A DNA stretch of 40,115 bases from Candidatus Bathyarchaeota archaeon (GTDB lineage Archaea; Thermoproteota; Bathyarchaeia; Bathyarchaeales; Bathycorpusculaceae): contig CAVTBV010000015.1 of assembly GCA_963733095.1 (NCBI GenBank), positions 1 through 40,115 of the forward strand, in the 5' to 3' direction. This document shows positions 1 through 40,115 of the stretch, one piece after another (positions within the stretch are counted from its first letter, which is position 1; every line of letters starts with the position of its first letter). The notes below the pieces were generated by a model, which saw only the letters and a list, made by a program, of their open reading frames with translations, did not search any database and was not told the DNA's origin. Made by a program: the position numbers and the translations under genes.

Positions 1-585
1 GAAACGCATCTTTCGGTGTAAGTGTGAAGTGTAGTGTTTGGCCTATGCATGGTAACTCATAATTTGTTGAAATAATCTTGTGTTTTTGTTTTGTCTTTTT
101 GTTTGGTGTAGGTGGGCTCGTAATTTTTTTATTTGTGTGAACTCTTCAGTTTTGGTGTATTCTTCTGTTTTTTTGCTCTGTCGAGTGCAGGTGTTAATTG
201 TTTGTGGTATGCACGTTTATTTGAGTGAAACGGTTTATATGGGACATTTGTGGGGAATTTCGGGGTTTTTCTGGGCAACAGTTATATCGGCAAATGGAGC
301 ATAAACTTTGATGAGCTCAATGACTGACAAAGCACCCCTGTGCCCGACATGTTATATAGAAATGAAACCCAAATGCAACAAACAAAAAATAGTAATCTAT
401 CATGTATGCCCCCAATGCGGAACCCAGATACTTTTCACTCACTCAGGGCATTAACCCGCTTTGACTACCCTCTATCGTTTCTGCATAGAACCACTATGAG
501 GATCATAATAAGTTACGCTTTTCTACCCTTCATGGGTAAACTGAATATAGGCTGAGCATAAATCAGAACTGTAAGGCGACAAGAA

Positions 586-957
586 ATGGTGGAAACTCAA
601 GAACAGAAGAAAAGACGCAAAAAAAAGCAGCTTATCATCGTTGAGCAGGTGCAGGAAGAAAAAGTCGTCCAAAACGCAAAGGAAGTCACAGAAGCCCTCG
701 ATGAGCTTGAGGCGCAGGGGTACCAAGTTGACATCCAAGTCTGTCCCAGATGCAAAAGCCCCAAAATCGAACGCGCAAAAAGCACCAGCGGAGACATGTG
801 GGCACACATAGGAATACTCCCCCCAAGCTATGAATGCCCCGACTGCGGCTGGCAAGAACGCATAGTCCTAAAAGCCACCAACAAAAAACTGACAGTGCGA
901 GAAGTAGAGTTGATACGAGAAGTCATGGATGAAACAGACTACGCAGACTCCAAATAA
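586..957 (+). CDS. Zinc-ribbon hypothetical protein
   Basis: 123-aa ORF with CPRC and CPDC pairs. Confidence 0.75.
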   Translation: MVETQEQKKRRKKKQLIIVEQVQEEKVVQNAKEVTEALDELEAQGYQVDIQVCPRCKSPKIERAKSTSGDMWAHIGILPPSYECPDCGWQERIVLKATNKKLTVREVELIREVMDETDYADSK

Positions 958-1022
958 TTTAACCTGAATCTTGCCTTCATAAAACCTAATTATATCAACG
1001 GGGAACGTACTTCTGAATTAAA

Positions 1023-1160
1023 ATGAGAAGCAAACAAAAGCTCGAAACCTGCACTCTAGACTTCCCCATTACCATTGACTTTTTAGATTTAGGTACTGTT
1101 GAACAAGTTGTTGAGGAAGCTTTCATTAAAGAGTCAAAGAAACGAAGAAGAAAAGCCTAG
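1023..1160 (+). CDS. Small hypothetical protein (45 aa, basic C-terminus), not in ORF track
   Basis: ATG..TAG ORF MRSKQKLETCTLDFPITIDFLDLGTVEQVVEEAFIKESKKRRRKA; TTATAT box ~30 bp upstream. Confidence 0.4.
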   Translation: MRSKQKLETCTLDFPITIDFLDLGTVEQVVEEAFIKESKKRRRKA

Positions 1161-1274
1161 AAACCGATCAAAAATAGTGATGTGCTGGGTTAAATTAAGT
1201 CCATTCCGCAGTTGAAAACCTGATGAAAAATGGGAATAATCTTTGAAAAAATATGGATGGTTTGGCGAATGCTC

Positions 1275-1478
1275 TTATTCGCCCCAATCTTCGCCTTCAA
1301 TGGTTAACTCTTGAAGATCTACGCATCCACCTCCATCACTTATTTTTTTGACTTCAAGTTCCAGCCCACAACCGGGACAGCTTAGGATCTCTCCTTTCTC
1401 TGTGTCGTATGGAACGGTTAGTTCGAATTCGCAGTCTGGACATCTGGCTTTATTATTTGGATTATCTTGGTTGATCAT
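1275..1478 (-). CDS. lysW: Alpha-aminoadipate/glutamate carrier protein LysW
   Basis: Two CPxC zinc-ribbon motifs and the diagnostic C-terminal EDWGE. Confidence 0.92.
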   Translation of the reverse strand: MINQDNPNNKARCPDCEFELTVPYDTEKGEILSCPGCGLELEVKKISDGGGCVDLQELTIEGEDWGE

Positions 1479-1564
1479 TGATTTTTTCTCTTTTTGTTTG
1501 TTGGTTCTTATTGATTACGATTTCTTTTAAATATTGTGACTTTTGTATAACAAAATAAGCTATT

Positions 1565-1584
1565 ATTGTTCTATTTGGAACAAT
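1565..1584. promoter_or_regulatory. Perfect inverted repeat, candidate operator between lysW and the divergent membrane-protein gene
   Basis: ATTGTTC-TATTTG-GAACAAT. Confidence 0.4.
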
Positions 1585-1695
1585 GTGACTTTGTTGAATT
1601 GAAAAACATTTATTCCTGAAACAAAACAGTGAACAGCTAGCTGGAGTATTCTGGAAAAAGGAGTTGGGTGTGTAGCGTTACTCAGAAAAGCCCTA

Positions 1696-2553
1696 TTGGG
1701 TGTTGCTATCTCGTTTCTACTCTACAACATCTATTTGGCGCTAACTGCAACAGTCTTTATTTCTCACTTCCCAACCATAGTCACCCGTCTGCCCGATTTC
1801 ATACAAAGCTCACAACCAAACCTGCAACTGGGGCTTTTCCTGCTCCAGGAGCTATCGGGTTTCGTTGGGACTTGCCTGCGTCTGGTAGGCGCGGTATTTG
1901 CCCTGAACTGCGTAGTGCTCTTCTTGCGAAAAGACCCCCGATGCCTACGAAAGCTTCGGTTCGCTTTACTTTTTGAATCACTCTACTTTCTGCTGCTCTC
2001 GCCAGCCGCTATGAACCACTTGGTCGGCTCAGTGATCTCAATCAGTCCATTTTTGAATTTTTACACAGGAATTTCCTTCCTGCTTCAGGTAACGCTGATT
2101 TTTCCAGCGTTGTTCATGCTTAGCCGAAAACTGCAGAATCCCCGTGAATCCTCTTCGATTCTAAAGTGGGCAGGTGTCGCCGCTTTAATGTATATTTTAG
2201 GTTTTTGGGTTAAATCTGGTTTGATGTGGGTGTATGCGATTTCGCCCTCGGAAACCATGGGCGGTTTGGTTGGCGCGGTTGGGTTTTTTAATTCTTGGTT
2301 GACTCTGCTGGTTGCCGCGGTTGTTTGTGCTTTTGTGTGCTTAACTTTTAGGCAAAAAAAGAAACTCAATATAAAATTAGCTGGGATAGCTGTAATTTTG
2401 GTGGGGGGTTACTTTTTGATTTACGATTTCGTTTCAGTTTGGAACCCGATTTATCGTGCTTTCTTGCCTCTTACTGATTTTTGGATGATGAGTCTGCTGG
2501 TTGTGGGGCTTGCTGTTTTGCTTGACTCAAGCCACGCAGCTGAGCTCTTTTAA
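1696..2553 (+). CDS. Multi-pass membrane protein of unknown function
   Basis: 285-aa ORF with about 8 hydrophobic segments; start uncertain. Confidence 0.75.
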   Translation: MGVAISFLLYNIYLALTATVFISHFPTIVTRLPDFIQSSQPNLQLGLFLLQELSGFVGTCLRLVGAVFALNCVVLFLRKDPRCLRKLRFALLFESLYFLLLSPAAMNHLVGSVISISPFLNFYTGISFLLQVTLIFPALFMLSRKLQNPRESSSILKWAGVAALMYILGFWVKSGLMWVYAISPSETMGGLVGAVGFFNSWLTLLVAAVVCAFVCLTFRQKKKLNIKLAGIAVILVGGYFLIYDFVSVWNPIYRAFLPLTDFWMMSLLVVGLAVLLDSSHAAELF

Positions 2554-2629
2554 TTTTTGCAAAGTCAAATAAATCTCATATGTACCACTTTATTTGGTTA
2601 CTTGAGTAAATGCCTGCGGATGCACTTCG

Positions 2630-3691
2630 ATGAGGATTATCTTCCATTTGGACATGGATCATTTCTACACTGCAGTTGAGGAGCGCGAGCGCCCGGAAAT
2701 CAAGGGGAAACCCGTTATCGTTGGTTCGGATCCAAAGGAAGGCAAAGGAAGAGGCGTCGTATCCACAAGCAACTATGAAGCCAGAGCATCAGGCGTGCGC
2801 TCAGGTATGCCGATTTCTATGGCTTGGCGGTTGTGTCAGCGGGCGGTTTATTTGCCGCCGAATTTCCCTTTGTACATTCGGGTTTCAGGTGAAATCATGT
2901 CGCTGGCGCGTAAGTACTCTGGGAAGTTTGAGCAGTGGGGGATTGATGAGGCTTTTTTGGATGTGTCGGAGAAGGTTGCGAATTGGGCTGAGGCGGCGGC
3001 GTTGGCGCGGCAGATTAAGCAGGAGATTAAGGACAAAGAGGGCATCACTGCATCGATTGGCGTGGGACCTAACAAACTCGTCGCTAAGGTTGCCAGTGAC
3101 TTCCAGAAACCCGACGGCTTAACCATCGTCAAGGAAAACGAAGTAGAAAAGTTCCTCGAACCCCTGCCCGTTCGCAAGCTGCTGTGGGTGGGGCGCAAAA
3201 CCGAAGCCAAACTCAAGGAATTGAGCGTGAACACGATCGGCGATTTGGCGCGTTATGATGCTTCGGCTTTGACTTCGATGTTTGGGGTGATGGGCTTGCA
3301 GATGCATTTATCTGCGAAGGGCATCGACAAGAGTGAAGTTGAAGAACGCCTAGGCGTCAAAAGTGTAAGCCACGAAACAACCTTTGAGCAAGATACTGCA
3401 GACTCCACTGTTATTTTTCAAGCGTTGGGTACACTCTGTGAGGATGTTTTGAAGGAAACTGTTAATCAGCATTTACTGTTTAAAACTGTCACCGTTAAGA
3501 TTCGCTATCAGGGCTTTGAGACTCATACGAGAAGCAAAACCCTGCTTTTCTTAACTAACCAGCTTCGCGATTTGCAGAAAACCGCGAACGAATTGTTGTT
3601 TTCTAATCTGCGCAAAGACCGTAAAGTTCGGCTTATCGGTGTGCGGGTTTCCAGCTTGGTTTCTTCTGAGAAGCAGAGGACACTGGTTTAG
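2630..3691 (+). CDS. dinB: DNA polymerase IV (Y-family)
   Basis: HLDMDHFY, SNYEAR..GVRSGMP, IDEAFLDV, AKVASDFQKPDG, VRLIGVRVS motifs. Confidence 0.96.
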   Translation: MRIIFHLDMDHFYTAVEERERPEIKGKPVIVGSDPKEGKGRGVVSTSNYEARASGVRSGMPISMAWRLCQRAVYLPPNFPLYIRVSGEIMSLARKYSGKFEQWGIDEAFLDVSEKVANWAEAAALARQIKQEIKDKEGITASIGVGPNKLVAKVASDFQKPDGLTIVKENEVEKFLEPLPVRKLLWVGRKTEAKLKELSVNTIGDLARYDASALTSMFGVMGLQMHLSAKGIDKSEVEERLGVKSVSHETTFEQDTADSTVIFQALGTLCEDVLKETVNQHLLFKTVTVKIRYQGFETHTRSKTLLFLTNQLRDLQKTANELLFSNLRKDRKVRLIGVRVSSLVSSEKQRTLV

Positions 3692-4239
3692 AGTTCAGAG
3701 ATTTTCTTGGGCACCAGACGCTTTCCGTATTCTTCTTCGCTGGCGACTTGGCTTAGGGTTTTTCTGTTTCGCACGATGTTGAGGAGCTTGCTGGATAAGT
3801 CCAATTTACCGCTTGGGTAGCCGACGGAGAGCATGACGAGGACTTCAAGGGGGTCTGGGATTTTCAGGGCGGCTTTGATATCTTTTTCGGCGAAGCTTCC
3901 TACGCAGCATGTTCCTAAACCTAGGCTGACGGCAGTCAACACCATATTCTCCACGGCTAAGGCAACGTCGATAGCGTGCCATTTAGGCGATGCTTTCTTG
4001 TCGCCGCAAGCAACAATGACAAGAGGCGCCTGCGTTAGGAACTTTGCCCATGTGCCTCCAGACAAAGTTTTCCGCTTCTCGGCGTCGGTTACTGCGATGA
4101 AGTGCCAGGGCTCGATGTTTCTGGCTGACGGCGCCAACCGACCCGCCTCCAGAATCTTTTCCATCATTTCTCTTGGAACAGGCTTGTCCTCATAGCTGCG
4201 GATCGAACGCCGCTCCTGTATGGCTTCAAAAACATCCAT
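3688..4239 (-). CDS. Nitroreductase family protein
   Basis: RRSIRSY, APSARNIEPWHF, GLGTCCVG motifs. Confidence 0.93.
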   Translation of the reverse strand: MDVFEAIQERRSIRSYEDKPVPREMMEKILEAGRLAPSARNIEPWHFIAVTDAEKRKTLSGGTWAKFLTQAPLVIVACGDKKASPKWHAIDVALAVENMVLTAVSLGLGTCCVGSFAEKDIKAALKIPDPLEVLVMLSVGYPSGKLDLSSKLLNIVRNRKTLSQVASEEEYGKRLVPKKISEL

Positions 4240-4369
4240 CTATCTGTCGCTTCCTAAACCTAAAAGGCGATTGTATCCTAATATAATTTTAGACAACAAC
4301 AGTTTTTCAACATTATAGTGGCTAAGAATAGAGCCACTAGGACCTATCCCTCTTTCGGGTTTAGGCTTA

Positions 4370-5017
4370 TTATTTTGTGGGGTCAGCTATGCCTGCTTCT
4401 TGGAAGGCTTTTTTGCGGTTGACACAGGATTCGCATTTGCCGCAGTGTTTCTCGTTATCTATGTAGCAGGACCATGTCAACTCAAAGGGAACGCCTAATT
4501 CGGTGCCTGCCTTGATTACTTCGGATTTGCGTTTTCCGCTGAACGGGGCTTGAATCGTGATGTTTTCGCCTGTGCCCAGCCTTGCCGCCGTCTCGAACGA
4601 TTTGTAGAATTCGTGTCTGCAGTCGGGGTAGAATGGTTCGTCTGAGCCGTGAGCGCCGTAAAAAATCTTGTCAGCGCAAACGGAAACTGCGTAGGATACC
4701 GCTACAGATAGAAATATGGCGTTTCTGAATGGGACGATGATGGGCTGGCTGAATTCAGCTGTTATCGGAATGTTGATGTTGCAGAGTGAGGTTACGTCGC
4801 CGAAGACTCCCTTGAGGGCGGAGAGGTCAACGATTTTTGTTTTGGCGCCGAGGCTTTCGGCGATTTTTTCTGCGGCTTGGGTTTCTTTTACGGCGATTTG
4901 CCCATAGTTGAAAGTTATAGGGTACAATTCGTAACCCTGTTTTTTTGCCCAGTACGCCACCACAGCTGAATCTGGACCGCCGCTAAGAACGATCACGCAT
5001 TTTTTGGTTTCTTTCAT
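4370..5017 (-). CDS. queC: 7-cyano-7-deazaguanine (preQ0) synthase; start moved to ATG 5017 (MKETKK)
   Basis: SGGPDS PP-loop, VPFRNAIFLS, YPDCR, TWSCY..HCGKCESC. Confidence 0.95.
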   Translation of the reverse strand: MKETKKCVIVLSGGPDSAVVAYWAKKQGYELYPITFNYGQIAVKETQAAEKIAESLGAKTKIVDLSALKGVFGDVTSLCNINIPITAEFSQPIIVPFRNAIFLSVAVSYAVSVCADKIFYGAHGSDEPFYPDCRHEFYKSFETAARLGTGENITIQAPFSGKRKSEVIKAGTELGVPFELTWSCYIDNEKHCGKCESCVNRKKAFQEAGIADPTK

Positions 5018-5037
5018 GATTTCTGCTCCATATTTTT

Positions 5038-5538
5038 TTATTTTCCGAGCCATCCTTGAATACCTGTTTTCTTTAGAACCTTGAATAGTGGGTATCCTAT
5101 TAGGACGCTTGCAACGGTGTTTCCAAGGGTTACGTAGGCAATGGTGACAAGCAATGGGTATCCATAGAGGTATGAGAGCATCCATCCAACTGTGGTTCCT
5201 AGAACTGCTGAGTATGCGATGCAAGTTCCGATTATAGTGTAGTCATTGCTGGTTTTTTTGTAAGTATAATACACGACGAAAGCCATGACGAAGGATGGTA
5301 TCGTATTTAGCAGGTCGATGGGGCCTGCAGGAGAGAACAAGTTGGAGATGAATACTCCAAGGGTATGACCTAAAACGCCTGCTATGCCTAGCAGGGGTAC
5401 AGCGGCAACCATTGAATCTGCTATTCGAACATTCAAGAGTCCATAAGATAAAAATCCGAGGCTAACAACTAGTGCCACATACACTGCAGCATAAATCGAC
5501 ATTAAAGCTAAATCTTTCGTACGTATTTTCAAGTGCAT
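5038..5538 (-). CDS. queT: QueT-family queuosine-precursor transporter (ECF S-component-like)
   Basis: IYAAVYVALVV..SYGLLNVRIAD..LGVFISNLFSP.G..D pattern; directly upstream of queC. Confidence 0.85.
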   Translation of the reverse strand: MHLKIRTKDLALMSIYAAVYVALVVSLGFLSYGLLNVRIADSMVAAVPLLGIAGVLGHTLGVFISNLFSPAGPIDLLNTIPSFVMAFVVYYTYKKTSNDYTIIGTCIAYSAVLGTTVGWMLSYLYGYPLLVTIAYVTLGNTVASVLIGYPLFKVLKKTGIQGWLGK

Positions 5539-5610
5539 TTCTCCCTACTCCCGGGTTTTATTTTTTGGTTGGCGGAACGGGTAGGAGAATCCACTCACCC
5601 GCCAATTCGC
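5539..5610 (-). ncRNA. Candidate preQ-type riboswitch-like leader of queT-queC
   Basis: 7-bp stem UUGGCGG/CCGCCAA, A-rich tail AAAAAAUAAAACCC, loop UUCUCCUACCC complementary to the SD region GGGAGUAGGGAGAA; TATA-like TTTTTAT at 5631-5637 (minus strand). Confidence 0.6.
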
Positions 5611-5694
5611 AAATGAACCTTCAAGCATCAATAAAAACCTTGTGAATAATCTTTTTTCAAGTCCCATTTGCCCATGCATTCAACGTCTGAATGT

Positions 5695-5740
5695 TTAGTC
5701 AAGAAAGTTTGACTAACTTTAGTCAAGAAAATTTTACGAA
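5695..5740. promoter_or_regulatory. Tandem palindromic operator
   Basis: TTAGTCAA-gaaagt-TTGACTAA (5695-5716) followed by TTAGTCAA-gaaaat-TTTACGAA (5719-5740). Confidence 0.65.
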
Positions 5741-5791
5741 AACCCATTTTATTGATGATTAAAAATAGGAAGTCACGGAAATGCGAGGGAT

Positions 5792-5962
5792 ATGGCGTTA
5801 AACCACTATGTGATAAATCATAGACTTCTTATTCAAATGCAGAAAAACGGCAATGTTTTCTGCGCTATATGTCATCAACCGATCGTTGAAGGACAGCGAG
5901 TTGCTTCAAGAAAAGCCACATCTGTTCGGCATGAAGAATGTTATCAGCGGTCTTTTGTTTAA
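5792..5962 (+). CDS. Small zinc-finger protein (56 aa, CxxC...HxxC), not in ORF track
   Basis: MALNHYVINHRLLIQMQKNGNVFCAICHQPIVEGQRVASRKATSVRHEECYQRSFV; GAGGGA just upstream. Confidence 0.7.
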   Translation: MALNHYVINHRLLIQMQKNGNVFCAICHQPIVEGQRVASRKATSVRHEECYQRSFV

Positions 5963-6165
5963 CAAAGGCCCCTTATGATTGATACCTTGATCTTCAGGAA
6001 AGTCGGGTATCAGTATTGGTATCTCTTGGTCTTTACATGGAGAATAGGCGTACAGGGATAATGGCGTCTTTGGCGAAATATTAATAAAGTCCTCAGAAAG
6101 ATTAGATGTTGCTACTTCCTAGTGGATGGCATTCCGCGAAACGGAGTTTTAGGGAGCACAAAACT

Positions 6166-6810
6166 ATGTCACAAAATAATACAACTAGCCAGCTAGTCCT
6201 AAAAGGAACAACTACAATCGGTGTCGTCTGTAAAGATGGCGTAATTTTAGCTTCAGACACACGAGTAACTATGGGCTACTATGTTGCTCATAAATTCGGC
6301 AAAAAAGTCTACAAAATCGACGACCACATGGGCATGACTATCGCAGGAACCGTAGCAGACGCGCAAAGAGTGGTTGACATCCTAACCGCGAACGCGCACC
6401 TATACAAGATTAACATGAACCGCCCCATGCCAATCAGCTCAGCCGCAAGGTTAGTTGCAAACCTTTTGTTCTCAGCACGCTATGTACCCCTCTCAACACA
6501 GGTATTGGTCGGCGGCATAGATGACACTGGACCACACGTCTACAACCTAGACCCCTATGGCAGCTTAACTGAAGAAAAATCTGTTTCCACAGGTTCCGGT
6601 TCACCAGTCGCCTACGGCATCCTTGAAGACAAATACCGTGAAGGCATGCCCATCGCCGAAATGTTACCTACCATCGCTAAGGCAGTTAACGCTGCTATGA
6701 AGCGTGACGTTGCAAGCGGCAACAACTACAACATCATCGTAATCGACCAGTACGGTTACAAGGAATTAACAGACGAGGAGAAATGCAAACTTCTCAAAGC
6801 AGGAAGTTAA
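6166..6810 (+). CDS. psmB: Proteasome subunit beta
   Basis: Propeptide ending LKG|TTTIG, DTRVT, GSGS, RDVASG; start at ATG 6166. Confidence 0.96.
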   Translation: MSQNNTTSQLVLKGTTTIGVVCKDGVILASDTRVTMGYYVAHKFGKKVYKIDDHMGMTIAGTVADAQRVVDILTANAHLYKINMNRPMPISSAARLVANLLFSARYVPLSTQVLVGGIDDTGPHVYNLDPYGSLTEEKSVSTGSGSPVAYGILEDKYREGMPIAEMLPTIAKAVNAAMKRDVASGNNYNIIVIDQYGYKELTDEEKCKLLKAGS

Positions 6811-6815
6811 GTACA

Positions 6816-8750
6816 GTGGCTCGAACGCAAGAAAAACGGACCCAAGATAAAGACAAAATAGAAATTAGCCAATATATTCTCCAGAAAGTTCCCCGAGAAG
6901 CAGAGGTAACCAGGATCGAATATGAAGGTCCCATGCTTGCCGTTTACACTAAAAAACCAGAAATTTTAGTTGATCAAAGCAGCGTTGTAGCTGAAATCGT
7001 CGGCGTCATCAGGAAAAGAATCGTTATCCGACCCGACCCCTCCGTTCGGATTCCCGAAGTGGAAGCAGAAAAAATCGCACGTGAACTTATCCCTGCCGAA
7101 GCAGAAGTAACTGACATTAATTTCGACCCCAGCCTTGGCGAAATCATTATAGAAACCAAAAAGCCAGGCTTAGTTATAGGCAGAAACGGCGCGGTTTTGC
7201 AGGAAATAATAAAGAAAACCAAATGGCGACCTCACGTATTGCGGAGCCCGCCAATTAAATCCAAGATTATTACTCACATGCGCCACTACTTGCATTCAGA
7301 AAGCAAAGAACGCGAACGCATCTTGCGCACCGTAGGCGAACGTATCTTTAGACCTAAAACCTTCGACGTAGGTGACATACGCATGACTGTGTTGGGCGGC
7401 GCACAAGAAGTCGGTCGTAGCGCATTTCTCATTAAAACACGTGAAAGCAGTGTACTCTTAGACTGCGGTATTCATCCAGGTTCACAGAGACCTTTCGAAT
7501 CGTTCCCACGCTTTGATTGCCCAGAGTTTCAACTTGATTCTTTAGATGCAGTAGTAATCACCCATGCCCATCTTGACCACTGCGGTTTAGCCCCCTTCCT
7601 CTACAAATATGGTTATGACGGTCCAATTTATTGCACAGCCCCCACATCAAACTTGATGACTATGCTGCAACTCGATTACTTGGATGTTGCTGGCAAGCAG
7701 GGCGTCACCCCATTCTATGACCAAAAAGATGTTCGCGAATGTGTTTTGCATACTATTCCACTCAGGTACGGGGTAGTCACCGATATTGCCCCCGACATAC
7801 GTTTAACCTTGCATAATTCCGGCCACATCTTGGGCGGTGCCATGGCTCATCTGCACATCGGCGAAGGCTTACACAACATCGTTTACACCAGCGACTACAA
7901 GTTTGCACGAACCATGCTTTTAGAAGCTGCCGCAACAGAGTTTCCACGTATCGAAACCGTGATTACGGAGAGCACCTATGGTGGCTCAGAAGACTTTACG
8001 CCTTCTCGTGTTGACGCAGAAGAAACCATGACACGCATCGTAAACCAAACCTTGGAACGCAAGGGCAACGTGCTCATTCCAGTGCCTGCAGTCGGAAGAG
8101 CGCAAGAAATCATGCTCATAATCGATGGGTACATGAAACGCGGCTTAATGAAAGAAGCCCCAGTCTTCATCGAAGGCATGATAAGTGAAGCCACCGCAAT
8201 CCACACCGCTTACCCAGAATACTTGGGCAGAGAAGTCCGCCACAGCATCCTCCACGAAGAAGTTAACCCATTCAAGAGCGACTACTTCACCATCGTTGAG
8301 CACCCCAGTATCCGCCAAAGCATAATCGAAGGAGAACCATGCATAGTTCTTGCAACTTCAGGCATGCTTGAAGGCGGACCCGTAATTGAGTACTTCAAGA
8401 ACTGGGCCAGTAACGAGAAGAACACAATTATCTTCGTTAGTTACCAGATTGAAGGAACTATGGGCAAACGTGTCCAGAAGGGGGTGCGCGAAGTAACTAT
8501 GATGGATAATGAAGGCAAAATGGCAGCATTATCAGTTAAGATGCAGACGGAATCAGTTGAAGGTTTTTCAGGTCACTCTGATAGGCGCCAACTGGTTAAT
8601 TACTTGACCCACCTGACACCTAAACCTGAGCGTATCTTTGTTGTTCACGGCGAAAAACAGAAAACCATGAATTTCGCCAACTTTTTGGATAACAAAGCCG
8701 GCATAAACACTGTTGTTCCATCTGTTCTGGAAACCTATCGACTGCTCTAA
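6816..8750 (+). CDS. fttA: Beta-CASP ribonuclease aCPSF1 / transcription termination factor FttA
   Basis: N-terminal KH domains (KPGLVIGRNG), THAHLDH, AVGRAQE, GFSGHSD, VHGE; usual adjacency to psmB; GTG start inferred. Confidence 0.95.
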   Translation: MARTQEKRTQDKDKIEISQYILQKVPREAEVTRIEYEGPMLAVYTKKPEILVDQSSVVAEIVGVIRKRIVIRPDPSVRIPEVEAEKIARELIPAEAEVTDINFDPSLGEIIIETKKPGLVIGRNGAVLQEIIKKTKWRPHVLRSPPIKSKIITHMRHYLHSESKERERILRTVGERIFRPKTFDVGDIRMTVLGGAQEVGRSAFLIKTRESSVLLDCGIHPGSQRPFESFPRFDCPEFQLDSLDAVVITHAHLDHCGLAPFLYKYGYDGPIYCTAPTSNLMTMLQLDYLDVAGKQGVTPFYDQKDVRECVLHTIPLRYGVVTDIAPDIRLTLHNSGHILGGAMAHLHIGEGLHNIVYTSDYKFARTMLLEAAATEFPRIETVITESTYGGSEDFTPSRVDAEETMTRIVNQTLERKGNVLIPVPAVGRAQEIMLIIDGYMKRGLMKEAPVFIEGMISEATAIHTAYPEYLGREVRHSILHEEVNPFKSDYFTIVEHPSIRQSIIEGEPCIVLATSGMLEGGPVIEYFKNWASNEKNTIIFVSYQIEGTMGKRVQKGVREVTMMDNEGKMAALSVKMQTESVEGFSGHSDRRQLVNYLTHLTPKPERIFVVHGEKQKTMNFANFLDNKAGINTVVPSVLETYRLL

Positions 8751-8773
8751 AATAAAAAATTGTAATCTAAAAA

Positions 8774-9406
8774 TTAGGCTGCTGAAGGTAAAGGCTCACT
8801 GGAAACTGGCGCTGGAGTTTTCTCTCGCCAAATCCTTATCGTTTTTGGACATATGACCACTCGTTCTTCGCCTAAACGTGCAATGTCGCCGCCTATAGAT
8901 TCAGCAAACTGGAAAAGGTCGTTAACTGCGCTCTTGACATCTTCTATGCTTCTACTTGCAAGAGGTGTTACGCGCAAAATAATTATGTTGCCGTTTTGGA
9001 CTTCGGTTTTTATGTTTTCGAGGTCAGTTAGGTCCCTTAGAGGCATGGCTTTAAGGTAGGTTTTGCTGATTGGTGGCTCTGGAACAGCTTGTTTTTCCTC
9101 AACTGGTGGCGGGGCAATGTTATCTTGTGGTTGCTCTGGGGCAGGCGAAGTGATTTCTGGTGCTGTTTCCTGTGCTGGGATAGTTGGTTCTTGTGAAGTT
9201 TCTTGAGCGGTGTTTACTATTTCTTGTTTAGTCTCTTCCTGAGTGATATTGCTTGGGGCTTGGTCAACCTTTGGATTATCTTCAACTTCTTGCTTTTGTC
9301 CTTCTTGGGACTCAGCAAATGTTTTTTGTTCGGGTTCTTCTTGAGGAGGCACGGCTGGTTGTTCCTGTTCTGGTTGTTTCTTTTTGTGGAATATGTTGAA
9401 TGGCAT
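8774..9406 (-). CDS. sepF: Cell division protein SepF (DUF552) with a long Pro/Glu/Gln-rich linker
   Basis: C-terminal GNIIIL...GGDIARLGEERVVICP; ATG 9406 (MPFNIF) preceded by GAGGAG. Confidence 0.85.
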   Translation of the reverse strand: MPFNIFHKKKQPEQEQPAVPPQEEPEQKTFAESQEGQKQEVEDNPKVDQAPSNITQEETKQEIVNTAQETSQEPTIPAQETAPEITSPAPEQPQDNIAPPPVEEKQAVPEPPISKTYLKAMPLRDLTDLENIKTEVQNGNIIILRVTPLASRSIEDVKSAVNDLFQFAESIGGDIARLGEERVVICPKTIRIWREKTPAPVSSEPLPSAA

Positions 9407-9582
9407 TATTTTCTCCTCTAAACCCACTAATATCTGTGCTTTCACAATTAAGCGTTTCTTTACTTCTACTTTGGTATATCGCTATGTTTTAGATTTGTCA
9501 GTACATAAATATTTGATTTGCGTTTTCCCGCTCCATTCTTTTCTGTTTTTAATTAATTTATCTGGTTTACAGCGCAGAGAAT

Positions 9583-9933
9583 TTAGACTAAGAGGATTAC
9601 GAGGTTGTTTATGATGGTAATTGTAAGTAGAATTGTTAAGCCTGCATAGGTTCCCTTTATTAAACTGCTTGAATACTTGAAGGCTTTAGTGGTTTTATCC
9701 ATCGCTTTGTTCAAGATTCTTTTCGCTAAGATATATGTAAAACCGATTAAAAACGACGCGGAAATCTTTAAGGCTAAAAACGCCACGATGTTTGTGCTCA
9801 CCAAGCCTGTCAAGAAGGGGTTCAGCTCGGCAGCGCCAAAATATGTCACACCTATAACGGTGGTTACGCAGTCGATAGAACCCAGTAAGATAATAAAGAG
9901 GCTTGGAAGCACCTCTGACTTTGTCCTAAACAT
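9583..9933 (-). CDS. Small membrane protein, DUF5658-like
   Basis: D..TT..G....GA.ELNP motif; 3 TM segments. Confidence 0.75.
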   Translation of the reverse strand: MFRTKSEVLPSLFIILLGSIDCVTTVIGVTYFGAAELNPFLTGLVSTNIVAFLALKISASFLIGFTYILAKRILNKAMDKTTKAFKYSSSLIKGTYAGLTILLTITIINNLVILLV

Positions 9934-10220
9934 GAAGCCTTCTCCTTTTCCCTGCTTCTCCTTCCTCTCAAACGCAGTTTGTTTTTAGGGCTTAAGAATC
10001 AGATTGCCAAACTCGATATATGCCAAAAAACAGACAGTAAGCTCTCTTTACCGAGCCCTACTGCTAAATATTAATAATATATATTCTCACTTAAACATTT
10101 TGACTTTTCAAAGTTGCCGACTTTTTTGTGCATTCCGGGTTATTGAAGGTAAAAAGGCAACGGTTTATCCGCATAAGCCTTATATTTTAATGTTCAACTC
10201 TTTTGCTGAAGGCTTTATGC

Positions 10221-11294
10221 ATGCACAAGAAACTCTTGATTCCTGGTCCAACCGAAGTAAGTAAGGAAATGCTCAACGAACAAACTCACTACCTAATAGG
10301 CCATAGAGAAAAAGAGTTCGCTGAACTATACGGCGGAATAACCGACAAACTCGCCAAGTTCTTCCAACTTTCCGCCGATTGCCAACCTACAGTTACCACT
10401 TCCTCGGGCACTTTGTGGTTTGACATAATCGGCCGAAGTATAGTAAAACAGAAAGCCCTCGCATGCGTTAACGGCGCTTTCTCTCAGCGGGCAGCCCAAA
10501 CGCTGAAGGCATGCGGCAAAGAAACAGACATTTTGGAAGTGGAAATGGGCAAAGCAATCAAGCCAGACATGGTTGCAGAGAAGCTAGCAAGTGACAAATA
10601 TGACACTTTGACTATTTGCCATAACGAAACCTCCACGGGAGTTCGGAATCCCATATCTGAAATCGGAAAAATGGTCAAAGCAGAACATCCTGATGTCATC
10701 TTTGCCGTGGATGCAGTCTCATCGATGGCGGGCGACAAAACCTTGCCCTCAGATTTCCAATGTGACATAATTTTTGGCTCTACCCAAAAATGCTTTGCAC
10801 TGCCACCTGGTTTAGCAATAGCATTAGTTTCAGATAAAGCCATTGAACGGGCAAAGCAGGTTCCAAACAGAGGCGCCTACACAGACTTAGTGGACATTTT
10901 CGAGTTTGAAAAGAAACACCAAACCCCCTTCACACCAAACATTTCCCTATTATATGCTCTTAATAGACGTATAGACTTGCTGCTGGAAGAAACCTACGAC
11001 AAAGTCTACGAGCGCCACAAGGATATGGCGACATACACGCAGCAGTGGGCAAAGAAACACTTTGCAATGTTTCCAGAGGCGGGCTATGAATCCATAACAG
11101 TCAGCTGCATAGAGAACACCCAGAACAGAAACGTCAAGGAACTCAATCAAAAACTCAGCGAAAAAGGATTTCTGATTTCTGGAGGCTATGGTAAGATGGC
11201 TGAGAAAACCTTCCGCATTGGACACATGGGCGAATGGAACCTAGCAGGAATCAAGGAAGTCATTGGTTTAATTGATCAGATTTGGGGACTTTAA
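10221..11294 (+). CDS. Class V PLP aminotransferase (alanine-glyoxylate/phosphoserine type)
   Basis: LIPGPT, HNETSTG, VDAVSS, STQKCFALPPG, FRIGHMG. Confidence 0.93.
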   Translation: MHKKLLIPGPTEVSKEMLNEQTHYLIGHREKEFAELYGGITDKLAKFFQLSADCQPTVTTSSGTLWFDIIGRSIVKQKALACVNGAFSQRAAQTLKACGKETDILEVEMGKAIKPDMVAEKLASDKYDTLTICHNETSTGVRNPISEIGKMVKAEHPDVIFAVDAVSSMAGDKTLPSDFQCDIIFGSTQKCFALPPGLAIALVSDKAIERAKQVPNRGAYTDLVDIFEFEKKHQTPFTPNISLLYALNRRIDLLLEETYDKVYERHKDMATYTQQWAKKHFAMFPEAGYESITVSCIENTQNRNVKELNQKLSEKGFLISGGYGKMAEKTFRIGHMGEWNLAGIKEVIGLIDQIWGL

Positions 11295-12197
11295 GTGACC
11301 ATTAAGATTCTTATCAGCGATAAAATATTTGATGATGGCATAAAGCTTCTTGAAGAAAAAGGCTACCAAGTCACGCGAGCGTGGGATTCGCCGAAGGCTG
11401 AGTTGCCAAAAATTATCGCAGACTATGACGTGTTAATCGTTCGGTCAGCCACCAAAGTCAAGGGCGAACTCCTCGACAACGCTAAAAAACTTCGCGTCAT
11501 AGGGCGTGCGGGGGAAGGCTTAGATAATGTGGATTTTGAAAGAACAAAAGCCTTGGGTATTGCTCTTGTGAACACGCCCCACGTTTCTTACATGAGCGTT
11601 GCAGAACTAACCATAGGTCACATGTTGGCGTTGGCGAGGAGCATCGTACAGGGAACGACTAGCCTACGTGAGGGTAAATGGGAAAAAGAAGAATTGATGG
11701 GTTATGAACTTAACGGCAAAGCCTTGGGCGTTATCGGCTGCGGCTACATCGGTAAGACCGTTGAGCGCTTAGCCTTCGCTTTAGGCATGAAGGTGTTGCC
11801 AGTGGAAGAATGCGTCCATGATAGATTCGTGCCATTGGGCGAGATGTTGCCCCAAGCTGATTTCATCACAATCCACGTCCCCCTAACACCCCACACACGC
11901 CATATGATATCCACAAAAGAATTCAACCTCATGAAAACAGGTGTTATGCTAGTCGACTGTTCCCGAGGCGGCGTAGTAGACCAAGAAGCCCTCTACCAAG
12001 CGCTCGTTTCAGGCAAAGTCGCCGGTGCCGCACTCGACGTTTTTGAGGAGGAACCGCCCAAAAACAGTAAACTGCTCACCTTAAACAACGTTATCGCTAC
12101 CCCGCATATGGGTGCGCAAACGCATGAAGCCCAATTTAAGGCAAGCATCCAAATAGCTAAAGCCGTTATCGAAGCGCTGGAGAAGTCTGTGAGCTGA
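11295..12197 (+). CDS. serA: D-3-phosphoglycerate dehydrogenase / D-2-hydroxyacid dehydrogenase
   Basis: VRSATKV, RAGEGLDNVD, GCGYIG, SRGG, LDVFEEEP, TPHMGAQT. Confidence 0.88.
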   Translation: MTIKILISDKIFDDGIKLLEEKGYQVTRAWDSPKAELPKIIADYDVLIVRSATKVKGELLDNAKKLRVIGRAGEGLDNVDFERTKALGIALVNTPHVSYMSVAELTIGHMLALARSIVQGTTSLREGKWEKEELMGYELNGKALGVIGCGYIGKTVERLAFALGMKVLPVEECVHDRFVPLGEMLPQADFITIHVPLTPHTRHMISTKEFNLMKTGVMLVDCSRGGVVDQEALYQALVSGKVAGAALDVFEEEPPKNSKLLTLNNVIATPHMGAQTHEAQFKASIQIAKAVIEALEKSVS

Positions 12198-12202
12198 AAC
12201 GT

Positions 12203-13480
12203 TTGGTTGACGTTAGACCCTTCAAAGCCATACGCTACACCCAAAAAGCAGGCAACGCGGAAGATTTGATAACGCAGCCCTACGACAAAATCGACCCGCA
12301 AATGCAGAAAGAATACTACGCAAAGTCCCCCTATAACTATTGCCGCTTAATCTTACCGCTCGAACAAAACAAATACGAAGTCGCCAACCAACGCATCGGG
12401 CAGTGGCTAAAAGAGGGCGTATTGGCAAGAGAAACTCAACCCGCAATCTTTGTTTCACGTCAAGAATTCACCTTAGACAGCAAAAAATATGCCCGCACAG
12501 GAATCATTGCTGCAATGCGGCTCTACCCATACAGCGAAAACATAGTTTTTCCACATGAAGCCACCTACAAAGCACCCAAAGCTGACCGCTTAAACATGTT
12601 GCGCACGGTTCAGAAAGACCTTGAACCCCTCTTCTTGATATATCAGGACCAAGAAAAGAAAACAATTGCTTTCCTCGAAGAAACCACAAAAACTGTGCCT
12701 GTAGTCCAAGTTACTGACGCTTTGAATGTTAGACATACAGTCTGGAAGGTAACTGACCCCGAAAAAATCAAAACTCTCCAAGGTGTCTTGGGCGCCAAGA
12801 CGACGGTGATAACTGATGGTCACCACCGCTACGAGAGCGCCTTAGCTTACCGCGACGAAGTGCGGAGCAAAGGCAACTGGACAGAGGATTCCGCGTTCAA
12901 CTTCCATATGTCCTATCTGGTGCCCGTTGAGGAAGAAGGACTTGTCGTGTTGCCAACTCACAGGTTGCTGAAAGATTACCAGTTGACGGACGATTTGTTG
13001 CAGGTCTTCAAGTTTTTCTTTGACATCCAAGACGTTGAACCCAACGTTTACGGATTAGAAAATTTTCTAAAGAACCATGCAGATGAACATGCCTTCTGCA
13101 TCTACGCAGGCTCAAAAGCCTACGGTTTAATATTAAAGCATGACAAAGCTGTCTATGAATTCGTGAACGCTAACGTATCAAAGGAAACCAAAATCTTTGA
13201 CGTAGTTATCTTGCGTGATATAGTTTTCAGGTTCATCCTTAAGACTGGCGAATTAAACATCGATGATACCATTCTCTACGTGCGCTGGACCAAAGCCGCC
13301 GTCGAGAAAGTCGACAGCGGAGAGGCCAGCATCGCATTTTTAGTTAACCCTATTAGTGCAAAAAAAGTTGCAGAAATAGCGCAACAACACGAACTCTTAC
13401 CTGAGAAAAGTACAGATTTTTATCCTAAGCTAGTTTCGGGTTTTATGATGATGGATATTTCTGCTAGCGAAAAGCTCTAA
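12203..13480 (+). CDS. DUF1015 family protein
   Basis: V.PFKAIRY, PYD, PHE.T....K.DRL, DGHHRY, PTHR, P.KST.FYPK motifs. Confidence 0.9.
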   Translation: MVDVRPFKAIRYTQKAGNAEDLITQPYDKIDPQMQKEYYAKSPYNYCRLILPLEQNKYEVANQRIGQWLKEGVLARETQPAIFVSRQEFTLDSKKYARTGIIAAMRLYPYSENIVFPHEATYKAPKADRLNMLRTVQKDLEPLFLIYQDQEKKTIAFLEETTKTVPVVQVTDALNVRHTVWKVTDPEKIKTLQGVLGAKTTVITDGHHRYESALAYRDEVRSKGNWTEDSAFNFHMSYLVPVEEEGLVVLPTHRLLKDYQLTDDLLQVFKFFFDIQDVEPNVYGLENFLKNHADEHAFCIYAGSKAYGLILKHDKAVYEFVNANVSKETKIFDVVILRDIVFRFILKTGELNIDDTILYVRWTKAAVEKVDSGEASIAFLVNPISAKKVAEIAQQHELLPEKSTDFYPKLVSGFMMMDISASEKL

Positions 13481-13576
13481 GCCATGTTTTATGTTTTAGC
13501 GCATTCTTGATGGAAACCATTATTAAGCGATTGAAAGAAAGCTCTGGGCTATTAGATAAAACAAGAGGAAAGAAAA

Positions 13577-14290
13577 ATGACTGTGTCTGAAAAAATTTCT
13601 GTACCAACTCAAATTACACCCATAAAACGATATCTTGCTGAATTGATTGGAACTATGGTGCTGGTGCTGATGGGCTGCGGCGCCGCGGTCATCGCAGGTT
13701 ACGCTGTTGGATACGTGGGAATAGCTTTTGCTTTTGGTCTTGCTGTGCTGGTGATGGTTTATACAATAGGTGGGGTCTCTGGCTGCCACATTAACCCAGC
13801 AATCTCCATATCAATGTTTGTTGCTGGAAAAATAAGTGCAAAAGACACAGCGCTATACGTTGTCTTTCAATGTGTAGGCGCAATAATTGGGGCAGGCATT
13901 CTCTACGGTATAGCTGTTGGAAGCCCAACATATAGTTTAGCTCTAAATGGCTTAGGACAAAATGGTTATGGAATTGCTTCTCCAGCAAATTATTCCTTGA
14001 CATCCGCATTAATTGCAGAAATAGTCTTTACCTTCATATTCGTGCTCGTTGTCCACGGCTCAACACATGAGCGAGTGCCTAAGGGATTCGCAGGCTTAGC
14101 CATAGGCTTAACTTTAGTTCTTATCCACATTGTCGCGATACCCATCGATGGTACATCCGTGAATCCAGCTAGAAGTTTAGGACCCGCGCTCTTTGTCGGC
14201 GGCACAGCACTAAATCAACTTTGGCTCTTCATTGTCGCTCCAATAATTGGCGGAATCTTGGCGGCTGTTGTTTGGAAAATCTTTAAATAA
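13577..14290 (+). CDS. aqpZ: Aquaporin Z (MIP family)
   Basis: SGCHINPA and SVNPARS NPA motifs; LGQNGYG. Confidence 0.93.
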   Translation: MTVSEKISVPTQITPIKRYLAELIGTMVLVLMGCGAAVIAGYAVGYVGIAFAFGLAVLVMVYTIGGVSGCHINPAISISMFVAGKISAKDTALYVVFQCVGAIIGAGILYGIAVGSPTYSLALNGLGQNGYGIASPANYSLTSALIAEIVFTFIFVLVVHGSTHERVPKGFAGLAIGLTLVLIHIVAIPIDGTSVNPARSLGPALFVGGTALNQLWLFIVAPIIGGILAAVVWKIFK

Positions 14291-14330
14291 ACTTAGAATA
14301 GCCTTTTTTCTTTATTCTTTTCAAAAAAAA

Positions 14331-14477
14331 TTATTTGATGAATTTTGTTGCGTGACGTTTGAAACGTTTCTTGCAGACAAGGCTACAGAAATAGTATGTT
14401 TCGCCATCATAAGAAATCTTGAATTTTGCTGTATTCTCGTCTAGAACCATTCCGCAAACAGGATCTCGCATTGACAT
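14331..14477 (-). CDS. YHS/TRASH metal-binding domain protein (48 aa), not in ORF track
   Basis: MSMRDPVCGMVLDENTAKFKISYDGETYYFCSLVCKKRFKRHATKFIK; possible in-frame GTG start at 14501. Confidence 0.88.
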   Translation of the reverse strand: MSMRDPVCGMVLDENTAKFKISYDGETYYFCSLVCKKRFKRHATKFIK

Positions 14478-14886
14478 TACTTGTAGGTAACCCTCATCCA
14501 CAAGATTCTCCTATCTGCCTATTATGGTTAGTGGTAGCGCAAGCTAAAAGCAACAATATTACTGAACACAAAAGGCTATCTTCCGTCATTTAAAGGGCAA
14601 TTTATGTTTACTTGAAAAACTTAGCGCTTCATGAGTGCCCCCTATAGAAAGAAAGCGATAACGGCTGAAGGCTATGGTGTTCAAGTAGAGTTTTCTTGTT
14701 GTGCGAAATGTTGTCGCTTCCTTTTCTTTAATCGAGGCAAACGTTGGTTTGTAGTGTCTTCTAAACGAAGGTATTTGGATAATACTTAACTGAATTAGAA
14801 ACTTGTCTAACGTCAAGGTTTGTTTCTTCAACAGTTTAAAGGTTTAAATCTACAAGCCAAATAATAGACCCATTCAGGTTTTCGCA

Positions 14887-15240
14887 TTGGAAACAAAAAA
14901 CGTTAACACCGCTTCTGAAAAAACTTACATGCTTGTTATACGGATAGCCAGTTTTCATGGAAATAAACCGATCAAGAGTCTTAACATCAAGGTTTTCATG
15001 TTGGAAAAGGCATCAATAACTCTCCAGCAATGGACTGAAAACCTCAAGAATGGAACTCCATTTAAGAGGTTGGTACTTTCCATGACTACTGATAACAATG
15101 GCTTGGTAACTGCTGAACTTGGAGCTGGGTCCTATGAAGTGGTAGTCGAAAAGTACGGATTAAAAAGGGCTTGCGAATTAACTAAAGATGAGACTATTAT
15201 TCTTAATGCGCCAAAAATGCGTTGGTGGCAAGAATCTTAG
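14887..15240 (+). CDS. Hypothetical protein (prealbumin/Ig-like fold)
   Basis: TTDNNG....L..GSYEV pattern. Confidence 0.6.
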   Translation: METKNVNTASEKTYMLVIRIASFHGNKPIKSLNIKVFMLEKASITLQQWTENLKNGTPFKRLVLSMTTDNNGLVTAELGAGSYEVVVEKYGLKRACELTKDETIILNAPKMRWWQES

Positions 15241-15303
15241 TTTTTTTCTTAAGAAAGGTAAAGGGTTGAACTTAATTATTTGCTTCCTTTTAGGTTGAGC
15301 TGA

Positions 15304-15567
15304 TTAGTCGTCTTCGGCGTCTTCTTTTGCTAACTCAACTGAAACTGAGTCATCGTGGCTAACTGCGTTTTTGCGGGTTACTTTTTTGCTCGGGTCTGCT
15401 TGTTCTCGTCCATCCATAAATCCTTCTTCAGCGGCTGTGATTTCGTCGTCTTCGAGCATTTCTTCTCTTTCTTGTGAGTTGTATATGTCTTCCGTCTCTT
15501 CTTCTATGTCAGGTTTGGGGTTTCCGGTGTAGAAGTGTGGTTGAGGCTTTTTTTTGGCTTTACTCAT
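15304..15567 (-). CDS. Acidic hypothetical protein
   Basis: EDIY....REEMLEDDEITAAEEGFM.G; ATG 15567 preceded by GGAGA. Confidence 0.75.
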   Translation of the reverse strand: MSKAKKKPQPHFYTGNPKPDIEEETEDIYNSQEREEMLEDDEITAAEEGFMDGREQADPSKKVTRKNAVSHDDSVSVELAKEDAEDD

Positions 15568-15952
15568 TCGATTTATCTCCATTTTAAGCGTTCGAGCTAA
15601 TGTTTAGTCTGATTCAACTTGTGCCTTATATGGCTTTTATTACTATGTGATTGCGAGTTGACAGTCACAAACCTGGAAGAAATTGTTTGCTTAACTGCTG
15701 AAACCAAATATGTGATGTTTTCACTCAAGCTACAGTTTTTATGTTTTTAATTCTTTTGATTGCCAAAATAATATAATTAGGGGAAAATTCGGGTTTTTTT
15801 GGTGTCAAACTATTTGGTTTCTTAAAAAACCTTCATCTTTGCCTGTCCTTTGCCTGAAATCCTGCTAAACCTTTTTATACGCGCCGACACATTTTTGGGC
15901 TTGTCACATTAATCATGCTATCACCAAAGCTTCTGAAGCTTTTAGAGACATC

Positions 15953-17143
15953 ATGAAAAATCCTGTGGCAGAAGAAACAAAAAGTATGCAAATTCAATCA
16001 TTTAAGGACTTGCCATTATCAGGAGAAGTCCTAAGAAGTATAGCAGAACTCGGGTTTGATAGTCTTTTTCCAATTCAAGCTCAAGCAATAATTCCACTAC
16101 TCGAAGGCAAAGACGTCATCGGGCAAGCACAAACCGGAACAGGAAAAACAGCCGCTTTCGGCGTACCCATGGTTCAACGTTTAAACCGTGAAATCCGCGG
16201 AGTTCAAGGACTAATTTTGGTTCCAACCCGCGAATTAGCCGTACAAGTAGCAGAACAAATGGCGCTTTTCTCAAAATACGCTAAACTGAAGGTTTTAGCT
16301 GTTTACGGTGGAGAATCCATCAACAAGCAAATTCACGCATTATCCAGCGGAGTCCACATCGTTGTCGGTACTCCTGGAAGGTTAATCGACCTTATGGAAA
16401 GGCGCGTTCTAAACCTCTCATGCGTGAAGATTGTTGTTCTTGATGAGGCTGACCGCATGCTAGACATGGGTTTCACCGAGGACGTTGAGTATATTCTCTC
16501 AAAAACTCCCCGCGACAGGCAAACGAGCCTTTTCAGTGCAACCATGGAACAATCAGTCATGCGCGTTTGCAACAAGTACATGAAGAACCCGGAGAAAATC
16601 CTCGTCAGCAAAGACGAAATTGCATTAACCCAGATGAAACAGTTCTACACTATCGTCAACCAAAACGGCAAATTCGGGGCACTCTGCGACATCCTACACG
16701 ATGACCGCGTCGACAAAGCCATCATTTTCTGCCGAACCCGCCGCGAAACCAGTCGCCTCTCCGACCAACTCTACCGCAAAGGCTGCCGCGTACAAGCGCT
16801 CCACGCAGGCTTCACACAAGCACAGCGCGACCGTGCAATCAACGACTTCAAAGCAGGCCGATTAAACCTACTCGTAGCAACCGACGTTGCAGCAAGAGGC
16901 TTAGACATCGGAGGCATCACCCACATAATCAACTACGACGTACCAAATGATGCACCAGTTTACTTCCACCGCATAGGCAGAACTGCACGCAAAGGCGAAG
17001 AAGGCACCGCGATAACCTTGGTTAGCTACGGCGAAATGTCAAACTTTAACAACATCAAATCGTTGACCAAAACCAAAATCGAAGAAATCAAGCCAGCATC
17101 CGCTGAACGTACGGAAGAATCGCCAATCCAAAGCTTTTACTAA
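15953..17143 (+). CDS. DEAD-box RNA helicase
   Basis: AQTGTGKT, PTRELA, DEAD, SAT, ARGLD, HRIGRTAR. Confidence 0.96.
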   Translation: MKNPVAEETKSMQIQSFKDLPLSGEVLRSIAELGFDSLFPIQAQAIIPLLEGKDVIGQAQTGTGKTAAFGVPMVQRLNREIRGVQGLILVPTRELAVQVAEQMALFSKYAKLKVLAVYGGESINKQIHALSSGVHIVVGTPGRLIDLMERRVLNLSCVKIVVLDEADRMLDMGFTEDVEYILSKTPRDRQTSLFSATMEQSVMRVCNKYMKNPEKILVSKDEIALTQMKQFYTIVNQNGKFGALCDILHDDRVDKAIIFCRTRRETSRLSDQLYRKGCRVQALHAGFTQAQRDRAINDFKAGRLNLLVATDVAARGLDIGGITHIINYDVPNDAPVYFHRIGRTARKGEEGTAITLVSYGEMSNFNNIKSLTKTKIEEIKPASAERTEESPIQSFY

Positions 17144-17228
17144 AAAAGCTTATTTTTATTTTCTTTTTTTGTATTTTAAGAGCAAATTCATTAAACCTTA
17201 AAAGAACATCCGCTCTTATTGTAGACCC

Positions 17229-18158
17229 ATGCGTAAGCTCTTAGGCAGCTTTATTCAGGGCTTGGTTGGTTTCACTAATAAAAGCCTAATCAAAAATCTC
17301 CTTATCATCACGCTCTGTATCTTGTTTATCTTTGTCCAAATTTTCTATCCCTTCCAGTATTATGAGTCAGCGCAGAGGCATGCAAATTCGCCTTTTCAAG
17401 TTGGAATCCACTATGTGTACGAACAGGATTCTCTTGACCAAATCTATGGTCAAGTTGCGCAGATTTATGATTTAGGTTTCAAAGCAATACGGATAACACT
17501 TGAATGCAACCCTGATATCTACGACGACCTGCAAAACCAAAAAACAGACACTTTCTTTGCAGCGACCGATAACTACGGGTTAGCCGTGGCATTGGTTATC
17601 CAGAACTTGGATTCGACTGACAAAGTGAACTATTACCTGGATCGCTGGGGAAGCCACCTCAAATACATCCAAGTTATGAATGAACCTGAGGCATCTGCTC
17701 CATGGGCAGTAGGTGCATTATTCTCCGACGACGAAATCATAACCAACTTTGATACGATGTATTCTACCATAGTATCCCATCATCTTCCAGCCCAGCTCTA
17801 CACCAACTTTGGAATCGGCTACATGTTGCGAACCAATTTACCGATTGAGCTCAGCAAAAAACTCGATTTCGTCGGTTTCGATATCTTCATGGATTCCTTC
17901 CTTGTGCTCTCACCACACTTCATAGAAAACCTGCAGAAGATAACCAATCGAGACGTAGTGATAACGGAGTTTGGTATGTCAACCAGCGATAGTCAAACCC
18001 AAAGCGACTTCATCATAAAGGGACTTAACCTCTTCAAGAGCATGGGGCTTCCAGGGTGCTGGTTGGTTTACTGGAATAGTGCCTTTGACAATTATGGGAT
18101 TCGCGGCAGGACCGCGCAACAAGAAGTAGGTGAATGGATTGCTAAAAACGCTAACTGA
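17229..18158 (+). CDS. Membrane-anchored putative glycoside hydrolase (clan GH-A-like TIM barrel)
   Basis: N-terminal TM helix, MNEPE acid/base-like and ITEFG nucleophile-like motifs. Confidence 0.65.
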   Translation: MRKLLGSFIQGLVGFTNKSLIKNLLIITLCILFIFVQIFYPFQYYESAQRHANSPFQVGIHYVYEQDSLDQIYGQVAQIYDLGFKAIRITLECNPDIYDDLQNQKTDTFFAATDNYGLAVALVIQNLDSTDKVNYYLDRWGSHLKYIQVMNEPEASAPWAVGALFSDDEIITNFDTMYSTIVSHHLPAQLYTNFGIGYMLRTNLPIELSKKLDFVGFDIFMDSFLVLSPHFIENLQKITNRDVVITEFGMSTSDSQTQSDFIIKGLNLFKSMGLPGCWLVYWNSAFDNYGIRGRTAQQEVGEWIAKNAN

Positions 18159-18591
18159 AACCCGTGTCTTCAACCATTTCCGAAACATGCGCTTAGTGGA
18201 GAGGCTGCTGATTCAAGGGTTAATTCTAACGATTATCCTGGTCGTTGTTCAAAATGAGTTGGACGGTGCGCAGCAATCCTTTATGTCCTACATGCCTCCC
18301 ATTGGTTTTGCCCTTTTGATGTTCACAACTTACCTTGTTCAACCGCTACTGCTGGGTGTTTTAAACATAGCACTCATAAACACGTTGTTTGGTACCAAAG
18401 GTTGGCAGGTGGGTTTTTGGTTAAACGGCATATTTTTGGTCCTCACATTCTCCACAATCAATCTTATCTTAGAAACCAGCCTAAACTTGTCCTTTACCTC
18501 CATAGCCATAATTGACATTGTTCTATTGGCGTTGCCTTTCGGCTGTATAGCACGTTTCAGCAACGGGGGATGGAAAAAACCCATAGACTAA
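18130..18591 (+). CDS. Four-TM membrane protein
   Basis: Hydrophobic ORF overlapping the previous gene's end; start uncertain. Confidence 0.7.
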   Translation: MNGLLKTLTETRVFNHFRNMRLVERLLIQGLILTIILVVVQNELDGAQQSFMSYMPPIGFALLMFTTYLVQPLLLGVLNIALINTLFGTKGWQVGFWLNGIFLVLTFSTINLILETSLNLSFTSIAIIDIVLLALPFGCIARFSNGGWKKPID

Positions 18592-18793
18592 CTTCTTTGG
18601 TCTCGATAGATTTCCATTCTAGCCCACCCCTCTATCGTTTCAACGTGGAACCTACAAAAGGACCCCTGTGAGATTTCTTGAAATAAATCAAAACAAAAAT
18701 TTGTGGATAGTAAGCGATAAGTAACCTATTTTTATTCGAAATAGCTATTGTGCTAGTAGAAAATAATTATGATCAACTTTTGGAGGTAGTTAG

Positions 18794-20002
18794 TTGCGGC
18801 GAATCATATTTGCAGTTGCTTTTTTGGCGATCATCATCGTAGTAGGCTCTGTTTTTGCCGCAACACAACTTCTAAACAGCCCTTCGACGGTACAGACATC
18901 TGGCTTTCACGTAGGCGTTTCTTTCGGCGGCAGTACCGCAGCTGAAGCCGAACTGCTCATCGATAGGGTAAAAACCTTCACCAACCTCTTTGTTGTGCAG
19001 TCAGGTCCAGTCAGCGTTAACGAAACCGCCATGACCGAAATCGTCAACTATGCGGTCGCCGCCAATTTAGATGTGATTATTTATTTCGGCTTCTTTAACC
19101 CAAACTATACCTGGCAGATTCCCTGGCTCGATTATGCTAAGCAAACATGGGGTAGCCACTTCTTGGGCGTTTACTTATTCGATGAACCAGGCGGCCAAGT
19201 CATAGATGAAAACCAGACAGCTGCCTTTAACCAGCTAAGAACGAGCTTCCCTTACGCCTACTATACGCATCAACCGGGAATTGACCTCGCATTAAACGGG
19301 TCGCTTCCCATGGATAATTCATCTGCAGCATCACACTTCAATTCCATTATAAAAGCAGAATTAGGATTAAACCAGTTGGAAACCCGCCAAATCTCATCCT
19401 TCACCAGCGACTATGCCCTGTACTGGTTTGACTATAAAGGTGGTTATGATAATATCTTCGCTGAGTTGGGCTCAAATCAAAGTGTCAATCAAATGGCTCA
19501 AGCCATGGATTTGGTACGAGGTGCCGCAAGAATGCAGAACAAAACATGGGGAACCATAATAACATGGACCTACAACCAACCCCCCTACTTGGTAAACGGC
19601 ACAGAAATGTACAACCAACTTGTCGAATCCTATAAGGCAGGCGCAGAATACGAAGTCATCTTCGACTATCCCCAAATCCCCGGCAACCCCTACGGCATCC
19701 TAACCGACGACCAGTTTGATGCTCTGGAAAATTTCTGGAATAACCTGAAATCCTTTCAAGTTAACAGCAAACCAAATGTTGCATTTGTGATGCCGCACGA
19801 CTACGGTTGGGGGATGAGGACACAGCAGGACAAGATTTGGGGCATTTGGGCTCCAGACAATACATCAGCACAGATTTGGGACATCAAAGAAAAACTTCTC
19901 GCCCAATACGGCACAGGCTTAGATATCGTGTACGATGATGCCCAATATCCCATTGCAGGGAGAGGTTACGAATATGTTTACTTCTGGAACCAGACAGGAT
20001 AG
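18794..20002 (+). CDS. Secreted/anchored hypothetical protein (possible glycoside-hydrolase-like barrel)
   Basis: Signal anchor, GVYLFDEPGG, SDYALYWFDYK, YGWGMR; GGAGGT SD before TTG. Confidence 0.8.
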   Translation: MRRIIFAVAFLAIIIVVGSVFAATQLLNSPSTVQTSGFHVGVSFGGSTAAEAELLIDRVKTFTNLFVVQSGPVSVNETAMTEIVNYAVAANLDVIIYFGFFNPNYTWQIPWLDYAKQTWGSHFLGVYLFDEPGGQVIDENQTAAFNQLRTSFPYAYYTHQPGIDLALNGSLPMDNSSAASHFNSIIKAELGLNQLETRQISSFTSDYALYWFDYKGGYDNIFAELGSNQSVNQMAQAMDLVRGAARMQNKTWGTIITWTYNQPPYLVNGTEMYNQLVESYKAGAEYEVIFDYPQIPGNPYGILTDDQFDALENFWNNLKSFQVNSKPNVAFVMPHDYGWGMRTQQDKIWGIWAPDNTSAQIWDIKEKLLAQYGTGLDIVYDDAQYPIAGRGYEYVYFWNQTG

Positions 20003-20291
20003 TGACAAAGATGCGTTCTAAAGTAGTCGACTCAGCTAAACACCCACAGATTCGCCGCTTGTAGGCTTTGAAAAATGCATGGCAATAGACTATGAAAAGT
20101 GTAATGACTGTGTAGGTAGTCTAGAGCTTCTGACCAGATTTCCCTAAATTATTTTCAGCGATAGTTGTATAGTGCCAGTTTTATTCTTCGGGCAATGTCA
20201 ATCAATGTACCGCTATGCTAAAATACAATTCAATCATAAGGCACTTTAGTGCTCGACCTGCCTACGGGTCGCATTTACTGAGGAATTTATT

Positions 20292-21425
20292 ATGACAGAG
20301 ACATCAGAGAAAGTTGTTACTCGTGGACTGAGAAATGTTCATGCGGCTGAAACTAAAATTAGTTTTGTAGACCCTGAAGGTGCCCTCTATTATTTAGGCT
20401 ACAACATTGATGACCTTGTAGAATATGTATGCTATGAAGAAGTGGCGTATTTATTAATCAACAAAAAATTACCTACAAAAAAAGAATTGGTTGAATTTCA
20501 GGATCTTCTTGAGTCGGAGATGAACCTTCCAGATGCAACCATTAAAAGCCTTGAATCTACATCAAAAAACTGTCATCCGATGGAAGTTTTGCGAACAGAG
20601 GTTTCTCGGCTAAGCCAATATGACCCTGACTACAACGATAATTCGGAACTTGCAAACAAAAGAAGAGCCACTCGTTTGGTAGCTATGGTTCCTGCTTTGG
20701 TGGCTGCCATTTACAGATTGCGCAAAAGCCAGAAACCCCTTGTTGCAGTGAAGGAATTTGGTTTCGCTGAAAATTTTCTTTACCTGTTCCGTGGAATCCC
20801 CGCGGATGTTGAAGAGAAAAATGCCATTGACCGCTTTATGACGTTGCACGCTGACCATGGTTTTAACGCATCAACCTTTGCAGCCCGCGTTACAGCAAGC
20901 ACCAACTCAGACGTGTATTCAGCGGTAACTTCTGCTATTGGAACCCTTAAAGGTCCCCTGCATGGAGGAGCCAGCGAGAAAGTGATGCACATGCTGGACG
21001 ACATAAACACTGAAGAAGAAGTGGAAGAGTATATACAAAGCATGTTGAATGATCAAAAAAAGATAATGGGCTTTGGTCATAGAATGTACAAAACAGAAGA
21101 TCCGAGAACCAAGCATCTAAGAGGCATAGCTGAACTGTTATGCCGCCACAAAAACTCTTTAAAAATCTATAATTTATCTCTTAAAATTGAGAATGTGGTT
21201 CATGAGAAAAAGAAGATTTTTCCCAACGTAGATTTCTACGCGGCGGTAACGTTGAACACGCTGGGAGTTTCCTCTGAGTTCTTTACTCCGTTTTTTGCGT
21301 CAAGCAGAATCTCTGGGTGGGTAGCACACATATTGGAGCAATACGACGATGCTGTTTTGCTACGCCCATCATCGAAGTATGTGGGTGAATTCGAGAAACC
21401 GTTTATTCCAATCGAAAAACGATGA
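20292..21425 (+). CDS. Citrate / 2-methylcitrate synthase
   Basis: LHADHGFNASTF, GPLHGGA, MGFGHR.YK..DPR, PNVDFY. Confidence 0.95.
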   Translation: MTETSEKVVTRGLRNVHAAETKISFVDPEGALYYLGYNIDDLVEYVCYEEVAYLLINKKLPTKKELVEFQDLLESEMNLPDATIKSLESTSKNCHPMEVLRTEVSRLSQYDPDYNDNSELANKRRATRLVAMVPALVAAIYRLRKSQKPLVAVKEFGFAENFLYLFRGIPADVEEKNAIDRFMTLHADHGFNASTFAARVTASTNSDVYSAVTSAIGTLKGPLHGGASEKVMHMLDDINTEEEVEEYIQSMLNDQKKIMGFGHRMYKTEDPRTKHLRGIAELLCRHKNSLKIYNLSLKIENVVHEKKKIFPNVDFYAAVTLNTLGVSSEFFTPFFASSRISGWVAHILEQYDDAVLLRPSSKYVGEFEKPFIPIEKR

Positions 21426-21548
21426 GTGAAAGTCGATTGGACTTAAGCCCTTTTCCTCTTTGGCAAGTAGTTTATTTCAAGGAGGCTTATTAAGCAAGAG
21501 CTATCTTCTGCGCTTATACGCAAGGGTCCTTATGTATTACTCTTTTTC

Positions 21549-22346
21549 TCAATAGATATTGATTGCACGATGGTTGTGCCAAGCTTTCCTGAAGTTTTCT
21601 TCGTAGAATTCAGTTATGTTCCTGCTATTCGTCCAAAAAACATTTGGATAACCGCGTTGAGTTACTTTTTTTCTGATAATCCACAGTTGTTCATGGTCAA
21701 AAATCTGGTAGGGTAAGGATTTGCTTTTGTGAATAAGCTTAACTGCGAAGTCGCCTTGGTGGGGTTTAATCTTTTCAAGCGTCTGCTTTACTAAATCGTC
21801 GTTTTTGAGGTTTTCTACAATAATTCTGATCTTTGCTTGCCTTCTTGCAATCAACTTAAAATTCTCAGAAAAGGTATCGGCTAAACGTGTAATCAGGTCT
21901 AAATTCGTAACCCAATCAAATTCATTCCGCAGGTTTTTGAAGGCTAAATCTCTCATATGGGCTATTTCGGAATCGGTTTTTAGCAGAATAAACTTTCTTT
22001 CTTGTTCAAGCGTTTTCTTCTTCTTTAGCGTCTGTTGCTTTCTCAATTGATCTGTTAGTTCTTTAAGGTTGGTTTCTAAGCGAGAGATTCTTTCGTTTGC
22101 TTTCTTCCTTTCGGCGGAAGCTATGCTCATTAGGCACTGTTCTACAGGAATAGCTTGGATTATGAAGGGCTCATCTATGGTCTTTGTTATTAATCCCATT
22201 TTTTCAAGTTTATACAATATCTTGTAGATGTCTTGGCGAAATAGCTGGGTGGATTCTGCAATTTCGCTCACGCATGTTGATTCGCTTTGGACTATCCTGA
22301 AATACACTTTGGCTTGGTTGACTGTAAACCCACATTCGTTAAACAT
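21549..22346 (-). CDS. TrmB-family transcriptional regulator
   Basis: G.T..QAKVY..., RQDIYKIL..LEKMGLI HTH, coiled coil, C-terminal effector domain (QIFD..LW). Confidence 0.85.
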   Translation of the reverse strand: MFNECGFTVNQAKVYFRIVQSESTCVSEIAESTQLFRQDIYKILYKLEKMGLITKTIDEPFIIQAIPVEQCLMSIASAERKKANERISRLETNLKELTDQLRKQQTLKKKKTLEQERKFILLKTDSEIAHMRDLAFKNLRNEFDWVTNLDLITRLADTFSENFKLIARRQAKIRIIVENLKNDDLVKQTLEKIKPHQGDFAVKLIHKSKSLPYQIFDHEQLWIIRKKVTQRGYPNVFWTNSRNITEFYEENFRKAWHNHRAINIY

Positions 22347-22601
22347 TTTGGCTAAGTCTTTTTCCGTGTTCCAATTCCTCGGTCTTAAAAGCTAAATAAG
22401 CTATGGACACGCTTACCTTGTGCGTCTTTAAGCTTGTATTATGCTGTATCTTAATAATTTTGCGTTTTTTTTCATAGTGTTGCCAGTGGTCCCCTTTCCA
22501 CTAAGCCTTTTATGTAAAAATTGTGTACACTCCTTGCTTCAATGATGAGTTCAAGTCTAATCTTGTCCTCACCAGAAAAAAATAAAGGAGATAAGAAAAA
22601 T

Positions 22602-25310
22602 TTGTACAAATCAAATGGAAAGACTTTAGCTATTTTGACAGCGATAATTCTAACAATCTCAATAGGAACACCAATGGCACTGCTTCCCCAAGCTTCCGCG
22701 CAAACACGATCATTCCCGACACTTGCATTCATTAATGTAGCTCCCAACCCAGTGGAAGTTGGACAAAGAGTGACAGTTAACTTCTGGCTTGCTGTACCAT
22801 TGCAAAACGTACAATTTGCACATAACATGACAGTTGTTGTAACGAAACCTGACGGTACTACTGAAAAATTAGGGCCATTTACATCTGACTACACAGGCGG
22901 CACAACTACTTCTTACATACCAGACACAGTCGGCAACTACACGTTCCAATTCTTCTACGGTGGAGAAACACTCGGCGTTGGAGAAACATCTGGCTTTACT
23001 GGCGACGTTGAACTACCAAGCCAAAGCAGTATAGTAACGCTTGTAGTTACACAATCATCACCAGCATCTTATTACCCCGTTACTCCGCTTCCCACAAGCT
23101 ACTGGCAAACCCCCGTTAACGCTGAAAACGTACAAAACTGGTACAACATAACTGGACCATGGCTCGGATTAGCAGCAAACGCATTTGGCAATACTGGTGC
23201 TTACAATGACTCAGGAAACTATAATCCATTCACAACAGGACCAACCACAGCGCACGTCCTTTGGACCAAGCCCTGGGCAGTCGGAGGAGTAGCTGGTGGA
23301 GACGCTGGCGGAAGTGAAACAAGCAATTACTGGTCAACCTCACAGTACGAGCCTAAATGGAACCCAGTCGTAATGGACGGCATAGAATACTCTACTTGGT
23401 ACACAACAACCACGGGATACAGCAATGGCATAGTTGCAACAAACCTATACAACGGACAAACCATGTGGATACTAAACACAACCAACCCATTAGTCGGCGG
23501 TATGCAAGTCAATTTCCAGACAGTTAACCAATACGGCGTTGTCGGACCCTACATCATAACCACAGGAAATCTACCTGGAGTTGTCAACGCTCCACGAGCA
23601 GGCGAATACAACCTATACGATGCATTAACAGGCACATACGTTTGCAGCATTGTCAACGGCACCACACCCGGCGCAGGCTTTGCAGGCGGCTTCATGACAA
23701 ACGATGCTAACGGAAACTGGGTAGGCTACTACGTAAACAGCACTTTCGGTAGCCCCGAAGTTGTTCATCCAGCTCCAGGAGTCAGCGAAGTTGTAAACAA
23801 CACCGGACCTTCGATGAATGCTTGGAACATGACTCAGGCACTAGGACTCTACGGAACCCAAACCATCGGCAGCCAATGGACCATACGCTCAGGCAGCGTA
23901 TTTGCATTCGACGACGGCTTAATGTGGTCAAACCCATCAGTACCTACTACCTATGACGGCAACAACCTGGGCGCAGTCAACACACTTAGCAACACAGGCG
24001 GACTCAACGGCGGCGGACTAAGCGAAGGACAAATTGCAAGCAACGTTATAGTCCTAACCTACGGCTTCGGCGCAGGCATTAATGGAGCAACCTCAGTCGG
24101 AGAATCACCTGGATGGGCAATCGAAGCAGGATTTAGCCAAACTGACGGCTCAATGCTCTGGGTCAAAAACCAGACAGAGACACCTTTCACAAGAATCAGC
24201 GAAAACTTCTACAACCTTGCAGGCGACGGAATATATGTTGAAGTCAACATGGCAACATTCGTTACAACTGGATACAGCCTAGACACAGGCAAACAAGTAT
24301 GGCAAAACACTCTTACTGTCAACGGTGAAGCTCCAAACAGCTATGACGTCTTCGGCATCCAAGCAATTGTTGATTCATCACACGGCGTAATTTACCTCTG
24401 GGGCTTAGGCGGAGACATATGGGCAGTCGACATGTCAAACGGTAATATCATTTGGTCAACGAGCACAACCACACTTCAAGGAACCCCTGGCTATGAAACT
24501 CCTTATGCCGTTTGGCCTATATGGGTCCAGTACGGCGGAGTAATGGCTGGCCAAAACAATGTTCTATACGTCTCTGAAGGCCACGAATACAGTCCACCGC
24601 TATTTCACGGGGCACAACAACTAGCCATAAACGCCACAAACGGGCAACTACTATGGAGTGTTCTAGGCTTTGACGACACAGCCGGAGAAGTCTCATACGG
24701 TATCATGACGACGTTTAACTCGTACGATAGCCAAGTATACGCTTACGGTCAAGGACCAACCGCAACCACTGTTGACGCACCACAAGTCGGCGTTACAAGC
24801 GGGACACCAGTCACCATAAGAGGCACAGTTATGGATGTCTCAGCAGGTGCATCTCAGCAAGCAGTCGCAGCAAACTTCCCCAACGGGCTTCCAGCAGTCT
24901 CAGACGACAGTCAGAGTCAATGGATGGAATTCGTTTACATGCAACAACCATGCCCAACCAACGTTACCGGCGTTCCAGTCACATTAACCGCAATTGATCC
25001 CAACGGAAACCTCATCACACTCGGCAGCACCACCAGCGATGCAAGCGGCATGTTCACATACACTTGGACACCCCCAACTGTTCCAGGCTCCTACACAATC
25101 ACCGCTAACTTTGCAGGCTCAGGCGCATATTACGGATCAAGTAGCGAGACATCAATGTACGTCGGTTCACCAGCATCACCCAACCCAACAGCAACATCCC
25201 CCAGCCAAGCAACAACTCAATCATATATCTTAGACACAGGCATCGCAACCATAATTGTTGTAATCATAATCGGCGCAGTACTAGCAATTCTGATGATGTG
25301 GAAACGGTGA
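22602..25310 (+). CDS. Large cell-surface protein with PQQ-like beta-propeller repeats and a C-terminal TM anchor
   Basis: Signal peptide, repeated ...TG..(I/V/L)W motifs, Ig-like C-terminus, TM + KR tail; TTG 22602 follows AAAGGAG. Confidence 0.88.
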   Translation: MYKSNGKTLAILTAIILTISIGTPMALLPQASAQTRSFPTLAFINVAPNPVEVGQRVTVNFWLAVPLQNVQFAHNMTVVVTKPDGTTEKLGPFTSDYTGGTTTSYIPDTVGNYTFQFFYGGETLGVGETSGFTGDVELPSQSSIVTLVVTQSSPASYYPVTPLPTSYWQTPVNAENVQNWYNITGPWLGLAANAFGNTGAYNDSGNYNPFTTGPTTAHVLWTKPWAVGGVAGGDAGGSETSNYWSTSQYEPKWNPVVMDGIEYSTWYTTTTGYSNGIVATNLYNGQTMWILNTTNPLVGGMQVNFQTVNQYGVVGPYIITTGNLPGVVNAPRAGEYNLYDALTGTYVCSIVNGTTPGAGFAGGFMTNDANGNWVGYYVNSTFGSPEVVHPAPGVSEVVNNTGPSMNAWNMTQALGLYGTQTIGSQWTIRSGSVFAFDDGLMWSNPSVPTTYDGNNLGAVNTLSNTGGLNGGGLSEGQIASNVIVLTYGFGAGINGATSVGESPGWAIEAGFSQTDGSMLWVKNQTETPFTRISENFYNLAGDGIYVEVNMATFVTTGYSLDTGKQVWQNTLTVNGEAPNSYDVFGIQAIVDSSHGVIYLWGLGGDIWAVDMSNGNIIWSTSTTTLQGTPGYETPYAVWPIWVQYGGVMAGQNNVLYVSEGHEYSPPLFHGAQQLAINATNGQLLWSVLGFDDTAGEVSYGIMTTFNSYDSQVYAYGQGPTATTVDAPQVGVTSGTPVTIRGTVMDVSAGASQQAVAANFPNGLPAVSDDSQSQWMEFVYMQQPCPTNVTGVPVTLTAIDPNGNLITLGSTTSDASGMFTYTWTPPTVPGSYTITANFAGSGAYYGSSSETSMYVGSPASPNPTATSPSQATTQSYILDTGIATIIVVIIIGAVLAILMMWKR

Positions 25311-25544
25311 TAAACAAAATATCAAACACAATTTTCCTCCCTTTTTTAGTCAAAAAATCTGTAGCAAAATAGGGGCTGAGAAGGCTCTGGTTAAGAATTC
25401 ACGAAATAGCCATAGTATCGTGATAGAGCGTTTTTGCATTTTCGCTCTTTCTCCTTTAATTCGGTCCAGAGCCTCAGCAAACCCCTAGTTCATTCCTGCT
25501 TTTTGTTAAGGTTATGTTATCCTCCTATTTAGCTTATCCAAACT

Positions 25545-25558
25545 TGGCGGCGGGGAGG
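25545..25558 (+). repeat. Degenerate copy of tRNA 3' end (possible old att scar)
   Basis: TGGCGGCGGGGAGG versus TGGCGGGCGGGGAGG at 40096 (1-nt deletion). Confidence 0.45.
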
Positions 25559-25666
25559 AAAGGCGAAAAAGTATCATAAACGATATTGATACGTAAGACC
25601 TACTTAGAGAAAAGAATAGCTTTTGCCTTAATAAAAGAAAAAAGCAAGGGGCACTGTAATATTGCC

Positions 25667-25873
25667 TTAGCTTCCTTCAACAACGAAGGCTATTTTGACT
25701 ACTGCTCTGTATTCTGCAATTTTGTTGTTTTCCACTGTTGCTTTGCAGCTTTTGACATAAACAGATTTGATGTTTTTAATTGTTTTAGCCGCTTGTGCCA
25801 AAGCACTCTTAACAGCATCTTCCCAATCATTTGGTGAAGTTCCAATTAACTCAATTATTTTCACAACAGCCAT
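25667..25873 (-). CDS. Dodecin family flavin-binding protein
   Basis: KIIELIGTS...WEDAV..A...A.KT...YR..VKIAF. Confidence 0.92.
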   Translation of the reverse strand: MAVVKIIELIGTSPNDWEDAVKSALAQAAKTIKNIKSVYVKSCKATVENNKIAEYRAVVKIAFVVEGS

Positions 25874-26136
25874 TTATTTTACTCTCCAATAACTATTAAC
25901 CCAACAAGCGAATTAGAACATGTGTGACTACAAAAGGATACAACAAAACGATATTGAGAAGTAAGAGCATTTGGGATTGAAAATAACTTTATAAAATTTA
26001 TGATAATCAATAAGTCAACAAAATTGCTCTAATCATGTCAAAAATTAGCGAGCATTCATGATAATAGAAAACAAGCAGAAATATCTAGATATATGTTTTC
26101 AATAACCAATAATAATAACCAAAGAGGGAGTAAGAA

Positions 26137-27114
26137 CTGCTAGAACAATTTGGACTAATTGGAAACATTGCTGTTCTTATTTTGTCACTTGTTATTTTAA
26201 TGAAGGCTAGCAGTTGGGCTATCACTAATTCAGTTAAGTTGGCTAGCATAACTGGTTTAGGAAAAACAAAAATTGGATTCATACTTGTTGCCTTCTCAAC
26301 ATCTCTTCCAGAACTTTTTGTTGCGATATTTGCCGCCGCCAATCCAGAGACAATTGGCATTTCAGTGGGCAACGTTTTAGGATCAAACATAGTGAACATT
26401 TGTTTGGTACTCGGCGTCGGCTTACTTATTATGGCATTTAAGTTTCCTGAAAGTGGAGGGTTTTTTACCAGAATGGCTAAAGATGAAGTGGGAAATCTTA
26501 ATTTTGGACTTTTCATTGCGTCAATTGTTCCTTTGATCTTGCTCTATTTTGGCTCTGCAAACCAAATAGTGGGCGCTTTACTTATCGCACTCTTCGTTTA
26601 CAATATGTATGAACTAATTAAGAAGAGAGAAACAGTGGAAGAAATTTCCGATACAGCAGAAAAACGTGAACTTGGAAAATACTTGTTCAAATCTGTCTTG
26701 GGGATAATTGGAGTTGTTGGCTGCGCCTATTTTATTGTTGACTCTGCCTCTTTTTTGGCTTTAAGTGTCGGTATTCCCCCAGTTATTGTAGGAGCTACTG
26801 TGATAGCTTTTGGAACTAGTGTTCCAGAACTTGCAACAAGCATAGAATCTATTAAGAAAGGCTTCATGGACCTTGCAATTGGAAACATCATTGGCAGTTG
26901 TTTCATAAATATTACCTTAATTTTGGGATTCACTTTGATCCTATCACCCTTTAACGTAAACATATCAGCTTTTTCAGATTTGATTATCTTTTCATTAATA
27001 ACTAACGTTATCTTATGGTATATCTTGCAGAATACTAAAGTGAGCAAGAGAGAAGGAGCAATATTGCTTGCACTTTACATAATATTTTTAGTAATTGGCT
27101 TTAGTGGAAGTTAA
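26137..27114 (+). CDS. Sodium/calcium exchanger family antiporter (YrbG-like); probable CTG start
   Basis: Two alpha repeats TSLPE..GNVLGSN and TSVPE..GNIIGS. Confidence 0.92.
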   Translation: MLEQFGLIGNIAVLILSLVILMKASSWAITNSVKLASITGLGKTKIGFILVAFSTSLPELFVAIFAAANPETIGISVGNVLGSNIVNICLVLGVGLLIMAFKFPESGGFFTRMAKDEVGNLNFGLFIASIVPLILLYFGSANQIVGALLIALFVYNMYELIKKRETVEEISDTAEKRELGKYLFKSVLGIIGVVGCAYFIVDSASFLALSVGIPPVIVGATVIAFGTSVPELATSIESIKKGFMDLAIGNIIGSCFINITLILGFTLILSPFNVNISAFSDLIIFSLITNVILWYILQNTKVSKREGAILLALYIIFLVIGFSGS

Positions 27115-27446
27115 TGTCAAGCGTTTAAAGCTAAATCCATTTTACAAACAAGACTAAATTTGAGCTCTAAATCAGTAATAAAGGCAGGTCGGAATTTGAC
27201 CTGCTCCATGGTGCTCGTAAGATGCTAAATATTCTTTGGTTAATGCTAAATCGGCATAAGGTCCAGCTTCAACACGCCAGGATAAGCAAAAATCTGAGAG
27301 TCTAAAGCTACTGACTTTATGCCGTTTTCTGCTCCGTGAGTAGAACTAAAGGCAGAATAATTCTATATGTACTTTAGAATAGGCAAGCTTAACGAAGACT
27401 CAACCTTCAACCAAGCGTAGAAATATCATAATTGCTTCCATAGTCA

Positions 27447-27793
27447 TGGTTGGGCTTATAATATCATCGATTGGGGCAGTAATAATATACAGCCAATCTA
27501 CTACTATCGAACTAACCTTCCTCTCAACAGACCAAACGTATGTAACAGGGAAGCAGTTCTCAAATCAACATTGAAATAACTTCAATTGATAAAGCTGAGA
27601 ATGTGCCGTGGCCAGTAATGTGGGTTTAAGCAGTACGAACTCCACGTTTGAGCCTTCTGTAGGAATGTTTGAGGTGCTCTAATTGTCACTGTGCCTGATT
27701 CTATTCCAACAGGCAACTATTCAATTACTATAACTGCATTTAGTAATGAGCAAGAAGAGAACGCTTCTTTGGTTGTTTTGGTTGTTCTTGTAA
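27447..27793 (+). pseudogene. Decayed secreted Ig-like domain protein
   Basis: Fragments in shifting frames: MVGLIISSIGAVIIY..., and LIVTVPDSIPTGNYSITITA...ASLVVLVVL. Confidence 0.5.
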
Positions 27794-28264
27794 TTGCTGC
27801 CGCAACAGTATCGGTGAGGGCGAATAGCCTTCCCCTTAGTGCTTTCCCTACAATTTGATTTTTTTTTGAATAAGGATCCTAAAACTTTAGCAAGTGTAGT
27901 TTCATTTAGTTAATTTTCCTGCTTCAAGAATTAACACTAATTTAGCGCATAATTTTTTTCTTCTTTGGTTGTAAGTGTATTGATAGTAGCTACAGGAAAT
28001 CAGAGAAAGAAAGACAAAATTTAATCCCGCCCAATTTTTTTTGACAATATCTTACCTCCAAGCCAAAACCTCAGGAGAATCTGAACTAACAGTTTCTAAA
28101 CCAATCCGGCTAACAAAATCTTATTAAAGGATGTTTGCAATACAACCTTTAGGAAAAATTTTTCATTTTGGTGTATTAATTATGAGTAAGAATTCTGTCA
28201 GACCAGACTATGAAAAGCCATTAGTTTTTTCTGTCGCAGCATTTTTGAAGGGGGGTGAAAAAAG

Positions 28265-30052
28265 TTGTTAAAAATTAAATCTTTTGCATTTTCAGCAATC
28301 TTTTTAATAATACTTTGTTTATCAATCAATTTCGTGGCGGTTGCTTCCGCACAAACAACAGTACCTGTTCCAAATGCGTTAGTCTCAGCTTCAGGAGATG
28401 TGACTTCCAGCTCAGGATCTGATATAACTGATTCCCAAGGACACTACAGTATTACTTCTTGGCTTGACACAGACACTTACTCAGTAACAGCGTCAGCAAT
28501 AGGCTTCATAGACACCACTGTTAACAACATCGCCGTTACAGCTGGCGCAGAGACTCCCAACGTGAACATTATGATGCCGATTTCGGGAGGAATATCCGGA
28601 AAGGTAACTGACGCAATATCTAATGCTCCAATATCATCAGCCATTTTGACAGCCACTAACACTACGGGAGGCAGCGAGGGCAGCTATGCAATCACGGACT
28701 CCAATGGGAATTACCAGATTATAACCAACCTTGCAACTGGAACCTATAATATCACCGTAACCTTCCTTTCAGGCTACATTGATAAGACCTTAACTTCTGT
28801 CTCTGTTACTGCTGGAGTAATGACTTCCAACATTAATTTTGCCATGCAGCGTTCTGGAATAATCACTGGAACCATAAGAGATTCAGTGTCGAATGTTGTC
28901 CAGCCAGATGTTTCTGTTGAGGCAATAGATTCTAACGGAGACTTTGTGTCCTTTGGGTCATCGGATTCTTCAGGAATCTACACTTTAGATACAAACCTTG
29001 CGACTGGAACCTACAATGTGACGATACTGTTTCCAACAAATCACATAGGGAAGACTATCTCCGGAGTCTCTGTTACAGCAGGATCAACAACAACGCAAAA
29101 TATGCTGATCGATCCATCCGGAATTATTTCGGGAAGGATAACATCGAGTGGACAAGGATTGCCTAATGTTTCTGTATTTGCCTCTTCGGACGATTCAAAG
29201 TATTTCGGCTCTGCTACCACCGATGCTAACGGTAACTATCAAATAGTTACTGGACTAGGCACCGGAACCTACACAGTCTTTGCATCGTACCAATCTTCTT
29301 TCAATGAAGTTACCGGCGTTAGTGTCGCAGCAGGCCAAACTACAAGTGGAGTCGATATGACTTTAACAGTGACACCAACTGGATCAATCAGCGGAAAAGT
29401 CACAAGCACGCAAGGAGGCACTGGAATCGCAGATGCGTATGTAGATGCTGAATCAGGCAGTGACTCCGGATCGACCTATACAGACAGCTCAGGCAACTTT
29501 GTCATAACAGACTTGTCAGCAGGAAGTTACAACGTGACAGCCTCCGCAACAGGATACACGTCTCAGAGCCAGAACCCAGTGGCGGTAACCGTAAACGTCG
29601 TCACAACCGGCATCAACTTCCAATTGACGGCAAAAGCTTCAGGAATAATCAGCGGCACCATACTAACGAATGGTACACCTCTGCCAACTCCCACCCCAAC
29701 TCCTTCTCCCTCGGCTAGTCCATCTCCATCTCCGACTCCAACAGCTTCACCAACTCCAACATCAGCGCCAACTTCGACTCCCTCTCCAACACCAACTCCG
29801 ACTTCAACCATCTCGCCAACCATTTCACCAACAATTTCTCCTACCGCTACCCCTCGTCAACCTACTCCAACTCCAGTGACCAGCCCAACCGCATCTCCCA
29901 CATCAACTATTTCACCAACCCCCACTCCAACCGTACCGGAATTTAATACATGGTCGCTTATTTTCGTGGCGCTACTAATTACAGCTGCAACAGCAATAGC
30001 GTTTAGAAAATCCATTCATATGCACCCTTATTCAAAGAGCGCTACAAAATAG
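28265..30052 (+). CDS. Surface protein with tandem carboxypeptidase-regulatory-like repeats, Pro/Thr/Ser linker and PEF-CTERM sorting signal
   Basis: About 5 repeats G.ISG.VT...TD..G.Y....L.TGTYN.T; PT-rich stalk; VPEF-TM-RK. Confidence 0.9.
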
Positions 30053-30499
30053 AAATATTCCTCTTTTTTCTCTTTTTATTTTTTTGCAAATGATTTAGTA
30101 TATGGAATCAGCAAAACTTAAGTATATTCTGTATTAAGACACATCTGTTAATAGAGGATTTGGAATTATGGACCGCACATATGTACTACCCTGCCGGAAA
30201 GCAAGTTTTAAAATTCTGCTTTAATATGGTTTAAAGGTTTACAACAAAGTGAATTAACCAAAGATTTAGCCAAACCATGCCAATCCACCTTTTTAATGTT
30301 CTTATTAGCGTTTATAATTGTTATAGTGATTGGTATTTTAATTTGGAAATTTACAACTTCAAAAAAATCATAAAACAAAGATGCATGTAGTTCATTTTAA
30401 AAGGAAATCGATCTAGCCGAATTTCAATGTACCAATAGATAAAATCCAAATGGATAACCTATTACACAAGGCTTGTCGCCCAACAGCAAACGAAGAGTT

Positions 30500-30521
30500 T
30501 GGCGTGCGGGGAGGGATTTGA
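30500..30521 (+). repeat. att-like direct repeat of the tRNA 3' end
   Basis: TGGCGTGCGGGGAGGGATTTGA; 19/20 identical to 40096-40115. Confidence 0.8.
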
Positions 30522-30759
30522 TCCTATGCTCTAAGAGAGATTTCACCCAAAAATCCCTTTTTTTCTTGTTTATAACAAAATACTAAAATTTTTCTTAATT
30601 TCAACTAAGGATTGCAGATTATACGAACGGTATCCTCTATCGTGCTTCCTGTGGGAAGACTCATCAATCCTGGAATATCCAATAGACGGATGGCGGATTG
30701 GCGATTGGTTTCCGCAATAATATATTTGGCGCTCCTCCTTGCCAGCATCACTTACAGCT

Positions 30760-30889
30760 AAGGTATTCCAAAATCGGGAAGTATGGAGGAAACTGAGTCT
30801 TCCGCCAAATATCTTATTATCGGAACCTGCAAATAAATAATAATATTCAAGCTGTTTGTCTCTATGCCGCCTGTTTTTCGGAAGACCTT
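30760..30889 (+). repeat. ~130-bp palindromic cassette-boundary element R1
   Basis: AAGGTATTCC...CTTCCG..TTATTATCGGAACC...CTAT...GGAAGACCTT. Confidence 0.8.
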
Positions 30890-31281
30890 TGCCCAGTACA
30901 GTGTTTTTTGCTTGGAAAACTTTTCTAAAAAGGGTTTTTGCAGCTAGATTGCCCATAATCCTCATGTGAGGTGTTCCAGGCTAGCTGGTTTGCCCTGGCC
31001 TTTTACCTAGGCTTCTTATAATTTAGTTATTGGGTTTTTGGAGGCGTGTCTTTGTTGAGTCATGTTTTTATTGTTTGTTGGGCCGCTTTGGATAGTCGCC
31101 TTTTTTGCCTCCGAATTGTTCTGCGGTTTTTCTGAGTTGTCTGGGATGTCAATGTTGTTGCGGCCCAATTTTCTTCATTTGTTTTTGCTGGTTAGATGTT
31201 GTTGAAGTAAGCGAGTGGCCAATTTTTGTTTTTGATTTTTCTGTTTGTCATGTTTTGTTCCCGCTTATTCACATTAGTATA

Positions 31282-31322
31282 TAAGTGTATACATGCTTAT
31301 AAGTGTATGTGTTTAAGTGTAT
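31282..31322. promoter_or_regulatory. Triple direct repeat TAAGTGTAT, candidate operator
   Basis: Copies at 31282, 31300 and 31314. Confidence 0.5.
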
Positions 31323-31365
31323 AAAATGTCCATTGACTCTGCAATGTACGCTGTTTTCGGGCATG

Positions 31366-31497
31366 AAGGCCTTCCGTCGATTGGGGGATATAGTGGGAAA
31401 GGTTTTCACGCTTTAAGCTTATCATCAGAACCTATAAAATACAATAATTATTTTTGAATCTGACTTATCCTATGGCGCCCGATTCGTGGAAGACCTT
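31366..31497 (+). repeat. ~130-bp element R2
   Basis: AAGGCCTTCC...TTATCATCAGAACCTATAAAAT...TGACTTATCCTATGG...GGAAGACCTT. Confidence 0.9.
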
Positions 31498-31508
31498 TTG
31501 CTTTTAAC

Positions 31509-31823
31509 TCATTTCTGCCTTTGACCCACTATAGTGCAATTCGTAGCTAAAGCCGCTATGGCTCCAATCGCGGCAAGCCAGGGAACTAGGACAATTCCTA
31601 TAACTCCGACTGTAACGGGAATGTCGAGCAGAGTTTTGCCTTCTTCGCTCTTTATAGTTATTCGCCTGACATTTCCTTCATGAAACAATTCTTTGACTTT
31701 CTGGACCAAGTCTTCAGAGGAAACAGAAAAGCTCTCTTCCTCCATTCCAATGGGTGTTCCGCAGTTTGGGCAGAATTTCGTGTCGTCAGATATCTCTTTT
31801 CCACATTTATTGCAAAATGGCAT
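31509..31823 (-). CDS. Zinc-ribbon + DUF4342 domain protein
   Basis: FCNKCG...FCPNCG; LV.KVKEL.HEGNVRRI.IK...LLDIP.TVG. Confidence 0.88.
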   Translation of the reverse strand: MPFCNKCGKEISDDTKFCPNCGTPIGMEEESFSVSSEDLVQKVKELFHEGNVRRITIKSEEGKTLLDIPVTVGVIGIVLVPWLAAIGAIAALATNCTIVGQRQK

Positions 31824-31890
31824 CGGGTTTATCTCCTGAGTTGAGGTCGTCAGTCTCTCTTTATATCCTTTTTGATGCTGCTATGTGCGT

Positions 31891-32211
31891 AAGGCCTTCC
31901 AAAATCTGAACTAAACGATTTGCTCTAACTTTGTGCGCTTGAAATGCTCAACTTGGTTATTATTTTCCTCTTCATTGAGCGATCTGACTTGACCGCCGCC
32001 AAAACGAAATTTCTTTTTAGTTTCCATTGGATAATTCACCACTCAAAACACGTTTTATATAACAATGATGAAAAACACTGATAAACTTGGTGGTAAGGCC
32101 CACAGTAGTGAAGAGGTCTTCCGTCTGAAATCTATTCGCCAGAACATATAAAATAAAATAAATAATTTCGAGTTTGACTCTCTCTATCCAGCCCAATCGG
32201 TGACAGACCTT
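31891..32211 (+). repeat. Element R3, split (left end 31891-31908; remainder ~32095-32211)
   Basis: AAGGCCTTCCAAAATCTG, ~186-bp insert, then ...GGTCTTCCGTCTGAAAT..CAGAACATATAAAAT...GACAGACCTT. Confidence 0.75.
31911..32027 (-). CDS. 38-aa microprotein inside split R3
   Basis: METKKKFRFGGGQVRSLNEEENNNQVEHFKRTKLEQIV; GGTGA SD and TTATATAAAA box upstream on minus strand. Confidence 0.5.
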   Translation of the reverse strand: METKKKFRFGGGQVRSLNEEENNNQVEHFKRTKLEQIV

Positions 32212-32296
32212 GGCCCAATCATTGCTAACCATCCAAGTCAATTGTGCACAAATAATAAAAGAAAAGACCGATAAACTGAATTTAGAGGAAAGCTTA

Positions 32297-33312
32297 TTGG
32301 ATGTTGCTTTGGCGGCAAGGATCTTTCTAATCGCAGTTTTGATGCTGGCTGCATTTGACATTCAGACCGCAGAGTCCCAGTCGAGTTTCATTGATAACTT
32401 TGATTCCCCAACTTTAGGAACTGAGTGGAACGTGATTGACGATGCGGGCGGTTCAACATTTGGTTTGTCCGTCCATCCAGGGTGGCTGAGAATCACGACA
32501 ACCACGCCGCCTACAAGGGACCTAAAAAATGATCGAGTTGTTTCTAACACCTTGGCTCCAAGAATTATGCTGTCAGGCGTCAGCGATGATTTCACAATTG
32601 AGACCAAGATTGAAAGTACAATGAATAGCACTGGTGAAGCAGCTGGAATCCTCGTTTGGGCAGACAATACGCGATTTATCTGGCTATCAAAATATTTTAA
32701 CAGGCTTTCTGGAAGCGAGACTATGTATTGTGGGCAGAACGATGGAATCGAAGTCTTGGGCGGTTATAACACCTCGAATCCAATCTATTTGAGAATGAGC
32801 AGAAACGGCACCCTTTTTACCTCTTATTTTAGTTATGATGGAATCAAATGGACTATGTACCATATATTTCATTTCTATTACCTCGATTACAATTTTCTCC
32901 ACGCTCCGTTGATGTTGGATTATACATAACGAATGGCAACTCAAGCATAAGCAGCTTCTCGGCTGACTTTGACTATTTCAATATGACTCTCTCGACTCCA
33001 AGCCCTACTCCAACCCCAACTCCTTCGCCAACCGCAACTCCCTCGCAAACAGCAACTATGCCTACTTTAACTCCAACCGCAACGTCCAGCCAAACATCAA
33101 TGCCCAATCCAACAACCAGTCCATTCCCAACTCCTACTATTCCAGAGTTTTCTTCAATTCTTTGGTTGTTTGTTGCGATAGTCCCAATTGTAATCCTTTT
33201 CAAAACACTCGATTCAAAAATTGCCAGAAGAAAGATGAGAAGTGCTGACATAAGATGCTCTCGCTTCTGTCATAGTATCATTGCGAGGCTTTGTCCAGAA
33301 TTTTTTCGATAG
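32297..33312 (+). pseudogene. Frameshifted ConA-like (DUF1349/beta-xylosidase C-terminal-like) PEF-CTERM surface protein
   Basis: Domain starts in ORF 32210-32929 (DNFDS..L...W; YLR..R.G..F..Y.S.DG..W) and ends in ORF 32848-33312 (VGLY..ADFDYF, PT linker, IPEF-TM). Confidence 0.8.
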
Positions 33313-33423
33313 AAGAGGCATTAAAAGCCTTGACTCTCCTTGGAATAAACGATTTCTCTAGTTTATTCCCAGACCTCATGCGAAAAGACGGATACCAGTA
33401 CAAGTTCTGAACCTGGCGCAATC

Positions 33424-33557
33424 AAGGCCCTCCGAAATTTGGGAGGTATAGCGGGAATAAGGTTTTCCGGGTTTTACCTTATTATAAGAACCTATAAAAT
33501 GAATATTATTTATTTTGATTTGGCTTATCCTATGGTGCCAGATTTTTGAAAGGACTC
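33424..33557 (+). repeat. ~130-bp element R4
   Basis: AAGGCCCTCC...TTATTATAAGAACCTATAAAAT...CTTATCCTATGGTGCC...GAAAGGACTC. Confidence 0.85.
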
Positions 33558-33573
33558 AGTCAAACATTTATTG

Positions 33574-35283
33574 TTAATTCCTTTGGGGCAAACGTACTAA
33601 GAAGGTCGTTCCTTTGCCTTCTTGGCTCTCGAAAGTTACGGTGCCACCCAATGCTTCAGTCATGCGTTTAATAACGACTAAGCCGAACCCTTGGCCTTTC
33701 GATTTAGTTGTAAACATTGGCGTAAATAATTTGCCTTTAACTGCTTCGGGGATACCAACTCCTGTATCCTTAACGCTTATGATAGTATCGTTTGCTTCTT
33801 TGCAGGTAAGTATGGTTAGTTCACCACCATTTGGCATGGCTTGAACTGCGTTATTTATTAGATTGTAGATGATGCGGTTCATGAAAGTGGAGTCAGCTGC
33901 AACTTTTTCTGCTTTCACATTAATGGTTACCTTGATGTTTTCGGGCAAACCGTTCTTAACCAGCAAGTCATCAATTACTCCCTTGAGATTGGTTTCCTCT
34001 ACATTCGGTTTAAGCGGTCTGGCGAAATCTTGCAGATCTTGAACGATTTTGTTAATATAATTGGTGTTTTTTTCAATCTCAGTTAGGCTTTCTTGAATAT
34101 TGTCTTTCATTTCGCTTTCTGGAATGGCTGCCAATTCTGTTTTAGCTAAGTAAACATCGCCCGTTATAGCTTGAAGTGGATTGCGGATATCATGCCCAAC
34201 CATACCCGCAGTTGCACCGATAGCAGCTAACCGCTCAGAATCTTTAAGCTGTTTGGTGCGTTCTTCAACAAGTCTCTCTAAACTATTTTGATATTCCTCA
34301 AGCTTCTCTTCAGCTTTCTTACGTTCAGTAATATCTTGAACCATGGATAATACGCCAATTACGGAATTATCTTCTCTTTTGAGGGGGGTGTTGCTCCAAG
34401 AGCAAGTTATCAGTTTACCTTTTTTGGTTAAATTGTCATTAACGATATTTGCTGTCTCATCTCCTTCGAGTAATCGCCGCCAGATTTCTTCTACAACGGG
34501 TTGGGCTTCTTTGGGAACAATAGTTCCGTAGGGCTGTTTGCCAATGATTTCTTTTGTAGAATATCCAAAAATGGTTTCTGCAGCAGGATTCCACGAAGTA
34601 ACCCTGAAGTCTTTATCCCAGACAATACAGCCAATTGGCATCCTCTTAATCTGCAACTCCAACTGATTCTTGGCTTCTTTCAACTCTTTTTCATTTTCTT
34701 CCAGCATCCCAAGCATTTGGCTGTTGGCTAGGGCAATCGAGGCAAGTTCTCCAAATGCCATCGCCATTTCAGCGTCTCGTTTTGTAAATCCGCCTTCTTT
34801 GTTAGCCAGCCCAATTACTCCGACTGTTCTCTGTTCAATTTTTAACGGCGCAAATAGTACGCTATCGAGTTGTACGTGACCTTTGGGCGAGAATTTTTGC
34901 CATTCACTCTGTGGGAAATCATTTTCAATCGCCACTTTCCCAGAGTTGTAGGCTTCAGCACGGAGTCCGCGAATAGGCATTGGGAGTGAAGGATCAACGG
35001 TGCAGGGAAGCCCTCCTGAGTCCAAAAATAGAACTATGTTTTCTTTTCCGTTGTCGCTTAAGAGTGCAACATAACCAGCGATTGCGCCGATTAGTTCTTT
35101 ACAGGCGTCAAATATTGCTCGAGCAGAATCGGGGAATTCTTTGTTTTGCAAAACTGCCCTTGATGCCTTCAATAAAGATGAAATCTCAGACTCATGCCTT
35201 CGTGATTCGTTGAGAGATGTAGCTAATTCCGGTTCTATTTTCTTGGGTCCGTTAAGTCTAGCTCGCGCTCGCTTTTTAGACAT
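33574..35283 (-). CDS. GAF-PAS sensor histidine kinase
   Basis: GHDIRNPL H-box, NAVQAM, DTGVG, FTPMFTTK, GQGFGL; PAS WNPAAETIFGY; start MSKKRAR inferred. Confidence 0.93.
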   Translation of the reverse strand: MSKKRARARLNGPKKIEPELATSLNESRRHESEISSLLKASRAVLQNKEFPDSARAIFDACKELIGAIAGYVALLSDNGKENIVLFLDSGGLPCTVDPSLPMPIRGLRAEAYNSGKVAIENDFPQSEWQKFSPKGHVQLDSVLFAPLKIEQRTVGVIGLANKEGGFTKRDAEMAMAFGELASIALANSQMLGMLEENEKELKEAKNQLELQIKRMPIGCIVWDKDFRVTSWNPAAETIFGYSTKEIIGKQPYGTIVPKEAQPVVEEIWRRLLEGDETANIVNDNLTKKGKLITCSWSNTPLKREDNSVIGVLSMVQDITERKKAEEKLEEYQNSLERLVEERTKQLKDSERLAAIGATAGMVGHDIRNPLQAITGDVYLAKTELAAIPESEMKDNIQESLTEIEKNTNYINKIVQDLQDFARPLKPNVEETNLKGVIDDLLVKNGLPENIKVTINVKAEKVAADSTFMNRIIYNLINNAVQAMPNGGELTILTCKEANDTIISVKDTGVGIPEAVKGKLFTPMFTTKSKGQGFGLVVIKRMTEALGGTVTFESQEGKGTTFLVRLPQRN

Positions 35284-35416
35284 AGGTCTGATCTCTTGTG
35301 CTGTGGTTATCCTTAGTGTCCGAAATAATAAAAGCTTGGGGAAAATCAATGCCTCTGGTCCATCTGTATCTTATGACGCAAATTGCTCTTAAAACATCTA
35401 ATGGCCTTGTCAACTG

Positions 35417-35550
35417 AAGGCCTTCCAAATTCTGGGTCCTATAATATGAAGCGGGTCTTCCGTCTAAAATTTAATCATCAGAACTTATAAAATAGAATAA
35501 TTATTTTTGGATCTGACTTATCCTATGGTGCACAATCTGTGGAATGCCTT
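35417..35550 (+). repeat. ~130-bp element R5
   Basis: AAGGCCTTCC...AATCATCAGAACTTATAAAAT...TGACTTATCCTATGG...GGAATGCCTT. Confidence 0.9.
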
Positions 35551-35596
35551 CGAAAACTTTTAAGCTTGCTGTTTCAGTTCTTTGTGTGGGATATTC

Positions 35597-36133
35597 ATGG
35601 ATTTTATGGATGTTATATCGGCAAGGAAAAGTATTCGACGTTACGTGGATAAGCCGGTTGAGGAAGAAAAGCTCACGAAAGTTCTCGAGACGGCAAGGTT
35701 GGCGCCTTCATGGGCGAATAAACAATGTTGCAGATACATCGTTGTGAAGGATAAAGCCAAAATTCAAGAGTTGGCGGGCGGCTTAAACGGCTGGCTCAAG
35801 CAGGCGCCAGTTATAGTAGTTGCATGCGCTGATCCTAAAGATTCTGGCGACCGAAACGGCATGAACTATTACCTTGTGGATGTGGGCATATCAATGCAGC
35901 AGCTGGTTTTAGTGGCCACCAATTTAGAACTTGGGACTTGCTGGATTGGCGCCTTCGATGAAGCAAAAGTCAAAAAAGCTTTGGGGGTTCCGGAAAACAT
36001 CAAGGTTGTGGCGATGACTCCTTTAGGGTACCCTGCAGAAAAAGAGGGCATCGGCAGCAAACTCATAAAGACCGCAATCGGAAGCGGCAAAAGAAAACCT
36101 CTCAAAGAAATCGTTCATTACGAAAAATGGTGA
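35597..36133 (+). CDS. Nitroreductase family protein
   Basis: RKSIRRY, APSWANKQ, LGTCWIGAF, PLGYP, RKPL.EIV. Confidence 0.93.
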   Translation: MDFMDVISARKSIRRYVDKPVEEEKLTKVLETARLAPSWANKQCCRYIVVKDKAKIQELAGGLNGWLKQAPVIVVACADPKDSGDRNGMNYYLVDVGISMQQLVLVATNLELGTCWIGAFDEAKVKKALGVPENIKVVAMTPLGYPAEKEGIGSKLIKTAIGSGKRKPLKEIVHYEKW

Positions 36134-36177
36134 AGCTAGCGGGTGCCCGAACAATGTTCGTTGTGTCTGGGGCGACT

Positions 36178-36309
36178 AAGACCTTCCAGAAGTTGGGTGG
36201 TATAGAGTGAGAAAGCCTTGCCGGAAAATAACATCATCAGAACACATAAAAAACAAAATTTTATTTCAGGGTTGATTCTTTCTATTCGCCCCAATCGGCG
36301 ACAGACTTC
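36178..36309 (+). repeat. ~130-bp element R6
   Basis: AAGACCTTCC..TTGGG..TATAG...ATCATCAGAAC...CTAT..CCCAAT..GACAGACTTC. Confidence 0.85.
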
Positions 36310-36342
36310 TGCCCAATCAGTGTACTTTGTTCGCCAATTGCT

Positions 36343-36681
36343 TTATTTTACTCTATAATCGGTAGAGATTGAGTTGTAAGGATTCTGGTTCTCTCTTCGC
36401 TCAGCAGTGTCTTTCATTTCCTCAACGATTTGGTCAATACTTGCCCCGGAAGATAAGATTCCCAAAACGATTGACCGTGATAATAGCTCAAGTTTTTCAT
36501 TATCTGCGTTGACCTTGATCTCAAGAATTGTCATCTCTTTATCAGTCACATAAAGCTCTACAACACCGTCTTTAGGGCGTTCTTCGGGAATTCCTCGCAC
36601 AAGTATTGCGTAATAATCCCGTTTTCCCCTTGCAAAGAGGCTTCCGTCTGAGTCAACGGTTGTCCAATTTAATGTTGCCAA
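36343..36681 (-). CDS. Hypothetical protein
   Basis: 112-aa ORF, TTG start after GGGAGAG. Confidence 0.65.
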   Translation of the reverse strand: MATLNWTTVDSDGSLFARGKRDYYAILVRGIPEERPKDGVVELYVTDKEMTILEIKVNADNEKLELLSRSIVLGILSSGASIDQIVEEMKDTAERRENQNPYNSISTDYRVK

Positions 36682-36828
36682 TTGCTTTCTCTCCCTTGAC
36701 TTTGAGTGTTGAAGTCTTTGCGCTTCCTGCCCTCAACTTATCTGCTTATTTGTAGTATAGGTGCTTTGTTCTTTTAAAGTTAAACAGACCGACTTATCAA
36801 AATCAGAATCTGCACTATACACGCGCAC

Positions 36829-36958
36829 GAGGCCCCTACTCTGAGGGGTATAGTGGAAGGAGAATGTTATCCGCAAAATAGTTTATCATCAGAACATTTG
36901 AAAATCAAATAAATAAATTCAAACTTATCAACTCTGTAACCTCCGTCCGACAGGCCTT
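36829..36958 (+). repeat. ~130-bp element R7
   Basis: GAGGCCCC..GGGGTATAG...TCCG..TTATCATCAGAAC...GACAGGCCTT. Confidence 0.8.
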
Positions 36959-36988
36959 GGCTCCTTCATTGCATGCATGGTACAATCG

Positions 36989-37201
36989 TCATGGCTTATA
37001 GATAACGCAAACTCCCATGTCCTTTCTTAGACGCCACATTAAGCCTCGTTGAGCAATGAAATTCTGCAAGTCGGGGCTACAATCAACCTTCATAACAAGT
37101 TCAAATTTGCCCTTGTTTTCTCTGACGTAAACGGCTGACGGCTGCGCAAGCTCCAGAGTTATAATCTCCTTTACCAGTGCTACTGCTTGATGCCTTTCCA
37201 A
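36989..37201 (-). CDS. Small hypothetical protein
   Basis: 70-aa ORF; TTATATA box ~35 bp upstream. Confidence 0.7.
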   Translation of the reverse strand: MERHQAVALVKEIITLELAQPSAVYVRENKGKFELVMKVDCSPDLQNFIAQRGLMWRLRKDMGVCVIYKP

Positions 37202-37524
37202 GTGTAAGCCCCAAACTTCTTATCGGTTGATTTTGTATATAACGGTTTAGCGAATTTCAATGTATGATGTATCGATTTTAACCCGAAATTTTTCCGGGAA
37301 ATTTTCGGATGCGCCTATACAAACGAGCCAAGCGGTTCCACGCATTTAACATTTCTGCCTAAGTGGATTTTCAATGAACGGATTTTAGATCTTTTTGACA
37401 GTGGCTGCTCGATTATCGGGGGTGTCGGTCATTTGCCATTCTAAGGTGTCAAGATCGTTCTTAAGCCTTCAAGCTCCCCATTCCGTTGGGCAAGGCGATA
37501 AAACATTGATGGTTAGATCGAACA

Positions 37525-37875
37525 TTATTTTTGAGGTTGAAACAACGGTCGCGGGTCGAACAACACTCTGATTGAGCTTATTTTACCATTTTGCATTTGA
37601 TACAATCCGCATGCGAACACAACCACCTGTCGCGCGCTGAAGTTTATATCGTAGATAATGCAAACGTCGTTTCTTTCAGAAAACACCTTTTTGGCATCAT
37701 ATTTTAAGCGGAGAGGCTCAAGTCCTTTGAAATAAGCATCAGCGCCCTCAAGGGGCGATCCATCAGGCGCGTAGAAAGACACATTATCCGTTACGTAACT
37801 TCTGGCGTTTATGTAGTCTTGCTATTGTATCGCCTTCAAAAATAATAAAACGATTTCTTTTGTGTTTGAATTCAT
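37525..37875 (-). pseudogene. SnoaL/NTF2-like protein with in-frame TAG at codon 18
   Basis: MNSNTKEIVLLFLKAIQ*QDYINARSYVTDNVSF...NGKISSIRVLFDPR. Confidence 0.75.
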
Positions 37876-38299
37876 AAAAATCATGTATTTGTGAATAATT
37901 TTGAAATATATGACTTCTTCTTCCGAGTTTTTGGACACAAAAATTAATTAGGTTAACTTTCGAACGACGGAAACGCGTTCTCCGTTTACAACTTCTATTC
38001 GCCCTTCAAGCGTGTCGCCTGTTGCAAGGTTCAAGAATTCATCTATTCCTTCCTGTATTGTTTTCCTCAACGACTTTGATTTCGGCGCTAACAAATTTCC
38101 GAAAACGCAAATAAACCTCGACTCAAAACGGGCGGGGATAGCTATGGACTCTCGTTTGAACCCTCGGGTATGGGGTGGGTCGTACCGGACTTACCCCCGA
38201 ATCATCCGATTTATATAGAATTTGCAATTATTCGAGGCGATTGCTGCTTTGTGCAAAAGCTTTTGTATCACATGCTTTGAATAATGGATTGGGGTAAAT

Positions 38300-39154
38300 A
38301 TGCCGAAATTTCAAGTATACAAAGATACTGCAGGCAAACACCGTTTTCGCCTCCGAGCAGACAACAATAAAATCGTAGCTGTAGGAGAAGCATACGAACA
38401 ATACGCAGGCTGCATAAACGGCATCAAGAGCATACAGAAAAATTCCAAAGCGCCAGTTGAAGATATCACAGTTGAAGGGCAACGATTTTCAAACCCAAAA
38501 TTCCAGGTTTACAAAGACAATGCTGGAAAGTTTAGGTTCCATCTATACGCAAGAAACGGCGAGATCATTGCCGATAGTAGCGAAGGATATGAGACCAAAG
38601 ATGCTTGCTTTAATGGCATTGATGTAGTAGGGCAAAGTGGCGATGCTGAAATCAAGGACCTGACTGAATCCGAAGAATCAACTGCAGAAAAGACCCAAGA
38701 TGCTTCACCGACAATTTCTGCAGAAACGAAGACACCCCAAAGTATTGAGATGTCTAAACCTGAAGTGATCAAAATGGATAAAGAAGACGAAATATTAGCA
38801 GAGTTAAAAAAAATTAGTGCAGCTTTAGAAAAAGCTCCGCCACCAACACCGCCAAAAGGCTTTGTGAACGAGTTCAAGGATTTTTTGTCAAAGTACAAGA
38901 TATTTGGCTTAGCTGTTGCTTTCATCTTAGCTTTGTATGCTGGCATTTTAATTCAGGCACTTGTTAAAGACTTCATCATTCCTCTCTTAGGCTTAGCAAT
39001 CCCGGGAATGGCAAACCTAGCCACGTATGCAGTTGGCGTTATGAGTCAGTCATTTGGCGTAGGAGACTTTCTAGTAGCACTAATAACTTTCATTATAGTG
39101 GCATTAATAGTGTTCGTTATAGTGAAAGTAGCCAAGAAATGGCACATAGAATAA
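38300..39154 (+). CDS. Fusion of tandem DUF1508 (YegP-like) domains with an MscL-family mechanosensitive channel
   Basis: Two KFQVYKD.AGK.RF.L.A.N..I.A..E.Y repeats; then EFKDFL.KY...GLAVAFI...LVKD.I.P...G.FL.ALI.F.I. Confidence 0.85.
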   Translation: MPKFQVYKDTAGKHRFRLRADNNKIVAVGEAYEQYAGCINGIKSIQKNSKAPVEDITVEGQRFSNPKFQVYKDNAGKFRFHLYARNGEIIADSSEGYETKDACFNGIDVVGQSGDAEIKDLTESEESTAEKTQDASPTISAETKTPQSIEMSKPEVIKMDKEDEILAELKKISAALEKAPPPTPPKGFVNEFKDFLSKYKIFGLAVAFILALYAGILIQALVKDFIIPLLGLAIPGMANLATYAVGVMSQSFGVGDFLVALITFIIVALIVFVIVKVAKKWHIE

Positions 39155-39572
39155 ATCCCTTCTTTTCTTCCTTATTTTTTTATTCTAAGATGTAAGTCAA
39201 GACATCTAGCATTAGAAGTTGGTGCTCAAATTATTTATTGACCTAGCACCTAATAGTTTATGATAGGCTAAGAGAATAGCAAAGTTTTCCATTAGACAAA
39301 AGGCAAGGAAATATCCTTTTAGATTCAAGAAATTTTATCTCACTAAAAGAAACAGCGCCTAAGCAACCATAGAAACATATCATAGTCCTAGGCAATACTC
39401 TTTTTTATAGAGTGCATTGTTTGTGTCACAAGGGATGAATTGACTATTTAGTGCATATCCGACGGATAGAGCACATATTTAGCTGATTCAAGTTAGTGCT
39501 TGTAACAAAACTTAAATTAGCAATAATGTTAAACCAATTGATACTTTTAGCTTTTTTTAGGAGGTGATTTCT

Positions 39573-39674
39573 TTGAAATGTGGTCTTTGCAAAGGTGAAG
39601 TTAAGGAGCAATCCAAAATAACAGATGATGGAAAATGTTCAAACTGTGGTGCCAAACTGGCAGTTGCCAAATAA
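39573..39674 (+). CDS. 33-aa zinc-finger microprotein, not in ORF track
   Basis: MKCGLCKGEVKEQSKITDDGKCSNCGAKLAVAK; perfect GGAGGTGA SD; T-rich terminator follows. Confidence 0.7.
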   Translation: MKCGLCKGEVKEQSKITDDGKCSNCGAKLAVAK

Positions 39675-39803
39675 ATTCTAAAGTGCCAACGTTATTATTC
39701 CCTTTTTTATTTAATTTTTTCTTCACGCTCCAATTTTGTTCTTTAATGGTCATTAAATAGGTCTTCTAGTACTCTGGTCAGCTCCAAACTAGGAATTATC
39801 TGT

Positions 39804-40115
39804 ATGAAGATTAAGTGTGTACAAGCTAAGTGTGAGATATGTGGTAAGTTAGCTTCAATTCAAGTTTTCTATAATAAGCGTGGCACAGCAAAGTATGCTA
39901 GAGCTAGACATTATGTAGGTAGAGAGAATGGTAAACCTAAGTTTGAATATCACCAACAATCGCTAGAATATATTCAGGTAGAAATCAGTAAGATTCCTAA
40001 AGTTAATCCTACTAATACCTTAGAGATTGGTCATGTTGGTCAAAGAATGGATATTGACCTAGAGAAGCTAGAATTAACCTCTAAACTAGATACTGTGGCG
40101 GGCGGGGAGGGATTT
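39804..40115 (+). CDS. Partial ORF reading into the tRNA; candidate N-terminal fragment of a split SSV-type integrase
   Basis: 104 open codons MKIKCVQAKCEICGK...RHY...HQQ...TVAGGEGF, no stop before window end. Confidence 0.6.
   Translation, partial: MKIKCVQAKCEICGKLASIQVFYNKRGTAKYARARHYVGRENGKPKFEYHQQSLEYIQVEISKIPKVNPTNTLEIGHVGQRMDIDLEKLELTSKLDTVAGGEGF
40096..40115 (-). tRNA. 3' end of a tRNA gene (truncated by window; isotype undetermined)
   Basis: Reverse complement AAAT-CCCTC-CCCGCCC-G-CCA = T-loop end, T-stem, acceptor stem, discriminator, CCA. Confidence 0.75.

Follow-up and report, generated by a model that had tools for sequence, protein, structure and literature searches.

The queT–queC genes of a Candidatus Bathyarchaeota archaeon are preceded by a small structured leader which, as judged from its sequence and that of its relatives, probably represents a new archaeal class of 7-deazaguanine riboswitch, one that would sense preQ0 and turn translation off. 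In the window, i.e., the whole stretch of 40,115 nucleotides that was analysed, the leader occupies positions 5605–5539 of the minus strand and consists of a 7-bp stem (P1) closed by a 23-nt loop, an A-rich linker, and the segment CGGGAGUAGGGAGAA, which abuts the queT start. A pseudoknot is formed between the loop and this last segment, and its covariation across archaeal lineages, together with the conservation of unpaired bases at its junction and a gene context confined to one pathway, carries the assignment.

The order of elements along the minus strand is UUGGCGG-GUGAGUGGAUUCUCCUACCCGUU-CCGCCAA-CCAAAAAAUAAAACC-CGGGAGUAGGGAGAA-AUG, with the same letters as quoted in the preliminary description of this DNA. 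The 5' strand of P1, UUGGCGG (5605–5599), pairs with CCGCCAA (5575–5569) at every position, and the stem is indeed as perfect as had been claimed. The loop begins with L1, GUGAG UGGA (5598–5590), the first two positions of which, G and U, are invariant. It continues with UUCUCCUACCCG (5589–5578), assigned from covariation and duplex energies as the 5' strand of P2 and hence as the strand opposing the Shine-Dalgarno (SD) sequence, and it ends with the invariant L2 dinucleotide UU (5577–5576). On the 3' side of P1 lies L3, a linker of 15 nt (5568–5554) that is A-rich, as had been said of the tail, and has a conserved 3' core A-N-A-A-A-[C/A/U]-C-C. The 3' strand of P2 (5553–5539) follows; it includes the SD sequence GGGAG of the ribosome-binding region and makes 12 pairs with the loop strand. 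Pairing of a loop segment over the ribosome-binding region had been proposed in the preliminary description; it is present, extends further than was written there, and covaries in orthologues. In the window it runs from G5578:C5553 onward through the 12 pairs, interrupted by two small bulges, with a duplex energy of −13.9 kcal/mol. The nested minimum free energy of the window leader, compared with shuffled sequences, indicates no extra stability (z = −0.03), a value that speaks neither for nor against the leader because the program is blind to pseudoknots.

The first open reading frame after the leader encodes a QueT protein of 166 residues (5038–5538, minus strand; start ATG 5538, possibly TTG 5532), which matches PF06177 with an E-value of 3.1e-20 and 73.4 bits (cut-off 33.7). 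The second gene, queC (4370–5053, minus strand, within an open reading frame spanning 4370–5224; the start is probably ATG 5053 or 5017), matches TIGR00364 with 190.2 bits (cut-off 150.3) and PF06508 with an E-value of 3.2e-62 over residues 75–277. The earlier placement of the element upstream of queT–queC is borne out by the QueT match to PF06177 and the QueC match to TIGR00364, and, because the queC start overlaps or abuts the queT end, both genes form one operon. On the same strand, 130 nt 3' of queC, there is a gene of the nitroreductase family (3688–4239; PF00881, E 6.3e-34). The genome itself, which is 95% complete, encodes one TGT and one QueD and yields no match to the QueF family. Since TGT and QueD are present without QueF, the free 7-deazaguanine base to be expected in this archaeon is preQ0, not preQ1.

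A TATA-like box, TTTTTATT, is located at 5637–5630 on the minus strand with its first base 32 nt 5' of the first base of P1, and is the putative queT promoter. The centre of an archaeal TATA box lies ~26–27 nt upstream of the transcription start, and when this spacing is applied to the box, the transcript is expected to begin at ~5607 (range 5610–5604), i.e., at the foot of P1. A start downstream of the stem had been named among the outcomes that would speak against the element; the TATA-like box, which is kept at a fixed distance, predicts a start at the stem foot instead. Across 151 loci, and with the top G of P1 as the reference, the AT content is highest, at 92%, at positions −35 and −34; the peak is preceded by an A-rich stretch, and a TATA-like hexamer starts 26–35 nt before the first P1 base at 100 of the loci, most often at −30. 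Further upstream on the minus strand, at 5690–5725 and ~55–85 nt 5' of the TATA-like box, there is a direct repeat of TTTCTTGACTAAA, the two copies of which flank the palindrome GACTAA-AG-TTAGTC. A near-identical repeat block is found upstream of the leader at the orthologous locus L008. The block may be a transcription-factor site, either for queT or for the divergent small open reading frame at 5792–5962.

QueT homologues are present in 51 of 61 related genomes. The leader motif occurs in the 160 nt upstream of all 25 queT orthologues from the same genus (60–79% protein identity), and a recognisable version of it also at two orthologues from other families (~40% identity). A covariance model, R1, was derived from 25 orthologous leaders with P1 as its only structure. 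It has one match in the archaeon's own genome (90.8 bits, E 4.9e-26; the runner-up has an E-value of 0.68), and it detects the leader, nearly always as a single copy, in most genomes of the same order: in 117 of all 151, and in 85 of the 105 that are of high quality. In a sample of the phylum, 31 of 151 genomes gave a match, and outside the order the leader is found in family f14 of the same class (one of two genomes) and in families f21 (9/15), f33 (3/3) and f37 (2/2). One of the f21 leaders is identical to that of a named Methanomethylicus MAG; the archaeal AmoA profile PF12942 had no match in five f21 genomes, where the control was likewise unmatched everywhere. QueT was not found in families f15, f19 and f24 of the phylum, and one f23 genome has QueT without this leader.

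When 185,579 species genomes were scanned with an exact pattern, at least 115 stretches matched, on contigs that overlap the genomes searched with R1 and do not form an independent sample. Among the matches listed, all 80 titles shown are archaeal. Most belong to Candidatus Bathyarchaeia or Bathyarchaeota MAGs, others to Methanomethylicus or Methanomethylicota, some are labelled Nitrososphaerota or Nitrososphaeria, and two carry the label Promethearchaeota or Promethearchaeati.

Whether the orthologous leaders are conserved had been left as a check in the preliminary description; they are strongly conserved, and both helices covary. For the analysis of covariation, 80 further R1 hits were fetched and all hits were aligned to R1, giving alignments A3 (77 rows), A4 (81 rows) and A5 (100 rows, a clean subset with E ≤1e-5). 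All three were built by a model trained on this same leader family; since R1 knows only P1, they are not fitted to the pseudoknot. For P1 and P2 taken together, 87.7% of 1801 cells in A5 are paired, compared with 44–55% in slid controls, and 14 of 20 pairs changed on both sides (111 cells); none of 500 shuffles was as high. The corresponding values are 92.3% paired against 40–54% and both-side changes in 12 of 19 pairs for A3, and 85.6% against 40–56% and 13 of 20 pairs for A4, again with 0/500 shuffles as high in either case; kinship among the aligned sequences makes these shuffle and change counts overstate independence, and the 42 distinct 12-nt loop strands are a fairer measure of the compensated types.

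The P1 helix is paired in 97.7% of its A5 cells and changed on both sides in five of its seven pairs. GGCGG:CCGCC is replaced by GGCGC:GCGCC or by GACGG:CCGUC; the GC pair at the top can be inverted to CG, and AU is also seen in place of GC. Compensation in P2 is seen where ACCCG:CGGxGU becomes AUCCG:CGGA(x)U and where CACCUCC:GGAGGUG becomes CAUCUCC:GGAGAUG. Further variants combine UGCCC with GGxxGCA or ACCAG with CUGGxU, and one lineage has replaced P2 wholesale, combining UUUCCGACCCG with CGGUGUCGGAAG. Cognate loop and SD strands have a mean duplex energy of −17.55 kcal/mol compared with −15.21 kcal/mol for non-cognate ones (RNAduplex, 148 distinct combinations), and none of 10,000 permutations of the partners reached the cognate mean. 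Two additional outermost pairs of P2 were tried and are unsupported (33.8% paired in A5). RNAalifold, a tool that cannot predict pseudoknots, returned only P1 and one G-U pair for A3, and a mutual-information scan of A5 for tertiary contacts recovered only the P2 pairs, neighbouring columns and lineage effects. We regard the comparative data as decisive for the predicted leader pseudoknot, which lies far beyond chance.

Covariation of this kind shows that the pairing is selected and is silent on a ligand, and it would be shared by a ligand-independent structured leader, the pseudoknot of which damps queT translation or senses temperature or ions with no metabolite involved. The length and stability of P2 (−13.9 kcal/mol for the window duplex, and the family mean of −17.55 kcal/mol) would suit such a role. 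A plain mask over the SD sequence does not need, however, the near-invariant unpaired positions at the junction, of which there are at least 11, and the element is kept before four gene types of a single pathway (queT, queC, queE-like and GATase-queC). For these reasons we consider a ligand-free leader unlikely.

The unpaired positions, invariant or nearly so across classes of the phylum, were counted in 228 distinct sequences from 273 source instances, 115 of which were obtained with a pattern that fixes some of the bases. The first two positions of L1 are G and U in 228/228 sequences, and the second position of L2 is T in all 228 and the first in 227, all four of these being fixed in the pattern-derived instances; columns 38–39 of A5, corresponding to L2, read TT in all printed rows. 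Three consecutive A residues in L3 are each present in 228/228 sequences (two of them pattern-fixed), the A three positions before them in 223/228, and the CC in 227/228. The model-derived alignments agree with the invariant unpaired bases. Conserved junction bases beside drifting helices are the usual signature of a ligand pocket.

Within L1, the purines at columns 13–14 of A5 (window positions 5596–5595) read GA in 74 and AG in 19 of 99 rows, and mixtures are rare. The joint exchange points to a common role of the two bases, e.g., stacked on each other or in a sheared purine pair; it tracks lineage, however, and simple inheritance may also explain it. A K-turn or L7Ae site at GUGA was considered by eye and rejected: GA is missing from the opposite strand, CCGUU, and the variants GUAGG and GUAAG exist.

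The L1 purines also bear on the suggestion that the leader is a protein operator, at which a repressor closes the SD sequence, e.g., ArcTGT reading A-G-U-G-G in L1 as a mimic of the tRNA D-loop. The D-loop signature of tRNA is AG..GG, which G-U-R-R-G followed by UGG loosely resembles, and a single TGT is encoded in the genome. The likeness is limited, however, to four or five bases, and variants with GUGGG-UUU occur at L085 and L086. Moreover, the genes upstream of the element vary from lineage to lineage, no conserved regulator gene is found next to it, and the known control of que genes operates through RNA only (PMC5372724). On balance, a protein operator seems rather improbable.

According to the riboswitch mechanism that we propose, the 5' leader of queT–queC, ~70 nt in length, would begin at the foot of the P1 hairpin (GGCGG:CCGCC), and the P1 loop would contribute its 3' half (CCUCC-CACCCG; here UUCUCCUACCCG), which would pair with the SD-containing sequence CGG-x-GU-N-GGGAGG to form the H-type pseudoknot helix P2. 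The invariant UU would join P1 and P2, and the A-rich linker ending in AAA-N-CC would cross P1. A ligand accommodated at the P1/P2 junction would stabilise P2 and thereby hide the ribosome-binding site, which would lower translation of queT and, by coupling, of queC. When the ligand is absent, a further hairpin, P1b (GUGG:CCAC), would hold the strand opposing the SD sequence, and the SD sequence would be freed. The OFF direction of this mechanism is based on the logic of the pathway and on the bacterial preQ1 classes. With a length of 12 pairs here, P2 might remain closed also without ligand.

In P1b, UGG at 5593–5591 together with G5594 can pair with CCAC of the loop strand (5584–5581). The P1b cells are paired in 90.6% of cases in A3 and 97.3% in A4. 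The changes are mainly one-sided, from GC to GU, with both-side changes in two pairs per alignment. Where a C in the shared strand is replaced by U, its SD partner changes from G to A and its P1b partner remains G, i.e., a wobble pair; such changes are weakly indicative of two maintained pairings, with which they are compatible. The energies in the window are −13.9 kcal/mol for P1 with P1b, −9.6 kcal/mol for P1 alone and −10.0 kcal/mol for P2 alone before the pseudoknot penalty, from which the P1/P1b and P1/P2 states would be roughly balanced.

Two plausible states, as implied by the P1b pairing frequencies, are also what could be expected of a riboswitch with another ligand (guanine, the archaeosine base, or a pathway intermediate such as CDG or CPH4) or with the ON sign, brought about by locking of P1b, and an L2 composed of UU and devoid of C points to a recognition unlike that in preQ1-I. 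The controlled genes, however, import and make preQ0, for which repression by the product is the simple scheme, and in each of the three preQ1 classes known, these gene families are under the control of OFF switches. A different ligand or sign is thus an improbable alternative, and we retain preQ0-dependent repression as the preferred interpretation.

The genes behind the leader were assigned for both sets of instances. R1 gave 158 hits, seven of which (L087, L088, L089 (tRNA 3' end), L164, L166, L167 and L124:691) were dropped as false because they score ≤21.2 bits, are without P1 and loop, and have no QueT downstream. In 149 of the 151 accepted instances, queT comes directly after the leader, the QueT reading frame starting between about −14 and +25 nt from the end of the motif; of the other two, one is at a contig end and one has queC and then queT behind it. 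A queC gene is found 3' of queT on the same strand in at least 76 loci. The instances from the pattern scan, at least 115 in number, precede queT in 105 cases and are located at contig ends in four. Three stand before a gene for a QueE-like radical-SAM protein, behind which lies queC at one locus and GATase-queC at another, one stands before queC and then queT, one before a membrane protein without assigned family and then queC, and one is without an open reading frame. For the QueE-like proteins, the best NCBIfam matches are all to QueE models; they have E-values of 1e-25 to 1e-31 and fall short of the curated cut-offs. The 7-deazaguanine context anticipated in the preliminary description is thereby matched, the element standing only before the 7-deazaguanine genes queT, queC, queE-like and GATase-queC, and the predicted regulon is synthesis and import of preQ0.

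The membrane protein mentioned above is encoded at L205:5727–6557 (−) in a Bathyarchaeia MAG, between the leader and queC. It is a multi-pass protein of 277 residues with no Pfam or NCBIfam match, and may be a strongly diverged QueT or belong to an additional family of 7-deazaguanine transporters. At L240:5243–6691 (+), a GATase-QueC fusion (PF13537 and PF06508) lies behind a QueE-like gene in an operon headed by the leader. This fusion is counted among the enzymes for the last step to archaeosine; if this role is true, the leader would be tied to archaeosine synthesis, beyond the supply of the precursor.

Archaea have few riboswitches. We know of no class that is specific to them, and a full-text search of the literature, covering main texts, found no archaeal preQ riboswitch. 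In a 2017 survey (PMC5473149), the archaeal riboswitches are mainly of the TPP and fluoride classes; FMN, Mg2+-I and guanidine-II are represented by a few examples, and Crenarchaeota and Thaumarchaeota by only a handful of matches. In PMC5372724, queT is linked to bacterial preQ1 riboswitches, and salvage of preQ0 is predicted in archaea. If the present interpretation is true, the leader would constitute a widespread archaeal class, the first archaeal one for a 7-deazapurine and possibly the first class tuned to preQ0, linking control by RNA to the archaeosine modification of tRNA. With a length of ~65 nt and a canonical SD sequence, the element is directly testable in vitro, and its possible uses are as a tool for ligand-controlled expression in archaea and as an annotation marker for preQ0 genes in uncultured Bathyarchaeia.

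Compared with known riboswitch families, the leader stands apart. Rfam 15 returned no family for the whole window at gathering scores, and at E ≤10 it returned no riboswitch for window positions 5000–6100, for the 106-nt leader region 5520–5625, or for eight related loci. The preliminary description had classified the element as a preQ-type riboswitch-like pseudoknot and had pointed to the Rfam preQ1 models; RF00522, RF01054 and RF02680 are all without a match at E ≤10. Of that classification, the part that stands is a pseudoknot predicted to work like those of preQ1 riboswitches, and the part that falls is membership of a known class, the loop layout being unlike that of preQ1-I. The dimensions of the family are 5–7 bp for P1, 8–14 nt for L1, 18–27 nt for the whole loop and 11–14 pairs for P2. 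The distance from CCGC in the 3' strand of P1 to the conserved CC ranges from 8 to 22 nt, the value being 9 nt for 125 of the 228 sequences; the linker is A-rich and in most members too short for an embedded hairpin. The leader has the structural and contextual traits of a riboswitch, i.e., a conserved structured 5' leader, covarying helices, conserved junction bases and association with one pathway.

With preQ1-I (RF00522, types 1–3), the leader shares a small P1, an A-rich L3 expected to lie along P1, a pseudoknot between loop and tail over the ribosome-binding site, and the association with queC, queE and queT. The traits of the preQ1-I H-type fold are accordingly found here, with a short P1 (5–7 bp), an A-rich L3 and a P2 that joins loop and tail. 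The preQ1-I consensus has, however, an L1 of 2–3 nt, a P2 of 3–4 bp and a longer L2 that ends in the C with which the ligand pairs, whereas here L1 is 8–14 nt, L2 is an invariant UU without C, and P2 comprises 11–14 pairs. Because the ligand-pairing cytosine is missing from L2, no known class can serve as a template for the binding pocket, and, if the riboswitch assignment is true, the leader would present a new fold for the recognition of 7-deazaguanines.

A second small leader, type B, was observed before a QueT paralogue that is ~29% identical to the window QueT. Its sequence is GGUAG-UUU-CCG-UAUAUAAC-CUACC-UUAAAAAAC(C)-CGG, which sometimes runs into GGUGA and the start codon, and it is found at L028:1455–1500 (+), L029, L286–L289 and L292–L306. 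Its layout resembles that of preQ1-I, with a P1 of 5 bp, an L1 of 3 nt, a P2 of 3 bp, a C at the end of L2 and an A-rich L3; at E ≤10, no Rfam family, RF00522 included, matches it. The exact type B pattern occurs in 15 of 401 genomes of the order and in 13 of 88 in the genus, and one genome, G030, carries both leader types. Sequence variation among the 15 genomes is almost nil, too little to assess covariation.

Type B is relevant to the idea that the queT–queC leader is by ancestry a very divergent member of preQ1-I, with the strand opposing the SD sequence as an insertion into L1. The topology is the same (P1, a pseudoknot from loop to tail, A-rich L3), and the preQ1-I-like type B leader of 15/401 genomes shares the tail AAAAAACC(C)GG. 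Neither leader is matched by RF00522 at E ≤10, however, and an L2 of 2 nt without C, an L1 of 8–14 nt and a P2 of 11–14 pairs lie outside the preQ1-I consensus, so that descent from preQ1-I appears very improbable. A separate class remains the preferred reading. A broader proposal, which we put forward tentatively as a real possibility, is that Thermoproteota (Bathyarchaeia, Methanomethylicia and others) possess their own preQ0-selective class of three helices, unrelated to bacterial preQ1-I, -II and -III, in which the loop strand chooses between a decoy within the loop and the ribosome-binding site; together with type B, there would then be at least two archaeal 7-deazaguanine classes.

Other pseudoknotted riboswitches share fewer features. 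The preQ1-III class (RF02680) has in common the presumed ligand family and control by occlusion of the SD sequence. It is an HLout pseudoknot with the SD sequence in a separate downstream helix, whereas here the SD sequence is itself a strand of the pseudoknot, and its model has no match. Riboswitches of the SAM-II/SAM-V type likewise are single pseudoknots with the SD sequence on the 3' strand, and a ligand is expected at the junction or in the groove. Their models do not match either, and their context of methionine and SAM genes differs from that of the leader.

The closest system in topology and gene context is preQ1-II (the COG4708/queT motif, RF01054). Both elements are located before queT and form an H-type pseudoknot through pairing of the loop of a hairpin with a 3' tail bearing the SD sequence, and translational OFF control is presumed for both. 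The two differ in the linker between the pseudoknot strands, where preQ1-II is defined by an embedded hairpin, P4, and the archaeal leader has an unstructured, A-rich L3 of 9–15 nt. They differ also in the conserved junction bases and in their carriers, which are Streptococcaceae or Lactobacillales for preQ1-II and archaea, i.e., Bathyarchaeia and Methanomethylicus, for the leader described here.

What the first reader, a model, noticed from the sequence alone, without database searches (positions are those of the whole stretch)
30760..36958. Array of seven co-oriented ~130-bp palindromic elements, each separating a cargo gene: candidate non-integron gene-cassette system
Seen: seven diverged copies at 30760, 31366, 31891/32095, 33424, 35417, 36178 and 36829. 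The six intact ones are 130-134 bp, all seven share one orientation, and I found none elsewhere in the window. The approximate shared layout is AAGGCCTTCC-N-TTGGG-N-TATAG ... TTCCG-N-ATCATCAGAAC-TATAAAAT-AT-rich ... CTAT-N-CCCAAT-N-GGAAGRCCTT, so ~30-bp imperfect terminal inverted repeats enclose an asymmetric core. Unrelated single genes in either orientation lie next to the copies (DUF4342, ConA-like surface protein, histidine kinase, nitroreductase, hypotheticals). Four minus-strand genes stop only 12-34 bp from a repeat end. Known: integron attC arrays and pdif modules have this gene-site-gene layout, but these ends lack the attC RYYYAAC/GTTRRRY consensus. Inference: these are recombination sites of an undescribed archaeal cassette-capture system whose recombinase is encoded elsewhere. 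Conserved length and symmetry despite sequence drift argue for selection on structure.
Basis: partly seen in the sequence, partly recalled or inferred. Interest (0 to 1): 0.92.

Follow-up and report, generated by a model that had tools for sequence, protein, structure and literature searches.

The report
Polar gene-cassette arrays in Bathyarchaeia
A peat-soil archaeon carries rows of single genes separated by copies of one 130-base repeat, all pointing the same way towards a tRNA gene. This looks like a gene-capture platform that does not use integron-type sites, but the enzyme that would move the genes was not found.

Summary
Seven co-oriented 130-134-bp elements lie at the stated coordinates, one of them split by a 187-bp insert.

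- **Distribution:** the genome holds about 18 copies in five clusters. The family occurs in 14 of 36 genomes of the genus and 0 of 24 from other genera of the order.
- **Array properties:** across Bathyarchaeia MAGs, 110 of 111 neighbouring copies share a strand. The median gap is 663 bp. Copies have no target-site duplications and no attC-type ends.
- **Polarity:** a tRNA gene lies within 3 kb beyond the right end in 12 of 71 arrays, and beyond the left end in 0 of 69.
- **Evidence for recombination:** left and right halves assort almost independently (r = 0.16). True half-elements mostly break at a 13-bp core, TTATCATCAGAAC. One lone cassette is bounded by that core on both sides. The same small genes recur in different arrays in different order.
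- **Not supported:** The arms are conserved as sequence, with no covariation.

Best reading (about 0.5): double-stranded recombination sites of a non-integron cassette system inside tRNA-linked islands, probably worked by a tyrosine recombinase. No dedicated recombinase was identified.

Main rival (about 0.3): a promoter-bearing repeat shuffled by homologous recombination, because the core also looks like a BRE/TATA promoter.

The parts
30500..30523 (-). Direct repeat of the 3' end of tRNA-Arg(CCT). It marks the far border of a roughly 9.6-kb tRNA-linked island that holds the array.
   Evidence: it matches the last ~23 nt of the tRNA-Arg gene at C14 4955-5081 (= window 40096 onward) with 1-2 mismatches. 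A similar ~65-nt stretch lies at C9 109584-109646. ARAGORN finds no whole tRNA in the window.
30760..30889 (+). Element 1 (130 bp); core at 30814-30826.
   Evidence: From about 30828 on, its right half and the following 465 bp are 97% identical to C10 10820-10271, whereas its left half is about 60% identical.
30903..31355 (-). Cargo 1: small-gene segment 'X', with an ATG at 31270 on the minus strand and a promoter-like triple repeat at 31277-31330.
   Evidence: copies at C10 (97%), C9 (88%) and C13 372 kb (70%). No Pfam family for ORF 31016-31168.
31366..31497 (+). Element 2 (132 bp); core at 31419-31431.
   Evidence: From the core rightwards it is about 99% identical to C9 119.2 kb. Its left half is about 55% identical to that copy.
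31509..31823 (-). Cargo 2: Zn-ribbon + DUF4342 protein (104 aa).
   Evidence: Pfam, (DUF4342 E = 2.4e-27). Duplicated at C9 118.8-119.1 kb together with the flanking half-elements.
31891..32211 (+). Element 3, split. Left-arm stub at 31891-31908; unique 187-bp insert at 31909-32094 with a 38-codon minus-strand ORF; remainder at about 32095-32211 with the core at 32133-32145.
   Evidence: The insert has no other copy in the genome or in the fetched loci. The C9 paralogue has the uninterrupted left half.
32210..33312 (+). Cargo 3: ConA-like secreted or surface protein, read in two overlapping frames (32210-32929 and 32848-33312), with a Pro/Thr-rich linker.
   Evidence: GH43_C2 E = 2.3e-15; DUF1349.
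33424..33557 (+). Element 4 (134 bp); core at 33479-33491.
33574..35349 (-). Cargo 4: GAF-PAS-HisKA-HATPase histidine kinase (591 aa).
   Evidence: Pfam. Many paralogues in the genome.
35417..35550 (+). Element 5 (134 bp); core at 35472-35484.
35582..36133 (+). Cargo 5: nitroreductase (183 aa).
   Evidence: Pfam, (E = 1.6e-32). A homologue follows an element in the same relative position in another genome (L024).
36178..36309 (+). Element 6 (132 bp); core at 36231-36243.
36343..36681 (-). Cargo 6: 112-aa ORF with no known family.
   Evidence: no Pfam, NCBIfam or PHROG match.
36829..36958 (+). Element 7 (130 bp, the most diverged); core at 36883-36895.
36989..37201 (-). 70-aa ORF just past the last element. 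Its homologues sit beside elements in two other genomes.
   Evidence: family 17: G010:C6 and G023:C11.
40096..40115 (-). 3' end of the intron-containing tRNA-Arg(CCT) gene, which runs off the window. The right ends of the elements face it.
   Evidence: C14 4955-5081; C15 35141-40115 overlaps C14 1-4975.

Best explanation
Each 130-bp element is a double-stranded site-specific recombination site. It has a left arm, a roughly 13-bp crossover core (TTATCATCAGAAC) next to an AT-rich stretch, and a right arm. The arms carry three copies of a 10-bp motif (AAGGYCTTCC): two direct copies in the left half and one inverted copy at the right end. These probably bind protein.

A mobile unit would be a circle carrying one gene and one complete site. 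Recombination between its core and a core already in the chromosome inserts the order core-right arm-gene-left arm-core. Repeated insertions then build a co-oriented array in which every site is a hybrid of two parents. The arrays lie inside islands integrated at the 3' ends of tRNA genes.

The enzyme is most likely one of the genome's many tyrosine recombinases acting in trans.

Shown: array anatomy, polarity, mosaicism, core breakpoints, and variable cargo.
Inferred: the circular intermediate, crossover within the core, and the class of enzyme.
For: 1. Clustering and co-orientation. The genome holds about 18 copies in 5 clusters. Of 111 distinct neighbouring pairs in 79 Bathyarchaeia loci plus this genome, 110 share a strand, with a median gap of 663 bp.
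2. Polarity. A tRNA gene lies within 3 kb beyond the right end in 12 of 71 arrays, 11 of them with the tRNA 3' end facing the array, against 0 of 69 beyond the left end. Integrase-like sequence is found in 12 of 71 downstream flanks against 3 of 69 upstream (junctions).
3. Mosaic sites. In the window, 30828-31355 is 97% identical to C10 while the left half of element 1 is about 60% identical. 31419-31907 is about 99% identical to C9 while the left half of element 2 is about 55% identical. Over 15,225 pairs of 175 copies, left- and right-half identities correlate at only r = 0.155. Of 13 pairs with right halves at least 90% alike, 7 have left halves at most 70% alike. Of 29 pairs with left halves at least 90% alike, 21 have right halves at most 70% alike.
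4. Half-elements joined to unrelated DNA end or begin at the core. Left halves: L083, L098 twice, L115, L001 6659 and C9 118714. Right halves: L077, L065 and L083. One lone DUF5752-like cassette (G002:C9 7356-7892) has the order core+right arm, gene, left arm+core. Its outer flank begins at exactly the same nucleotide as a conserved flank in five other genomes, which carry TTAT/TTGT there.
5. The same small genes recur in arrays at different loci and in different species, in different order. Examples are a wHTH pair, a DUF5752-like gene, an AsnC-ligand-domain gene, a nitroreductase and ORFans. The tRNA-Cys and tRNA-Thr loci hold different cargo in different species.
6. In the most recent duplicate pair (cargo 98%, L081/L109) the inner halves are 0.90 and 0.98 alike and the outer halves 0.68 and 0.67.
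7. No target-site duplication was found. No serine recombinase and no Y1 transposase was found in the genome, but there are 20 tyrosine-recombinase matches.
Against: 1. No recombinase is consistently linked. Integrase-like sequence is near only 12 of 71 arrays and is mostly in fragments. The three array-adjacent integrase N-terminal fragments compared are only 31-45% identical to each other. None lies next to an array in this genome, and nothing element-like lies near this genome's integrases.
2. Breakpoints are not all at the core. Exceptions are the left end of element 2 (about 31357), position ~111 of a right arm (G016 C5/C4) and position ~32 (G010 C11). The nearly identical 'X' cargo (99%) shares its upstream right half (0.93) but not its downstream left half (0.66).
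3. Over all 76 homologous cassette pairs the flanking halves are at background. L_up is 0.716 against 0.686, R_up 0.711 against 0.675, L_down 0.713 against 0.707, and R_down 0.669 against 0.676.
4. The core resembles BRE/TATA promoters upstream of this genome's tRNA genes. Its conservation, and its use as a hot spot for homologous recombination, therefore need no recombinase.
5. Some arrays end in complete elements, not half-sites.
6. No excision or circle junction has been observed.
Confidence: 0.5

Rival explanations
1. The element is a promoter-bearing intergenic repeat, a MITE-like or 'mobile promoter' module. Its conserved core is a BRE/TATA box. Arrays, mosaic halves and shuffled cargo then arise by ordinary homologous or microhomology recombination between the nearly identical cores of co-oriented copies in tRNA-linked junk islands. 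No dedicated site-specific recombinase is involved.
For: - The core CAGAAC-ATATAAAAT resembles the motifs about 30-40 nt upstream of this genome's tRNA genes, such as AGAAAC-TTTAAAA and GAAACC-TTTAAAT types.
- The core plus TATA stretch is the only long, near-invariant segment, so it is the place where homologous exchange would fall.
- Breakpoints also occur elsewhere in the element.
- Flanking halves of homologous cassettes are at background identity.
- No linked recombinase was found.
- The element does have ~29-bp terminal inverted repeats, as MITEs do.
Against: - 110 of 111 neighbouring pairs are co-oriented, and the tRNA polarity is strict: 12 of 71 against 0 of 69. Neither is expected of promoters or MITEs.
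- Cargo genes lie in either direction, 44 antisense and 38 sense, so the promoter would face the wrong way for half of them.
- There are no target-site duplications.
- No near-identical copies and no autonomous partner were seen in the genome-wide profile search.
- Half-elements are joined to unrelated DNA at the core, and the lone cassette has the circularly permuted order right half-gene-left half. This needs only 4-6 nt of shared sequence, too little for homologous recombination.
Confidence: 0.3
2. Each element is a small non-coding RNA gene or a structured UTR/terminator element that accompanies island genes.
For: - A promoter-like core lies inside the element.
- Stop codons of neighbouring genes abut the element ends.
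- Two copies fold into a long hairpin with z of about -2.
Against: - There is no Rfam match, even at E up to 1.
- RNAalifold finds no consensus structure.
- The arm-arm pairing shows no covariation beyond shuffles on 150 copies.
- Other copies fold no better than shuffles, with z from -0.0 to -1.3.
- Strand-independent inverted-repeat conservation and half-element junctions are not RNA properties.
Confidence: 0.07
3. It is a diverged but genuine integron: an attC array (CALIN) of the kind already reported in archaeal MAGs.
For: - The layout is gene-site-gene, with site length inside the attC range.
- Integrons and integrase-less attC clusters have been reported in 75 archaeal MAGs, including Thermoproteota (PMC9668308, passages read).
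Against: - 0 of 175 copies have the RYYYAAC/GTTRRRY ends.
- There is no structural covariation, whereas attC sites keep structure rather than sequence (recalled).
- The inferred crossover is central, not at the site's 3' end.
- Cargo orientation is mixed.
- The only integron-type hit is a weak sub-threshold match of one integrase fragment to the XerA/integron-integrase NCBIfam model, 33 bits against a cut-off of 220.
- IntegronFinder and HattCI could not be run here.
Confidence: 0.03

Closest known systems
Integron cassette arrays, especially sedentary chromosomal integrons with ~125-bp family-like attC repeats (Vibrio VCRs; recalled) and the archaeal attC clusters of PMC9668308
   Same: Single genes alternate with co-oriented imperfect-palindromic sites of about 130 bp. 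Unit length is 0.4-1.1 kb. Cargo is mostly of unknown function. Content varies between relatives. Arrays often lack a neighbouring integrase.
   Different: There is no attC end consensus (0 of 175) and no conserved fold. The sites look like double-stranded sites with a central core. Genes face either way and seem to keep their own upstream regions. Arrays are anchored at tRNA 3' ends, not at an attI beside intI. The family is restricted to one genus.
Tandem accretion of integrative elements and integrase-less cis-mobilizable elements (CIMEs) at tRNA genes (recalled from work on Streptococcus ICEs; no paper read). Tandem integrated archaeal elements are mentioned in PMC8371274 (passage read).
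   Same: Units are bounded by att-type sites with a common core and stacked head-to-tail at a tRNA 3' end. Most units lack their own integrase. Integrase genes or fragments lie at the tRNA-proximal side.
   Different: Units here are single genes of about 0.5-1 kb rather than elements of several kb. The repeated site is unrelated to the tRNA sequence. The same site family serves arrays at tRNA-Cys, -Thr, -Arg and -Ala.
pdif / Xer-dependent modules of Acinetobacter plasmids (recalled)
   Same: Single-gene modules are bounded by short recombination sites used by a recombinase encoded elsewhere.
   Different: pdif sites are 28 bp and alternate in orientation (recalled). Here the sites are 130 bp and co-oriented. 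No dif-like 11-6-11 arrangement was evident in the core, though this was judged by eye only (dif architecture from PMC8371274).
MITEs, including archaeal ones
   Same: Size is about 130 bp, with terminal inverted repeats of about 29 bp, no coding capacity and multiple copies.
   Different: There is no target-site duplication and no dispersed or random-orientation copies. Copies are only about 66-69% alike. The two halves assort independently. No autonomous partner was seen in the genome-wide profile search.

Membership tests
   of 175 distinct full copies, 1 has RYYYAAC in the first 32 nt, 1 has GTTRRRY in the last 32 nt, and 0 have both on either strand.
Integron (attC array / CALIN) | Conserved single-strand hairpin with little sequence conservation | tested here: not met
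   no consensus structure; 73.4% of cells paired against 73.6% in shuffles; covariation score 0.134 against 0.134 (150 copies, 26 pairs).
Integron (attC array / CALIN) | IntI integrase with attI beside the array | tested here: inconclusive
   No tyrosine recombinase lies in the window. The 20 PF00589 matches lie elsewhere in the genome. In other genomes integrase-like sequence follows 12 of 71 arrays, mostly as fragments. One fragment hits the XerA/integron-integrase model at 33 bits against a cut-off of 220. The IntI-specific extra domain was not examined.
Integron (attC array / CALIN) | Cassette ORFs mostly co-oriented with the array | tested here: not met
   longest ORF in 84 inter-element gaps is 44 antisense, 38 sense and 2 with none.
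MITE | Terminal inverted repeats | tested here: met
   about 21 of 29 terminal positions are matched in the consensus, read by eye from the consensus.
MITE | Target-site duplication | tested here: not met
   mean longest shared word between a copy's own flanks is 3.25, against 3.27 for shuffled partners. A shared word of 5 nt or more occurs in 5% of own flanks against 9% of shuffled.
MITE | Dispersed copies in either orientation, copies near-identical, autonomous IS with the same ends | tested here: not met
   5 clusters only; 110 of 111 pairs co-oriented; 66-69% mean column identity. No longer element with these ends turned up in the genome-wide profile search; ends alone were not searched separately.
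IS200/IS605-derived palindromic elements (PATE) | Y1 (HUH) transposase in the genome | tested here: not met
   PF01797 has 0 matches in this genome, which is 95% complete.
Xer/dif-type modules (pdif-like) | 28-bp site made of two 11-nt inverted arms around a 6-nt spacer; alternating site orientation | tested here: inconclusive
   Orientation is uniform, not alternating. No clear 11-6-11 dyad was seen around the core, by eye only on the consensus.
Tandemly accreted integrative elements at tRNA genes | Location at the 3' end of a tRNA gene with a direct repeat of the tRNA end at the far border | tested here: met
   repeat of the tRNA-Arg 3' end at window 30500-30523, with the tRNA-Arg gene starting at window 40096; arrays abut tRNA-Thr, -Cys and -Ala in other genomes.
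Tandemly accreted integrative elements at tRNA genes | Each unit bounded by att sites sharing a core; hybrid sites after recombination | tested here: met
   shared 13-bp core, independent assortment of halves (r = 0.155), and half-sites at array or cassette borders. The recombination itself was not observed.
Any Rfam RNA family | Match to a curated covariance model | tested here: not met
   (gathering threshold, whole window): 0 matches. (E up to 1, 30400-37300): 0 matches.

The most novel reading that the evidence does not exclude
One genus of peat-soil Bathyarchaeia has its own gene-capture platform, independent of integrons. Single-gene circles carry a 130-bp double-stranded att site. They insert by conservative recombination at a 13-bp core into growing, strictly polar arrays at the 3' ends of tRNA genes. 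The sites double as outward-facing BRE/TATA promoters. The work is done in trans by a tyrosine recombinase of the archaeal integrase families that crowd this genome.
Probability: 0.4. Interest if true: 0.85.

Novelty: new variant of a known kind. Interest (0 to 1): 0.72.

Why it matters
Integrons are the only well-understood system that stockpiles single genes as mobile cassettes. In archaea only canonical attC arrays have been reported (PMC9668308). A second, mechanistically different cassette platform would show that gene-cassette capture evolved more than once. This one would have double-stranded sites with a central core, be anchored at tRNA genes, and be restricted to one abundant soil archaeal genus.

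It would also give a handle on how uncultured Bathyarchaeia exchange accessory genes. Finally, it would supply a compact new recombination site, and eventually an enzyme, for archaeal genetics.

Even if the rival holds, the strict polarity and co-orientation of a promoter-bearing repeat would still need a mechanism.

Tried and rejected
- **RNA structure.** Single-copy folds were weak, with z from 0 to -2.1 on both strands of four copies. RNAalifold gave nothing. The covariation count equalled its shuffles.
- **Rfam.** No match at the gathering threshold or at E up to 1.
- **Sequencing runs.** Five DNA runs hold parts of the stretch, the best holding 0.40 of the sampled words. No RNA holder is listed. 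Laying the Logan contigs of four runs gave only short, low-depth pieces. No joint fell at an element. One loose end at 31907 merely matches the C9 paralogue. This is no evidence either way on excision or expression.
- **Phage and plasmid collections.** No match to 30700-32300.
- **Viral contigs.** The single exact core match carries no element and is a chance match.
- **Integrases of this genome.** No element-like sequence lies within 2.5 kb of the ten integrases of one paralogue group. One AAGGTCTTCC motif near an integrase at C13 457.6 kb lies in a coding region and was taken as chance.
- **A dedicated 'cassette integrase' lineage.** Three array-adjacent integrase fragments are only 31-45% identical to each other, so this was rejected.
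- **Integrase remnants in the window's island.** The ORF over the tRNA-Arg has no significant likeness to integrases. A C-terminal-like stretch at about 30463-30531 reaches only E 0.05-0.15 and is not claimed.
- **A second breakpoint cluster at element positions 20-32.** Most such hits are complete elements with diverged left arms.
- **Core-to-core co-inheritance across all homologous cassettes.** The flanking halves are at background identity except in the most recent pairs.
- **Empty-site search for the lone cassette.** Both flanks were found in relatives, always with other DNA between them. No empty site was recovered.
- **Literature.** Searches listed no paper describing these elements. 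I read passages of PMC9668308 and PMC8371274. All other papers were seen only as listings or abstract starts. Supplements were not opened, and data S1/S3 of PMC9668308 might list attC calls in related MAGs.

Full report
**1.

The window is a whole contig (C15) of a 2.84-Mb, 16-contig genome. Its last 4,975 bases overlap the start of contig C14.

- The repeat finder, direct reading and alignment give six intact elements of 130-134 bp. They lie at 30760-30889, 31366-31497, 33424-33557, 35417-35550, 36178-36309 and 36829-36958.
- The seventh copy is split. Its first 18 bp (31891-31908) are separated from the remainder (about 32095-32211) by a unique 187-bp insert.
- All seven are on the + strand. 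A profile search of the genome finds no other copy in the window.
The four minus-strand ORFs do end 12-34 bp from a right end.

**2. Anatomy**

A consensus of 175 distinct full-length copies from many genomes shows four conserved blocks.

- The left end is AAGGCCTTCC, followed by TGGG and TATAG.
- A second AAGGTYTTCC-like motif lies about 36 bp further in.
- A near-invariant core, C-TTATCATCAGAAC-ATATAAAA, is followed by an AT-rich stretch.
- The right arm is CTAT...CCC...GGCCTT, which mirrors the left end.

The terminal octamer AAGGCCTT is itself a palindrome. It is rare in the genome: 23 occurrences in total, 9 of them in elements.

**3. Not a folded structure**

Single copies fold no better, or only slightly better, than shuffles. 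RNAalifold finds no consensus structure.

I drew the arm-arm hairpin (26 pairs) on an alignment of 150 copies made with a structure-free model. The share of paired cells was 73.4%, against 73.6% in shuffles. The covariation score was 0.134 against 0.134.

The symmetry is therefore conserved sequence, as expected of protein-binding repeats. It is not a conserved hairpin. There are no Rfam matches even at E up to 1.

**4. Distribution**

In this genome there are about 18 copies in five clusters.

- The window holds 7.
- C10 at 10-15 kb holds 4, next to tRNA-Cys.
- C9 has one copy at 104 kb.
- C9 at 118.7-119.3 kb has one and a half copies, next to a tRNA 3' fragment.
- C9 at 222-224 kb has 3, next to tRNA-Thr and tRNA-Leu.
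- C9 has a partial copy at 256 kb.

A sequence-only covariance model finds the family in 14 of 36 genomes of the same genus and in 0 of 24 genomes from other genera of the order.

The exact core pattern occurs in 79 stretches of the species-representative genome collection.

- 73 of these stretches carry at least one element, 173 profile hits in all.
- By their record titles, nearly all are Bathyarchaeota/Bathyarchaeia MAGs.
- The six stretches without an element are bacterial chance matches.
- Two short contigs binned as an Acidobacteriota MAG do carry the element.

There is no match in the phage or plasmid collections. The single viral-contig match is a chance match.

**5. Arrays are co-oriented and polar**

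Of 111 distinct neighbouring pairs, 110 share a strand. The one exception is in this genome at C9 223 kb. The median gap is 663 bp, and most gaps are 250-1000 bp.

I examined non-redundant arrays that had at least 1 kb of flank available.

| Feature within 3 kb | Beyond the right end | Beyond the left end |
|---|---|---|
| tRNA gene | 12 of 71 | 0 of 69 |
| Integrase-like sequence | 12 of 71 | 3 of 69 |

- Of the 12 tRNA genes, 11 are on the opposite strand, so the tRNA 3' end faces the array.
- Of the 12 downstream integrase hits, 10 are on the elements' strand.
- Related genomes are not independent, so these counts overstate the statistics. The direction of the effect is still uniform.

In the window the same geometry holds. 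The elements point towards the intron-containing tRNA-Arg(CCT) gene that starts at window 40096. A 23-nt direct repeat of that tRNA's 3' end lies at 30500-30523. The array therefore sits inside a roughly 9.6-kb island of the usual tRNA-integrated kind.

**6. Evidence that the elements recombine at the core**

*(a) Mosaics in the window.*
- From just after the core of element 1 to 10 bp before element 2 (30828-31355), the window is 97% identical to C10, while the left half of element 1 is about 60% identical.
- From the core of element 2 through the DUF4342 gene to the stub of element 3 (31419-31907), it is about 99% identical to C9, while the left half of element 2 is about 55% identical and the preceding cargo is 88% identical.

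*(b) Independent assortment of halves.* Over 15,225 pairs of copies, identity of the left halves and of the right halves correlates at only r = 0.155. Of 13 pairs with right halves at least 90% alike, 7 have left halves at most 70% alike, and only 2 pairs have both halves at least 90% alike. Of 29 pairs with left halves at least 90% alike, 21 have right halves at most 70% alike.

*(c) Half-elements next to unrelated DNA.*
- Left halves end just after CAG, CAGAAC or CAGAACATA.
- Right halves begin at TTATCATCAG.
- Both kinds therefore keep the core.
- Most apparent truncations at positions 20-32 turned out to be complete elements with diverged left arms.

*(d) A lone cassette.* In G002:C9 a lone cassette has the order core+right arm, DUF5752-like gene, left arm+core. 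This is the circular permutation expected if a circle with one complete site recombined with a short core-like target. Its outer flank is conserved in five other genomes up to exactly the same nucleotide. There those genomes carry TTAT or TTGT followed by unrelated DNA. Its other side adjoins a tRNA-Ala 3' fragment.

*(e) Shared cargo in different order.* Array regions of 8 genomes of the genus, this one included, share small gene families in different order and in different company. These are a wHTH protein with an unknown partner, a DUF5752-like protein, an AsnC-ligand-domain protein, the nitroreductase and several ORFans. The orthologous tRNA-Cys and tRNA-Thr loci hold different cargo in different species.

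*(f) No transposon signature.* There is no target-site duplication.

**7. Evidence that weakens the model**

- Breakpoints are not confined to the core.
- The 99%-identical 'X' cargo shares its upstream right half (0.93) but not its downstream left half (0.66).
- Over all 76 homologous cassette pairs, the four flanking halves are at background identity. Only the youngest pairs show the expected pattern of inner halves alike and outer halves unlike, for example 0.90/0.98 against 0.68/0.67.
- Cargo faces either way, 44 antisense against 38 sense. Stop codons tend to abut an element, and start codons lie 30-150 bp away, so genes seem to keep their own promoters.
- No recombinase is tied to the arrays. 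The integrase sequences beside them are mostly fragments. Three array-adjacent integrase fragments compared are only 31-45% identical to each other. None is adjacent to an array in this genome, and nothing element-like lies near this genome's integrases.
- The genome has 20 tyrosine-recombinase matches, no serine recombinase and no Y1 transposase. If the reaction is site-specific, a tyrosine recombinase acting in trans is therefore the only candidate class found. PF00239 and PF01797 were the only other classes tested here. DDE transposases were not tested in this genome, and one lies within an array region of a relative (L020, G016:C4).
- Contigs of four public metagenome runs showed no informative joints, and no RNA run is listed.

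**8. A second meaning of the core**

The 60 nt upstream of this genome's tRNA genes carry BRE/TATA motifs of the type AGAAAC-TTTAAAA or GAAACC-TTTAAAT. The core CAGAAC-ATATAAAAT fits that pattern, reading rightwards.

This gives the main rival. On that view the element is a promoter-bearing repeat whose invariant promoter is a hot spot for homologous exchange. The rival explains the conserved core and the ragged breakpoints. It does not explain the near-perfect co-orientation, the tRNA polarity, the junctions of the core with unrelated DNA, or the permuted lone cassette.

The two readings are not exclusive. A recombination site may also carry a promoter.

**9. Comparison with known systems**

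- *Integron cassette arrays.* The system works most like these. Archaeal integrons with canonical attC sites are in print (PMC9668308, passages read). This family is not a member: no attC ends, no conserved fold, a central crossover, mixed gene orientation and a tRNA anchor.
- *Tandem accretion of integrase-less elements at tRNA genes.* The resemblance is real, but the scale here is single genes and the site is unrelated to the tRNA. This comparison is recalled. PMC8371274 mentions tandem archaeal elements.
- *MITEs.* The family fails the MITE tests other than terminal inverted repeats.
- *Literature.* The searches listed no description of such elements.

**10. Verdict**

This is a real, statistically overwhelming, genus-restricted feature. 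It is most likely a non-integron cassette array built on double-stranded sites with a 13-bp core (confidence about 0.5). The enzyme and the mobile intermediate remain unobserved. I file it as a new variant of a known kind, namely site-specific gene-cassette arrays. Interest is 0.72.

Noticed in passing
window 35141-40115 (= C14 1-4975); also other contig ends: Contig ends of this assembly overlap one another by several kb at about 99.97% identity: C15/C14, C2/C8, C10/C11, C12/C10 and C13/C4. Repeats near contig ends are therefore counted twice unless this is removed.
   Followed up: yes
window 31909-32094: A unique 187-bp insert splits the left arm of element 3. It carries a 38-codon minus-strand ORF with a TATA-like box upstream. 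AAAWCTKG-like words stand on both sides of it. It has no other copy in the genome or the fetched loci.
   Followed up: partly
window 31277-31330 and 30903-31355: Upstream of the small minus-strand gene 'X' lies a triple GTGTATA-type repeat that looks like an operator or promoter. The whole 450-bp segment occurs four times in the genome: C15, C10 at 97%, C9 at 88% and C13 at 70%.
   Followed up: partly
window 32210-33312: The ConA-like gene is read in two overlapping frames (239 and 154 aa), with a Pro/Thr-rich linker and a hydrophobic tail. It is either frameshifted or a sequencing error.
   Followed up: no
whole genome; element ends: The palindromic octamer AAGGCCTT, which contains AGGCCT and GGCC, occurs only 23 times in 2.84 Mb, 9 of them in the elements. 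My rough estimate from base composition is about 40. This may be restriction-site avoidance.
   Followed up: no
window 30500-30564; C9 109584-109646; C9 118640-118690; L119 2355-2412; L129 1177-1250: tRNA 3' fragments (Arg, Ala and one unassigned) are each preceded by a similar ~40-nt arm of the type AAAAAGGG...GGGTGAWATCTC...CTT. This is probably the element-borne att arm of one family of tRNA-targeting integrative elements.
   Followed up: partly
L073 5719-5824 and integrases of G000: One integrase paralogue group ends in a conserved tail...LIEAGFE(Y/F)V...(K/Q)(L/I)FRKRK. In L073 the last ~35 codons of such a gene start directly at an element's right end, so that array cuts into an integrase gene.
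   Followed up: partly
L062, L087 (genome contigs): Two short contigs (2.4 and 5.0 kb) binned in an Acidobacteriota ('Acidoferrum') MAG carry full elements. They are probably archaeal contigs placed in the wrong bin.
   Followed up: partly
window 33574-35349: The histidine kinase in the array has many paralogues at 64-76% DNA identity across at least seven contigs.
   Followed up: no
window 38300-39154: A fusion of two DUF1508 repeats with an MscL-type mechanosensitive channel domain lies between the array and the tRNA-Arg gene.
   Followed up: no
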